The notes beneath the pieces are model-generated. The model was not told where the DNA came from and searched no databases. It was given only the letters and a program-made list of their open reading frames with translations. Position numbers and translations under genes: made by a program. A stretch of 57,837 nt of DNA, the filler included, from Asterionella formosa (lineage: Eukaryota): the NCBI GenBank assembly GCA_002256025.1. It is 4 parts of 4 records of this genome, joined end to end, with 100 filler letters (N's around TTAATTAATTAA, not from the genome) between each part and the next. Parts side by side here need not be neighbours in the genome. Positions count along the whole stretch, not along the records: positions 43,469 to 57,837 come from NKIB01006018.1; 3 more parts are not named here. The stretch is one strand, 5' to 3'. Shown here piece after piece: positions 1 through 57,837 of this stretch. Position 1 is the first letter of the stretch. Every line of letters begins with the position of its first letter.

Positions 1-268
1 TACCAGTACTTCAATGCATTCTCAAATGTGCATCTCTTTTCATTGGAATGCGCATGCATCATTGTTGTGCGTTTGCTGCTTCGTAACAAACACAATAATG
101 CATCAGCAGGTACTAGTGTTAGGTTGTATCTGATCCTCTCAGCACCAAGAATATAATGTCTCCTCACTTTGAAGAAAAATCAAGATCCTAATTAAAGTCG
201 TACAAACTGATCACCAGTTTGCCATTTCGGAAACTTACTGCTGCCCATCTGATCAACAACACAACATA

Positions 269-1240
269 ATGCCTTTTGAACAATCAACGTCGAGCTCGGA
301 CATTGTTGAGCTCATGAAACAGAGGCTTTCAGGATTTGAAACAGAACAAGGTCGCCTGAAAGGGCTCGAGTACAGACCCAAGAGCAAGGATGAAGTTATC
401 ATTTCCACCTCGCCAAAAGCAGGTACAACGTGGATGCAGCAAATTTGTCATCAACTGAGGGCACGAGGGGATATGAATTTTTATGAAATAAGTCAAGTAG
501 TCCCGTGGCTGGAATTGGCACATGATCTCCACCAGGACCTGAGTGCACCTCAATATGGACACGATGAAGACATGCCAAGGATTTTCAAAACTCATGCTTG
601 GCAAGGACACTGTCCAGTGGGATGCAAAGTAATCGTTGTCATTCGAGACCCAATGGATGTAGTGTTGTCGTTTTACAAATTCTTTGAAAATTGGTTCTTT
701 GAGGAGGGTACGATATCCGTCGATGACTTTTGTCGCGAATTTTGGCTGGCCCGAGGAGTACCAAACTCACGAATGAACAATGCGTCGTACTTTGTCCATT
801 TGGCATCGTGGTACAAGTGTCGACATGACCCAAATGTCTTGATTGTTTGCTTTGAAGACTTGAAAGATGATCTCAAGGTACAGGTTGAACGCGTGGCAAA
901 ATTTATGAGTAACGAGAAGCACAACTTTTTCCAAGACGATATTGTTCGTACGGCAGTAGAGTTTTCTTCCTTTGTATTCATGACAGAGAACAAGTCTAAG
1001 TTCGACGAAAAGCTCACAAAACTGGGAAGAAATGAAGCTTGTGGACTACCGAGAGATGCAGGAATGCAACAAACAAAGTTAAACGAGGGGAGAGTCGGTG
1101 CAGGGATACAAAAATTGTCGAAGGAGCTTCAAGAAGCTATTCAACAAAAGTGGGCAGATGTCGTCGGACAGGAGACAGGATGTGCCACCTACGAAGAACT
1201 AAGGGTGGCACTTAGAAAAGAGACGTGGTCAACGTTATAA
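269..1240 (+). CDS. Sulfotransferase (Sulfotransfer_1 / cytosolic SULT-like)
   Basis: 323-aa single-exon ORF with the 5'-PSB motif SPKAGTTW, KTH, the 3'-PB motif RDPMDVVLSFY and FEDLK. Confidence 0.9.
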   Translation: MPFEQSTSSSDIVELMKQRLSGFETEQGRLKGLEYRPKSKDEVIISTSPKAGTTWMQQICHQLRARGDMNFYEISQVVPWLELAHDLHQDLSAPQYGHDEDMPRIFKTHAWQGHCPVGCKVIVVIRDPMDVVLSFYKFFENWFFEEGTISVDDFCREFWLARGVPNSRMNNASYFVHLASWYKCRHDPNVLIVCFEDLKDDLKVQVERVAKFMSNEKHNFFQDDIVRTAVEFSSFVFMTENKSKFDEKLTKLGRNEACGLPRDAGMQQTKLNEGRVGAGIQKLSKELQEAIQQKWADVVGQETGCATYEELRVALRKETWSTL

Positions 1241-1345
1241 GCGCCATCAATAGAATCAATGGTTGCTTTAGTTATTACATATTGTCGATTGTCGTAGTTG
1301 CCTAAATTTTCTGAGGAAATAACTCTATATATATTGGCTGACAAC

Positions 1346-1752
1346 TCACGACGCTCCTCCTGCTTTGGCTGCTTTTTCCGCCTCTTTGGCCTTTTGCTCG
1401 TTTATTTTGACTTGATCATTCACCTTTGCGACCTGGAGATACTCTTTCTTACTATGAAGACATTCAAAATAATCTTCTCGCTCCGCATAACAGGTACCCG
1501 GCAACCGTTCATGTTCGGCCTGGAGCAACGTGGGGGAATATACTGGTCTTGTTAGCTCTCGCGTTTCATTCTTGTGCAACGTTGGGTTTATAGCAAACGT
1601 GGGAGCTCGACAAATGTGCAACAAGAGGACAAATTTCATCATGAGCGTTTCACTTTCGTCGCTTTCACAATGCTTACCTTGCACTCCTTAAAGTCAGCCC
1701 AAAAGTGGTAGCATCGACCGAGACCTCCTCTGATTCCAAATCCGCTCGTCAT
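1346..1752 (-). CDS. NDUFS5: NADH:ubiquinone oxidoreductase 15 kDa subunit (NDUFS5-like); exons 1752-1678 and 1519-1346
   Basis: Spliced product [51 protein letters not shown] has the twin Cx9C pattern and the RCYxFW / EDYxECLH motifs. Phase-0 intron 1677-1520 reads GTAAGC...CTCCAG. Confidence 0.9.
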
Positions 1753-2356
1753 GGCATACGTCGAGAAATGTTGACCAATAAAAGTTGGCTGAAGGTGAGC
1801 TTCTGATGATGAAATGCTGTCCGTGTGTGATTGTTCAGCCAGTTGTGCGTACCGATCGATATATTACAGAGGAAACTGCCAGGTATCGGTACCAGGTACC
1901 AGTGCTTACTATCAGCACACATATGTATGTATTTATACTCAACGTGTAAACTATGTTCGAATCGGACAAACGAACACCACAAGGGGAGCATCGATTCATA
2001 TTCATACCGGAATAAGTTTATATAAATAGGGACCTCGTACATACATCATGGAAGATACGTATGTTTTGTAACTAGTACCAGGTTGTGTACAGTGTACAGT
2101 ACCAGTCGACATAAAACTATTCTTCATTTGAATACAAAAATACGTCCATGTGTGCTAGAAATTCGCAGAATTAGACTACCGGAAAATGTCGTACTCGAGG
2201 GATTAAAAGGCAATCTACATACCACGAGTATGTACATATACGGTACCAGCTACCTGGTACCCGGTAGGTACCAGTACCCATGCCCACCTGGTCTACAAAT
2301 ATTGCTTTTCTAATTCGCCATTGCTTGGTAGTCAACCGAAGTCACTCCCCATTGCA

Positions 2357-3508
2357 ATGGTTGCATTGTTTTCGTCGCTCCAGTCCTCCGGGAACGCGGA
2401 AACGACACTGTCGTCTTCCATCCCTACGCTAATCCAGCTTTACAAAACCAAAGCGATTCAGCTGGAGCCAAATGTCACGCCTCCAGGCCACGCCGTTCTG
2501 TCGTATCAAGCCATTGAAGTGTCGCCGACGGCAGAAGATGCGACTTTGTTTGGTCAGAAAATCAACAAGGCAGCAGCGATCGTCAATCCCAACCTCGGAG
2601 TTTGGAACTGTCTAGTCACGGTGGAGAGCGGCAGCAAGGAGCCATCGCTGGTGGACAAGTTGCTCTGTATTCCAGATTCCACGGCGCATTATTGCTTTAC
2701 TGTTGATCTAACGGAGCCTTCCAAGGTCGAACCAGTTATTTCCTCCTTACAAGAAGCGCTTGTGAGACTCATGATTGAGCACCCACCAAAATCGTTGGAC
2801 AAGGAATTATTTACAACGTCTCTGATGCAGCTTCGCAAGACTACCTTTGGTTTGGCTCCCAATGACGACGAAGCAGCCGGCAAGCTCAGCACGGCAGCAC
2901 CCGCCGAGTCGGACGAGAAGATCAACTTTGCGCTCATGATTGTTGCAATCGTGCCCACTGCTGGAAATAACACAACATCGACCGAGGCATATAAGACGAC
3001 TCAAGCCCAGTCATTGCTTTTATATCATTTGCGCAAATACGCTGCTGCTCTCAATGGATCGCTTTGTTTCGTGCAAGATTCGGCTACTTCTGACGGTGCT
3101 GAACAAAACCAAGCCACCATGAGCATTGAGCAACTGGCAAATGTATGGAAAGAATGGGCTCAATCCATTGACATACTTGACAGCCCGGCGATGTATACCC
3201 CTGGCAAGCATCAAATAGACTTGATTGAAAGTGTCTTGCTCAGAAATGCTCATTGTCCTGGTCACTGGGAAGCATCCAAAGATTCCATATGGAAGGCATT
3301 ACCACCAGTGAAGGATGCTGGCAAAAATGAATTCATCAAAAATGAAGCATCGGGTGATGATTTGTGGTTGTGCACATTGAGAGACTCCGTAGCAGCGGAC
3401 ACTACTTCGGTGCCCTCATCAACGTCCAAGGCTAATCAAGCGACGCCCAAGGCAAAGGAAGATGCTGCTGCAGCTTCAAGTTTCTTTGAAAATTTGTTGA
3501 ACTCATAA
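2357..3508 (+). CDS. Cytoplasmic dynein light intermediate chain-like protein
   Basis: ATG at 2357. Motifs VDLTEP, YHLRKYAAALNGSLCFV and C-terminal AASSFFENLL resemble the DLIC core and the LIC C-terminal amphipathic helix (LAxFFxSLL). Confidence 0.6.
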   Translation: MVALFSSLQSSGNAETTLSSSIPTLIQLYKTKAIQLEPNVTPPGHAVLSYQAIEVSPTAEDATLFGQKINKAAAIVNPNLGVWNCLVTVESGSKEPSLVDKLLCIPDSTAHYCFTVDLTEPSKVEPVISSLQEALVRLMIEHPPKSLDKELFTTSLMQLRKTTFGLAPNDDEAAGKLSTAAPAESDEKINFALMIVAIVPTAGNNTTSTEAYKTTQAQSLLLYHLRKYAAALNGSLCFVQDSATSDGAEQNQATMSIEQLANVWKEWAQSIDILDSPAMYTPGKHQIDLIESVLLRNAHCPGHWEASKDSIWKALPPVKDAGKNEFIKNEASGDDLWLCTLRDSVAADTTSVPSSTSKANQATPKAKEDAAAASSFFENLLNS

Positions 3509-3572
3509 TAGTCTATAGTTGATGTAGAAGTCTAATTTTCAATTTTTACAAGGTGCGTTACGATGGTGTACC

Positions 3573-6321
3573 TCACAAATCTCTCCTGTAATCATGGTAG
3601 CAGTCTGGTTTAGTCGAACCCAAACGTTCAAGGGCGGAATAGCGTTCTCGAACATTGATGACCCTGCGAGGCTCTGGGAACGGAACTTTGGTAAAAAGTT
3701 TCATGGCTTCTGTTTGCGTTGTTTCCGAGTGCACACTACTTAACGAAATCAGTTTGGAAATTACTGTTTCTTTAGACGTCTCCTTGGACAAACAGGAGTT
3801 CACTGCCTGAATCGACAACGAATCCATGAGCTCATCATCCGAGCTACTAGACTCCTCTAAACTGTTGGGTTTGGATTTGTTCGAAAACACTTCTTTCACT
3901 CGTCGAATAAACGTTCGCTTCTTCGAGAGGAACGGCGAACATCGCTGAAGCAACACGGCAACGAAGACCTTGCTTTGCAAGACCATCAGAGGGACTTCAA
4001 GGCCCTTAAAGGGAAGAAATCCAAAGAGTTCAGGGCAAGGATGACTGTATCCGAGTTCCTCGGGTTTCTTGCCCATGGCCTTGGCGAGGTCAAATGGCTC
4101 GTCAGTGGGCTGGCAAAACACCACATTGGTGCCCTTTGGGATTTGAAGTCCACACTCAGGAATCTCAATGGTTTCACTGGTGACTTTCATTCCTCCAAGG
4201 AAAGGAGGACAAAGACGAATGGCTTCGTGCAACACTGCATCTAGCGCTGTCATTCGATTCAACACCAAAGGTGTAAACATTGCATCTTTTCCATGAATGC
4301 TCATTAAGTGATCCGATTCTTGCTGTACACGGTTGCAGGCATTCTGGTCCAATGAGAGCAGATTCAAAACCATGGCAGTCCACGCGTTTCCGGCGTCCAT
4401 CATCATCCAAATCAAGATGCAAAGCTCCGTGGTTACGGCTTTCGTTAATCCATTCCCGTCCGCATCATGTTGCTGCAACATATGATCCAAAATAGTCTTC
4501 GGAAGATCAGCATTGATCGTCAAACAGTCTTTAGATAAACGACTCTTTGTTGACCTGTTTATAGCCACTTCAGAGAGCAGAATATCAGGACTCGAGTTAG
4601 CACGAGCCCGGCAACAACGTACTCCATCGTCAAATGATACTGTCTTCAATGACGGAACAGGCTTCATCTGGCGATTTTCAGAGGGTTGGACATTGACGCT
4701 TGAGTGACTTGTGTGAGTATGCCCATTACAATGCCCTGAATCGTCTTCTTTTCCCGTCTCCCTCGAACAATTGTCACTTGAATGAGAACGACCACAATTT
4801 TGTTCTGCGTCGTCGTCTATGAGTGTCCTTTTCAACATATCAGAATCATTAGGGAATTTCAAATTTTCCGAGAATTGGTCGTCCATGAAGCAACCAAGTC
4901 CATTTGGCTCAGAAAATGACCGTGGTCTATTGCCGACCGGTAGTGGTTCCCCTGTTACAGTTTGATGGCGATTCAAGAAATTCTCTGTCATAGTCAGCTG
5001 TATGGATTTGATTTGTCGTGGTCAACGTAATAAGTAACGAATAATACGGGCGATTATATCCTCACTCGAAGGAAAAACTTACAATCGGAATGGGCATAAC
5101 GAAAGGATCATGGTAGAGTTGACCAGTCGCGTGTTTCACCGTAGTTTCCTCAGCGCGTGCTTCAACATGCTCGGAGATGACTTCCTCCAAGTGCATGCGG
5201 CCGTTGATAGCACGTCCATATTCGCTCAACAACCAAATATACATCCACTCTCTACCCATTGATATTTTGATGTCACACAATGCTCGCTTGAGTCGATCCA
5301 TCCAAAGAAACAGATTTTCTCGCTCACGCGAATTGCTCGCCACTAAGTTATCACTCGAATTCTCACTTGTTCTGGCTCGTTTAGATGGGGATGTTGTTCC
5401 TGTGAACTTGTTGAGACCCAGAACTGGTCCATTGATTAAATCAAAAGTGTAAGATCGAAGGCTATCAAACCTTATTCTGTGATGCCAAGAGGCTGTCTCG
5501 ACGCAACGATTACTAGTTGACGATTGAGCAATCCCACAGGACTCCATTAAATCGTCATCGTGGAACTCATCAAAATGCTCCCTCATAGCATCACCTTGCG
5601 AGGAACCATGTTTCTTGCTATCAAACCGGCCCTCAAACAAATCGTCAACAAATTTCTCGGCAACTTCTGCAAACTGGGTTGCACGCCATAACAGAGAATG
5701 GTGAGAAAGCGGATTAACGAGTAAGGTTTGCAAAAAGTCTGCTTCGTCATCTGGCATCAACGACAAACATGACTTTCCCAACAACGTCAATGGCGGTGAC
5801 CAAGCCCATCCTTCTTTCAAGCCTCGCGATTCTAAGATAAGATTGACCCGTTCGCGCCCTTTGATAACGACTCTCCATTGTCCCCAAATGAATATGCTAA
5901 AGCAATCTCCCAACGGTCGCGACCAACTCTTCGGAAGAAACTTCCATTCACGCCAATCCGGTGGAAAAAACAGCGCTATATCCCCTCCATGTTTCTGAAA
6001 CATGGACGTATGGCCCCATACTGGCTGCGGCGTATTCCCTGTCAACGCTCTCGGGGGAACCGGAAGCTTTGAAACTGACAAGTCCTTTCTGGGACCCGCC
6101 AGGAGCTGTCGGAAGGACAAGAACGTCCAATACATGATGGCAGCACCAACTATGGCTATACAGCAAAAGACCTGTAATGATAATGACATGAAACATGTTA
6201 GATAATGGGACAGGGCAGAAAATATAGTGCACAGAAGCATAGTAGTCCTTGTTGCACTTCCGATGTGCATTTTGAGCTGCGTGAATCTCCAGAAAGCCGA
6301 AACTCGAATCGATCGTTTCAT
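3573..6321 (-). CDS. Cytochrome P450-fold protein lacking the canonical heme-ligand Cys; exons 6321-5083 and 4997-3573 (start codon uncertain)
   Basis: N-terminal TM segment followed by a Pro-rich hinge (PVPP, PVWGHT), K-helix EAIRLCPP, IPKGT and FLPF. An 85-nt phase-0 GTAAG...CAG intron (5082-4998) joins the two ORFs in frame. Confidence 0.8.
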
Positions 6322-7139
6322 ATCTCTCTCACCATTTTATAATGAAGTTTCTTTGACAAACTGCTTGATGGGAGAAGAAGAAACGGACGTGCGTGCAACG
6401 AGAATTGATATAGAATGGTACTCCCTACTCTACATAACCGGTAATTTAGTGTCGATGAGTATACAAAACTCTACCAGCAGAAAAGTCGCGTTGTGTCTCG
6501 TCAGGAGTCAAATCCCAAGCGGCCAACGAAGACGATAGAACACAACTAAATAGCGGAACGTACCGGTACCTGTTACATGGTACCGTACATACGACGGTCT
6601 AGTGTGGCCGTCCACAACCTACCGGTATATCGTTTCAATATCGTAGTACACGTTCTATTTACATTCCCGGTACCTGTAAAAGTCTAAAGTACCAATGCAA
6701 TGATGGCAAGCAACATGCAACATGTACACAACTACCAGGTACCAAGGCAGTATGACACACACTGTTAATTACAGTTACGGACCGACCGCCAGGTAGCGTG
6801 TCGGAAATAAGTGCAACGGCAGATGTGATTACCGGTACCAGGTACCAGGGACCTGATACCAGGACCATGGGCTGCAGGTGTGTGCGCATGGTATTAGAAG
6901 TCTGCGCTGGCGTTTTTCAAATTGTCGGTTGGATAGTCCTTATTGATGACCATAGCCACACGTTGTCGTTGAATTTACGCAAGTACAGGTACGAACAATG
7001 CTGCTCGTTCAACTTGCTGAAGGCAAGAGACGACCGAGGTGGTCGCATGCCTGCGAGTACAAATGCGTACGAGAAGGCATAGCCAACAAGAAGGGTAGGG
7101 ATTGTTGAGCGGATTCAAAACTAGCTATTGTCGAGCCAT

Positions 7140-8648
7140 TCGCTTACCTATTGCCCACTCATTGAGCATAGATGTAATTTTAGTTTGTTATATAATAGCC
7201 CATCATATGTAACAAATTTTGTAGCTTTCCTATCTTCACATAAAATCATGACAAAGGTCCGATTTTGTCCATCATTAAAAAATATTTTCTATATTCCAGA
7301 TGTTCGCATTTTGGAAATACAATTCATGCCCATTCCGGTTTTTTGGCCCCAGGATTGCCGAAATTGGCAAGGGTTTCTTCGTAAGGAAACCATTTTATAT
7401 ACTCAACAGATTTTGAAAATTTATATGTAGAATTCACCTCATTTTTGTTTGTCACCTGAAAACTCACTCCAGCAATTAACTTTTCACCATTCCGATCATC
7501 ATCCAGCATCATGTCCAGTCTGAAGCGAAATCAGTTCACTGATGAAGCTAGTAGCAATTCATTGTTGAATGGATGTGGTTGGTTGTTGGATTGCTTGTCT
7601 TCTTGTGGGATTCATGAAGTCACATCGTCCATAAGTTTTTGGACAAACAATGATATCGTTCTATATCTGATGTTGGTGGCAAGTTTTTGCTCTGGTCATG
7701 AATGTGATGATGCTTAACGCATACTATGATAGTCATATAACCTACACATGCATACTATGTATGTGGTACTAAAAACAACCTTGCATGATTTAAGCTACAC
7801 TTTAACACTAACTTTGAACATCTTAGAATATTATTATTGTAGAATCGGTATTATCTTTATGAGACCAGAATATTAAATTATATCATTCACATATTGACTG
7901 ATATTATGTATGCCAAATTTTATCCTCACAATAAAAATTCTCACTCTATCCTGCCTGCCATTGCTATATTTGGGCTTGCAACAGGCAACTTTCATCTTTC
8001 TGTGATCCCATCGTCTGCTGCTTGTTATGGTAGTAAGAGCGGATTGGAGATTACAACATTGAAATTTCCGATATGATTGCTTTGATGGTCTGTTTTGATC
8101 GCTTCCATTGTTGTTTGTCATTACGCATTGTCGTTTTGATTTGATTGTATCTATCAACAAAAGAACCAATGTATTTATCAATGATTACTCTTTGAAGATT
8201 TATTTTGCCATTGTTGATATTTTTTGTTGATTTGTAAAGTCATTGACCATGATGAAATATTGCCGCCAAGCAATGCTTTTCTTGTACTAACGCACTTTGC
8301 TACTACGTTTCTACTACGAGTTCGTATTGCAAGCTTTGTATATTCAGCTAGAGGGAGTCGATAGTGCTGTAACAGCCTGGCGATCATACTCAATCAGAAT
8401 GGATCAGAATGGCATGATGATCAGGGTTGTTTGGTGGGAGGAACAACTGTGGGCGGAAGCACTGCAACTTGTGACAGGCTACTACATCGATGTGCATGGG
8501 GGCAGCAACCAGATCGTTACATCACGATGCAGATCTCAATTGGGTTCAGCTTTGTCTTTGTTCCTGTTTTATTTTGCTCGTCGATGGTGTGATGGAATTT
8601 TGCCTCTATAAATTCTACAATGGGTCACAGCAGTTCTTTACTGGTGTA
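7140..8648. mobile_element. Decayed DNA-transposon-like region ending in a TIR-like motif at 8621-8644 (left boundary approximate)
   Basis: AT-rich with only fragmentary ORFs. TGGGTCACAGCAGTTCTTTACTGG matches 40633-40656 at 23/24 nt. Confidence 0.4.
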
Positions 8649-9109
8649 CCCGAATAGCAAGACGATACCTGGACCGGGACTTGCTGTTGGACTGACAAAA
8701 TACAAACACCGGTATTCATAACGGTCGTTTTGTTACCTCCCAGTACATCACCAGGTATAACACCACGCTGGACCAACTAAACCAATGTACGTACCTATAT
8801 ACCACAGGTTTGGGGTTGATCAACGATAGGCATGTACCGGGTATGTGAAATATAGCTAATGCTATAGACTATGGAGTAGGTACCCAGGTACTACCTTGTT
8901 CTACCTGCTAAAATAATACCGGGTAAACGGTACACCCGGTACCTGGTACAGGTGCGACCTTGCCTTCTCCGCCCGCCAAAGTGTTGCCTTTATTGCTTTC
9001 CATTGTTCACTTTTCCTTGAGTGCCATTTCTCAAGTTGTTCTTGCATGGTATCGTTACAGAACACTCCCTCAAACGCTCGAATGAATCAGCACACGTCTA
9101 CCTATATTC

Positions 9110-10100
9110 ATGATGGTCGTATCGTCAACAGCAACGATCGGTGCCTCCATGGTAGAATACATTGATAGAACTATCTCCTCCATTTCTTCCCCCACCTATT
9201 TCAGTACCTCCACACCGGTCAACTCTCTCCTCTTAGCTGATGAACCACTGTCCAATAGTCCTAGGAATGTGTTGGTTAAGGGGCCTTCCAAGTCTGGCAA
9301 AACGAGTTTGGCGATGGAAACTGCTCATGCTACTGCAGCATTACTTGCTCCATGTCGAGGGCATTGCGCTGCTTCAAATTGTAAGTGCGTCGCATCCATA
9401 TTTTTGACGAAAATCCAACAAGCTTGCAAACCTTTTCCACTATTTTGTCAGCAAATCAAACAAGAGAATGATTTTACAACCTTTGTTCGAGATCTAGATA
9501 CACCAAGAACTACTTGGAACAAGCACGCACTTGGACGAATTCAAATACACTACGTGCCTTCCACACGAGAGTTGCTTGAGTTTTTGCTGGGGATGCATGC
9601 AAAGGATGAAGGGGAGAGACCAAGTGCATGCATTGTGGTTGATGACATCGAGAGGTTTGTGAAGAGTGAAGAGGGTCAGGAGCCCTTAACTATGCCTGAA
9701 ATGATGAATTTGGTTCAAATTAGTGAGTGCCGGCGATGATTAATGTGACCACTTATCTATTGGCAACGCAGCACTTATTCATTTTTACTTTAATTCAGTG
9801 GCAATTCTGGCAGATACAGGGCACACATTGAGTCGTCTTCAGCACACACCTGTATCTATCATTGTCACCATGCAGTCGTCAAGTTGCTCAGTTGGTGTCG
9901 ATCGAATTATTTCTCAGTGGTTTCCTATCTCGAGAAACTTAGAAAAGGTTGCAGCTCATCATGTCTGGCAACCACTCTTGGAAGATGGTGAAACATGTGA
10001 TCAAGTGTGGTCTATTCAGGGAGGTTATGGGAGCTATGCCGTAATTAGGCAAAGTAATGGGCCCAGCAGGATTGTTTGGGCAAGGAACAATTCGACGTAG
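9110..10100 (+). CDS. SWSAP1-like RecA-fold ATPase; exons 9110-9722 and 9799-10100
   Basis: Walker A GPSKSGKT, the segment RIQIHYV and Walker B IVVDD, as in the small RAD51-paralog-like SWSAP1 proteins. A 76-nt GTGAGT...TTCAG intron (9723-9798) joins the frames. Confidence 0.6.
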
Positions 10101-11467
10101 GTTTCAGACCATTGCGTTTTACCAATATGTATCACACCTGCATGTTAGTATCGATATTTGGGAGGTAATAAAATCGCTTGATTTATAACTATCCTCATAG
10201 CCAATCTTATCTACCGGTACCGGTATGCTGTATATAACACGATTGTGTGGTTGGAGTTTCTGTTTGTTCATAGGCCATATTTTAGGGACCAACATTCCTG
10301 ATGCAGTGATAATTCTGGGACCCAGCAGGTACCGGTACCTGATACCAGGGTACCTGGTACCATACTCTGGTCCATGCGAAAAACTATAGGTAATACCGGT
10401 AGAGATGATCACCTACAGCACTCTACCTAGTAGGAGTACCAGTTACCACTAGCCAGGATTCGGTGATTGATTCTCGAAATTCACGACGGCATGACGCACA
10501 ACAAAACCAAAGCAAACGAGAACAGTGATGACGAGAGTTGAGTTGAGGCGCTGTCAACAAAAATGCGTATGTACGATGAATATATAGAATTATCTGGTAC
10601 TGCTCCCTGGTACAATCAACGCGGATTATATAGGTAACGATGTCGCCAAACTATTTCGAGAAAACTTCGTCAACCCTTTGACCACCATTCCCTGATTGCA
10701 ACGACACGTCCGTCAATCCCAACAGAATACGCACACAATGTATATTAATTCGGTGGTCTATCAAGGATCGATAATGAAAATCTCTTTTCCAGTTCTGATC
10801 CTTGGATCATTTTCGAACGCCAACATCATCCCAATCATTTCGGGCACGAATACACCCTTGAATGCACTTCCTCGTGTCCGTAGCTTTTTAATGCTAAAAA
10901 GTATCTTTTCTAACTTGATTGCTATTTATTTTGTAGGCTGACGGACAGTCAAAATCCCTTCCCTCACCCGTGTAAAAATAGTCGTCAGTATAAGAATTTC
11001 ATGCTTCTCACAAAAATCGATCAAAGAAGCTTCACACCTTTCATGTAGACAACAGTCAGGCAGCACATCTGAATCAACTCTGTTGTTGTATATTCGTCAC
11101 TATCACTCGTTTCAGACTATCACCGAAGAACCTAAACAGTGTACGTGAAGCATATGTGATTGTGGTAGAGCATAAAGCAATTTTTTGTCTCTCGATTTTC
11201 TGTCATGCATTCCTAGCTACCGGTATATTGTTCTTTGACAGAACAACCAGTCCTACGACGAAATTCTTGTCGTAAGGACGCATTATCTTACCCTAGCCTT
11301 TCTTTAGATCACTCAGACTGCTGATAACATCACTCGTTGTTTACCCCTCCAACTACATTCTGTCCTTAATTCTCAAGAATAGGCAAAAGAACGTAGCCTT
11401 CCTGAACATAAAAGCGCTACGTGTCACCGCTGGAAGTATTGGCCGTAGAAATCGTGCTCAGACGGAT

Positions 11468-12583
11468 ATGTCAATCATGGCGGTCGATGCTATTTCCTCT
11501 GGACCTAGGATTAATAATCTTGGGAGAGATATTGCACCACAATCTCCTCGACACGGTGGAACTTCTGCTCCTGTCAACAACATTCTGGGGCCACCATCTC
11601 CTGTTTTTGCCCCTCTCCAGCATGGTAGGCCACGAACTCCGAATTCGACTTACACTTCTCACAGTCCCATGGAGCGAGCTTCATCAATGAAGAATCGTCG
11701 CCCTCGAGCCATATCCCGTGAGGAGGCGTCCATGCACTCCTGGTCTGATACATCGATATCCCCTAGTGCAGGTATTAATGTTTTCGCTGTGTTCCCAGGA
11801 ACTCCAAGCAGCCTATCGTCCCGAAAGTTGATTTCCTCGACTTCCATTGTCATTGCAAAGGCCCAATCTCGTTGTGCTCAGCAAACCAATGACTCCATGG
11901 TTTATCTCGACGGACCACAAGTATACACGTGCAGTCAATGTCGAACCCATCTCACGAGTCACGATGACATTATCTCCAAAAGTTTTCATGGACGCCACGG
12001 TACGTCTTTTGATACATTCTATCATCTCGATAATCTTTGTGCGGTGATTTTTCTCATGTTTGAATTTTGGTCCCATCATACTTACTTTCCAGGCCGTGCT
12101 TACCTCTTTGATCAATGTGTCAACGTCGCGATCGGTCCTGCTGAAGACAGACTACTCATGACTGGCATGCACAGCGTTTCCGACATTTTTTGCCAACGAT
12201 GCAAAGGCATGGTTGGATGGACCTACGCGAAAGCATACGAATCCAGTCAAAAATACAAAGAGGGGAAGTTCATTATTGAAAAGATCAACTTACACTTGGA
12301 AGAAAGCGACTATTATGATGTTTGCCACCCTGCTGGAGAGCGGGGTGACCGATTTCGAAAGCGAACCATGAGCTGGGGGAGTGAGGGATCTGTTCTCTCG
12401 TCTCCACGATTTCATGATGTCCGTAATGAGATTGTCTACGAGTACAATACCAATGGATTACCTCTTTGTCCTCGATATTGGGAATCTCCCTTGTCATCTA
12501 TGGCTATCATCTCATCAGTGATTCCACCACGCAATGTCAGCGGTCCTTCGTTCGTAGGAACGCCACAAGCACCTGTATTGTAA
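11468..12583 (+). CDS. Yippee-like (YPEL) zinc-binding protein; exons 11468-11999 and 12093-12583
   Basis: YTCSQCRTHL...IISKSFHGRHG|RAYLF...LMTGMHSVSDIFCQRC...GWTYAKAYESSQKYKEGKFIIE. Removing the GTACGT...TTCCAG intron (12000-12092) restores HGRAYLF. Confidence 0.93.
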   Translation: MSIMAVDAISSGPRINNLGRDIAPQSPRHGGTSAPVNNILGPPSPVFAPLQHGRPRTPNSTYTSHSPMERASSMKNRRPRAISREEASMHSWSDTSISPSAGINVFAVFPGTPSSLSSRKLISSTSIVIAKAQSRCAQQTNDSMVYLDGPQVYTCSQCRTHLTSHDDIISKSFHGRHGTSFDTFYHLDNLCAVIFLMFEFWSHHTYFPGRAYLFDQCVNVAIGPAEDRLLMTGMHSVSDIFCQRCKGMVGWTYAKAYESSQKYKEGKFIIEKINLHLEESDYYDVCHPAGERGDRFRKRTMSWGSEGSVLSSPRFHDVRNEIVYEYNTNGLPLCPRYWESPLSSMAIISSVIPPRNVSGPSFVGTPQAPVL

Positions 12584-13042
12584 TAATTATGCAATTTCAA
12601 GGTGTGGTGGGCTTCAAGATGGCATCTGCTGACCGCAGATGTTCATCTGTCCCCCTTCAAGCGATCCTCGCGTTTCATTTCGAGAGGGGCACAACAAAAA
12701 ATATTCATATTCATCATAGAACCATATGCATACTAACCAGTGACATCATTTAAGAATCTAATGATACCAGAGTTAGATTTTATCGTACTTCACATGACTA
12801 TTAGCTACAGCATTGCTTGCGCCATGAAAAACAGAAGTCTAAAGCAATCTCACAAAATGTTGGCTACAATATTTCTTTTAGTATTTGTGCTCGAAACGAT
12901 CATTTGTGAGTCAAAGGTGTTCATTGTTAGGCAACCCACTGCCCTCATCCTGTAGACCAACGATGGCGCTTTCCTCTATGAAAATTGATTGAAAACTTAT
13001 TATCAGTTATTCCCAGAAATGTAACATCCACGAAGCCATGCA

Positions 13043-13753
13043 TTATCTTCTGTTTTCCCCACGCAGGTCGATGCGGAAAATGCTTTGGTTCCCTTCTAGT
13101 TGCAATTTGTCGGAGCTGCAATTTGTCGAATCCACGGTACAGGAGGAACTGAAATATAAAGAATCATGAGTAAGGCTGCTTGTGATTTTCTTGATTTTTG
13201 GTGGTGGTAGTAAGAATTGGTCATGCACCACGAAGGTATCATACTTATCAACTCCTTCAGACGACGAGCTGCCAATTGTTCTAGCAGGCGACGGTGGCAA
13301 GTAACACATACGACTTTTGACCTTGCGTCGCTTTGTGCCGTTCCGGGGCAAACAGGACCGAGGGTTCCTTGCCATTTCGTCCAACGTTAGAGCAGACAAG
13401 GCCGATATCTCGTCGCAATTCACCTTGTGTTCAAGAAATTCCGGTTCTAGGTATTCAGGAATTTCCATCACTTCCTTAGACCGTTTCAAATAATGCATTA
13501 CTTCTTGGGATGACTTGCTTGTTGGGATTATTTGAGGGGTAGCCCTATTGTTGGGGGTAGTAGTTCTGCTGCAAAAGTTTTGCACCGTTGCGTTGTCTTG
13601 GTTCAAGTCATCTTGGCTTACCCGTCTTGCCATCATGAAACAGGAAGCAGATTCCACGACAGCGCCACACGAACCAAAGATTATTTGGTATATACTTACT
13701 GGATCACTTTGTGGCAGACCTTGGCACGCCTTGGGTACGTGAGCTCGGGCCAT
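13043..13753 (-). CDS. Hypothetical Ser-rich protein
   Basis: About 236 codons from the first ATG; no recognisable domain. Confidence 0.45.
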   Translation of the reverse strand: MARAHVPKACQGLPQSDPVSIYQIIFGSCGAVVESASCFMMARRVSQDDLNQDNATVQNFCSRTTTPNNRATPQIIPTSKSSQEVMHYLKRSKEVMEIPEYLEPEFLEHKVNCDEISALSALTLDEMARNPRSCLPRNGTKRRKVKSRMCYLPPSPARTIGSSSSEGVDKYDTFVVHDQFLLPPPKIKKITSSLTHDSLYFSSSCTVDSTNCSSDKLQLEGNQSIFRIDLRGENRR

Positions 13754-14412
13754 CAGTGCGTTCAACGGACAGCAAGCTTCCTTTTGTGTATGGATATTTG
13801 AGAGTCCTCAAACTCAATTCAATACTATAATTGAGAATCTAATCTGGCTTATCCTAATGGGTAAGTACTCTAGTCCTGGATAACATGAAGACGAACCCCT
13901 GTTATTAATTCCAATGCATCAATGAATGAGGAAAACCGAAGGGAGCCAAATTAAAGAAAGCAAGGCTATCAAAATATGAGTCCTCCATATTTTCCATCGT
14001 TTTTGGCTGGCGATTTCGTTTGGTTTCCCGGGAAACACGGATTTTAACAGGATAGTGAATCGGAGTGCCAAATTTTTCACCGGCCCGTTACGAAATCTGG
14101 AGGATGTATCTAACTAAATCTTTCATACATGATTTGAATGCATCCTGCTAACTCGACATGACATGGGTTCTAATCACATACTTAGACTCAACATGAATAT
14201 ACTCGAGATTGGATGTAAGCATTTGACACTCAAGCGAAATTCAAATGATTGATATCGTCTCAGCCAACGACCGGCATGGTTTTACCTTTATTTAATGTAT
14301 ATGTATACATATGTGAGGTTTATGTACCGCACTCTTTAGTACAGTGCCTGGACAGCGTACCAGTACCTCGTTATGAATCTCGAACCAACTGTAGTTCCTG
14401 GTACCTGGTACC

Positions 14413-14512
14413 NNNNNNNNNNNNNNNNNNNNNNNNNNNNNNNNNNNNNNNNNNNNTTAATTAATTAANNNNNNNNNNNNNNNNNNNNNNNNNNNNNNNN
14501 NNNNNNNNNNNN
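14413..14512. other. Artificial scaffold spacer (N44-TTAATTAATTAA-N44)
   Basis: Exactly 100 nt with a six-frame stop linker; identical to the spacers at 28899 and 43369. Confidence 0.97.
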
Positions 14513-15673
14513 CAATCCAGCTTCTTTGCCGAGGCCATGGTGGCTCTTGTGAAGCAAAATCGCTTTCGAGAAGCGAGGGATCTGATTTTTGAGTTGAAGG
14601 AACGACATGACATTGAGCGCTTGGACGGATACACAACCACACGCATGTTGTGTCAACTCAGGGCAAATCTTCGGGAAGCTGATGCAACAAATGGAATTAT
14701 CAATGGATCTGATGCTGCTCAGCTTGCGGTCCATTTGGAACATTTTTTGTGGTGTGATATACAGGAATATAGAGTGTATAAACTGCAATTGTTGAAAGCA
14801 CAAAATCAGGCAGATGAACATGAGCTGCAATCAGCAACGCGCAACCTGAATGACACTCTAAGTCAAATCATGAAGAACCGACGACCAGAAGAAATTGCAC
14901 AGATCATGGATGCTTTGGAGAATGAAAGTGAAAATGAAACAGAAAGCGACAGCGAAGATGAGGATGACAATTATCAACCTGATTATGACGATACCTTCGA
15001 CTTGTCACAGTCGCTGGAGGAGGCGATTGAGGAGATAGTTAAAGAAGTCAAAGAACGAACTCATTACCAAGATGACGAATCTAGTAGCGATTCAGGAAAC
15101 GAAGGAGAATTTGATTGCGATTCTGACCATGGAGAAGTTGACTATGATGCTGAAAGGAATGAAATGGTAGCTTTTGAAAACAAGGTGCTGGATATTATCG
15201 ATCCCGAAGGCCCAAGATTCACGATAATTAAAGGAGTTAAAGCCGTTGCATGGTTGAAGAAGAAATATGAGGGACAAGAGAACATTCAGAACAATGTTGG
15301 TCATGACAAACTGACTTCTGACAAAGCTTGTATCAACAGGGACATTTACGAGTTCGATGGGATCGATATCGATGAAAGTGACAGTGATGAAGATGACAGT
15401 GACAGTGACCTCGAAGATGAAAGTCATAGTGATGAAGATGACAGTGATGACGACTACAGCTCAGACAGTTCCTCATCATTCCATGATGCCATGACTAATG
15501 ATATTGTGTACCTACGAGATTCATCCTCATGGGTCCTTCCAGATGTTACTTCACAGTTGACTAAGCTTAACAATGGAAGGGATTTGTTATACACGCGGAA
15601 GTTTGAAGAACAACTGCTTAACACTCTCTCAAGTGAAGAGGAGGAGGATGAGGATGACGATTTTATACAATAG
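14513..15673 (+). CDS. Hypothetical highly acidic (Asp/Glu/Ser-rich) protein, possibly 5'-truncated at the scaffold edge
   Basis: The frame is open from the first base of the scaffold (first ATG at 14537). It has long D/E/S tracts and an internal duplication at 15371/15416. Confidence 0.7.
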   Translation, partial: QSSFFAEAMVALVKQNRFREARDLIFELKERHDIERLDGYTTTRMLCQLRANLREADATNGIINGSDAAQLAVHLEHFLWCDIQEYRVYKLQLLKAQNQADEHELQSATRNLNDTLSQIMKNRRPEEIAQIMDALENESENETESDSEDEDDNYQPDYDDTFDLSQSLEEAIEEIVKEVKERTHYQDDESSSDSGNEGEFDCDSDHGEVDYDAERNEMVAFENKVLDIIDPEGPRFTIIKGVKAVAWLKKKYEGQENIQNNVGHDKLTSDKACINRDIYEFDGIDIDESDSDEDDSDSDLEDESHSDEDDSDDDYSSDSSSSFHDAMTNDIVYLRDSSSWVLPDVTSQLTKLNNGRDLLYTRKFEEQLLNTLSSEEEEDEDDDFIQ

Positions 15674-15865
15674 AAAATACACTGCTGTGGCAATTTGTCT
15701 TGTTAAATAATGTAGGGGAGAGACAAATAAGTGCTACTGTTAAATTTTTATCTTGAATTCCTTGTCCAAGCCAAAGGCTTATTCTGAACTGAACACAGCT
15801 TTGTACTTCTGTATATCAGTTGACATGGTACATTTCAAAGCAGAGAACAAACATGAATGCAACAG

Positions 15866-16746
15866 TTATACCACATTCCTATCGGCAGGCACACTTGCCC
15901 CTTGCATAATACCGTATGTATCAGCTACCCGCTTTGTCTCCTTGGCCTGTCCTGATCGCCGTTCATAGTCTTCCTGCAACTTACTCAGAACAATCTGTCC
16001 ACAAAAGATGCCAAGAATAGTGTAAAGAAATCCCATGACAATCATCATCCATGCCACAACCATGGTGTATTGCATTGCAGCAGCACGGCCAACAGTGCCA
16101 GCCATCCCACCAGCCCGGTTTGGGGACGAATCATTCTCTTCCAACCCTAGCACTCCAATAAAGATGTAGACACATCCTCTGGTGGGCCAGAATCGAAGAA
16201 GCGTTGAGTCCTTAGTCCACTTGGTCCATTTGAGCTCGTTGAGAATGGTGAGGCAACAAAGGGCGACAACATAGACTCGTAGAATATATTGGATTGGGCC
16301 ATCGGCTTCATATGCCATACCAATCAACTGGCCAATCCCCATATTCAAAGCTGAAAACATTGTCAAGAAGGCGATCATCCTGTAGAAGCGATGAAGGCAG
16401 TGACGTTGAGGATTCAATTCTTCGGTTAGCTTGGACTGGAGGGCTTCACGCTGGTTCGACTCAGAGGGCTCATCTGCCCAACTCGTGCCGGCTGCAGCAT
16501 CAGTACTTAAGAAGGCGAGACAAACAAGGACCGGGTGAGTTTCAAATTTCTTGACAGGCTTTGGTGGCTGCGTGCGACGTGAAGCGAGCAGCAGGGGCAA
16601 ACTAAAAACAAGGTAATGGTGACCGGGGTTCGAAGAATCACAACATAAAAACAGAAAAGATAAAACGGAAAATGACTGCGAAACTTATCAGCTTAGAAAC
16701 GATTCATGCATATGTTTCCGCTTTTGATGACTTCCTACCTCATCAT
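15866..16746 (-). CDS. COPI-associated (Tvp15-like) multi-pass Golgi membrane protein
   Basis: Four hydrophobic segments and the motif FWPTRGCVYIFIGVL. Probable micro-exon ATGATGAG|gtagg at 16746-16739, with in-frame acceptors at 16602 or 16506. Confidence 0.7.
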
Positions 16747-17252
16747 GCTGATTGATTCGATTACTAGATATAGGTTCCGAGAGACAAAGAAACGCTTCGC
16801 ATGTTCCTCAAATGAGATTAGTTACCGGTAGTAGCCTTTCCAAGGGAAATGACGACACCGGTAAGATGATGTTCTGTGATGGTCACATATAGTGTACTAT
16901 TAATTTGTATCATTTTCATACTTATATGCCGCCTAGACTAACGGTATGTTCAACGGTATACCGGTATCCTATTGCTATGAATTTATGATAAGAATGTCCA
17001 TGTCATTTTTTCAGCAATTCCCGCTCCAAATATCGTCTTGCCACTCGGTTAAGTAATTTTTTGGGGGGGAAACAAACATCATTCAGGCATGATTTAAGCT
17101 GAAATAATTGACTCTCTGCAATAGACTTTTGATTCCTGTGGGGGAAATATATATCTACATATATATATATCAAGAGGAGCACTTCCTTCTAGTCTAGATA
17201 TCTGTGTAGCTAGACTAATTATGTAGAGAGTACCAAATAAATAATGCAGACT

Positions 17253-20200
17253 TTAGAATGATGTTGGACTACCATAGGATGTGGTTGGCAGGGTCTCGTC
17301 GAGGAATTCGTCGTCTTTCCTGCTCCGCAATATCCTTTCGCATACAGTACACACCCATGCCGCCTGGGTGACTTCGCAAAACTTGGGAAAGTACTCGGCT
17401 CCAAGTCTATGGTAACAGCAACTTGCACAAACATGACGCCCACAATGTTGACAGTTTTGAGCACGGGAGGAGAACGTTCCAAACCTTGATTTGCATTGCA
17501 TACACCGGCCTCGAGACGGCACTGGGGACTGATGCGAGCTGATACTCGCAAGAATGCGATGCAATGAATGTTCATCGACAACCATGTCCAAAGGTAGTAC
17601 TTCGTCGTCATGCATGTCATTCCAGAAGGCGGCCCATCGCTTAGGTTTTCTCCAAATCAAGTCCAAACTTGCTCCACTGTTCATTAACTGTATTGCCGAG
17701 TCAATATCACGATGATATAGTGACAGGTGCAACGCGGTACATCCAGACTTGGAGCATACATTTGGATCAGCACCATGAAAAAGCATGTCATGTAACATTT
17801 CTTGAAAAAGGTCTACTTCGCGCAAGGATTCATTGTGTGAAAGTAAGTGTAGAGGTGTTTGCCCTCTGTTGTTTATGGCATTTGGGTCGCCTCCTTTTTC
17901 GAGTAGTATGCTTAGCACTCTGTCCACGTCACCGTCATTGAGTGTAACTAGATGATGAAGAGGAGTGTTGCCCTCCCAATCTTCACTATTAGGATCAGCA
18001 GCAAAAGGCAATTCAACGTCACACAATAATCGTGTTATACTGGAACGGGATGACAGGGATCGCTGTGTGGCTACTGGATCATCGACTATTCCAACCTGGG
18101 GGTATGGATGGCAAATAACATGCAGTGGAGTAAACCACTTGGAATTGTCTGCAACGGTCACATCAGCTCCATTTCGTAGCATACTCTGGACTGCTACAGA
18201 ATCTCGCCGCTCAACTGCCAAGTGGAGTGGACAGACGCCCGCTATGTTGGGGATATTTGGGTTCCCTCCTCCCTTCTCCAGAACCAAATCAATAATGGAA
18301 CAGTTGTTAGCCAAATGAAGGGGCGTATTTCCATCAAAATCTTGACAGTTTGCGACCGCGCCATGATCCAAGAGCATATTTGTGTTCCTGAAGCTTGAAC
18401 TTCGGACTGCCATGTGAAGTGGAGACTCGCCAGTATTTGGATCCGATTCATTGATCAATTTGTCCAAAATCGATGACTTCACAATTGTTGTCCTGAGTGC
18501 ATCTTCGTCACCCTGTCTAATTGTGTTATGGAAGCGATGAACTTCGAGCCGGAATGAAGATTCGCACGACAAATCACTTTCAGCAATACTCTGAAAGTTA
18601 TACTTCGCCATCGGGGACACATTCATAATGTTATAGGTATCAGGAATAATCTCGTCGTCGCCATCGAGAAGACTTGTAGAAGTCACTGAATGGTTTGAAT
18701 CGACATTTATGAAACGTACTGGACTCATAAAGGTTGATTTCGGCGACTTCGTGTTCCCTTCGGCCTCCTTGGTCGATATTTTGCGCAAAAAGCTAGTTAG
18801 TGGCGACAAGAAACTTTGATTTGAACCATTAACCTTCGATATCTCCTGTCCCTGCTGAGTGCGAACGGAACCCTGGTCGAACCTTGATTTTCTCATTGAC
18901 GAGCTCTTTGGCGTGCTTAGTGCACGACCAGGAGATGAGACTGCACTTAGCACTTCGCTTGGACTACGAAGAAAAGCGATTTCCTTCCGAAGCATCTCTA
19001 GTTCTGCATCCTTTGCTGCGTTTTTTGCACTAGTATAATGCGAGTCGACTCCTTCACGTAGGGAAGAATTCTCGCGCAGGAGCACTTGCAATCGTTCTAT
19101 CTCTCCTTTCATGCGTAGGGCTTCTTCAGATTCGGTATTTCCTCTGAAATCGGCGACTTCTTTTCCGGGAGTAAGCGTCTGCTGCTGCTCTTCCAACTGT
19201 CTTCGAAGCATGGCTGTTTCGGCTCTGAACCTGTCACGTTCGGCAATAACTGCGCGTAGATCCCGAGCTTCACGCTTTAGTTGCTTTAATTTCAATCGGG
19301 CGAGAAAGCCACGTGCATGAGCTTGCAAGAGCTCAGCAAATTCAATGGTTCTCCAATACCTTTCCAATGCTTGGTACATGCGCCAGTTCTTTTGAAGAAT
19401 CGCCGCTTTCCGTGCTCGCATCATAAATGTTAGTAATTCTCGCGCCATGATTCCACGATATGTACGCTGGCACCACTGTGCAATGACTTGTGCAGCCAGA
19501 AAGTTCATCTGAGCTAAATAACTTCGCCAAACTGACTGGATAAGTATCGACGAACGATGTCGTCGTTGTGCAGTTGCTCGACGAATTGCAAACAACTTCC
19601 TCGAAAAATTCTGCAATACGAAGACCGCCCAAATAATTGATTTGTAATATATCGTAGCCAAAAATCCTCTAGTCGCTGCTTGTAATCGAACGGCAGCGAC
19701 CGCCATCTTTTCGTTCCGCAGATACTCTAGTGCTTCAAAAGTACCTAGGCGCAAGAACACTTTCGAAAGTCCCAGCTGAATACCGACAGTCGCATTCTTA
19801 TTCCTTCCAGTAATCCCATTCTTCGAGGGGCTGATCACTGCTCCTGTTTCATGGAGCCTCTCCGACACAAGATCACTCGCAGCGTTGACAAAGACTTCAC
19901 ACAAATCCTTGCCTTTTGCGAATTTCATGCGACGACGGACATCTCCAACAGCGAGCATTCTGTATCGTTGGACAAATCCTTTGTGGGTGTAACGTTGCGG
20001 AAAGCCCACACGAGAAACTCGAATTGCCTCCAAAACACCAGTACAGCGTAGTTGATCAGCAATCACCAAGGAATCGAACGTGCTGGGGATTAGGTTATCG
20101 TTGGGCTTGAGACAGCGAACATAATGAGGAGTCGTTTGATTAATGCGTTCTCTCAGTTCTCGAAGCTGCGAAGTGAACTGACTGCCCACGCTATCTCGCA

Positions 20201-22352
20201 ATAGCGAACTATTTGCTCGTCTCAAATCCCGTTTGCTGGGTGTAGCAAACAAGTCCAGAGACGTGTGTCCAGGTGGCGGGTCTCGTAGGATCTTTCCAAG
20301 GGCAACAATGAAGGGGAGGGAGGAAGACATGAGCAATTCAGTTGATTCTTTGGGAAGTTCATCTTTGTTTTTCTCTAAGAAGTTGGAGGTATCGTAGGCA
20401 ACAAAGCCAGCGTAGTGCTCAATCGAAAAAGCGCCATGGATTCGTTGAGTGTTGGTTACATCGAATCTAGGATTGCCCATGCATTTTTCGTAAGCAGCTC
20501 GAGCAAAGGACTGGTCGGTGCTTCGAGGGAACAAACATTGTTCATCCAGAATGGACAAAATTCCCGTGTGCTTCATTTCAATCAAATCTAGAACGTCTTG
20601 ATTGTCAGGGAATGAAATAAACGACCAATCTATCCCTTCTCGTTCATACTCCTCCTGCTCTAACTTGAACACATATTTATTGAACTGTTGCTGAAGCGCT
20701 TCATTGCAAAAATTGATACAAAGCTGTTCAAAAGAGTTCACGTCAAAAGATTCAAAACCAAAAATGTCCAATACACCTATAAAGGCAGCTTGAGTTGCAC
20801 GGCCTTTCACTGGAGATTCACTGATTCGAATAGATTGGTTCACTCGCCTTACAATGTAGGTAAATAGTGCCGCATATGTCGCCTTCATCAGTGCCTCCAT
20901 TGCTTTGGTAGCTTTTAAAACGGATAGATTTTTGTGCATGATCTCGCCACGAGCTTCAATCGCAGAGAAACAGAGCGCCTTGTTCAGGTCCTCTGAGGAT
21001 ACACCCAACAGGCTGAGAGTCGCCTTCAAAGACGGATTCAACCGATCCAGGGCACTTGCATCAGGGCCAGTCTCGACAAAGGTCAAATTAGAGCAATGCA
21101 AGAGAGCACATATGAGGGCAAACATGTCATGTTGCTCGTTTTTTGTGAGTCCCACAGTATCCATGGCCACCCCTAGATCCCTGTATGTATCCTTATCGTC
21201 CACTCCGTCACGTCGGTCAAACGTCCCAGATTGACACGTCATGCGAAAGTCATTTGCGGAGCTGTTGCCAATGTGCAACGTTTGTCGTAATGATTGGGGT
21301 GTGCCCTTGAGAATTTCATAAAATATGTGATAGTTCCGTTCCCCGGGTGTTTGTGTGATCAACCTAACTTTTTCCAATAGGTATGTTTCGATACTGGCAG
21401 ATGTCAACTTTCCTGCTTCCAATAAAAAGGAAATTTCAATAAACTTTCCGAAGCGCGAACTGTTGTCGTTTCGGACCGTTCTGGCGTTTCCAAACGACTC
21501 CAAAATAGGGTTGCTCTGTAACACTTGAGCTTCAATGGACTGAGATGAATTTGAGTTTCTAGATAGTGTTGTCAAATATCTCATAATAATCTTCGTCGTG
21601 ACGGTCTTTCCGGCCCCTGATTCTCCTGAAACCAGAATGGACTGGTTTTGGGACGACGTTATCATATGTGTGTATGCTTCTTGTGCAATGGCGTAAATAT
21701 GAGGTGGTGGCCGCCGATCTGAACGTTTCCAGTATTTTCTCATTAGCTCTTCTCCATACAATCCTGTAATTAACCTAAATGGATTCAGCGCCAGCAAAAT
21801 CTTCCCGGTATATGTGTAAATGGCTTCTCTCTGATACCTCCGACGGAGGCATTCGACAACTGCTGGCTCGTGCAAGTGCGTTAAGGAAGTCAGATCGTCT
21901 GGCAGTTCGCTCAAGGAGTTAGCCATGAGCGCAGCACACAGTTCGTGATTATTGGGATCCAGAGTGATGGTCGTTCCATTCAGAGCGTGATTGTCGTCGT
22001 CAATGCGCACAGTGACGGGGTGTGTGTATCTCGATCGTTCTGTATGTTTCGCGCCAGGCGAACTTGTTGTTGGGCTTAGGACCTTTCTCAGCTTGACATC
22101 ACCGAAAGGACTGACGCTTTGTCCGCTCTTTCTAGCTAGGGGCGTTGCATTGCTGATTACAAATGCTTTGGCCCATTCCCAATGCTGTGCTCGTCCTCGT
22201 CGTCGCTTCCTTGCTGACCAGCCTCGTGGCAACTTCCCTCTATTTTCCACGATGGCTTCCACCACATCAATCCGAACCCAAACATAGTTCTTCCCTTGAG
22301 AAGAACTGCGTGGTGTGGCCATAGGTGACGACAACGGATCACACCTGACCAT
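17253..22352 (-). CDS. Myosin heavy chain with IQ motifs, coiled coil, ankyrin repeats and C-terminal FYVE-type zinc finger
   Basis: 1699-aa single ORF: GESGAGKT, NDNSSRFGK, DIFGFE, several IQ-like repeats, GxTPLH ankyrin repeats and CMQC...QNCQHCGRHVCASC...VCTVC. Confidence 0.96.
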   Translation of the reverse strand: MVRCDPLSSPMATPRSSSQGKNYVWVRIDVVEAIVENRGKLPRGWSARKRRRGRAQHWEWAKAFVISNATPLARKSGQSVSPFGDVKLRKVLSPTTSSPGAKHTERSRYTHPVTVRIDDDNHALNGTTITLDPNNHELCAALMANSLSELPDDLTSLTHLHEPAVVECLRRRYQREAIYTYTGKILLALNPFRLITGLYGEELMRKYWKRSDRRPPPHIYAIAQEAYTHMITSSQNQSILVSGESGAGKTVTTKIIMRYLTTLSRNSNSSQSIEAQVLQSNPILESFGNARTVRNDNSSRFGKFIEISFLLEAGKLTSASIETYLLEKVRLITQTPGERNYHIFYEILKGTPQSLRQTLHIGNSSANDFRMTCQSGTFDRRDGVDDKDTYRDLGVAMDTVGLTKNEQHDMFALICALLHCSNLTFVETGPDASALDRLNPSLKATLSLLGVSSEDLNKALCFSAIEARGEIMHKNLSVLKATKAMEALMKATYAALFTYIVRRVNQSIRISESPVKGRATQAAFIGVLDIFGFESFDVNSFEQLCINFCNEALQQQFNKYVFKLEQEEYEREGIDWSFISFPDNQDVLDLIEMKHTGILSILDEQCLFPRSTDQSFARAAYEKCMGNPRFDVTNTQRIHGAFSIEHYAGFVAYDTSNFLEKNKDELPKESTELLMSSSLPFIVALGKILRDPPPGHTSLDLFATPSKRDLRRANSSLLRDSVGSQFTSQLRELRERINQTTPHYVRCLKPNDNLIPSTFDSLVIADQLRCTGVLEAIRVSRVGFPQRYTHKGFVQRYRMLAVGDVRRRMKFAKGKDLCEVFVNAASDLVSERLHETGAVISPSKNGITGRNKNATVGIQLGLSKVFLRLGTFEALEYLRNEKMAVAAVRLQAATRGFLATIYYKSIIWAVFVLQNFSRKLFAIRRATAQRRHRSSILIQSVWRSYLAQMNFLAAQVIAQWCQRTYRGIMARELLTFMMRARKAAILQKNWRMYQALERYWRTIEFAELLQAHARGFLARLKLKQLKREARDLRAVIAERDRFRAETAMLRRQLEEQQQTLTPGKEVADFRGNTESEEALRMKGEIERLQVLLRENSSLREGVDSHYTSAKNAAKDAELEMLRKEIAFLRSPSEVLSAVSSPGRALSTPKSSSMRKSRFDQGSVRTQQGQEISKVNGSNQSFLSPLTSFLRKISTKEAEGNTKSPKSTFMSPVRFINVDSNHSVTSTSLLDGDDEIIPDTYNIMNVSPMAKYNFQSIAESDLSCESSFRLEVHRFHNTIRQGDEDALRTTIVKSSILDKLINESDPNTGESPLHMAVRSSSFRNTNMLLDHGAVANCQDFDGNTPLHLANNCSIIDLVLEKGGGNPNIPNIAGVCPLHLAVERRDSVAVQSMLRNGADVTVADNSKWFTPLHVICHPYPQVGIVDDPVATQRSLSSRSSITRLLCDVELPFAADPNSEDWEGNTPLHHLVTLNDGDVDRVLSILLEKGGDPNAINNRGQTPLHLLSHNESLREVDLFQEMLHDMLFHGADPNVCSKSGCTALHLSLYHRDIDSAIQLMNSGASLDLIWRKPKRWAAFWNDMHDDEVLPLDMVVDEHSLHRILASISSHQSPVPSRGRCMQCKSRFGTFSSRAQNCQHCGRHVCASCCYHRLGAEYFPKFCEVTQAAWVCTVCERILRSRKDDEFLDETLPTTSYGSPTSF

Positions 22353-23299
22353 GGCAGAGAGCGTCTTTTGAGTGAGGCTAATAATAAATAATTGTGATTT
22401 AAAAAAATACTAGATTTAAACATTTCTGTACATTCTGTCATTACCTTTTCTATATTGCATATGATAAACATTGCTTTATATTATCGCTTTATTCCTTCGC
22501 AAAAACCACAAATCCGTCTTGATTTGGATGGAAATTTCCTCCTCGCTCATGGGGATGGTCGTTACCCTACCGAAAGAACAATCGTCATGCCCGCGGAGGC
22601 CTTGAAAGGGGCCCGGTCATTACATAGACAGTTCTCGTGGTATTGGCACATGAACCATCCTATTCTTATTTATTAACGGCATCGACTGAGCGAGCGCGGA
22701 TCAATATAATTCATGCAGGAATAATTGATTAAATCAATTACAGGTATATGTACGGTACATACTATGTGCCACACCTAACCAGCCAAGACGCAATGTGATG
22801 CTGAAAACTATACGGCCATGTTATACGAGCAAGTTGCGGTAACTTTGCTCTATCTAATTCCACCTAGACTTCGTACCGGCAAAACTAATTCCAATTCCAA
22901 GTTGATACATGTGTCTCTTCTTGATATCGGTTTTGTAAACCACCCCGGCCTGCTTGTTGTTCCAATAAATATCTAGCTTAAATCTAATTTAGCCTAAAAT
23001 ATTGAGACCAATCTGTTTTGCTTATTCTGCCATTTGCCTCCCAGCGGTTTTGCTTCATGCGAAAGCAAAAGGTTGCTGCATTGCAACAGCAAAATTTAAA
23101 ACATACCTTAGGGTTGCCAAATTCCTTGAAAAAAAGAATTTTTAGATAATTTTGAATGACATGATTCCATTTGAAATATTCAAATCAGTGGACGAAACTG
23201 TGCATACGTTCATAGATTACATAGATTCCTTTTCGAATTTGCTAAACATCATACTATGTATAAACATTCTACATCACTCAAGGTATATATACCTCTCTA

Positions 23300-24660
23300 T
23301 AATATGATCAACATGTATGTGTCATACAAGCTGGCAGCATGGCAAATATTGTTAATAACTAAGAAACAAAAAATGCAACAATCAACAACCATGAGCGAAA
23401 TTACACATCACAATGATGACAATGGTGATGATGAGTTCAACTAGTAATAGTACTACACCAGCCAGCCTTGATAGTTGTCCTACATGCCAAGACTGGTTGA
23501 TTGTAGAATTGGACAATTTGGAGGGATGTGAGGATCACATCTTCTGTGAATGCTGCGATTTTGGTTGCCCTGAATGTCAGTGCCAATGGGTGGGATGAAG
23601 TCGAAGAGTTGGTTGAGAAGTTCTTGGAAGGTGAAATCATTCTCATCAGGTTGAAGGATGAAGACATTACAGCATCATGCATACCGCAACCATTGATTGC
23701 TGTGGCTGACCTCTGAGAACGTTGGTTGGGAAGTGAAATACAAATAGCCTGTTTGATCAGTCAGATAATGATAGCTAAACAATGGTGAGATTTCAAATAA
23801 GAAAATAGAAGCAAGGAGCTTTTCAATCAAGAAATTTTTTATTTTGGGTTGTCACCAAATTCACTGAGTCTTCCAAAGCACCAATCAACCATTTATTTGG
23901 TTGTCACGACTACTACTGCTCTGACACATGGTGTACTGCAAAGGAAACAAGCAAGACAAGACAACAATTTGGGCCAAGCCTACGGCTAGCGNNNNNNNNN
24001 NNNNNNNNNNNNNNNNNNNNNNNNNNNNNNNNNNNNNNNNNNNNNNNNNNNNNNNNNNNNNNNNNNNNNNNNNNNNNNNNNNNNNNNNNNNNNNNNNNNN
24101 NNNNNNNNNNNNNNNNNNNNNNNNNNNNNNNNNNNNNNNNNNNGCAGCGGAAAGAAAAAAAGAGAACACAACAATGAGAAATGAACAATCATGCAAACAC
24201 TGTGGACAAAATGATCATTGAAAGAAAAGGAATGTACTCTGCCCATTCTTTCAAGGCAAAGTACATTCTTCTGTTATGCATATAGTACCAGAGATCACCG
24301 AAGAAATTTTACAAGTGTGTCCAGTGTGGCTGGTGTGGGTTTGCAAGATGTCGCAAAACGGGCCAATCAATTGGAGCTAGCTAAGTAATTCACAATAAAC
24401 TACTATCATCAGCATGTAGATAATTCAGTGCGCACTTACAATGGAATTTTTTGTACAGGATATTTTACGACTAAACATTAAATAACAAGAGTTATATAGA
24501 GATGAAAACATTTTGGCACTACGAAGTGATTCTGATTCCGATGTTTTGGCAATGGTTGAAAAGGCCGATTGTTGTTTTTTGGACAACGATTGCCCAATGT
24601 GGGCTGGGTTTGAACGCAATTTAGATAGATTGGTAATCTTCAAAAAGGAACTTCGGTATT
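23300..24660. mobile_element. Probable decayed transposon region containing an internal N gap (23992-24143)
   Basis: Short broken ORFs. A frameshifted Cys pattern (FCYAY...YKCVQCG-VG-C, ~24268-24350) is reminiscent of piggyBac C-terminal zinc-finger tails. Confidence 0.25.
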
Positions 24661-25161
24661 ATTTACTATGCCAAATAAAGTGATTCCCCCCGATATATTT
24701 TTAACCCTACCTCTATCCTAGAGTTAAACCCTACCTCAATTCTAGGGTTGAATCCTACCTCTACCGGTATCTTTGGTACCGTATGTCCCCAAGTACTTTA
24801 ACCCAAAATTGCAATTCGTCAGGAGAAGCAACCTGTTTTTTTCCCTAATTAGCTGAATTTATCAAATTTTGTCCAGTCGTTGTTCTACGGCCGGCGGGCG
24901 CGAACCGTTAGAAGTTTCATATACTTTAATTTCTTAACGGCTGCCGAGTCGGGAAATGGAGATGTGTCGGTTTTGGGAATGTGAATTATCTTACCGGTAT
25001 GTAACTGAAGAAGCAAAATTACCGCAGCTTGTAGGTACATAATAACGATGATGCATCTGACTTCGAGCTTCGTTGCTTATTTTTTTATTATGATTGGCTG
25101 TTCCTAGCAGATGATGATCATGCTTACTGGTATATTATGATGCTTGTTTATGAATTAATAG

Positions 25162-26866
25162 GAGGTGGAGTCTTATCATTTTAAGTTGTGCGAATTTGAA
25201 TTCGCCTTGGCTGTTGTACACAAGTATGCTTGGCTGGTTGCTGACCGTGTCGTATCTAGTTGTCACATTCCATTCGATTTGGAAGGCGTCACTTCCTTTA
25301 CGGCGGTGCCAGGCAGAACTATTACACAGCCAACAGTGCTTTTATCCTATTCTTCATCCTGGCCATCACATTGGAGTGCAGCTGATCGTGCAGGAGTCGA
25401 ACAAGCAATGGCAACCCATAGATTCCTGCAAATTCAATGCGACATTGCCAGCTACAGGATCCTTACCAACACTCATCGTCAACAACGATGGGACGACGCC
25501 ATTCTGCAATCTGACTTTGACAGAATCGTCACGGGTGCGGTGGAGTCAACAACTGAACAATCTACAGCAAGCTGGAGGACCCCTACAGGCCAAGTTTCGT
25601 ATCCGTTCCATCACTAAGGAAGGCTCTTATGGCCCTGTCCTAGCTGATGCGTATGTTACGTTGACAAGAATTGTGGAGCGACGTTTGGAAGCCATCCCCT
25701 ACCTCAAATACGCCACTCAACCGATACTGATTAGATTCGTTGCTGAGGATCGGGCCTATGGAGGACCGCGCCCAATAGCCAGAAACGATGGTATGCTTCT
25801 TTCGATTGCTCCTTGGAACCAATCAGCATATTTGCCAATGTTTTATGTGGACGAGAATGGATTACAACATGGCAGTCAAAGGGAAATTGCAGCCAACGGA
25901 ACTCTAAGACAACCAGTATCCTTCAAGATTCAACTAAGTAGTTTGACACCCTTTCGAGACACGGTAACGCAACAAGTAAACATTGCAGTTTCCATGGCCG
26001 AATCGTTTCTTCCCGGTAGTGAACTTGACGACCTTCGATACTTCTTGCGAGATGAACGGCTCTATCGGTTCTTTCTGACTCAAGTCATCTCGTTTGTACA
26101 TGTGTGGTTAGAGTATCTTGCATTTCGAGACGAAATACGCTTTTATCGTGGCAAAACCAATTTTGTTGGCGTGTCGGTATCAAGTGTAGTGACCAGGATG
26201 GTGTGCTCCTTCATCATCTTTCTATATCTTTTAGATGGTGGTGGGACGAGTTGGGTCATACTTTTGAGTGTCGCTAGTGGAGTTTTGGTTGATTTTTGGA
26301 AGGTGCTAAAGTTGATACAACCAACATTAATACTATCGTTTCCGTTTGTGAAATTCAACAGAGTTCAAAGCGCCAACGAAAAAAAGACATCACAATACGA
26401 TTCCATCGCAATGACCTACTTGGCCATTGTGCTATACCCCATTGTCATTGTTTGGGCAATTTATGCACTAATTCATGAGTCGTATACATCCTACTACTCT
26501 TGGCTTGTTTCCAATCTTGCCAATGCAGTGTACACCTTTGGATTCATTGGGTTGTGTCCACAATTGTACGTCAACTATCGACTCAAGTCAGTTGCTCACC
26601 TTCCATGGAAGGTCTTCATGTACAAAATTTTCTCCACTTTTGTGGATGATGTGTTTGCCTTTCTCATTGACATGCCCTGGAAGCACCGAATTATGACTCT
26701 ACGGGATGATGTTGTGTTTGTCATGTTCCTTGTCCAGGCCTATACATATCGAGTTGACAAAAGCCGTCCGAATGAATATGGTTATGCATATTGTGAAGGA
26801 GGTGAAATGGAGGGCGAGGAATTGAATGCCGCAATATCCGACCAGATACATGAAAAGATGGAATGA
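25162..26866 (+). CDS. CLPTM1/CLPTM1L-family membrane protein (first exon not resolved)
   Basis: Motifs EYLAFRDEIRFY, IIFLYLLD, YTFGFIGLCPQLYVNYRLKSVAHLPW, TFVDDVFAFLIDMP and YRVDKSRPNEYG. No in-frame ATG near the 5' end; candidate acceptor AATAG ends at 25161. Confidence 0.92.
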
Positions 26867-27027
26867 GACAAAAAGGTTGCTACTACCTAGGAGGACCATT
26901 TTCTCTAAACATAAATATAGACACTGATCGACAATATAAGGATTCCCTGGCACCGGAAATCACCATGTATGCGTAGTGGCAAAAAGTAGGCTAGTATCCA
27001 CTTTCTCCAAACGCAAACGATGGGGCC

Positions 27028-27076
27028 ACCTAGACTTTTAGAGTGGAGGATACCTAGACTTTTAGAGTGGAGGATA
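27028..27076. repeat. Perfect 24-bp tandem duplication
   Basis: ACCTAGACTTTTAGAGTGGAGGAT occurs twice in tandem. Confidence 0.9.
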
Positions 27077-27640
27077 TGTGAGTTTGCATCGTCTTTTCTT
27101 CGTGCATTTCTTATCTTCCACTGATGGGTATTGTACATAAATGCTAATTACATATATATACTGTACATATTCGTAAATTATCACCTATCGACCCTAATAG
27201 ACAATAAAATTGCCTACCTACATACCGGGTAGACCATGATAGAATAAGAAGCAAGCAGGGCCAGTGGTGCGGTCGTATGTTGTTTCAACATTTAGAGCAT
27301 AAGATATCTTACCGGTTGACGAAATATCATGTATACTGTGTACTGTACAGTTAGTTGGCTATGCCGGTAGTCAGTATACCGTTAAGATAAGTGATATTCA
27401 GTAGCAACCGTTTTTCTGCAACTACAGTATATAGGGTGGAGATCTATTCTGTTGATAGAAAATTGAACGAAAGCATTTATTATTACCGGTATTCTTCTTT
27501 GCCCCAAATGATAGCAACACAAATTTAGTCGTTTGCAAACGAGTAACATGGTTTTACTCAACAAATACCTTTCACTAAAAGTATGAAAATATGCACACAA
27601 GAACAGTCAGCACAGTATACTGACTGGTGACAGGGCTCCC

Positions 27641-28555
27641 CTAAGCGATGATGACGACTGCAAGAGCAAAGGCAAGGCTGGTGGCAGCCAGGGCATTGCT
27701 GGACCACATGATTGCACCACTGGTGAATGGGGCTTTGGTTGGGGCCTTCGTGGAAGGAGGAGTGCTTGCTGGCGCGCCACTCGCAGCAGCAGGAGAGGGT
27801 TGTGATGTAGCACCAATGGACACAGGTGCAGTGGGAGCAGGAGCCATGGTACCAGCAATTGGAGGTGTAGTCACAGGAGCATCTGATGTAGCAGGTGTAG
27901 GAACTCCAGTAGATACTGGGGCCATAGTAGTGGAAGTCACAGGAGCCATAGGGGGCATAGTGGTAGGAGACACGGGCGGCTTAGTGGTGGAAGGCACAGG
28001 AGCCATAGGGGGCATAGTGGTAGGTGCCACAGGCGGCATAGTAGGGGAAGTCACAGGAGCCACTGGTGGCATAGTAGCGGAAGCCATAGGAGCCATGGTT
28101 GTCTGGTTAGTTCCAGGACAACCACAAATCGATTGCACTGGGGCTAAGTCACCGGTGTATAGTGAGCAGGTTGAACTACTAGCGATACCAAGAAGATTAT
28201 TAAAGTCCAAGCAGGTAGCATTGAAAGTAGGGATTGTAGAACTGGGATTTCCAGGTGAGGCTCCATTTGGGCACAAGAAGCATTCCTGGACAGAGCCAGG
28301 ACAACCACAAAAAAAGTCCAAATTAGTAGACGATGTAATATTCAGACACTCCTTGCTATCCGACGAGAGGAGTTTAACAACAGTTTCAATATAACCACAT
28401 GTCAGGCCTTGGAACCGAGGAATAAAGGGATTTTCCAGTGGTAAACCAGGGTTTGGTACAGCCGAGCCATCACGGCACACAGCACAGTTTTGCGCCAACG
28501 TGGAAGCAATAGCAAAGGGAGCAAGGATAAGGAGACGAAGAAGCGCCATTTTCAT
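27641..28555 (-). CDS. Secreted, probably GPI-anchored surface protein with two Cys-rich repeats and a Pro/Thr-rich mucin-like stalk
   Basis: Signal peptide, two CxxCxxG...TC...C...CGCPG units, TMPP(V/M)AP repeats and a hydrophobic C-terminal tail after SGA. Confidence 0.85.
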   Translation of the reverse strand: MKMALLRLLILAPFAIASTLAQNCAVCRDGSAVPNPGLPLENPFIPRFQGLTCGYIETVVKLLSSDSKECLNITSSTNLDFFCGCPGSVQECFLCPNGASPGNPSSTIPTFNATCLDFNNLLGIASSSTCSLYTGDLAPVQSICGCPGTNQTTMAPMASATMPPVAPVTSPTMPPVAPTTMPPMAPVPSTTKPPVSPTTMPPMAPVTSTTMAPVSTGVPTPATSDAPVTTPPIAGTMAPAPTAPVSIGATSQPSPAAASGAPASTPPSTKAPTKAPFTSGAIMWSSNALAATSLAFALAVVIIA

Positions 28556-28898
28556 GTAAAAGAAGGTGCTACTGCTGATCTGGAGTCAAAGGAAAGTCCG
28601 TGTGAGCGATGCCTTTAATACATAATAGGAAGTTTTTGAGCAAGCAAACGAATCAAGCAACAGACCTTTCGGATAGTGGGAAGCAGAAGGGAATAATGAT
28701 ACTTGAGCTTCTTGTCAGAAACTGCGGGTGCAATTTTATGATCCATTCATTTTAATTCTTATTTTCGTATAATTGTTACGCCGTGTCACAAGATACTTTG
28801 GGGGAACGATTTTGGCAGCTGGGGATCTTCACAAGAAGTGTTGTTGGCTGTGATGAGAACGCTTCTTGAGAGTTTGCTTTTGAAGTAACAATCGAACA

Positions 28899-28998
28899 NN
28901 NNNNNNNNNNNNNNNNNNNNNNNNNNNNNNNNNNNNNNNNNNTTAATTAATTAANNNNNNNNNNNNNNNNNNNNNNNNNNNNNNNNNNNNNNNNNNNN
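28899..28998. other. Artificial scaffold spacer
   Basis: N44-TTAATTAATTAA-N44. Confidence 0.97.
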
Positions 28999-29154
28999 TG
29001 GAACAGTTACACGAAAGACAGTAGAGTTCCCACTCACACTTACAGCACCAGGACGAGAGGTAGCAGTCGTGATACTGCCATCATCAGATTGGATCGTAGA
29101 AGCGGAATTGGAAACTTCTTTACTCTTGTTGCGTTTGATGAAACCTGACAACAT
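28999..29154 (-). CDS. N-terminal fragment of a gene cut by the scaffold end
   Basis: ATG-initiated MLSGFIKRNK...FRVTVP runs into the spacer. Product cannot be assigned from this fragment. Confidence 0.55.
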
Positions 29155-29857
29155 CGTGTTTCGTTTCGTTCTTTCCTTTTGATCTTACTAGTTACTACTG
29201 ACTAGTACTACTGACAATTACGAATGAATGAATGGATGAATGAATGAATGGATGGATGGAGAACAAATGTTTGGTTGTTGTTTGTTTGTTCTACAACGTC
29301 CTTTTTCTATTTTATATATTGTTTGTACTGGCTGCTTGTACTTGCTGCTTGCTGCTGATTTGCTGCTGCTTGTTCAAGAGGAGGAAAGCCTGCACCACTT
29401 TTTTTCCCCTGTCTGAGGAGGGAAGGAGGACGAGAGAAAGAATCATGTTCCATTCATGCATGTCGTGGAGATCTGTACCAGAGGTACATATATAGTAGAA
29501 CCACTGTATCACGGTACCAGTAGTTGTATCTACCAATCTACTTACTAAAAGCAAGTACCCAAGTACGTAACATGATACCGTAGATGAATACCGCTTCACC
29601 GGTAGTTCCCAGGTAGTCTACTGTACATCATCAATATATATATTTATATATACAATGTACGCAAGATACAGTACTTGAAAGTATATGTATATGTATTTGT
29701 ATATGCCGTAGAATATCACGTTTTTTAAATACATGCCTGAGACGAAGTGGACTTTATGTAGAACCTACCTATCTACTAGTAGACCTAGTCTACCTTTAAG
29801 TACATACCGGAATCATAATTCCGGTAGCTACAGTTGTGTGGTATCATCCACAGATTC

Positions 29858-29888
29858 ATACATACATACATACATACATACATACATA
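29858..29888. repeat. (ATAC)n microsatellite; a (TGAA/TGGA)n tract lies at ~29222-29260
   Basis: Directly visible tetranucleotide repeats. Confidence 0.85.
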
Positions 29889-30299
29889 CCGGTAGATACC
29901 CCGGTATATACTAATATATATGATACCTATGTTGTTATGTAAACAGTACTCCATCATAGAACTGGTACCAGGTAGGTACCTGGTAGTACCCCTGCTACGG
30001 GCAGAAGATCGTCGAGGTGTGTGTGTCATCACCAAAATGCGAGTCATGATTCATATTCAAAAAAAGCAACAGCAAGGGAGGGGAGCAGGACGGATGCATA
30101 CTACTACATGCCGGTAATATACTACCGGTATTTTACAACGTAACCTACCGTGAGGTATACCCGGGTATACGACATACTACCGGTAGGTACACACAACCAC
30201 GAACGTTTAGTGTTTTATCCACCACACACACTCCTCCTCCGACACGACATTATATCTTACTACATATCGTACTATGTAACGTAGTAGTTGTTTACGACT

Positions 30300-31800
30300 G
30301 GGGGCGCACGTCGAAATGTACAAAGATATTTTGTCATGATGTGGAAATTATTGTACTCATAACCCCAAATTTTGGGCAACATACATACAAATTTTTTAAC
30401 AGTTGGAAATTATAGTGCAATATATAAAATTATAGAGTTTATTCATCTATGACTACATATAATTTGCCAGAATATTTCAAGACTTGCTCATACCTGAAAT
30501 GATGGCCTGCTCTCAGCAAAAAAGGTATGCATACATGATGTGCCTAGCTACTACTAGCTAGCTAGTAGTAGCTAGTACATAGTAGTAGTAGCTAAGCTCA
30601 TTATTCAAACTTAAGGTATCTATCTAGTATGTGTTTGCCAACAATGCATGATTGTCCATTTATATTGCTATCCTCCTGTCATATTCATCCTTATCTGGAC
30701 AAGATATGCAAGTGGTCCTAGCTAGCTAGTACCCCTAGTAAGCAAGATGATAGTACAATTCGTTATTCAATCTCTTGTCAAAGAAGAACAAGCTCACAAC
30801 AACAAGAATGATAAGGGAGTGTTGCTGGATTCTATTTTTCAAGTGGTGAAATATCGTCTTTTTCATGTGTTGGGGGGGAGAGGCTATGGTGGCAGCCAAG
30901 AAAAATGACCAGGAGATGAGAAGAAATATGATAATGGCACACTTGCTTGTTTGTCAGTATGGCTGATTCTTGCTTGTAGTTGCGACTTTCTATAATGCAT
31001 TGATCTCATCAATATTTGATCCAATTAAAGCCAACATTGTCAGTGACCAATGATGGAAAGATTATGCATCTCAACAAATCAATAGTATTACTATATTTTT
31101 AATGAATAAGAGGAGGCATAACAAATGGGAGGATGCATTCTTGCTGTGAAAATTTAACTGTTAAAAAATATAGTTAAATTTTTTTGATGTCAGATAAGTA
31201 ATCTAAAATAATAAGAATATCAGAGCGCAACGACAATCTCATACATCAAATCACGAAGGAATATTTGTGATATAATAATTTTGTCACATATTAATTTGGT
31301 ATGATTTCGAAGCACACCCGCCCACTGACTATATTCTGAAAAGAATATCGACCTTGGAACAGAATGTGCTCGTTTATTGTTGCAAACTGATGGTGGGGCT
31401 GACCACAACGCATCACATGTTTATGTCCAAGCTGCTACTACTTTGGCCATGTGTCTCCTCCTGGATCTTGATATGTGTGTTCTGATTCACACTGTTGCAG
31501 CCAGGCCACAGTTGGTACAATTTTCTATCTTGCCATGAATGGCATGTCATTGGCACGCCCTAAAATGATGAAAGAGCACAACAAAGTAATCATGGCAAAA
31601 TTTGGAGGTCTTGGAGTCATCCGTGCTTCTTTCCGGGGAGGCATCATAGAATTTTCGAGAGAGTCTCATTGGTAGCATTGGCGAATTTTATTACAAGATG
31701 TGTTGTTTAAGCAGATTGTCCCGTCTTCCACAGATGACATCGATCGCCTCCTGTTTGCTATTTTGAGTATTGATTCCTCTACTCTTGATTTGGAGCAGCT
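30300..31800 (+). mobile_element. Decayed DDE transposase relic, Zator-like (boundaries approximate)
   Basis: 31380-31630 reads, with frameshifts, LQTDGGADHNASHVYVQAATTLAMCLLLDLDMCVLIHT-PGHSWYN-LAMNGMSLARPKM. This resembles the TDGGxDH...DLD...TAPxxSxxN core of Zator/TP36-related transposases. Confidence 0.5.
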
Positions 31801-32274
31801 GACTGTACCAGGTACCGGTAAACTGGTACTCGAGCTGATTTTAATATATACCTTTGTGCGTATTCAGCAACGAAGATTCAATATAACGTTTAAACACGAA
31901 CCATTAGCATACATGTTGGAATACCGGTACTTCCTATTTATAAACCGGTATGCGTTTTGGCGTTGAGCAACGAAGACAAACTAATAACGTTTAAATATCA
32001 TTACCCCTCCGTACTAGCCAACCGAACAATTTTGACTTCCTCAAAAAAGGCATTGAGGTTCCTGCATTTCAACCCTAGTTTATAGGTAGGGTTAAAAATT
32101 GTATTGATTCAGAGTACTACTCAAACACACACTTCTAAGGAGTAAAACATAAGTGTATATCGCTAAACAGAGCTTTCACCAATTTAGCAGTACCCTCCTT
32201 CCATATGCTTAGAAACAGTCATTGATCAAAGCAGGGGTAAAGTTCAATGGTATATATTGTCAGAATATAGGATT

Positions 32275-32398
32275 TGGCGAGAAACTGCACAAGGAACTTC
32301 GTTTTTTTTTACTGTCTTACTAAGACTGGAAATTTCGGAGGAAATCATTTGCTTGGAATAGTAAAAAAACCGAAGTTCCATTCTGCAGTTTCTCGCCA
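32275..32398. repeat. Inverted repeat with ~39-bp arms and ~46-bp spacer (MITE-like or hairpin)
   Basis: TGGCGAGAAACTGCACAAGGAACTTCGTTTTTTTTTACT pairs with AGTAAAAAAACCGAAGTTCCATTCTGCAGTTTCTCGCCA. Confidence 0.85.
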
Positions 32399-32741
32399 GA
32401 AGTTATATAGTACTGATGCTTTTTGAAGGTTACCTATGTATCTAAATCGCCTTCATACCCAGCCAACAATGAGCTATTGTCACCCAAAATTTCGAAAAAT
32501 TCGTCCCTTTCTATCGTCTCCAAAATATCGAAATCAGAACCACTTTAGCACCACAAAGTCATCATCTTAATCAGAGTCTTGTGATGCAATATTTAGTCGT
32601 ACAATTAGTCGTACCATAAATTCCATTATAAGTGCGCACAGTATTATACCCGGTATATTTTCTGATTGGCTATTGCGAAATACTTATATATAAATCATTT
32701 TTATAGCGCTTTAGTATGGTCTATTTCTAGGCTTCGTCTTC

Positions 32742-33900
32742 TTAATTGCGCCCCATGTCCCATACACCATGTTTGGTGGGGCGGTGGATAGTGGTGGTCA
32801 CTCCCTCGTATGGGAGTATGTAAAAGAATTTGACACTGATGTTTTGTGCATCGTGTGCTTGGAACGATGTGTGTGTAATGTCAGCGAATGTACCTGACTG
32901 AATTTTTGATTGCGTCTGATTTGTCGTGGTGCTGTTGTGATGGATTTGTAGGCTTTCTGCTGTGACAAAATAGGTTGAAGTACTAATGTAATGATTTTTG
33001 TCCTGTTTTTGCAAAAAACTTTGATTGATCTATATAATGTACTCTGCTCTCTCTAAGAATCTCTTCTTCTTGGAAAGCCTCCCAGTCAATATTTGTGAGA
33101 GTGCTTTTGTAAATAAGTGGTGATCCCTAATGCATGTCTCCATTTGTTGGGCATACGCTCAGATTATCCTGGAATTCTATTCCGAATGTAGTATGGTATG
33201 ATTTTTTCCTTGTGCAAGATCTCAATGAAGCTACAATGAAAAGGAGTAGTGTTATGCTAAAAATGTATTTCTTGATGAAATCATAGATGTGATTATCATT
33301 ATGCCTTGTGTTCGTTCTTGGTAGAACAGTGAGATGTTCCGGTACCATTGTGCTAGTTGGTTGTTTGTTGTGGGTGTTTGTGTTTTGTAAAAACAGTCTT
33401 GTTCTTGATTTCGTATATATCATTGCTGTTGCGGGTGTGCTCATAATGCCTTCTGATGGTTCTTGGCAGTGAGATCTTCCAGTATCATTTTCACTTTGTT
33501 GCTTGTGTGCTTGTTGGTTGTTGCTTGCTGTGGGCGCTTGTTGTCAGCCACTTGTGTGTACTGAAAACTGTCCTCTTGTTCTTGATTTTGTAGATGTCGT
33601 GCGTTCGTTCCTGTTTTGGCGCTTGTGATAGCATTTGATTCTTTCATGGATGACATTTCCACGATGGTGGCACTTGTGGTTGTTGGATGAAGTGAGAGGT
33701 AAGGTGCTTGCTTGCATCAACCTGTTGATTGTCATTTCCACTAGTAGCTGCATTCAAATACATACAACAAGTCTTCGATTGTTTCTGTAAAATGTTAGCA
33801 GCAGGGCGGCCACTCATGGTAGCGTCCTTTGAGGTGGTCAACAGCCCTGTGGAAAAGTGGAGCAAACCATTCCCCCCCCCCCACCCAGTTAGCAGTAGAG
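32742..33900 (-). mobile_element. Fragmented ORF region, possibly a retroelement relic
   Basis: Overlapping broken A/C-rich ORFs, an NIDWEAF segment and a poly-C tract. No catalytic motif recognised. Confidence 0.2.
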
Positions 33901-34722
33901 TACTAATTTTTGCTTGAACAAATCAAGCCCAGTCATTGTTGTTGTGACAATGCTTTTTGTATTTATGAGTACCAGTAGTTTTTTTGTATAGCTTCGTTGT
34001 GCTGATGAAATTACTTCTACATGATGTTTCTACAACGAAACATACCAGCGCTAAAGCAAACTCCTAAAAAATTTATTGTTGTTACTTCACAATTTTTAAC
34101 TAATGTGCTGGCCACCAAGATTGGCTGACAAATTTTCTTTCTCTTGATTGCAGCAACGAAACAAAATTAATTTAGCTGTAAACAAAACGATGCAAAGAAA
34201 TTAGAATTGTTTTTACAATACCATCAAAATTAATTAGTTCCCTTTTATAGTCGCATCTATCATGGTTTGAAGCAAAACATGTTGTTGCATGTGCTATGAT
34301 ATATGCATAAACGGCCACACACAAAAAAGTCAAACACGGAAACAATTAAACCCGGCATGATGATGCAACATACATACCGGGATCTATCATACTAAAATGG
34401 CAACAGTGACTACGAAAAAGTACTCAAAGTATGAGTTAACGACACATACAGGGTACTCGGAGTACCAGGTACCTGGAACATATCGTACGATAGCCACAGT
34501 ACCTGGTACATGGTCCCGGTACCTGGCAATGAGACGAAGTATTCTTTGCTGCTGTACAAAAATAGAAAAAGGGCATCATAATATTTTATACTTTTCACAA
34601 CTCTGCTCACTTTGTTTGTGTTGATTGAATATCATCACAAGGGGTGTAACATAGGGGTTCCCCTCTTCTACACTTCCATTAGCTACTTGTTGTTCACTCT
34701 CTATCATATAACATCATCCATC

Positions 34723-36799
34723 ATGTCGACAACAGCAACAACAACAAAGGTTTGGTTCAAGCTGTTTCTTGGACGCAAAGAACTAAAGCCCTTTAAAGTT
34801 ACTTTGAATCAGAATGATGACATTGCTGACTTGATGGAAGCTGTGAAGAGTACATGTGAAAATAGTCTTCAAGGTGTTTCCTCAGCACAGCTTCGTATGT
34901 ACCCACCTGGAACTAAAGTGCCGATTTCTGAGGAAGATGATGATGCATCCTTGGATCCTGGAGATCTTGTTGATGATTTGAATGGGGGATCTAGCAGCAA
35001 AGATGCCTTCGTGATTGTTGCACCTGATATTGGTATGTTTTCTGATCTCATGGGATCATGCCCTCTATTGTATGGTATTGTATTTCGTATTGGACACATT
35101 AAACTCACGTTTGATCATATCGTATCATCCATCCCTTACATTCTCGTTACTATTGGAAAAGACCAAAGAAGGGCGAATTGTCAGAAACTAAAATATGACT
35201 GGAACATTGACTTTTTATCAGCTGAGCTGGAGAAGAAACTCAGTGCTTATTTCGATCAATTGAAAAAGGAGCAGAAGAAACGAAGCGTTCAAAACACAAT
35301 TCATGTCTACAAAATTTATCCGAATGAGCAAAATCCTCATCTTCCTTTATGCGCTTTATCTCCCACTGATTGTTACTGGAGAGAACATCACTATAGTGAG
35401 AATTTCGAGGATTGTGATACAAGGGGAATCTTATATCGTCCCAAAATTGTAAAGGAAATGATGAATGTAGTTGACGAGACCTTCAAGAAAAAGCATCGAA
35501 CTGGAATCATGATTAAGGGACCGCATGGAATTGGCAAGTCGCACTCACTTGTCAACTTGGTTCGTACACTGCAATATGACAGCAACTGCAAGTAACTCGT
35601 AACTTTCATTCCAGACTGTCAAGAATGGAAGGGTGTTTTCGATTTGTACACTGCAATCTGCAATTCATTTGGAACTTCATTTTCAGATCTCACGTGGCAA
35701 ATGGGCTCCGACGTGGACGAACAATTGGAACTTCTGAATACTTTTGTCGATGCCATTGACTTGATTCTTCAACGTATGGATAGGAGATGGGTCCTAGTTT
35801 TCGATCATATAAACAGATTGTTTATTCGACCAGTGCTAAATGGAGCCAACGATCTGGGCTCGCTTCCCTTTCCTTTTAGTGCCATCAACAACATATTTAT
35901 CAAGGGAGGCCGCATTGTCACCATTATTGCAGCTTCAACAGACAATGAGGTGGACTACAAGGATAGTCATCCAGGTTTTGAGGAGTACAATCACTCACCC
36001 TTGCAACATGGATTTGAAAGAAATAAAGCTCGCCTATGCGGAATTGGCTACCCGCAATGACAGCGAAAAAATCTTACAGGTGACTGGTGGGGTGCCCTTG
36101 CAGGTGAGGAAACTGATTTCTCTCAAGTTTTCTATTGAAAATTATGAACGGGATGAATTGGTCTCCATTCGACATTCTCTTCAAAAATTTGCGCGTTTCG
36201 AGAAAACAAAATTGACGTTTGATGGTATCACAGCATCTGCAGTTGGTTGCGTTTTGTCAAATACAGGCGATCGAATACATTATGACAGAAAGTATTCAAT
36301 TCCTAGTGAGGGAAAGGAGCCTTATCACTTTATGCCTTTGTATCCCTTGGTGTTGGTAGCCTATCGAACCTTCTTTTGGAAGGACATTGTTGCTTTTGTC
36401 CATAAACATGAAAAAGTACTTTTGGGTGTCTGTGCCAACCCTGATTTGATACATGATGATGCTCGCCGTCGTATTTTTGAACTCCTTGTAATCACTCGCT
36501 GTTCAATCAATGCAGATGTAAGTTTCGAGAGACTTTTGCCATTGAAGAAATGCAATCTCATTGAAACCTTTGATTCCAATAAGTTGCCAGAAAGTATGAA
36601 TATGGATGGAATGTATGTACCCCAAAACTCCATGTTTCCTGCCATTGATCTGATCTGGAAATGTGGCAAAAAGGTCTGTCTTGCATTCCGTCCGGGACAG
36701 TCCGTCTATCCCCCCCCACAGCATCCAGAACAAACGACATGCAGGAATCAACAACAGCCATTCAAGGAAGTGATGATATACACTAAAATCATGCGATAG
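34723..36799 (+). pseudogene. Crinkler (CR)-like protein: ubiquitin-like header + P-loop NTPase + restriction-endonuclease-like domain; disrupted
   Basis: Header VWFKL...DIADLMEAVK...QLRMYPPG...VIVAP; probable intron 35033-35161; Walker A GPHGIGKS, Walker B VLVFD and TGGVPL; REase-like YVPQNSMFPAIDLIW. In-frame TAA at 35593, TCAC duplication frameshift at 35991-35998, apparently truncated C-terminus. Confidence 0.75.
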
Positions 36800-37446
36800 T
36801 TAGTACCTACCGTTACCGGTATATCCTGGTAAATATATATGAAACATGCATGCATGCATGTGGTGATGTATTGGGAGCATAAATGATATCATGTCGTTTG
36901 CTTTGAACAAAGCATGTGGTCCCCGACTTGTCATTCTCCTCTCGTCGACTACGGTACCAGGTACCAAATATAGCTATAGGTATGTTAGGATGCATGACGA
37001 TACCATTACCGGTACCAGGCACTCTGTACTACCACCATAACACCATCTTTTAGGCATCCCATAAAACTGTCTTTGTCGTAGAATTTGGACGGATACTAAA
37101 TACTAGTAGCAGCAGTACTGTGTTAATCTATCGGTAGTTACATTGTTAGTAGAAGTACAGTGCCAGGTACCTGATACCGGTAGCTGTAATAGGTAAATAG
37201 TTACCAGGTCCCTGAGAGAGGTCCAATCAGGTACCTGGTACCAGGAACCAGGAATTAACTACCGGTACATACTGTACCTCAGAATCCCATACAAAATACA
37301 AATACCGGTACACCAGTACATACTGTATTATTACTAACAGGTACCGGTAATTGATATGATCCTTCCCTCCTCTCACACATTTTATTCGTTCCTTCGTGTC
37401 CTTTTCTCATATCGCATTCTTTCGCCTCAATCATTTTCATTTTATC

Positions 37447-38884
37447 ATGTTTTTTGGTGGAGGCGATCCTTTCGAACACTTTCATAATGGTGGTGGTGGT
37501 GGTGGTGCTGGTGGTAGTGCTCGACGCAGTGGAAGCGCTCCTCCAGATACCACTAAACTTTATCAAGTCTTGGGGGTACGTTGGTTGGTTTGGATGGTGG
37601 TCCTTGTTTCGTGATTTATACTATACTATATACATATATATATACATGATTATATAACATATTATATATAATTACATACATACATATATATATACGTATA
37701 TTCTCACTCACTCCCTTACTTCTCCATGCCATTAGATCCCAAAGACTGCCACTGCCAAGGAAATCAAGACAGCCTATCGCAAATTAGCTGTCTTGCATCA
37801 TCCTGATAAAGGTGGAGATGATCATGTTATTCAAGAAATTAATGGTGCCTATGAAATCCTTTCGGATGTTGACAGTCGGGCCAAGTATGATCAATATGGC
37901 CTTGAGGGACTTTCAGAAAATGGTGGCAATAACAACAACAATGCCAATGATGATTTGTTTCGCATGTTTTTTGGTGGCAGGGGGGGTCGGGCAAATAGTA
38001 GTACTGCTGCAAGACGCAAAGGACCAGATGTCAATCATCCACTCTCTGTCTCTTTGGAAGACTTGTATAATGGCAAAACTGTTCAACTTGCCATTCATAG
38101 ACAAGTACTAGTACAAGATCCACCTCCCAAATTATGTACTACATGTGATGGACAAGGTGTTGTGGTGGAATTGAGACAGATTGCTCTGGGAATGGTGCAA
38201 CAATTGCAAAGGAATTGTAGTGATTGTCGTGGAGAGGGATATGTATGTCAGCGAATTAAGGAACGAAAAGTGCTGCAAGTTCACATTGACAAGGGGATGA
38301 GACACAATCAAAAGATTTCCTTCCGAAACATGGCAGATGAGTCACCAAATATGGAAGCAGGGACAATTCATTTTGTTGTGCAAGAAAAGGAACATGAGGT
38401 CTTTAAACGAAAGGCAGCAGATTTATTAATTACCAAAACATGTTCACTCAATGAAGCACTATGTGGATTTGAATGGAAATTGACACATTTGGACAAGCGA
38501 CAAGTTATTATTCAATCCAGACCTGGGGAAATCATTCATGCAGAAGATACAGGTGGGAAGCCATTTGTCAAGATTATCAAGAATGAAGGAATGCCATCCT
38601 TGGGAAATCCATTCATCAAGGGAGATTTGTACGTTTTGTTTACTGTGGAATTCCCAAAAGATGGAGAACTCAATGATGCTACAATACAGATTTTGAAAAA
38701 GACACTTCCCAATCCAGCCATGGAAGTAGACTATGACAAGGAAACAGCAGAAATTTGTCATTTGGAGTTGGGAAATGTTAAGAACTTTGGTAAGGGGGGT
38801 TCGACACTGAATGATTCAGCATATGATTCTGATGGAGAAGATGCTGGTGCAGGACAGCAACCTGTACAATGTCAACAATCTTAA
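37447..38884 (+). CDS. Type I-like cytosolic DnaJ/Hsp40 (YDJ1/DNAJA-like); exons 37447-37575 and 37736-38884
   Basis: J domain with HPDK, G/F region, CxxCxGxG motifs, C-terminal domain and CaaX box CQQS. Phase-0 intron 37576-37735. Confidence 0.95.
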
Positions 38885-39129
38885 ATAAGTTATTAGTTGC
38901 GATTGTTATAGGTGTGCCATCATATCAGTGTGCACTCAATAGGATATTAACAATAACAATAAGCATGCAACTAACTAACTGTGAGATTGAATTGCAGACT
39001 CAAATTATTCGACTGCTAATAGTACTGGTACATTAAAAAATTATTAATTAAGTAAATTTTATAGTACGCTATTTTTAGAGAACTTGACAATTGTGGAGGT
39101 TGTGAAGTTGTATTTGGCCCCCCAGAGAT

Positions 39130-40658
39130 CCTTAGACACGAAGGACTAAACAAACAAAGCAGGTGGAGAATGCGGGAATCAAACAGACTTGCTCAGCATG
39201 ATTCAAGGGAAAGCTAGCATCGAAATCCACCATGGCATCTTCTTCCAAAGCATTAACCAACTCATACTTTGAGTAATAATCTTTGAGAACTTTGTCTGCT
39301 TCACTAGAAAACAAATCAAAGTCATTGTCATCTGCAGTATCATCACTAATGTTGAGTAGTGGCTGGGAACAATTTTGGACAGTTTGAGGTGAGACACATG
39401 GTGTCCTGGATTCTTTTGCCATGCATTCTTGATTAAGGGCATATACGAAATTTGTCCATTCCACGTTTTCTTCACTACAAGCAGCTACGTAGCCAAAAGG
39501 AGTAAAGACAAGAGTATTTTCAGTTGCTTCTTCTTTCGTAGTGGCAGTATGGGCTAGATTACTAGCCAGCCACAGCTGCAGTACCTTGAGTACTAGTACA
39601 AGTCTGCCCTACGGTTGTCAGGATTTAACAAGTAGGTTCTGGTCCGCTTTTTTGTTTGTGCGTAGCCTCGCAAATCTTTTTTCCCAAAAAGTGAATTTGC
39701 AAGCTGCAGTCCCAATGTGATGGGCGAACGCATTTTACCCAACTGATCAATGAGCTCCACAATGTAAGTTTCCACTTCAAGCATAGGTGAGATGTGAGCT
39801 GTGTTTCATAGTAGTAATGGAAGAATGATGATGATTTTTCTGCTATAGCTGTAATTTTCTACACCTTCCATTGTCAGCATAGATATTTCGCTTTCTCGTG
39901 ATTCTTCATGCACATCCTCCTCAGGCTGTTTGTCTGTGCTGGTAGCTACTGGTGCCACCAGATAACCAGATTTTCCTTAGAAAGTATTTCACTTTCTGTG
40001 TAGTCACCTATGGGACAAGTTCTTGTACATCATGCACAGAACGAGAATTGCGCCATATGGTAGTTTTCCATTATTGTTCAGTTTCAACACTTCCATATTT
40101 GTAGAATTGTTCAATAGGCGATGTTCAATCATCCTGGCTTTGTTTGTGCTCCTAATAGACTGAGCCGCCTTGCCCGAAGGCACAGTCGATTCCTTTTTTG
40201 CCATAGTTTGGATGCAAATTATGAGCTAAAAATCGTATACTGGTATGTACACATTTCTTTTCAAGTGCATGGGTGATAGGGCGCTCAAGTTACTTAGGCA
40301 CTATCAAGTGACAGGGATAAGGATATGACAGGAATCATACAACAAATAAATCGAAGGCGATATTTTTGTATAGTGCTGCGTATTTCATATAACAATGAAT
40401 CCTCAAAACATGGGGTAATCCGTGTACTGGCAATATTTTCGTCGATCGCACTTTTCAACCAATATTTTCAGGAGAAACCAATTGCCATAAACTTATTTCA
40501 AATGGCATAGACTTAAAGCTTACATGCTCAAGATTGGGATCGAAGTTTTAAAATTAAAAAATCTGCATTTTGAGGGTCAAACCGTGTTTTTCTCCTCTTC
40601 AGTGGGTCATAGCGGTTCCAAATTCTTTGTAGTGGGTCACAGCAGTTTTTTACTGGTA
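39130..40658 (-). mobile_element. Decayed Tc1/mariner-pogo-like DNA transposon with surviving 5' TIR (40601-40656) and TA flank
   Basis: Fragment MLEVETYIVELIDQLGKMRSPITLGLQLANSL resembles a CENP-B-type HTH of DDE transposases. The end reads TA|CCAGTAAAAAACTGCTGTGACCCACT on the minus strand, with a subterminal direct repeat (40601 vs 40631). Confidence 0.6.
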
Positions 40659-40959
40659 GTCGTGTGCGTAATGTAAAAGGGTACATCTTTCACTTATTGT
40701 TGACGTGGAATACATGCACATTGTTTATTGTGTAAATCTCTACCGGTACAGTGAGAGTAAACAAGTATATGGTCTGTATAGAGGAGCCTATAAGGTTCAC
40801 ATTATATAGGACTTATACCATCTAATGATATACCGGTAGTATATCTAGCCTGGTACATACTGTGCCATAGATCAAAGTCTGGTCAGTGTGTGTGGCAGTG
40901 CTATGTGTAGTAGTCCAGCAACCTTCACTACCACAACACTTGGAGCACCAGTATCAGGC

Positions 40960-41281
40960 AGGTCTTACCATCCTTATGCGCTTGTATCAACTTTTTCAGC
41001 AACTTTCTTGTGCTTTCTCAGATCAGTAGGCCTAGTGGTAGGTTTTTCAGGACAATTAGGCTTTATATGCCCCCTTTTGCCACATTGATAGCAAGTGACC
41101 TCAGTGAAATCCTTGTTGTCCAATCTGCCCTTGGTACTATTCTTGCATAGCAGGAGGGCTAGTTCCTCTGCAAATGCCTCATCTTGGGGACTGTCTTGAT
41201 AGGTGGCCAGCGGTCATAGTCGACTAGGCGCTTGTAGCTGGTCATATTCTCCAACATTTCCAATCAACAGGGTATCCAGCA
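40960..41281 (-). mobile_element. LTR-retrotransposon gag fragment with CCHC zinc knuckle
   Basis: Minus strand ~41120-41040 encodes DNKDFTEVTCYQCGKKGHIKPNCPEKP (CX2CX4HX4C) in a broken frame. Confidence 0.7.
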
Positions 41282-41730
41282 TCATTGGAACACTAAAGCT
41301 TTGGTTTCATTGATCCATTGCGATGTAACACCAGTACCATAAGTTTCTGATTTTAAAAACATAGGGGGAGAGGAAGAGAATTGTGCAAGTAACAAGGGCA
41401 AACCACATAAGAATCTTCCCATAAACATGTCTCCACCTTGCTCATACTGGACATAAATGTCCTTGACTCTGCCCATTGACCACCCACCAGATACACTGAT
41501 AGAACGCACCTGATGAAGGTCCCCCTTGGCAGGCACTAATATAAGTTGCAGCCCCCTTCTTCCTATACTGTGCATGACGATGTTGTTTGATTCAATCCCT
41601 AATTCAAATAGCTGTCCTTCCTTAATTTGGAGAAGCTGCTTTAAAATAGATGAAAATCTCTTAAATTGATTGTGACCACCAGGGAATAAGCGACTATTTG
41701 CTTCAAACATGGAAATTGAAAACACATACT
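41282..41730 (-). mobile_element. Crypton-type tyrosine recombinase relic (CryptonS-like)
   Basis: With frameshifts: HSI-RKGAATY...GGWSMGRVKDIYVQYEQGGDMFMGRFLCGLP...FSSSPPMF. This matches the HxxR / W / Y catalytic region of Crypton tyrosine recombinases. Confidence 0.75.
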
Positions 41731-41817
41731 AAGTTACTGCAGATTCAGGTGTACCAGGAGCCTACAGCAGGTAAGGCTACGTAGCGCTTTGGTTGAACGT
41801 TGCCTCCCCCCCCCACC

Positions 41818-42855
41818 ATGGTGGTGGATACCCCCATCCCTCAGGAAACGACGATAATGGAAATCACTTTGAATGTTGCTGCTGCAGAATCCTTTAGGGA
41901 AGCATCGAACACAAGCGGAATGGCGACAAACAATCATGAAAATCTTGATTTCGAAGCAGAATACTTGCTGCTCATGAATGAACCTTCATATGAAACCAAC
42001 TACAAGAATGCAGTCGCAACGATTCTCACAAACAACACAACAGCGCCATATAAACCGACTAAGGACACATTGCACAACTCAAGGCAATCCAAGGTAGCGG
42101 GCAGTAGCATTAAAAACAACAACAATCGAAATCACAGAATTTCCAGTAAATGGAATAGGAAAAACTATGAGAAACATGGAGCAGGAAGTATTCTAAAGTC
42201 ACCAGTGCTATTTGAACAGCATAACGACGCAATGAATGAATCAAGACAATCCAAGGCAGCGGACGTGAGCACCTGTAACAATGACAATCAGAATAACAAC
42301 ATCTACAATGAATGGAATATAATAACCGATTTGGCAGTGAACATTAAATTCAACAACAATGATTATCAGAAAAACAAAAACTACAATGAATGGAATACAA
42401 AAACCAACGTGGCAGCTGACATTAACATCAACAACAATAATCGGAACAACAGCATCTACAATGAATGGAATACCACACACAACATGGCAGCAGACATTAA
42501 CATCAACAACAATAATCAGAACGACAGCATCTACAATGAATGGAATACCACAAATGTCATGGCAGCAGACATTAACATCAACAACAACAAAAAGGAGAAC
42601 CACAGCAGTGACAAAGAATGGATTACAAAATCGTCCGCAAATGATAATTTAATACAGACAGCACAGCAGTCATCAGCACCAATTGACTCAATTGACCACA
42701 CAATGAAAAACTCAAGACAACCCAAGGCAGTGGGAAATTGCATCAACAACGAAGACAATCGAAGTCACAAACACAATCCATCATTGAAGGGACATGCTCC
42801 ACAAATAGAATGGTTGGAGGAACATCATCCTTGGGCCCATCATTGGCCCCCCTAA
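41818..42855 (+). CDS. Asn-rich ORF with 20-aa tandem repeats; function unknown, possibly transposon-derived
   Basis: About 345 codons open from the ATG at 41818. Five to six degenerate 60-bp units encode (I)YNEWNTTxNMAADINIxNNNx; SRQxK(A/V) recurs three times. Confidence 0.45.
   Translation: MVVDTPIPQETTIMEITLNVAAAESFREASNTSGMATNNHENLDFEAEYLLLMNEPSYETNYKNAVATILTNNTTAPYKPTKDTLHNSRQSKVAGSSIKNNNNRNHRISSKWNRKNYEKHGAGSILKSPVLFEQHNDAMNESRQSKAADVSTCNNDNQNNNIYNEWNIITDLAVNIKFNNNDYQKNKNYNEWNTKTNVAADININNNNRNNSIYNEWNTTHNMAADININNNNQNDSIYNEWNTTNVMAADININNNKKENHSSDKEWITKSSANDNLIQTAQQSSAPIDSIDHTMKNSRQPKAVGNCINNEDNRSHKHNPSLKGHAPQIEWLEEHHPWAHHWPP
42258..42625 (+). repeat. 60-bp tandem minisatellite (~6 degenerate copies)
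   Basis: CTACAATGAATGGAATA recurs with ~60-bp period (42381, 42455, 42531 region) together with GGCAGCxGACATTAACATCAACAACAA. Confidence 0.85.
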
Positions 42856-43368
42856 TACTTATCATATTCCCCCGTGTATATCCAGGCACAAGTGCGATTA
42901 TTAGTTTTGTTTTAACGTACTTTAAAATTTGATTTACCTAACAATATCACACTTGCACTGACAAAAAACGCACATGTTCGCTCAATCAGGATTCCATTTA
43001 AAAGATTAGCCTTTGGTAGGAAGCTACTACCGTAAATCCTGTGCTCCGGTCTTCCACCACGCTCCTGTCTCCTCAGTGTACATCTGGTGCTACATTCTTT
43101 TGTACATACAAAACACTGAAGTGAAGTCGTTATGTTCGGCTGGAGCACCTCATTTGCATGTTTTCAACTATGGAGAAGAGCATGGGTATGACGTTTTGAT
43201 CAACAGAAGTTGGCAATGCCAAAATCGCCATCATCCAGTCGTCTAAGTAAATCTAGTCGTGGCTGTGTACATTTGGGGAGACCGAAGCACGGGATTTACG
43301 GTACAAGCTATTACTAGATATTTACCGGACAATCGTCCTCTAGAACGCCGTGAAGGTGATCGTCACTA

Positions 43369-43468
43369 NNNNNNNNNNNNNNNNNNNNNNNNNNNNNNNN
43401 NNNNNNNNNNNNTTAATTAATTAANNNNNNNNNNNNNNNNNNNNNNNNNNNNNNNNNNNNNNNNNNNN
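43369..43468. other. Artificial scaffold spacer
   Basis: N44-TTAATTAATTAA-N44. Confidence 0.97.
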
Positions 43469-44843
43469 TGGAGCCAACAATGGATGAGCGTCTTGATGTT
43501 GCTAGGAATGCAGCACAACAAGGAAGTGCTAAGACTGCAGGAGAAGCATCTGAAGAGGATGACTCAATGGCATCGTCGTTTGCTACAAGCACCAGTGTAC
43601 AGACGGGAAAAAATAAAGCACACGAAGGTGCTGCAATGCAATATGGGAATCTCGTATCTTGAACATCGAGATTCCATAAAATTTCGGAAGATAAGCTCCA
43701 TTTCACAAATTTTGTGCACAATTCCCGGTGCTTAACTTCCGGTATTTACGGTAGTCACACACCCTTTTGACCCAATACTAAGTGCAATATGTTGGCCAGT
43801 GCTTGATGCCATTTATTTTCATACATGACATGGTTTTGAATAAGGTTTTAAGCTCTAAATTTGGCAGATTAAAAAAATGTTTGGCTTTCAATCTCCCAAG
43901 AGTATCTGCCATCTGGAAAGGGTTGGATTAATGTTTGAATAATTTCTGGTTTAGCTAGAACACAGTTGAGTCCTTGTATCAATATGAAATCATGAAAATG
44001 AATTCTGAACAATCAAGGTGGTATCTTGAAACAACTACTATAATGAAGGTCCACAAGGAAATGGTTTGATTTCTTTGGAAAAGAAGTCAGAAGGTTTAAA
44101 GAAACAATTTACATATGGAGTCAGTTTACAATTCATCTACCTTATCAATAGTTGAGTTTTGAGATTCATGCATGTGCAGAAGGGCAATATTAGTTATTCA
44201 AATTTTCTACTGCTAACCCAATTGTACTTAATTTAAACAAGGATGAATTGTATTTTCTGCTATTTTGTCAAAAAAAATCTCCAATTGGCAGGTGTTCATG
44301 GTGGCGCACACTCACCAAAAACTCCATAACCATCGGATGTACCTATCTGTCAAATCGCAAAATTGGTTAATAAAGCCTATCAAGGTTATGTGATTGGCTG
44401 CTCACTTGTAGTTGAATTTTGATGATCCATTCCTGAATAGTATCTGCACCTAGCTAGGAAAATTTAATTCATCTCCATTGCTTGTAGTAGTACTGGACTC
44501 ATGTGTTCAATAGCCTCACTGGTTAAAAGAAAGTGGTGCATTGGTGGTTAGTTACTCCCTCTTGTAGAAGTGTAAAGCAATGTTGCGCTGATGTTGATCT
44601 CACTTAAACTGGTGCTTTGCTATGTGTCCTCACTTTGTTACTAAGCTGATGCTCACCTATGAATGATGCCAGATGGTGAATGAATCGAATGAATCATTTA
44701 GCGACTGATCCAGTACCGGTACCATTCTTGACGTCATCACATCCAGTGCTCATTGTGCACAACGAAAGCTGTGCGTCGCCGACAAAACGCAACAACTCAA
44801 CGATTCAAGCAAAGCAAATCAAACAAAGCAACAGCGACGGACC

Positions 44844-46766
44844 ATGGCTCTTCGTGTTGTCGCTAGTAAGGCAAGTGATTCATTTGACCGATTCCTTCTG
44901 ATATTACTGGAATAGATGGGATCGATATTTGTGGCAACGATCGACTGCAACGACGCCGTTGGATTTTTGACGGGCCCAGTACGGACCACCGAGTAGACAC
45001 GAGTACATAGATGTACGAGAGTGAACTATGGCGGTAAACCGGTGCAAATCATGGTCCTTGCAATCACTTTTCTAACCTTGCCTCCTACATTCATCAAATA
45101 ACTAACTAACTTAACCAACTAACTAACATAACCGAACGAACAAACAAACAAACTCAACTAATGGAACATGACAGCTGAATACAGCGAGGACAACAACCCT
45201 TCGCTCGTTCGCCACTACTTCTGCCGTCCAAAGCTTCCCAGACTATGTGCTTCGAGCTCCGACTACTGATGTCACCACCATGGACTCTGGGTTGAGAGTT
45301 GCCAGCGAAACTGTCATGGGAAGTGAAACCGCAACGGTGGGAGTTTGGATCGATGCTGGATCGCGTTACGAAACAGCCACTAACAATGGAACGGCTCACT
45401 TTTTAGAGCACATGGCCTTCAAGGGAACGACCAAGCGCACGCAGCGACAGTTGGAAGTAGAGATTGAAAACATGGGTGGGCACTTGTAAGTGTGAAGAGG
45501 TCCATATTTTCGTTGGCCTTGCGTTGAGATGCCAACTAACGTTCAATTAATATATTACCAGGAACGCCTACACTTCTCGCGAACAAACTGTTTACTTTGC
45601 CAAGGTCTTCAAAAGTGATGTTGGCAAGGCCGTCGAGATTCTCTCTGATATTCTTCTCCACTCCAAATTGGATCCGAGTGCCATCGAACGAGAGAGAGAT
45701 GTTATTCTGAGAGAAATGTCAGAAGTAAACAAACTACACGAAGAACTCGTCTTGGACCACTTGCATGCCACTGCCTTTCAAGGCACCGGATTGGGACGTA
45801 CCATTTTGGGACCAGAAGAGAATATCCGTTCCTTGTCGAAGGACGATTTGATGGAATATATCTCGACGCATTACACTGCTCCTCGAATGGTCATTGCTGG
45901 GGCAGGGGCCATTAATCATGACGAACTTTGTGGGTTGGCAGCGACTCATTTTGGAAATCTGCCAACGACTCCAAAAGGAGCGGTGGAAGTGGCCATGGAT
46001 CCTGCGGTTTTTACTGGAAGTGATGTTCGGTAAGTAAAACGAGTGCTTCGGTTAGTTGCTTGTGCAGTAACTGCATCACAATCCCTGCAAAATATAGTTG
46101 TGTTGTGTAATAGGCCCTTATCCTTCTGCTTCTTTGCCCACCAATGATAGAATTCGATTCGATTCAGACGAAACTGCCCACTTTGCAATTGCCTTCCAGG
46201 GTGCTTCTTGGACTTCGGAATACAGTTTTCCTCTCATGTTGATGCAGGCCATGCTCGGTAGCTACGACCGAACATCTGGACTAGGCAGGAATTCTGCCTC
46301 CAGACTTGCTCAAGAAATTGCCATTGACGAATTAGCCCACTCTGTTTCGGCCTTTAACACGTCCTACAAAGACACTGGACTATTTGGTGTGTACGCTGTC
46401 GCTCCAGACATCAAGCTTGACGACTTGATGTGGTACATCATGAACAACCTTGTTCGGTTGGTGCATGCTCCATCAGACGAAGAAGTTGAACGCGCCAAGG
46501 TCAGCCTCAAAGCCACCATGCTCATGTCTTTGGACGGAAATGCTAATGTTTGCGAGGATATCGGTCGGCAGCTTCTGACGTATGGACGGCGCATGACGAC
46601 GGCAGAGATCTTTTCGCGCATCGATGCCGTCACGACGGATGACATCAAGGCGACAGCTGCAAAATTCATTAATGACAATGATCATGCTCTTGCGGCTGTG
46701 GGTGGAATCCATGAACTTCCTGATTACAACTGGATTCGCCGCCACAGTTACTGGCTCCGTTACTAA
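44844..46766 (+). CDS. PMPCB: Mitochondrial processing peptidase beta subunit / complex III core protein; exons 44844-44870, 45175-45485, 45562-46029, 46151-46766
   Basis: Presequence [21 protein letters not shown], inverted zincin [22 protein letters not shown] and [12 protein letters not shown]. Three introns restore one frame. Confidence 0.95.
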
Positions 46767-47130
46767 GATTATGTTGTTTTCGTGGTTCTGGTTGATTCAA
46801 CAACGAGATACACCTTTTATTATAACGCATTTTAGCAAAGGCTGTTCCACTCACTGTTATTTTGAATCTTACATGGTAACAGTATCTAACTTCTACAAGA
46901 TAGGGGACTATTGTGACAGTGTCAAATATATTAGCAATGGCGTGGCTCACACAAAGCTTCCTTAGTTAAGAAATAAACTTTCTGGTCAACGTTAATAAAC
47001 GTGTGTTTGAACCCAGACTAACAAAATGAATAAAGTGTATTTATTGCAACACGGCAAAGAACCGTCCCATAGATGTAAAATTGAACATTCTTAAACTTTC
47101 TCTCAAGACCTCAAAGCAGCTATTATTTGT

Positions 47131-48966
47131 TTAGGACGAATATACAAAGCTATGGCTCATGCTCACTGGCGGACTTGGCTCATCACGCCGGGCGACCAGA
47201 AAGCCCAAGGTTAGGTCCGGCCCCATTACATGTTGCAATAAATCGTCCGTTTCAAACAGATCTAATGCTTCCTCCAAGGATGCGGGTAACTCACTGTTCT
47301 TCTCAGTATTGTTGAGCGGCGGTCGCAGTGTCTTGTTTTCCAATGTACCCACGACACCACAGGCCAAAATTAATGCGACAGATAGGTACAAATTTACTGT
47401 GGCATCCGCCAATCTATAGACCATATAAAAGGGATTTTCATTCCGGCGACCGACTTTTATTGGAGAGTCCTTGTCATCGAAATCCCAGCCCAACTTACTG
47501 TTTTCACAAAAAGTCCCAGATGTAACAGCCATCAAGGCAGGGAGGCGTTCCAAGACGCCTTCCACAAAGGACTGATCCTCCAATGTAACATAGTTGTCAT
47601 TTTTCAGCTGTTTATCATCAAGTTCATTCTCTTGCACTTTCTTTCGACATGATATTTGAAGAGCGAGGCCGTGATTACCAAGAAATCGCTGAAAGGACAC
47701 AATTTGGCCGGCTTCCTTAGCAGCACCTAAAACAATGTCTTGTGCCAAAGTAAGCATATCAACAAACTTGACCGGATTTCGTTGGTCCCCAAAAACAATA
47801 TCAATATCAGGCTCTCCACATTCAGCGTGAGAAATAGGCACATTGAATTCTTTCAAACGCATCAAGACAGTAGCCAATAGACTTTCTTGATCTTGAATAT
47901 CAAACTCGTTGCCCAACAAACGAAATTTCAAGCTGCCTCCAATTCTAAAGTCAAGCCCATGCTTGGCAAGGGCAGTCGTGACAACACGAGCTAGAAGTCC
48001 ACGAGGGCACTCCGAGCGAAGTGTCAGTTGTTGAAGCGCGGCTTCACTCACACTGTACCCAAAGACCATGGCCATTTTGGAATGAGGCAGAACTCTCAAA
48101 CTTGCAAAATCCGGCTTAACGACAAGATTGTTCTGAAAGCGCACCAAAGTATTGGCTCGAATCCCCTCGACTGGAATTGATTTGATGTTACTGCCACCCA
48201 CACCGATACTAACCACTCTCACTAACGTAATCTCTGATGCTTGGAGCAAGTGCATCAATGATTCAACAACGCCCTCTTCGGTGGACGGCAACGGAAAGTC
48301 AGTTTTTGACATGAGTTGTAAGACGTCCTTAGCGTTTACGACTTCAGCTTCATGTTGAAAGATAGGCCGAAAGGATAACATAATGGATTTGGCTTCATCA
48401 ATATCGCTTTTGACGGCACCTGTAGCCTGAAGAGTTTCTACCAGATGAGCCAGAAACATGTCGAAATGCAATTCATTGAGGCCATGATGTTGAAACAAAC
48501 GTTCATGTTTCTGCAAAATATACAAGGGTACATCAGCTGATTCGGGAACTTTGGAAAATACCAACTTAAGAAAAGCCCGTTGATGTCTCTTGACTTTGCT
48601 CATCGAGACTCCAATGAAAAAGATTCCAAGCACCGGATCTTCCACGAGGCGTTTGTAAAATGCTTCGACAACCCCTTCAAGGGTTGTGTCACCACCAAAG
48701 CGCTCTAACAGACAGACTTTGCTGCCTTCTGACCTGCGGGACGACGATACTTCTGACGTTGTGAAAGAATGGCGCTGAGAATATTTGGATGAAGAATTAG
48801 TGGATATTTTGGATGGAGAAGAATTACGATTGTTTTTACTGCGTCGAAAGACCGGGAACGCCTCGAACGCGCCAGTATTAGTCCGTTGAGGCGCCTGATT
48901 GCTGGACGCTGTGGAAAGTTCCGTGTCTGTGAGATTGCGACGAGAGAAAATGGGAGATCCCTTCAT
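47131..48966 (-). CDS. Fusion of a group 1 truncated (2/2) hemoglobin and a degenerate glutamine-synthetase-like domain
   Basis: aa 86-203: LLERFGG...VEAFY...DPVLGIFF...HQRAFL...H(F8)...GLNELHFD. aa ~245-600: KPDFASLRVLP, CPRGLL, FVEGVLERLPAL, YRLADATVNLYL and LPASLEEAL, typical of GSI/FluG/PuuA-like folds. Confidence 0.85.
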   Translation of the reverse strand: MKGSPIFSRRNLTDTELSTASSNQAPQRTNTGAFEAFPVFRRSKNNRNSSPSKISTNSSSKYSQRHSFTTSEVSSSRRSEGSKVCLLERFGGDTTLEGVVEAFYKRLVEDPVLGIFFIGVSMSKVKRHQRAFLKLVFSKVPESADVPLYILQKHERLFQHHGLNELHFDMFLAHLVETLQATGAVKSDIDEAKSIMLSFRPIFQHEAEVVNAKDVLQLMSKTDFPLPSTEEGVVESLMHLLQASEITLVRVVSIGVGGSNIKSIPVEGIRANTLVRFQNNLVVKPDFASLRVLPHSKMAMVFGYSVSEAALQQLTLRSECPRGLLARVVTTALAKHGLDFRIGGSLKFRLLGNEFDIQDQESLLATVLMRLKEFNVPISHAECGEPDIDIVFGDQRNPVKFVDMLTLAQDIVLGAAKEAGQIVSFQRFLGNHGLALQISCRKKVQENELDDKQLKNDNYVTLEDQSFVEGVLERLPALMAVTSGTFCENSKLGWDFDDKDSPIKVGRRNENPFYMVYRLADATVNLYLSVALILACGVVGTLENKTLRPPLNNTEKNSELPASLEEALDLFETDDLLQHVMGPDLTLGFLVARRDEPSPPVSMSHSFVYSS

Positions 48967-50863
48967 ATTGTTGGCTGTCTCTATTTTTTGTTTGTAATAT
49001 TATCGATTCGCTCAGGCTTGGGAGGGGACGGGTGTGTGGACTTTTGAATGTTGAAAGTGAAATGAAAGGATTGTGAATTGTGAATACACTTCAGCAAAGT
49101 ATTGTATTGCAATCCAGCACTAGCGAAGATTTGTCTATTGCTGTGCTAAAATTGGTACTGGTAATGCAATTCAGAGCTTTATATGTATCCTTCGAAGGGA
49201 TCTCTCTGATCGAGCTGAATGCAACAATATTTGTGGTAATAGGTGTCAATATATATATAATACTGATGGTACCCTGGAAGCACAAATTGTGAGTGCATGA
49301 AAAAAGACCACATCCGCACGATGACTGGAACGATATACCCTAGTGGGTGCGTCCGTTGTGTTCGATCAATGACATAATGCCCCTTGGTGGCGTGAGCAAG
49401 GCATGCTACTTGGCTGGTTCCTGCAAAATGCGGTAATGGAGCTGAAGCTAAATATTCAGGTATCTTTCTCCGATATTAAAATTGTTTATTTAAGCCAAAT
49501 GACCGCAACTTGCTGTTATCCCTGTACGTTGAACTGTACAACAGTCTGCCTAAATCTCAGCGTGCACCAATCAACATTGTTTTCGTGCTGAGCATAGGTA
49601 CAGTTGACGTAGACATAATAGCTCCCGTACTGTATCTTAGTCATCTTGTTCGGATACCGGTATACCGGTTTCGGTACTCCGAGGAATGATCTTTCCTTTC
49701 TGCTATTCTGCTATAATGGGGCATTTCTCCCTTATCTGCAGTGTTCCATGAAAAGAAGAAAGATATGCAAGATCATAATCTCCCCCCTTCATAGTGTAGG
49801 GTTGTTCAAGCTGGCAAAGGGAGTCCTTGGTTGTTTGGACAGTAAAAAAATAAAGAAAAAGAAACCTCATGCTATATGCTTGTTGGGGATGTGATGCATT
49901 TGTGAAGGCTAGATCCACCATTGCAGTATATCCCCCCTAATGAGAGAATCGGCAAGCCAGTCCAGGTGTTGTTGATGCTTGAGAGGTGGGAAGACATGGT
50001 GACTTTTTGTTTGCAACAACAGCTGCTTTGACCATATGGAATCTGCATCAAACAAGCACAGTGGTTCCAAGGAGTGGGGAGAGCAGGAAGGTCTGATAAA
50101 CTAGTAATGGAAAATGGAAACACGATGTGAACAACTGCAGTATAAATCACACTAAACTCAATTGTTGTCACTGGACAATGAAAAAACGCTTTCCAAATGT
50201 TCAATTCTACTTATGTGTGGTTTGCTGTTTAAATTAATTTCATAGTAGTACCCTGTTAGTTTTACCGCTGGTTGCAGTTGGCTGTCTGCTATTAATTCAT
50301 AGGTTGCTTGCTTCAACATACATAAATATTTATTTGTCATATATATAGCTACCATACTGTGCCTGATCACCATTGAATGACTTTACCAGGGGTACATTCC
50401 AATATTTCTCCAGTATGTATCATTGGCCCTCCAGGCATTGCCTAGTAGTACAGAATACATACCTACATACATACTTTGCAAAGGTCTATCAAGTATTTTG
50501 TGAAACTCAATGGTAAATATGCGGCTATGCCTGCTTGCGTTTACTTAGTTACACCAATAAAAATATGCCATAATCCCATTTGGCCAGTCACCAACAAGGA
50601 TCAGATCATGTTTGCCCTCCATGTATGCATAGATACATCCCACTTCCAAACCATGTGGATGCAGTATGACCTTTTCTCACAAAAGACAAGGGATACAGAA
50701 AGAGAGTTCTTTGAGACATGCATTAGGTCACCCTTGCCACACCATAATTTACTAAATATGAACAACTCATTTCAAATGTTTATAGTGAAGTAGAAGGAGC
50801 AGGGATGCCTTACTATCAGACTGCAGTTATTTTATGGCTATATTGCTTATTTATGTAGAGCTA

Positions 50864-51682
50864 TTATTTTCGTTTCGCAGAAATGGTGCTCAAAATCATT
50901 AACCAAAAGAAGCTGATCAAGGCAATGAATGGAATTCTCAAATGAACTGGAATAACCCCAAATGTTAGACACTGGACTGGAATCCAAATGGTCCAATATT
51001 TGGTCAAAAGGCCCTGAGTTTGTACATGAAGTACATAATTTTCCAATGCCTCCATGATTGTTTCATCGCTATTGATACTGGCCTTGACAATGTAGGCAAC
51101 CGGCAAACAAAGAAATGGAGTAAGGAGTAACATATCGACTGTAACTTGACCCACAACAGATGCAAATGTCACATTGAGACCAAATATTTTAGGAAATAGG
51201 ACATTGTAGAGGTAATATTGGACCATGCCTTGATAAAGTCCACCATATAGCAAGAAACCAAGATTTCGAACCACATTGATATTTCTGTTGACAACCATGG
51301 CTTTTCCTGTTTCACCTTGTGAAGTTGTAATCGTCGTCATCGTCGTCAATGAACGTACTGGATTGATAGTACCACCATAATTACTTGCTGTGTCACTCCA
51401 TAATAATCCTTGACGAGTTTGTGCAATCAAGTCAGCTGCAGATGCCTTGACAGAACATGTGACAAACGCAGACAAGTAGGGTTGGGTCTCGTAAAAGTGA
51501 TTCAATGTGGAAAGTGTTGTCGATCCATCCACCATCAACAACAATGCCTGGTCATTTCGTTGTCCTATAGTGGTGCTACTAGTAGCAAGAGGAGGAGGAA
51601 CGAATGCAAAAGCGTTTCGTGTTGATGTTAGTGGGAGTACAAGGAACAATCGAGTGATCCAGAGCAGCATAACACCTGACAT
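50864..51682 (-). CDS. Mpv17/PMP22 family membrane protein, probably plastid-targeted
   Basis: SAADLIAQ, RNLGFLLYGGLYQG and WTIWIPVQCLTFGVIPVHLRIPF. Signal peptide followed by AFAFVPP and a Ser/Thr-rich transit-like region from the ATG at 51682. Confidence 0.9.
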   Translation of the reverse strand: MSGVMLLWITRLFLVLPLTSTRNAFAFVPPPLATSSTTIGQRNDQALLLMVDGSTTLSTLNHFYETQPYLSAFVTCSVKASAADLIAQTRQGLLWSDTASNYGGTINPVRSLTTMTTITTSQGETGKAMVVNRNINVVRNLGFLLYGGLYQGMVQYYLYNVLFPKIFGLNVTFASVVGQVTVDMLLLTPFLCLPVAYIVKASINSDETIMEALENYVLHVQTQGLLTKYWTIWIPVQCLTFGVIPVHLRIPFIALISFFWLMILSTISAKRK

Positions 51683-52209
51683 ACGGACATAAAGAAAAAA
51701 GCCAAGGATGAAATCATGTCGAGTAATGTATCGATGCTCCGCCTGCCTCACCAAGGACAAAGATGCTAAATTGGACGAGTGGGTGTGTATCCTCGTCGCT
51801 CACCAGTAGGCACGTACGTGATGTTCCTGTACAGCACCGTTACCAGGTAGGTACCAGGGTAGTTACTAGGTAACAGATACCATACTTGTACCGGTGCCTG
51901 GACTCTCGAAGGACCTACTACGACCCTGGTACCGAGTACTACCTGGTACCAGGCTACTGGTTCTTTCTTTCCTCGATCATTTCTAATGGATATACATCCA
52001 TATATCTTACGTGTGTGCTAACTAAACTACTACGGTACCAGGTACCGTTATGGACATATCATGCTACCAGGTGCATAGAGTGAATTGCTATGATGTTTGG
52101 ATACTACCAGTACCGGTATGGTACCCTTGTACCAGGTATACATATGTAACAAAAAGGAAAAAACTGTCGTGATTTGGCAAAATTGTCACGGGAACAAAAG
52201 TCTTCGACG

Positions 52210-52282
52210 TGCTCCCTGCCAGGATCGAACTGGCGACCTCCGGATTATGAGACCGACGCTCTACCGACTGAGCTAAAGGAGC
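52210..52282 (-). tRNA. trnM: tRNA-Met(CAU), elongator type
   Basis: GCTCCTTTAGCTCAGTCGGTAGAGCGTCGGTCTCATAATCCGGAGGTCGCCAGTTCGATCCTGGCAGGGAGCA folds into a cloverleaf with anticodon CAT, a G1:C72 pair and a TTCGA T-loop. Confidence 0.96.
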
Positions 52283-52919
52283 GGGGCACGTTTCAGATGT
52301 CAGTTGATGATGAGATAAAGTTTTTAAATAGTGTCAAACGAGTAGTATTTTGGTCAAATTCTCATCGTAAATCCATATTGCTTGTACATACGGGAGTATT
52401 CGGTAGTTTGTACTCTGCTGACTCGATCGATTCACATCAGAGGAAGTTCATAGTGACAGCCACAAGCACAATACCGTACCTGGTACCAGGGGTACCAGGG
52501 TACCAGGTACCGGTACCAGTGCCCTGGTGCTGTGCTGTTAATTATCATCGGCCTCAGGAACGCACATGAAAATCGTCAGCCAACATGACGAATGAAAAAT
52601 ATCTACACGGCAGTATGTAGCTACCAGGGTACCCGGTAACTGATACCAGGTAGCATCGAATAAACACAAAACATAATAGTACCGGTACCGGTAGTCAGCG
52701 TATTTTCTTACGCACAATGGGAAATGAAAGAATCCAACCACAACAGTCAACAAAGTCGTCCCCTACAATAATAACAGACTATTTACAAGTACTGTATCAA
52801 TTGATCTAATAAATAACAACACTATTCATTCTATTTAGGACGAGGTAGGAGAGCACTCTCCTCCCTCTCCACTCTGGTTTTGACAGTATTCATTCAACTT
52901 TGACGTTCAAAGTTCAGAA

Positions 52920-54389
52920 ATGTTGTCCAAACCTGGAATCTTTCACCATCATTGGCTACTGCTTGTACGACTCTTGCTTCTCGCCTCGTTACAATCGACC
53001 ATTGGAATATCCTTGCGGGCATCAACATTTACTGCTACAAATGTTCAAACATTAGCATCAGTAAGAGTGGCATTACAAATAGTTAGCAGCAGTACCAGCA
53101 GCAGCAAAAGCATGTTATTCATGATGGGCAAGGGAGATAATGGCAAAAAGAAACGAAAAAAGTCCAAGAATACACCATCACCACCAACTACTACTGCCAC
53201 TACTGCACCATCACCTCCATTGCCACAACGAGTCACATCCAATAGTATTATTCCTGTACGACATCAATTGGTATTTGCTCGAATGAGAAAGGCTGCTGCG
53301 AAGCAATTGTCCATGGGGAGCTTTCGACAACCTAAAGTAGTACGAACTAGTTATAAACGAACATGGACAGAAGAAGAAATGGAATTGAAAAAAGAAGAAC
53401 GAGCACGAAAAGGACAAGAACCAGATTGGGCGGTTATTTTGAATCAAACATCCTCTCGGCCTTTGGTGGTACGTGAAAATTTCTTTTTTGTTATTACGTT
53501 GTTTCGTACAAAATGTTGTGCTAACTACATGATCATTCATGTTTATATTTTGTTGTCCATTGGTATCACATGCTACCTTTGCTTATTATGAATGTATGTG
53601 ACATTGTTAAATGTTGTGTTTCAGATTGTGGACGGATACAACATTATACATAAATGGCCGCGACTAACCAAGCATATGAGAACCGGTGACACTGGACGTG
53701 CACGACGACTGTTGGTAGAGGATTTGGAAAGTCTAACAACCATCAAGGGATGGAGAATTGAAGTTGTCTTTGATGGAGCTGGGAAATCCATTCATGGGGT
53801 ATTTGGCAAAGGGCCCGGTACTACCAGAGTCACAGCATCCGATCGAGCAGCTTCCAAAGATGTGTCCAAATATGGAGTCCGAGTGGTATTTACGGGAGTG
53901 GGCATTGAAGCAGATTCCTACATTGAAGCTCGATGTGCTGAAGCCAAGGCAGTAACAGATGGGGCCATAACACGATCCTTTATTGTTGCCACGGATGATT
54001 CCATGATTCGCATGGCAGGAATGGCGGCAGGTGCACTTTGTATGAGTGCCAGTCGCTTTGTGGATGAGCTTAAAGCCGTTAAGAAGGCTACCGAGTATCG
54101 CGTGGAACTTGCAGTTGCCAAGGCAAATGGACATGCCGTTCGACCTGAAAGTCTTCGAGGGAAGGCCATGCCGAGTTTTGGTCGGGGGTCTGTTTTAATT
54201 GAAGACAAACGTAACAAAACAAAATCTATCTACACAACCTTTCGAGGTAGCACCATGATTGAAGATGGAAAGCGGAAGGAAGAAGAAGAATTTGATACCA
54301 ACAGCATTATTCAAAATATTATAGTGGAGACAGATGAGAGGGGGATCCCGCTCTGGGCAGTTGTTCCAAATCATACTAAAGTACTTTAG
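52920..54389 (+). CDS. YacP/Rae1-like NYN-domain ribonuclease, probably organelle-targeted; exons 52920-53468 and 53625-54389
   Basis: Spliced PLV|IVDGYNII, VVFDG, EADSYIE and VATDD (NYN acidic residues). N-terminal signal-like and Ser/Thr-rich segment. Confidence 0.88.
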
Positions 54390-55152
54390 CTACACTTGGA
54401 TAGAAAGGAACGGAATGATTTCATGGATGCATCGCAACATCCGGCTCGTCCTTCAAAGGGAGGAGCTGACCAACTCATCAGTATATGTCTTTACCTCTCA
54501 AAAACAGTGACATATGTATGTCAACGCGGATTCTCCAATAACCTTAATACTGTGAAAGAGAACGGCGCCTCTATGTACAAACAAGACACTTGCATGAGAT
54601 TCTACCATTCAAACTAGAATAATGGCCATCATAAGTCCATTGTTGGAGTAGTTTTGAAGGATGGATTGATTGATAAATCCATCTAGCATTGCTATTGGAG
54701 CTTGTCTTAGATCCTTGTGTTTGCAATTCGTTTGATCGTCAAAATCATGTTCCTTCTCATGGGAATGACTAAGATGGCAGCTTTCTATGTGCTTCTTCCC
54801 AAGGGCAGTGTGATAGGAGTAAGTAATTAGGTGGATAAGTAAGGACGCTACATAGCTAGTGGTACCGCATGTGAATTTGAATTCCAGAAGTCCATTCAGA
54901 CAGTCCTGATTCTAAATCTAGCCTTCACGGAAACCAATCGGCATCAACAGCCTAACTGACTCATTCTGCCGCCAGGCTTGCAATCAACCACCGCCAACCA
55001 CCACCCGTACACTGGTAGCGGTATATACGCATCAATGCTGCCATCAACTTGCTTTCTATTTTTATGAACAATCCAGAGACTATTATCATTGTCCAACCAA
55101 CACTTACAATCAAGTCATTATTACCTATGATACTTATAAAATCATTAACAAA

Positions 55153-56244
55153 ATGAGAAAATACTTTTCGTTCGACAGCTCTCAACAACATCGACGAATT
55201 CGGAATTATCCTCGCATCAGAACAGAACAACAACAATGGTGGTTCAAGAGTCTGTTTTGCTTTCTCGTTTATTATTGTAGCAGCAGCAGCTACACTTTGG
55301 CATTTGGACCTCACAATACTTATACTAGATGCCGACAAAAGGATACAGTTCGTCATTATTGTTGGCAACAATCTAAATCTAAAACGCTTGGTACATTGCA
55401 GAATCATGTCAATGTTGTGGATAAAAGGATACCCGTCCTTTTCATGACAAATCATCACATTGAACATGTCAATAGCAATTACAACAACAATAACGCCATT
55501 GTCCCAATACATATTGCCTTTGTTTGTGATGGAAATTCAAGATGGGCACAAAATAAATGTTTACCATCAGTTGCAGGACATGAAGCAGGCGCCAATCGAA
55601 TGTTACAATTGTTAGAAACATGCAAACAAATACCAGGGATCGAATATTGTACACTGTTTGGGTTTAGCACTGAAAATTGGAAACGTCCTTCCAACGAAAT
55701 CAAAGATATTTTGGCACTGGTGGAATACATGGCCACATTGTATTGTGATCGTGCTATTAATGATAAAGTGCACGTCAAGGTGGTGGGTGATTTGCAAGAT
55801 AAACGAATTCCTGAAAGTTTAAGGAAAGCTTTATTGAAACTGGAACATGACACAACAGCAGCAGCAACGAAACCAAAACTAACTGTGTGTCTGGCCATAA
55901 ATTATGGTGGACGACGAGATATCGTCCATGCCAGTATTCAATTGGCGACTGCCATTGCAACAGGTCAGCTTGATCCCACCAATGTGACAGAAGAACACTT
56001 TAAGACGCTATTATGGACCCATGGTGTTCCTGATCCTGATTTAATTATTCGTACTGGTGGCGAGTATCGATTGTCGAATTTCTTACTTTTTGAAGCAGCC
56101 TATGCTGAATTGTACTTTACCAACACATTATGGCCAGATTTTGATACCACTCAATTGGACCAGGCACTCTCCTGGTTTGCCAATCGATCTAGACGGTTTG
56201 GTGGACGTGATCGTCCAGTTGTTGTTTCGTCATTACCAACATGA
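55153..56244 (+). CDS. cis-prenyltransferase (UPP/dehydrodolichyl diphosphate synthase family)
   Basis: PIHIAFVCDGNSRWA, FSTENWKRP, INYGGR, PDLIIRTGGEYRLSNFLL and RRFGGR, preceded by a ~115-aa N-terminal extension. Confidence 0.95.
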   Translation: MRKYFSFDSSQQHRRIRNYPRIRTEQQQWWFKSLFCFLVYYCSSSSYTLAFGPHNTYTRCRQKDTVRHYCWQQSKSKTLGTLQNHVNVVDKRIPVLFMTNHHIEHVNSNYNNNNAIVPIHIAFVCDGNSRWAQNKCLPSVAGHEAGANRMLQLLETCKQIPGIEYCTLFGFSTENWKRPSNEIKDILALVEYMATLYCDRAINDKVHVKVVGDLQDKRIPESLRKALLKLEHDTTAAATKPKLTVCLAINYGGRRDIVHASIQLATAIATGQLDPTNVTEEHFKTLLWTHGVPDPDLIIRTGGEYRLSNFLLFEAAYAELYFTNTLWPDFDTTQLDQALSWFANRSRRFGGRDRPVVVSSLPT

Positions 56245-56570
56245 ATAAATCATAGATTGTTCCCACTATTTTTTATTGTGGCAATGGAATATATTATATG
56301 TTATCCTTCTCACTTGGGGAGGCCATAGATTTCGTTGAAGTATCTGTAACAGTGCTACCAATAGTCTACCTGGTAGGTTATCGGTACCAGGCACCTTTAC
56401 GTGAACATATACTATATTTGGCTCTTTAACTATTACAATGTACCAGTAGTCCAACTGATGCTGTTTCAACTTGTTTAACAACTCGCACAGATATATATAC
56501 CAGTACTTTCGAAGCAGTGCATAAAAATCTCTTTGTACAAACTCACCTTGCAAATATCTACGGTATGGTA

Positions 56571-57375
56571 CCTCTCAAAAACTGTTCAAGACCATTACCT
56601 CTATATTACACTCTGCTTTTGGACTAAAGTAGAATAATATTCAGCTGACCCCAACTAGAATCCTTCAAATAGAGGTCGACTAATGCATGCAAGTACTAGA
56701 TAAATGAATCATTTTAAGAATTGGAAGGATGTATCTTGTCCTTGTTGTTGTTATTCAATTTCGTCAAATGGTTCTTCATCATATCTTTTGTTAGCTACAT
56801 TAGTGTTGCAACTTTCTCTCCTACTAATCTAGTAGTTACATCACCATATGGTAAAGCTCCTCCATTGTTAGCCTTTGTAGCTTCTAGTTCTCTGAAAATC
56901 TTGTTTAGAACAAGCTTTACAAAATCTTTATCTATGGTATATTGTGATGAGAGAGCATTTCAGGATGCATACGGTATATGCTGACAGTGCAAAATCACTT
57001 GATTGCTATGATGCAAACTATCATGCATGTTTAAATTGGGATACCGGTAGTGCACACAATCATGCCATACTAATAATGCAACTGAAGAAAGCATTGAAGG
57101 AAGCTATATTTATTTGGAGTATAAAACATAAGCTTATAATTATATATGAAGATAAAATGTCATCGCAGCTCAAGAGGTAACTTTATTATCTTCCAATATG
57201 CCTCACAAGCAACACTCAACATTTTCGTAGTCGTTTCTGATCTCACCAACTAGAACACAGCATCGGGCATTAAGACATACTACATGTACATGCGTGAAAT
57301 CAATGACTTGTTTAGCATAGAACAAAATGTAAGAGTACCCCCGTCATTGGTGTGGTCTTTGCAGTTTTTGACTGG
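56571..57375. mobile_element. Non-autonomous TIR element (~805 bp) flanked by TA
   Basis: Left end TA|CCTCTCAAAAACTGTTCAAGACCA; right end reverse complement TA|CCAGTCAAAAACTGCAAAGACCA. AT-rich non-coding interior. Confidence 0.6.
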
Positions 57376-57756
57376 TAATTAATTATTAAGGTAGCTCCTA
57401 TTGGGCGATGTATACTGGTAGCCATCATGTTGTCATGTTCAGACGGTACCAGGTACCTGGTAATGACATACATTGTGGGCGCGCTCTGATTATAAAAAAT
57501 TATTATATCAAGTGTGTATTATAACACAAATATTCTGGTGATCTGCTACATCATCTCGTCCTTGCGCTCTGATAATAGAGATATTTTAGATTACTTCTCT
57601 GATATTAAACATATTTTTAACTTTAATTTTCAGCCGTTAAATTTTCATATCGATGAATCCTCTTGTATGCTATGCCGCCTCTTGTTCATTATATGCAGGA
57701 GTTCTATATATTCATCATTGTCAGTCACTGACCATGTCGACTTTAATCTAATCTCC

Positions 57757-57837
<81 letters not shown>
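57757..57837. repeat. (TGA)27 microsatellite at the window end
   Basis: Perfect trinucleotide run to the last base. Confidence 0.97.

Follow-up and report, generated by a model that had tools for sequence, protein, structure and literature searches.

The window analysed here, a stretch of 57,837 nucleotides of Asterionella formosa DNA (filler included), contains a gene for a protein that joins a group-1 truncated haemoglobin, predicted to be haem-competent, to a glutamine synthetase (GS)-fold domain. Judged from its sequence, this second domain has no canonical catalytic centre, and ATP-dependent γ-glutamyl ligation would be out of its reach; that it is a pseudoenzyme held under constraint, and not a decaying remnant, is a well-grounded reading of the comparisons below. 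The fusion gene is expressed, single-exon and eukaryotic nuclear, and its lineage is probably that of a freshwater stramenopile or diatom.

Gene structure, transcripts and domain architecture

The gene comprises one complete open reading frame (ORF; P0001) of 611 amino acids plus stop at 47131..48966 on the minus strand, which carries all features described below, exactly where the initial annotation had placed an intronless 611-residue ORF. Its Met-start region (M..SRR..ELST) can be aligned with the start of the orthologue P0004 itself. RNA contigs are colinear with the genome over the whole ORF, with no joints, which fits the absence of introns. The longest contig limited to the fusion gene (run X3; 2042 nt; 47103..49139, minus strand) is likewise colinear and joint-free and overhangs the ORF by about 173 nt on the 5' side and 28 nt on the 3' side, and a contig from a polyA library (run X2) corresponds to 47158-48704 and spans the globin/GS junction. 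Altogether, the junction is bridged without joints by contigs of 2042, 1548 and 3153 nt in three runs of one study, and a second study provides shorter RNA pieces of the gene; these libraries may contain DNA, and strand and transcript ends are not readable from the contigs. The window differs from the RNA contigs at 19 single bases (8 synonymous, 11 non-synonymous), of which three synonymous and four non-synonymous fall in the GS module, two of the latter inside a variable insert, numbers too small for an inference about selection. The adjoining genes encode an M16 peptidase and an Mpv17/PMP22 protein and give no hint to function.

The protein comprises (i) a Ser/Arg/Asn-rich N-terminus (residues 1-84; 48715..48966), (ii) the globin (residues 85-205; 48352..48714), (iii) an interdomain linker (residues 206-229; 48280..48351), (iv) a shortened GS N-terminal β-grasp (residues 230-330; 47977..48279), and (v) a GS catalytic-domain fold without catalytic centre (residues 331-604; 47155..47976). 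Both Pfam profiles score above their cutoffs, Bac_globin (PF01152) over residues 87-199 with 30 bits (cutoff 21) and Gln-synt_C (PF00120) over residues 371-596 with 63.9 bits (cutoff 24; profile positions 82-328 of 344). The AF2 model has a mean pLDDT of 81.9, with the globin and GS domains mostly above 90. The N-terminus, originally described as about 85 residues rich in Ser and Arg, is predicted to be disordered (pLDDT below 50 for residues 1-79) and shares 30-32% identity with the orthologues, with an RRS motif kept in all five sequences covering the region. The linker is partly disordered (pLDDT below 50 for residues 214-225), and the region of residues 206-239 retains 47-59% identity to the orthologues.

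An ORF of 611 residues is by itself no proof of a gene, and JGI labelled some fragments 'glutamine synthetase' only, so the layout could be a decaying gene or an annotation artefact in which two genes or a pseudogene are read as one. This reading is scarcely credible in view of the joint-free contigs across the junction, the conservation of the linker, the confident AF2 model for both domains, and an equivalent two-domain ORF, 47-50% identical, that stays open in three more lineages; the frame is thus intact, as first claimed, here and in the orthologues.

The globin domain

The assignment to the group-1 truncated (2/2) haemoglobins relies on Pfam, on phmmer and on a model with pLDDT of about 90-98 over the domain. 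The best solved relative of residues 86-204 by phmmer is THB1 from Chlamydomonas (4xdi; E 3.2e-18, 68.8 bits), and other solved relatives include THB4, the cyanobacterial GlbN (E 2e-14) and HbN from M. tuberculosis. The two residues named at the outset, Tyr B10 and His F8, are borne out by alignment to THB1 and GlbN: Tyr104 (48655..48657) aligns with the THB1 Tyr and with GlbN Tyr22 and is invariant in six of six family members, and His154 (48505..48507), the predicted proximal haem ligand, lies in a KHERLF motif equally invariant in 6/6. Phe CD1 (F116/F117) also aligns with both proteins and does not vary among the six. On the distal side, His128-Gln129 (48580..48585) occupy E10-E11 within an invariant KRHQ motif (6/6), where the E10 residue falls in the column of GlbN His46 and the THB1 Lys; E10, the distal ligand position in GlbN and THB1, would offer a potential sixth ligand that is His here, as in GlbN, and Lys in THB1. 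From these residues we infer haem binding.

The three proteins agree at Tyr B10, Phe CD1, Gln E11 and His F8 and differ at E7, where Val stands in this protein (Ile, Val or Leu in the orthologues) in place of Gln. Truncated haemoglobins usually carry two Gly-Gly hinge motifs, AB and EF; the AB hinge is present (G91-G92), and at the EF site no such motif is apparent, the sequence reading FSKVPES versus FGGSG in THB1. Finally, THB1 and GlbN each consist of one domain, about 125-135 residues long, whereas the globin described here is flanked by an 84-residue disordered N-terminus and a 380-residue GS-fold C-terminus.

The GS-like domain: a preserved fold without its catalytic centre

The observation that the fold motifs remain holds at the level of the predicted three-dimensional structure as well as of Pfam. 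Foldseek places the AF2 model in the GS fold with E 8.8e-20, and VIA superposes model residues 230-604 on solved GSI enzymes with Z 39.4 and an rmsd of 2.7 Å over 358 residues; the top structural matches include GmaS and 1-naphthylamine GS, and solved GS dodecamers are matched at Z 39. The β-grasp and catalytic barrel are shared with GSI-type GSs and γ-glutamyl-amine ligases (GlnA, GmaS, PuuA-like and GSI-like enzymes). The module had been called full-length; this proved incorrect. The β-grasp, which begins at residue 230 in the VIA alignment, lacks a segment of about 23 residues (versus P0014, a sister fusion) to about 45 residues (versus other relatives), and the loss, between residues 272 and 273, takes out the loop with FDGSS and Asp50, mapped to 'yfdgss' of a solved GS; 16 alignment columns past residue 356 and 11 residues of the flap are also missing.

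The state of the active site was read from a MAFFT alignment of five fused orthologue sequences and 20 canonical relatives, with the mapping of the metal-ligand motifs checked against solved GS. The metal ligands E129, E131, E212, E220, H269 and E357 (Salmonella/E. coli GS numbering) correspond to S345, K347, E382, D389, A435 and V516, so that one of six is kept, whereas each of the 20 nearest relatives retains all six (E, E, E, E, H, E). The first two lie in S345-L346-K347 (47926..47934), where GGSLKF replaces the E-x-E motif, as the initial annotation had read it; across the five fused sequences E129 is represented by S/S/T/S/T and E131 by K/T/T/T/T, against E in 20/20 relatives at each. In the E382...D389 segment (47800..47823), E212 is kept in 5/5, and the Q218 and E220 positions are replaced and variable; the reported change of E220 to D is confirmed by D389, and that of H269 to A by A435. 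The latter belongs to A435-L-Q437-I-S439 (47650..47664), which replaces the H-x-H-x-S ATP/metal motif. Of the ATP-binding signature K-P...G-x-G-x-H-x-H-x-S (PROSITE pattern), only the Ser remains: the upstream P-K of the relatives is deleted, H269 is A, and H271 is Q in 5/5. At V516-Y-R518 (47413..47421), which replaces E-x-K/R (E357, R359), the proposed change of E357 to V is correct for this protein alone, the other four fused sequences having D, D, D and E, and the relatives E in 20/20. The reading of NR339 as DK stands as D498-K499, although not as erosion, since K occupies the R339 position in all 20 metal-intact relatives. R344 is replaced by K/G/G/G/G.

These losses, together with the deletion of the flap and two loops, set the domain apart from GSI-type enzymes, and profile scores follow the same trend. 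The 20 relatives share 59 invariant columns; all five fused sequences retain 24 of these, and the other 35 show changes or deletions. The Gln-synt_C score is 64-73 bits for the fused sequences versus 184-253 bits for the relatives, and the NCBIfam equivalogs for GlnA, GlnT and γ-glutamylputrescine synthetase score 36, 43.1 and 50.8 bits versus cutoffs of 429, 470 and 650, respectively. An ESM Atlas look-up with the GS part returned nothing beyond generic GS-family clusters.

Several former active-site positions are nevertheless invariant within the fused clade, including E382, Q437, S439, D521 and N525, with R or K at 491, 499 and 518 in 5/5, so that the remnant site may be a small-ligand pocket or the seat of unusual chemistry. 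In the first case, the pocket would bind glutamate, glutamine, 2-oxoglutarate or a nucleotide but not turn it over, and would signal the state of nitrogen supply to the haem domain or the N-terminal phospho-region, an arrangement for which an archaeal GS solved with 2-oxoglutarate as effector, according to its PDB title (8ooq), offers a parallel. Set against this, the five fused sequences differ freely from one another at four of six metal positions, the flap has been lost along with two pocket loops, and the ATP motif has been destroyed; we regard such a sensor as distinctly unlikely. In the second case, the domain would be an enzyme with altered, metal-poor chemistry, e.g., a hydrolase or transferase acting on a γ-glutamyl compound. 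In favour of it, E382 is retained along with several polar residues, and the GSI-like family has branched out to other amines, as in GmaS and 1-naphthylamine GS, and to a further amine substrate in the GSI-like theanine synthetase (PMC9909507). However, these diversified enzymes are all ATP- and metal-dependent ligases; the present domain has lost P-K, R344 and the ATP-motif histidines along with the metal ligands, and its NCBIfam scores (36-51 bits versus 429-650) lie far from the cutoffs, which leaves an altered enzyme very improbable.

Orthologues, intact relatives and the origin of the fusion

Four further orthologue sequences, three of them two-domain and one a fragment of the GS part, share 47-51% identity with the Asterionella protein. 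Identity to these orthologues amounts to 43-59% in the GS module, 56-59% in the globin and 8-32% in the disordered parts, and 118 of 352 GS-module residues are invariant in all five fused sequences. The GS module is thus as conserved as the globin and far above the disordered parts, which argues that a pseudoenzyme under constraint is a well-grounded assignment; with one metal ligand of six, as opposed to six of six in 20 relatives, the name pseudoenzyme given at first sight appears apt. Among the matches listed in a profile search with the family alignment, the two-domain members were P0002, P0004 and P0006 only, P0003 being absent, and a search of metagenome contigs with the same alignment gave at least five loci, all ordinary truncated globins matching at 35-49% identity over the globin part only.

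In the phylogenetic tree the dead-GS clade is monophyletic (SH-aLRT 100), with a stem of 1.49 substitutions per site versus a median tip of 0.35, and is joined, with weak support (49), to two sister fusions. These, P0014 and P0018, combine the same globin lineage (KRHQ.FLK, KHERLF) with the same GS N-domain at 37-39% identity over 284-293 residues, but retain the 23-residue β-grasp segment deleted in the Asterionella protein; their ORFs end at a probable intron just 5' of the E-x-E motif. The nearest family in the tree of the GS part comprises isochorismatase-GS-like fusions (P0027, P0030, P0033 and others), which, unlike the dead clade, keep all metal ligands. On the basis of the sister fusions, the fusion probably began with an active-type GS-like domain; later, in one sublineage, a burst of GS change would have removed the catalytic centre and been followed by constraint.

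The intact GS-like paralogous family, standalone or isochorismatase-fused (24-34% identity, six metal ligands in 20/20), raises the possibility that the dead GS domain joins mixed rings with these paralogues, or docks on them, and that the globin gates them by NO, O2 or redox state. Since a GS active site is formed where two subunits adjoin, a dead subunit would poison or tune intact paralogues; the β-grasp loop deleted here is what a GS subunit contributes to the active site next to it, where Asp50 acts. The conservation of the fold and core positions, with variable catalytic positions, would also agree with such mixed assemblies. On the other hand, the long stem branch could equally have changed the ring interfaces, and we consider mixed rings or docking rather unlikely, though the most plausible of the rival readings drawn from these sequences. 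A prediction of the complex of two copies of residues 228-611 gave a score of 0.00, in a run without controls, and speaks neither for nor against oligomerisation.

Comparison with known fusions and GS pseudoenzymes

Lengsin, a GS-fold pseudoenzyme of the vertebrate lens, is retained and thought to be structural. The fusion protein fits this functional class, with a GS fold, a lost catalytic centre and conservation, by functional analogy and not as a member of a clade: lengsin has an independent origin and lineage and carries no globin. Globin-coupled sensors comprise an N-terminal 3/3 sensor globin of the S family and a signalling transmitter domain; the protein described here falls outside this group, with a 2/2 globin of the T family and a C-terminal GS fold that is no known transmitter. 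A parallel in composition is provided by the raphidophyte nitrate reductase NR2-2/2HbN and other algal or cyanobacterial globin chimeras such as the globin-NOS SyNOS, which house a truncated or other globin inside a nitrogen-metabolism enzyme and for which PMC9837059 and PMC6104048 propose conversion of NO to nitrate for assimilation; in those chimeras, however, the partner is an active enzyme able to supply electrons, whereas here it is catalytically dead, with no redox cofactor site in evidence.

Among the papers searched on the globin-GS fusion, on its relatives and on GS-like pseudoenzymes such as lengsin, FluG and NodGS, none describes the fusion, and the word glutamine does not occur in the parts searched of four globin surveys (PMC7475203, PMC4101818, PMC8717448 and PMC4720485). 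The initial suggestion that the fusion had not been described stands for the papers searched, but not for databases: protein catalogues built from metagenomes already contain the architecture and carry precomputed matches to both Pfam domains, under entries that are unnamed or called just 'hemoglobin' or 'glutamine synthetase'.

A working model and its meaning

The model that we hold, at a little better than even, is a chemically active globin on a non-catalytic GS scaffold. The globin would be the active part, with a haem capable of hexacoordination that performs NO dioxygenation or other redox or gas chemistry by analogy with THB1, for which PMC6779911 describes conversion of NO to nitrate and modulation of nitrate reductase; PMC6779911 also lists Phaeodactylum J37967 as a nitrate-sensitive Bac_globin gene, in passages that give no domain layout for it. 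The dead GS domain would serve as a non-catalytic assembly or docking module, perhaps as a scaffold that forms rings or as a surface for binding partners, and would position or regulate the haem domain in the setting of nitrogen metabolism. GS rings are docking platforms for regulators, as the titles of PDB entries for solved GS-TnrA, GS-GlnR peptide and GS-GlnK1 complexes indicate. What we infer for this scaffolded globin is its chemistry with NO or O2, the function of the GS domain as a scaffold and a connection to nitrogen. The initial reading, a haem sensor coupled to a GS pseudoenzyme that links NO or O2 status to nitrogen assimilation, is supported in part: the conserved, transcribed fusion and the loss of the catalytic centre hold, and the sensing and regulatory roles are putative. 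A more specific form, a eukaryotic haem-based regulator whose dead GS domain inserts into or docks on rings of active γ-glutamyl-amine ligase paralogues and whose globin makes the activity of these paralogues respond to NO, O2 or redox state, is a decidedly doubtful proposition.

Truncated haemoglobins of algae are associated with removing NO and with controlling nitrate assimilation, and GS-fold proteins are central to nitrogen metabolism; the fusion may tie NO or O2 chemistry to nitrogen metabolism. The fusion family is narrow and known from environmental sequence only, which limits its reach, although the protein is an easy target for expression and assay. It also offers a clean natural case of the birth of a pseudoenzyme, in which the dead form can be set beside relatives of the active type and a fusion that is probably intermediate. 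The conserved, transcribed fusion of a globin with a dead GS domain points to an unstudied route in phytoplankton by which NO, O2 or redox state could be coupled to nitrogen handling, and a ring-docking regulator, if true, would be a direct switch from gas to nitrogen assimilation made from a pseudoenzyme.

Gene architecture, transcription and genomic surroundings

The fused protein is encoded by one open reading frame of 611 amino acids on the minus strand (47131..48966), in which Pfam recognises Bac_globin at residues 87-199 (30 bits against a cutoff of 21) and a Gln-synt_C domain at residues 371-596 (63.9 bits against a cutoff of 24), the latter covering profile positions 82-328 of 344 only. 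The reading frame, both domains and the Ser/Arg-rich N-terminus described in the initial annotation are borne out by this reading. NCBIfam profiles match weakly, including (i) gamma-glutamylputrescine synthetase (50.8 bits, cutoff 650), (ii) type III GS (43.1 bits, cutoff 470), and (iii) GlnA (36 bits, cutoff 429). The N-terminus contains a conserved R-R-S motif and many basic-Ser sites, so that phospho-regulation would, speculatively, be possible. The AF2 model displays a mean pLDDT of 81.9 and a pTM of 0.66, with low-confidence stretches at residues 1-79, 214-225 and 603-611.

The stretch or part of it is present in 11 of the 12 sequencing runs listed, 10 of these 11 being recorded as RNA, and a single study contributed four lake-water metatranscriptome runs that contain 83-91% of the sampled words. 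Over 46700-49600, compared in detail in four runs, the gene is represented by one 2042-nt contig in X3 (47103-49139), a 1548-nt contig in the polyA library X2 (47158-48704), a 3153-nt contig in X1 (46700-49219), and shorter pieces of 95-99% likeness in X5, from a second study. No joints between contigs and window were reported across this interval in the four runs, and the ORF is therefore colinear with the RNA. The domain junction (about 48240-48350), where transcripts might have separated the two parts, is spanned by contigs from three runs of a single study, bearing in mind that RNA libraries can contain DNA and that contigs give neither strand nor transcript ends.

Downstream of and convergent with the globin-GS gene, an M16 gene of the insulinase/processing-peptidase type (45247-46766, plus strand) is divided among at least three ORFs, implying that the gene has spliceosomal introns and lies in nuclear DNA of a eukaryote. 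Upstream, an Mpv17/PMP22 family gene (50864-51760, minus strand) comprises a 298-aa ORF with the domain C-terminal; neither neighbour hints at function. The X1 contig crosses the 3' ends of the globin-GS and M16 genes, whose 3' UTRs may overlap unless the assembler merged them. RNA contigs of two studies also pile up on a 33-nt element at 49484-49516 (minus strand), about 520 nt upstream of the ORF, with summed depths of 377 and 589 against 0-20 alongside and with contig flanks unlike the window on both sides; the element is single-copy within the window, and neither an Rfam match nor a tRNA was found for it.

The globin domain

The N-domain belongs to the group-1 truncated haemoglobins (TrHbN). 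The top solved sequence relative of residues 86-204 is Chlamydomonas THB1 (PDB code, 4xdi; E 3.2e-18), the other best ones being THB4, cyanobacterial GlbN and M. tuberculosis HbN. Alignment to solved truncated globins assigns Y104 to Tyr B10, F116/F117 to the CD1 Phe pair, V125 to E7, H128 to E10, Q129 to E11, and H154 to the proximal His F8, in agreement with the Tyr B10 and His F8 first read from the DNA. H128 shares a column with GlbN residue 46 (His) and a Lys of THB1, which we take to be the sixth haem ligands of those proteins, making a hexacoordinate resting state plausible. Y104, the Phe pair, K-R-H-Q and K-H-E-R-L-F are unchanged in 6/6 aligned family members, and the domain, modelled with a pLDDT of about 90-98, looks haem-competent.

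Fold and active site of the GS-like domain

Structural comparison of the AF2 model with the PDB by Foldseek ranks GSI-type enzymes first, gamma-glutamylmethylamide synthetase preceding archaeal and bacterial GS (E down to 8.8e-20), and a second structural aligner, VIA, superimposes 358 residues with a Z score of 39.4 and an rmsd of 2.7 Å; the proposal that the GS-like fold is retained thus stands. The match comprises model residues 230-604 and nearly entire chains of solved dodecameric GS; as modelled, the GS-like part has a beta-grasp as well as a catalytic domain. The likeliest rival to the docking role preferred below, control of active paralogues through hetero-oligomers, is regarded as a possible, rather doubtful, alternative.

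An exhaustive search of representatives returned about 25 proteins that match residues 250-600 with 28-36% identity, and which by Pfam are standalone Gln-synt_C proteins or isochorismatase + Gln-synt_C fusions (184-253 bits on Gln-synt_C). One intact-looking example, P0046, aligns with solved GS over 406 residues (E 6e-38), with canonical G-x-E-x-E-F, H-E-x-x-P-G-Q-x-E, G-x-G-x-H-x-H-x-S, N-S-x-x-R and E-x-K/R motifs. The five fused sequences were aligned with 20 relatives, using site numbers that we take to follow E. coli/Salmonella GS. At each site considered here the canonical residue is found in 20/20 relatives, whereas the fused sequences, this protein first, read S/S/T/S/T at E129 (S345), K/T/T/T/T at E131 (K347), D/T/K/T/K at E220 (D389), A/S/L/S/M at H269 (A435), Q 5/5 at H271 (Q437), K/K/K/R/K at R321 (K491), K/G/G/G/G at R344 (K504), and V/D/D/D/E at E357 (V516); E212 (E382) is kept in 5/5. 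The GS-like domain has also lost (i) the P-K ahead of the glycine-rich ATP motif, (ii) a flap segment of 11 residues (P-G-C-W-T-G-H in the relatives), (iii) a 16-column loop after residue 356, and (iv) a beta-grasp segment aligning to 'yfdgss' of solved GS, a 23-residue gap against the sister fusion P0014. Across the 20 relatives 59 columns are invariant; all five fused sequences preserve 24 of these, and the other 35 are altered or deleted.

The eroded metal sites of the initial annotation (E129/E131, E220, H269 and E357) are therefore real, but its reading of NR339 as DK by erosion does not hold, since Lys occupies the R339 and R359 positions in 20/20 relatives with all metal ligands and is a family trait. 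Judging from these residues, the domain cannot credibly carry out canonical ATP-dependent ligation with two metals, and residual unusual catalysis, to which the kept E212 might point, is very unlikely, third among the rivals. By its fold the C-domain is a member of the GS superfamily, yet it fails the defining catalytic features, and the name glutamine synthetase should be avoided for it.

The relatives carry Trp where GS has the flap Glu, and are thus probably ligases for something other than ammonium. Several belong to a family of fusions of isochorismatase (PF00857) with the GS-like domain (PF00120), 576-853 aa long and comprising P0027, P0030, P0033, P0048, P0053, P0057, P0078, P0115, P0192 and P0194. 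The eight of them included in the alignment keep all six GS metal ligands, but Trp replaces the flap Glu and Lys takes the R339 and R359 positions. They would probably join a gamma-glutamyl ligase, acting on some amine, to a hydrolase; a literature search for glutamine synthetase-isochorismatase in diatoms returned an unrelated fungal paper only.

Conservation and origin of the fusion

The same architecture is found in P0003 (a 735-aa model with an unlikely 5' extension, and a 616-aa version in its cluster), P0004 (622 aa) and P0006 (536 aa, truncated at the N-terminus), and P0005 is a fragment of the GS part; all four show 47-51% identity to this protein. Against P0003, P0004 and P0006, regional identities reach 56-59% in the globin, 47-59% in the linker and 43-59% in three GS segments, compared with 30-32% in the N-terminus (a region missing from P0006), 14-23% in the insert at residues 441-462, and 8-30% in the tail. 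Within the GS module, 118/352 residues are invariant in 5/5 fused sequences. A quick maximum likelihood search on the GS region (38 rows, 419 columns) gave an unrooted tree that groups the five dead sequences in one clade (SH-aLRT 100). The stem of this clade measures 1.49 substitutions per site, compared with a median of 0.35 for terminal branches, a pattern that reads as a burst of change followed by constraint. The frame, found intact as first noted, stays open for about 370 codons in four divergent lineages, which argues strongly against neutral decay; an artefact or pseudogene, the least likely rival, is extremely improbable.

P0014 and P0018 combine the same globin lineage with a GS N-domain (39% identity to this protein over 293 residues and 37% over 284 residues, respectively) and keep the 23-residue beta-grasp segment deleted here. 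Their ORFs stop at ...L-V-F-V-S, directly ahead of the E-x-E strand (G-x-E-x-E-F), and that of P0187, an isochorismatase-family fragment, ends at the same point (ends read ...F-V-S/F-V-R-V); an intron is the likely cause. The sharing of these ends across different fusion types suggests a conserved intron position, without counterpart in the window gene. Both sisters attach beside the dead clade in the unrooted tree with weak support (49). The simplest reading, with the sisters read only up to the E-x-E strand, would be one fusion to an active-type GS-like domain and later decay in one sublineage.

Novelty and proposed function

The fusion combines known parts in a new architecture. No globin-GS fusion is described in the literature searched, globin surveys included and a 2013 review of microbial eukaryote globins outside that scope. 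The sequences themselves already have entries, with both Pfam domains precomputed, in catalogues derived from metagenomes, where they are unnamed or labelled only 'hemoglobin' or 'glutamine synthetase' by JGI. None of the cluster members examined has an NCBI or UniRef accession, and the taxonomic spread is narrow (four 90% clusters for the dead form, two for the sisters). Other truncated-globin chimeras or long proteins among the matches (P0024, P0070, P0116, P0007 and P0152) include two globins with a protein kinase and EF-hands (938 aa), globin with ankyrin repeats (573 aa), globin with HNOBA (714 aa), and two very long proteins that the query matches piecewise, one of 1882 aa in 12 separate stretches with the globin region scoring best, the other of 3347 aa in 22 stretches with the GS region scoring best.

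Lengsin, a GS-fold non-enzyme, is functionally comparable to the dead GS-like domain. PMC9837059 and PMC6104048 describe NR2-2/2HbN and globin-NOS, algal/cyanobacterial globin chimeras with nitrogen enzymes comparable to this fusion. Across the orthologues the catalytic positions vary and the core is fixed, which speaks for a putative role as scaffold or interface rather than for a conserved small-molecule site; metabolite sensing by a remnant GS pocket, second among the rivals, is accordingly unlikely. Titles of PDB entries for the solved GS-TnrA, GS-GlnR peptide and GS-GlnK1 complexes indicate that GS rings bind regulators. On balance, by a slight preference, the globin would be the working part, performing NO dioxygenation or redox/gas chemistry as PMC6779911 describes for THB1, and the dead GS domain would serve as its assembly or docking module.
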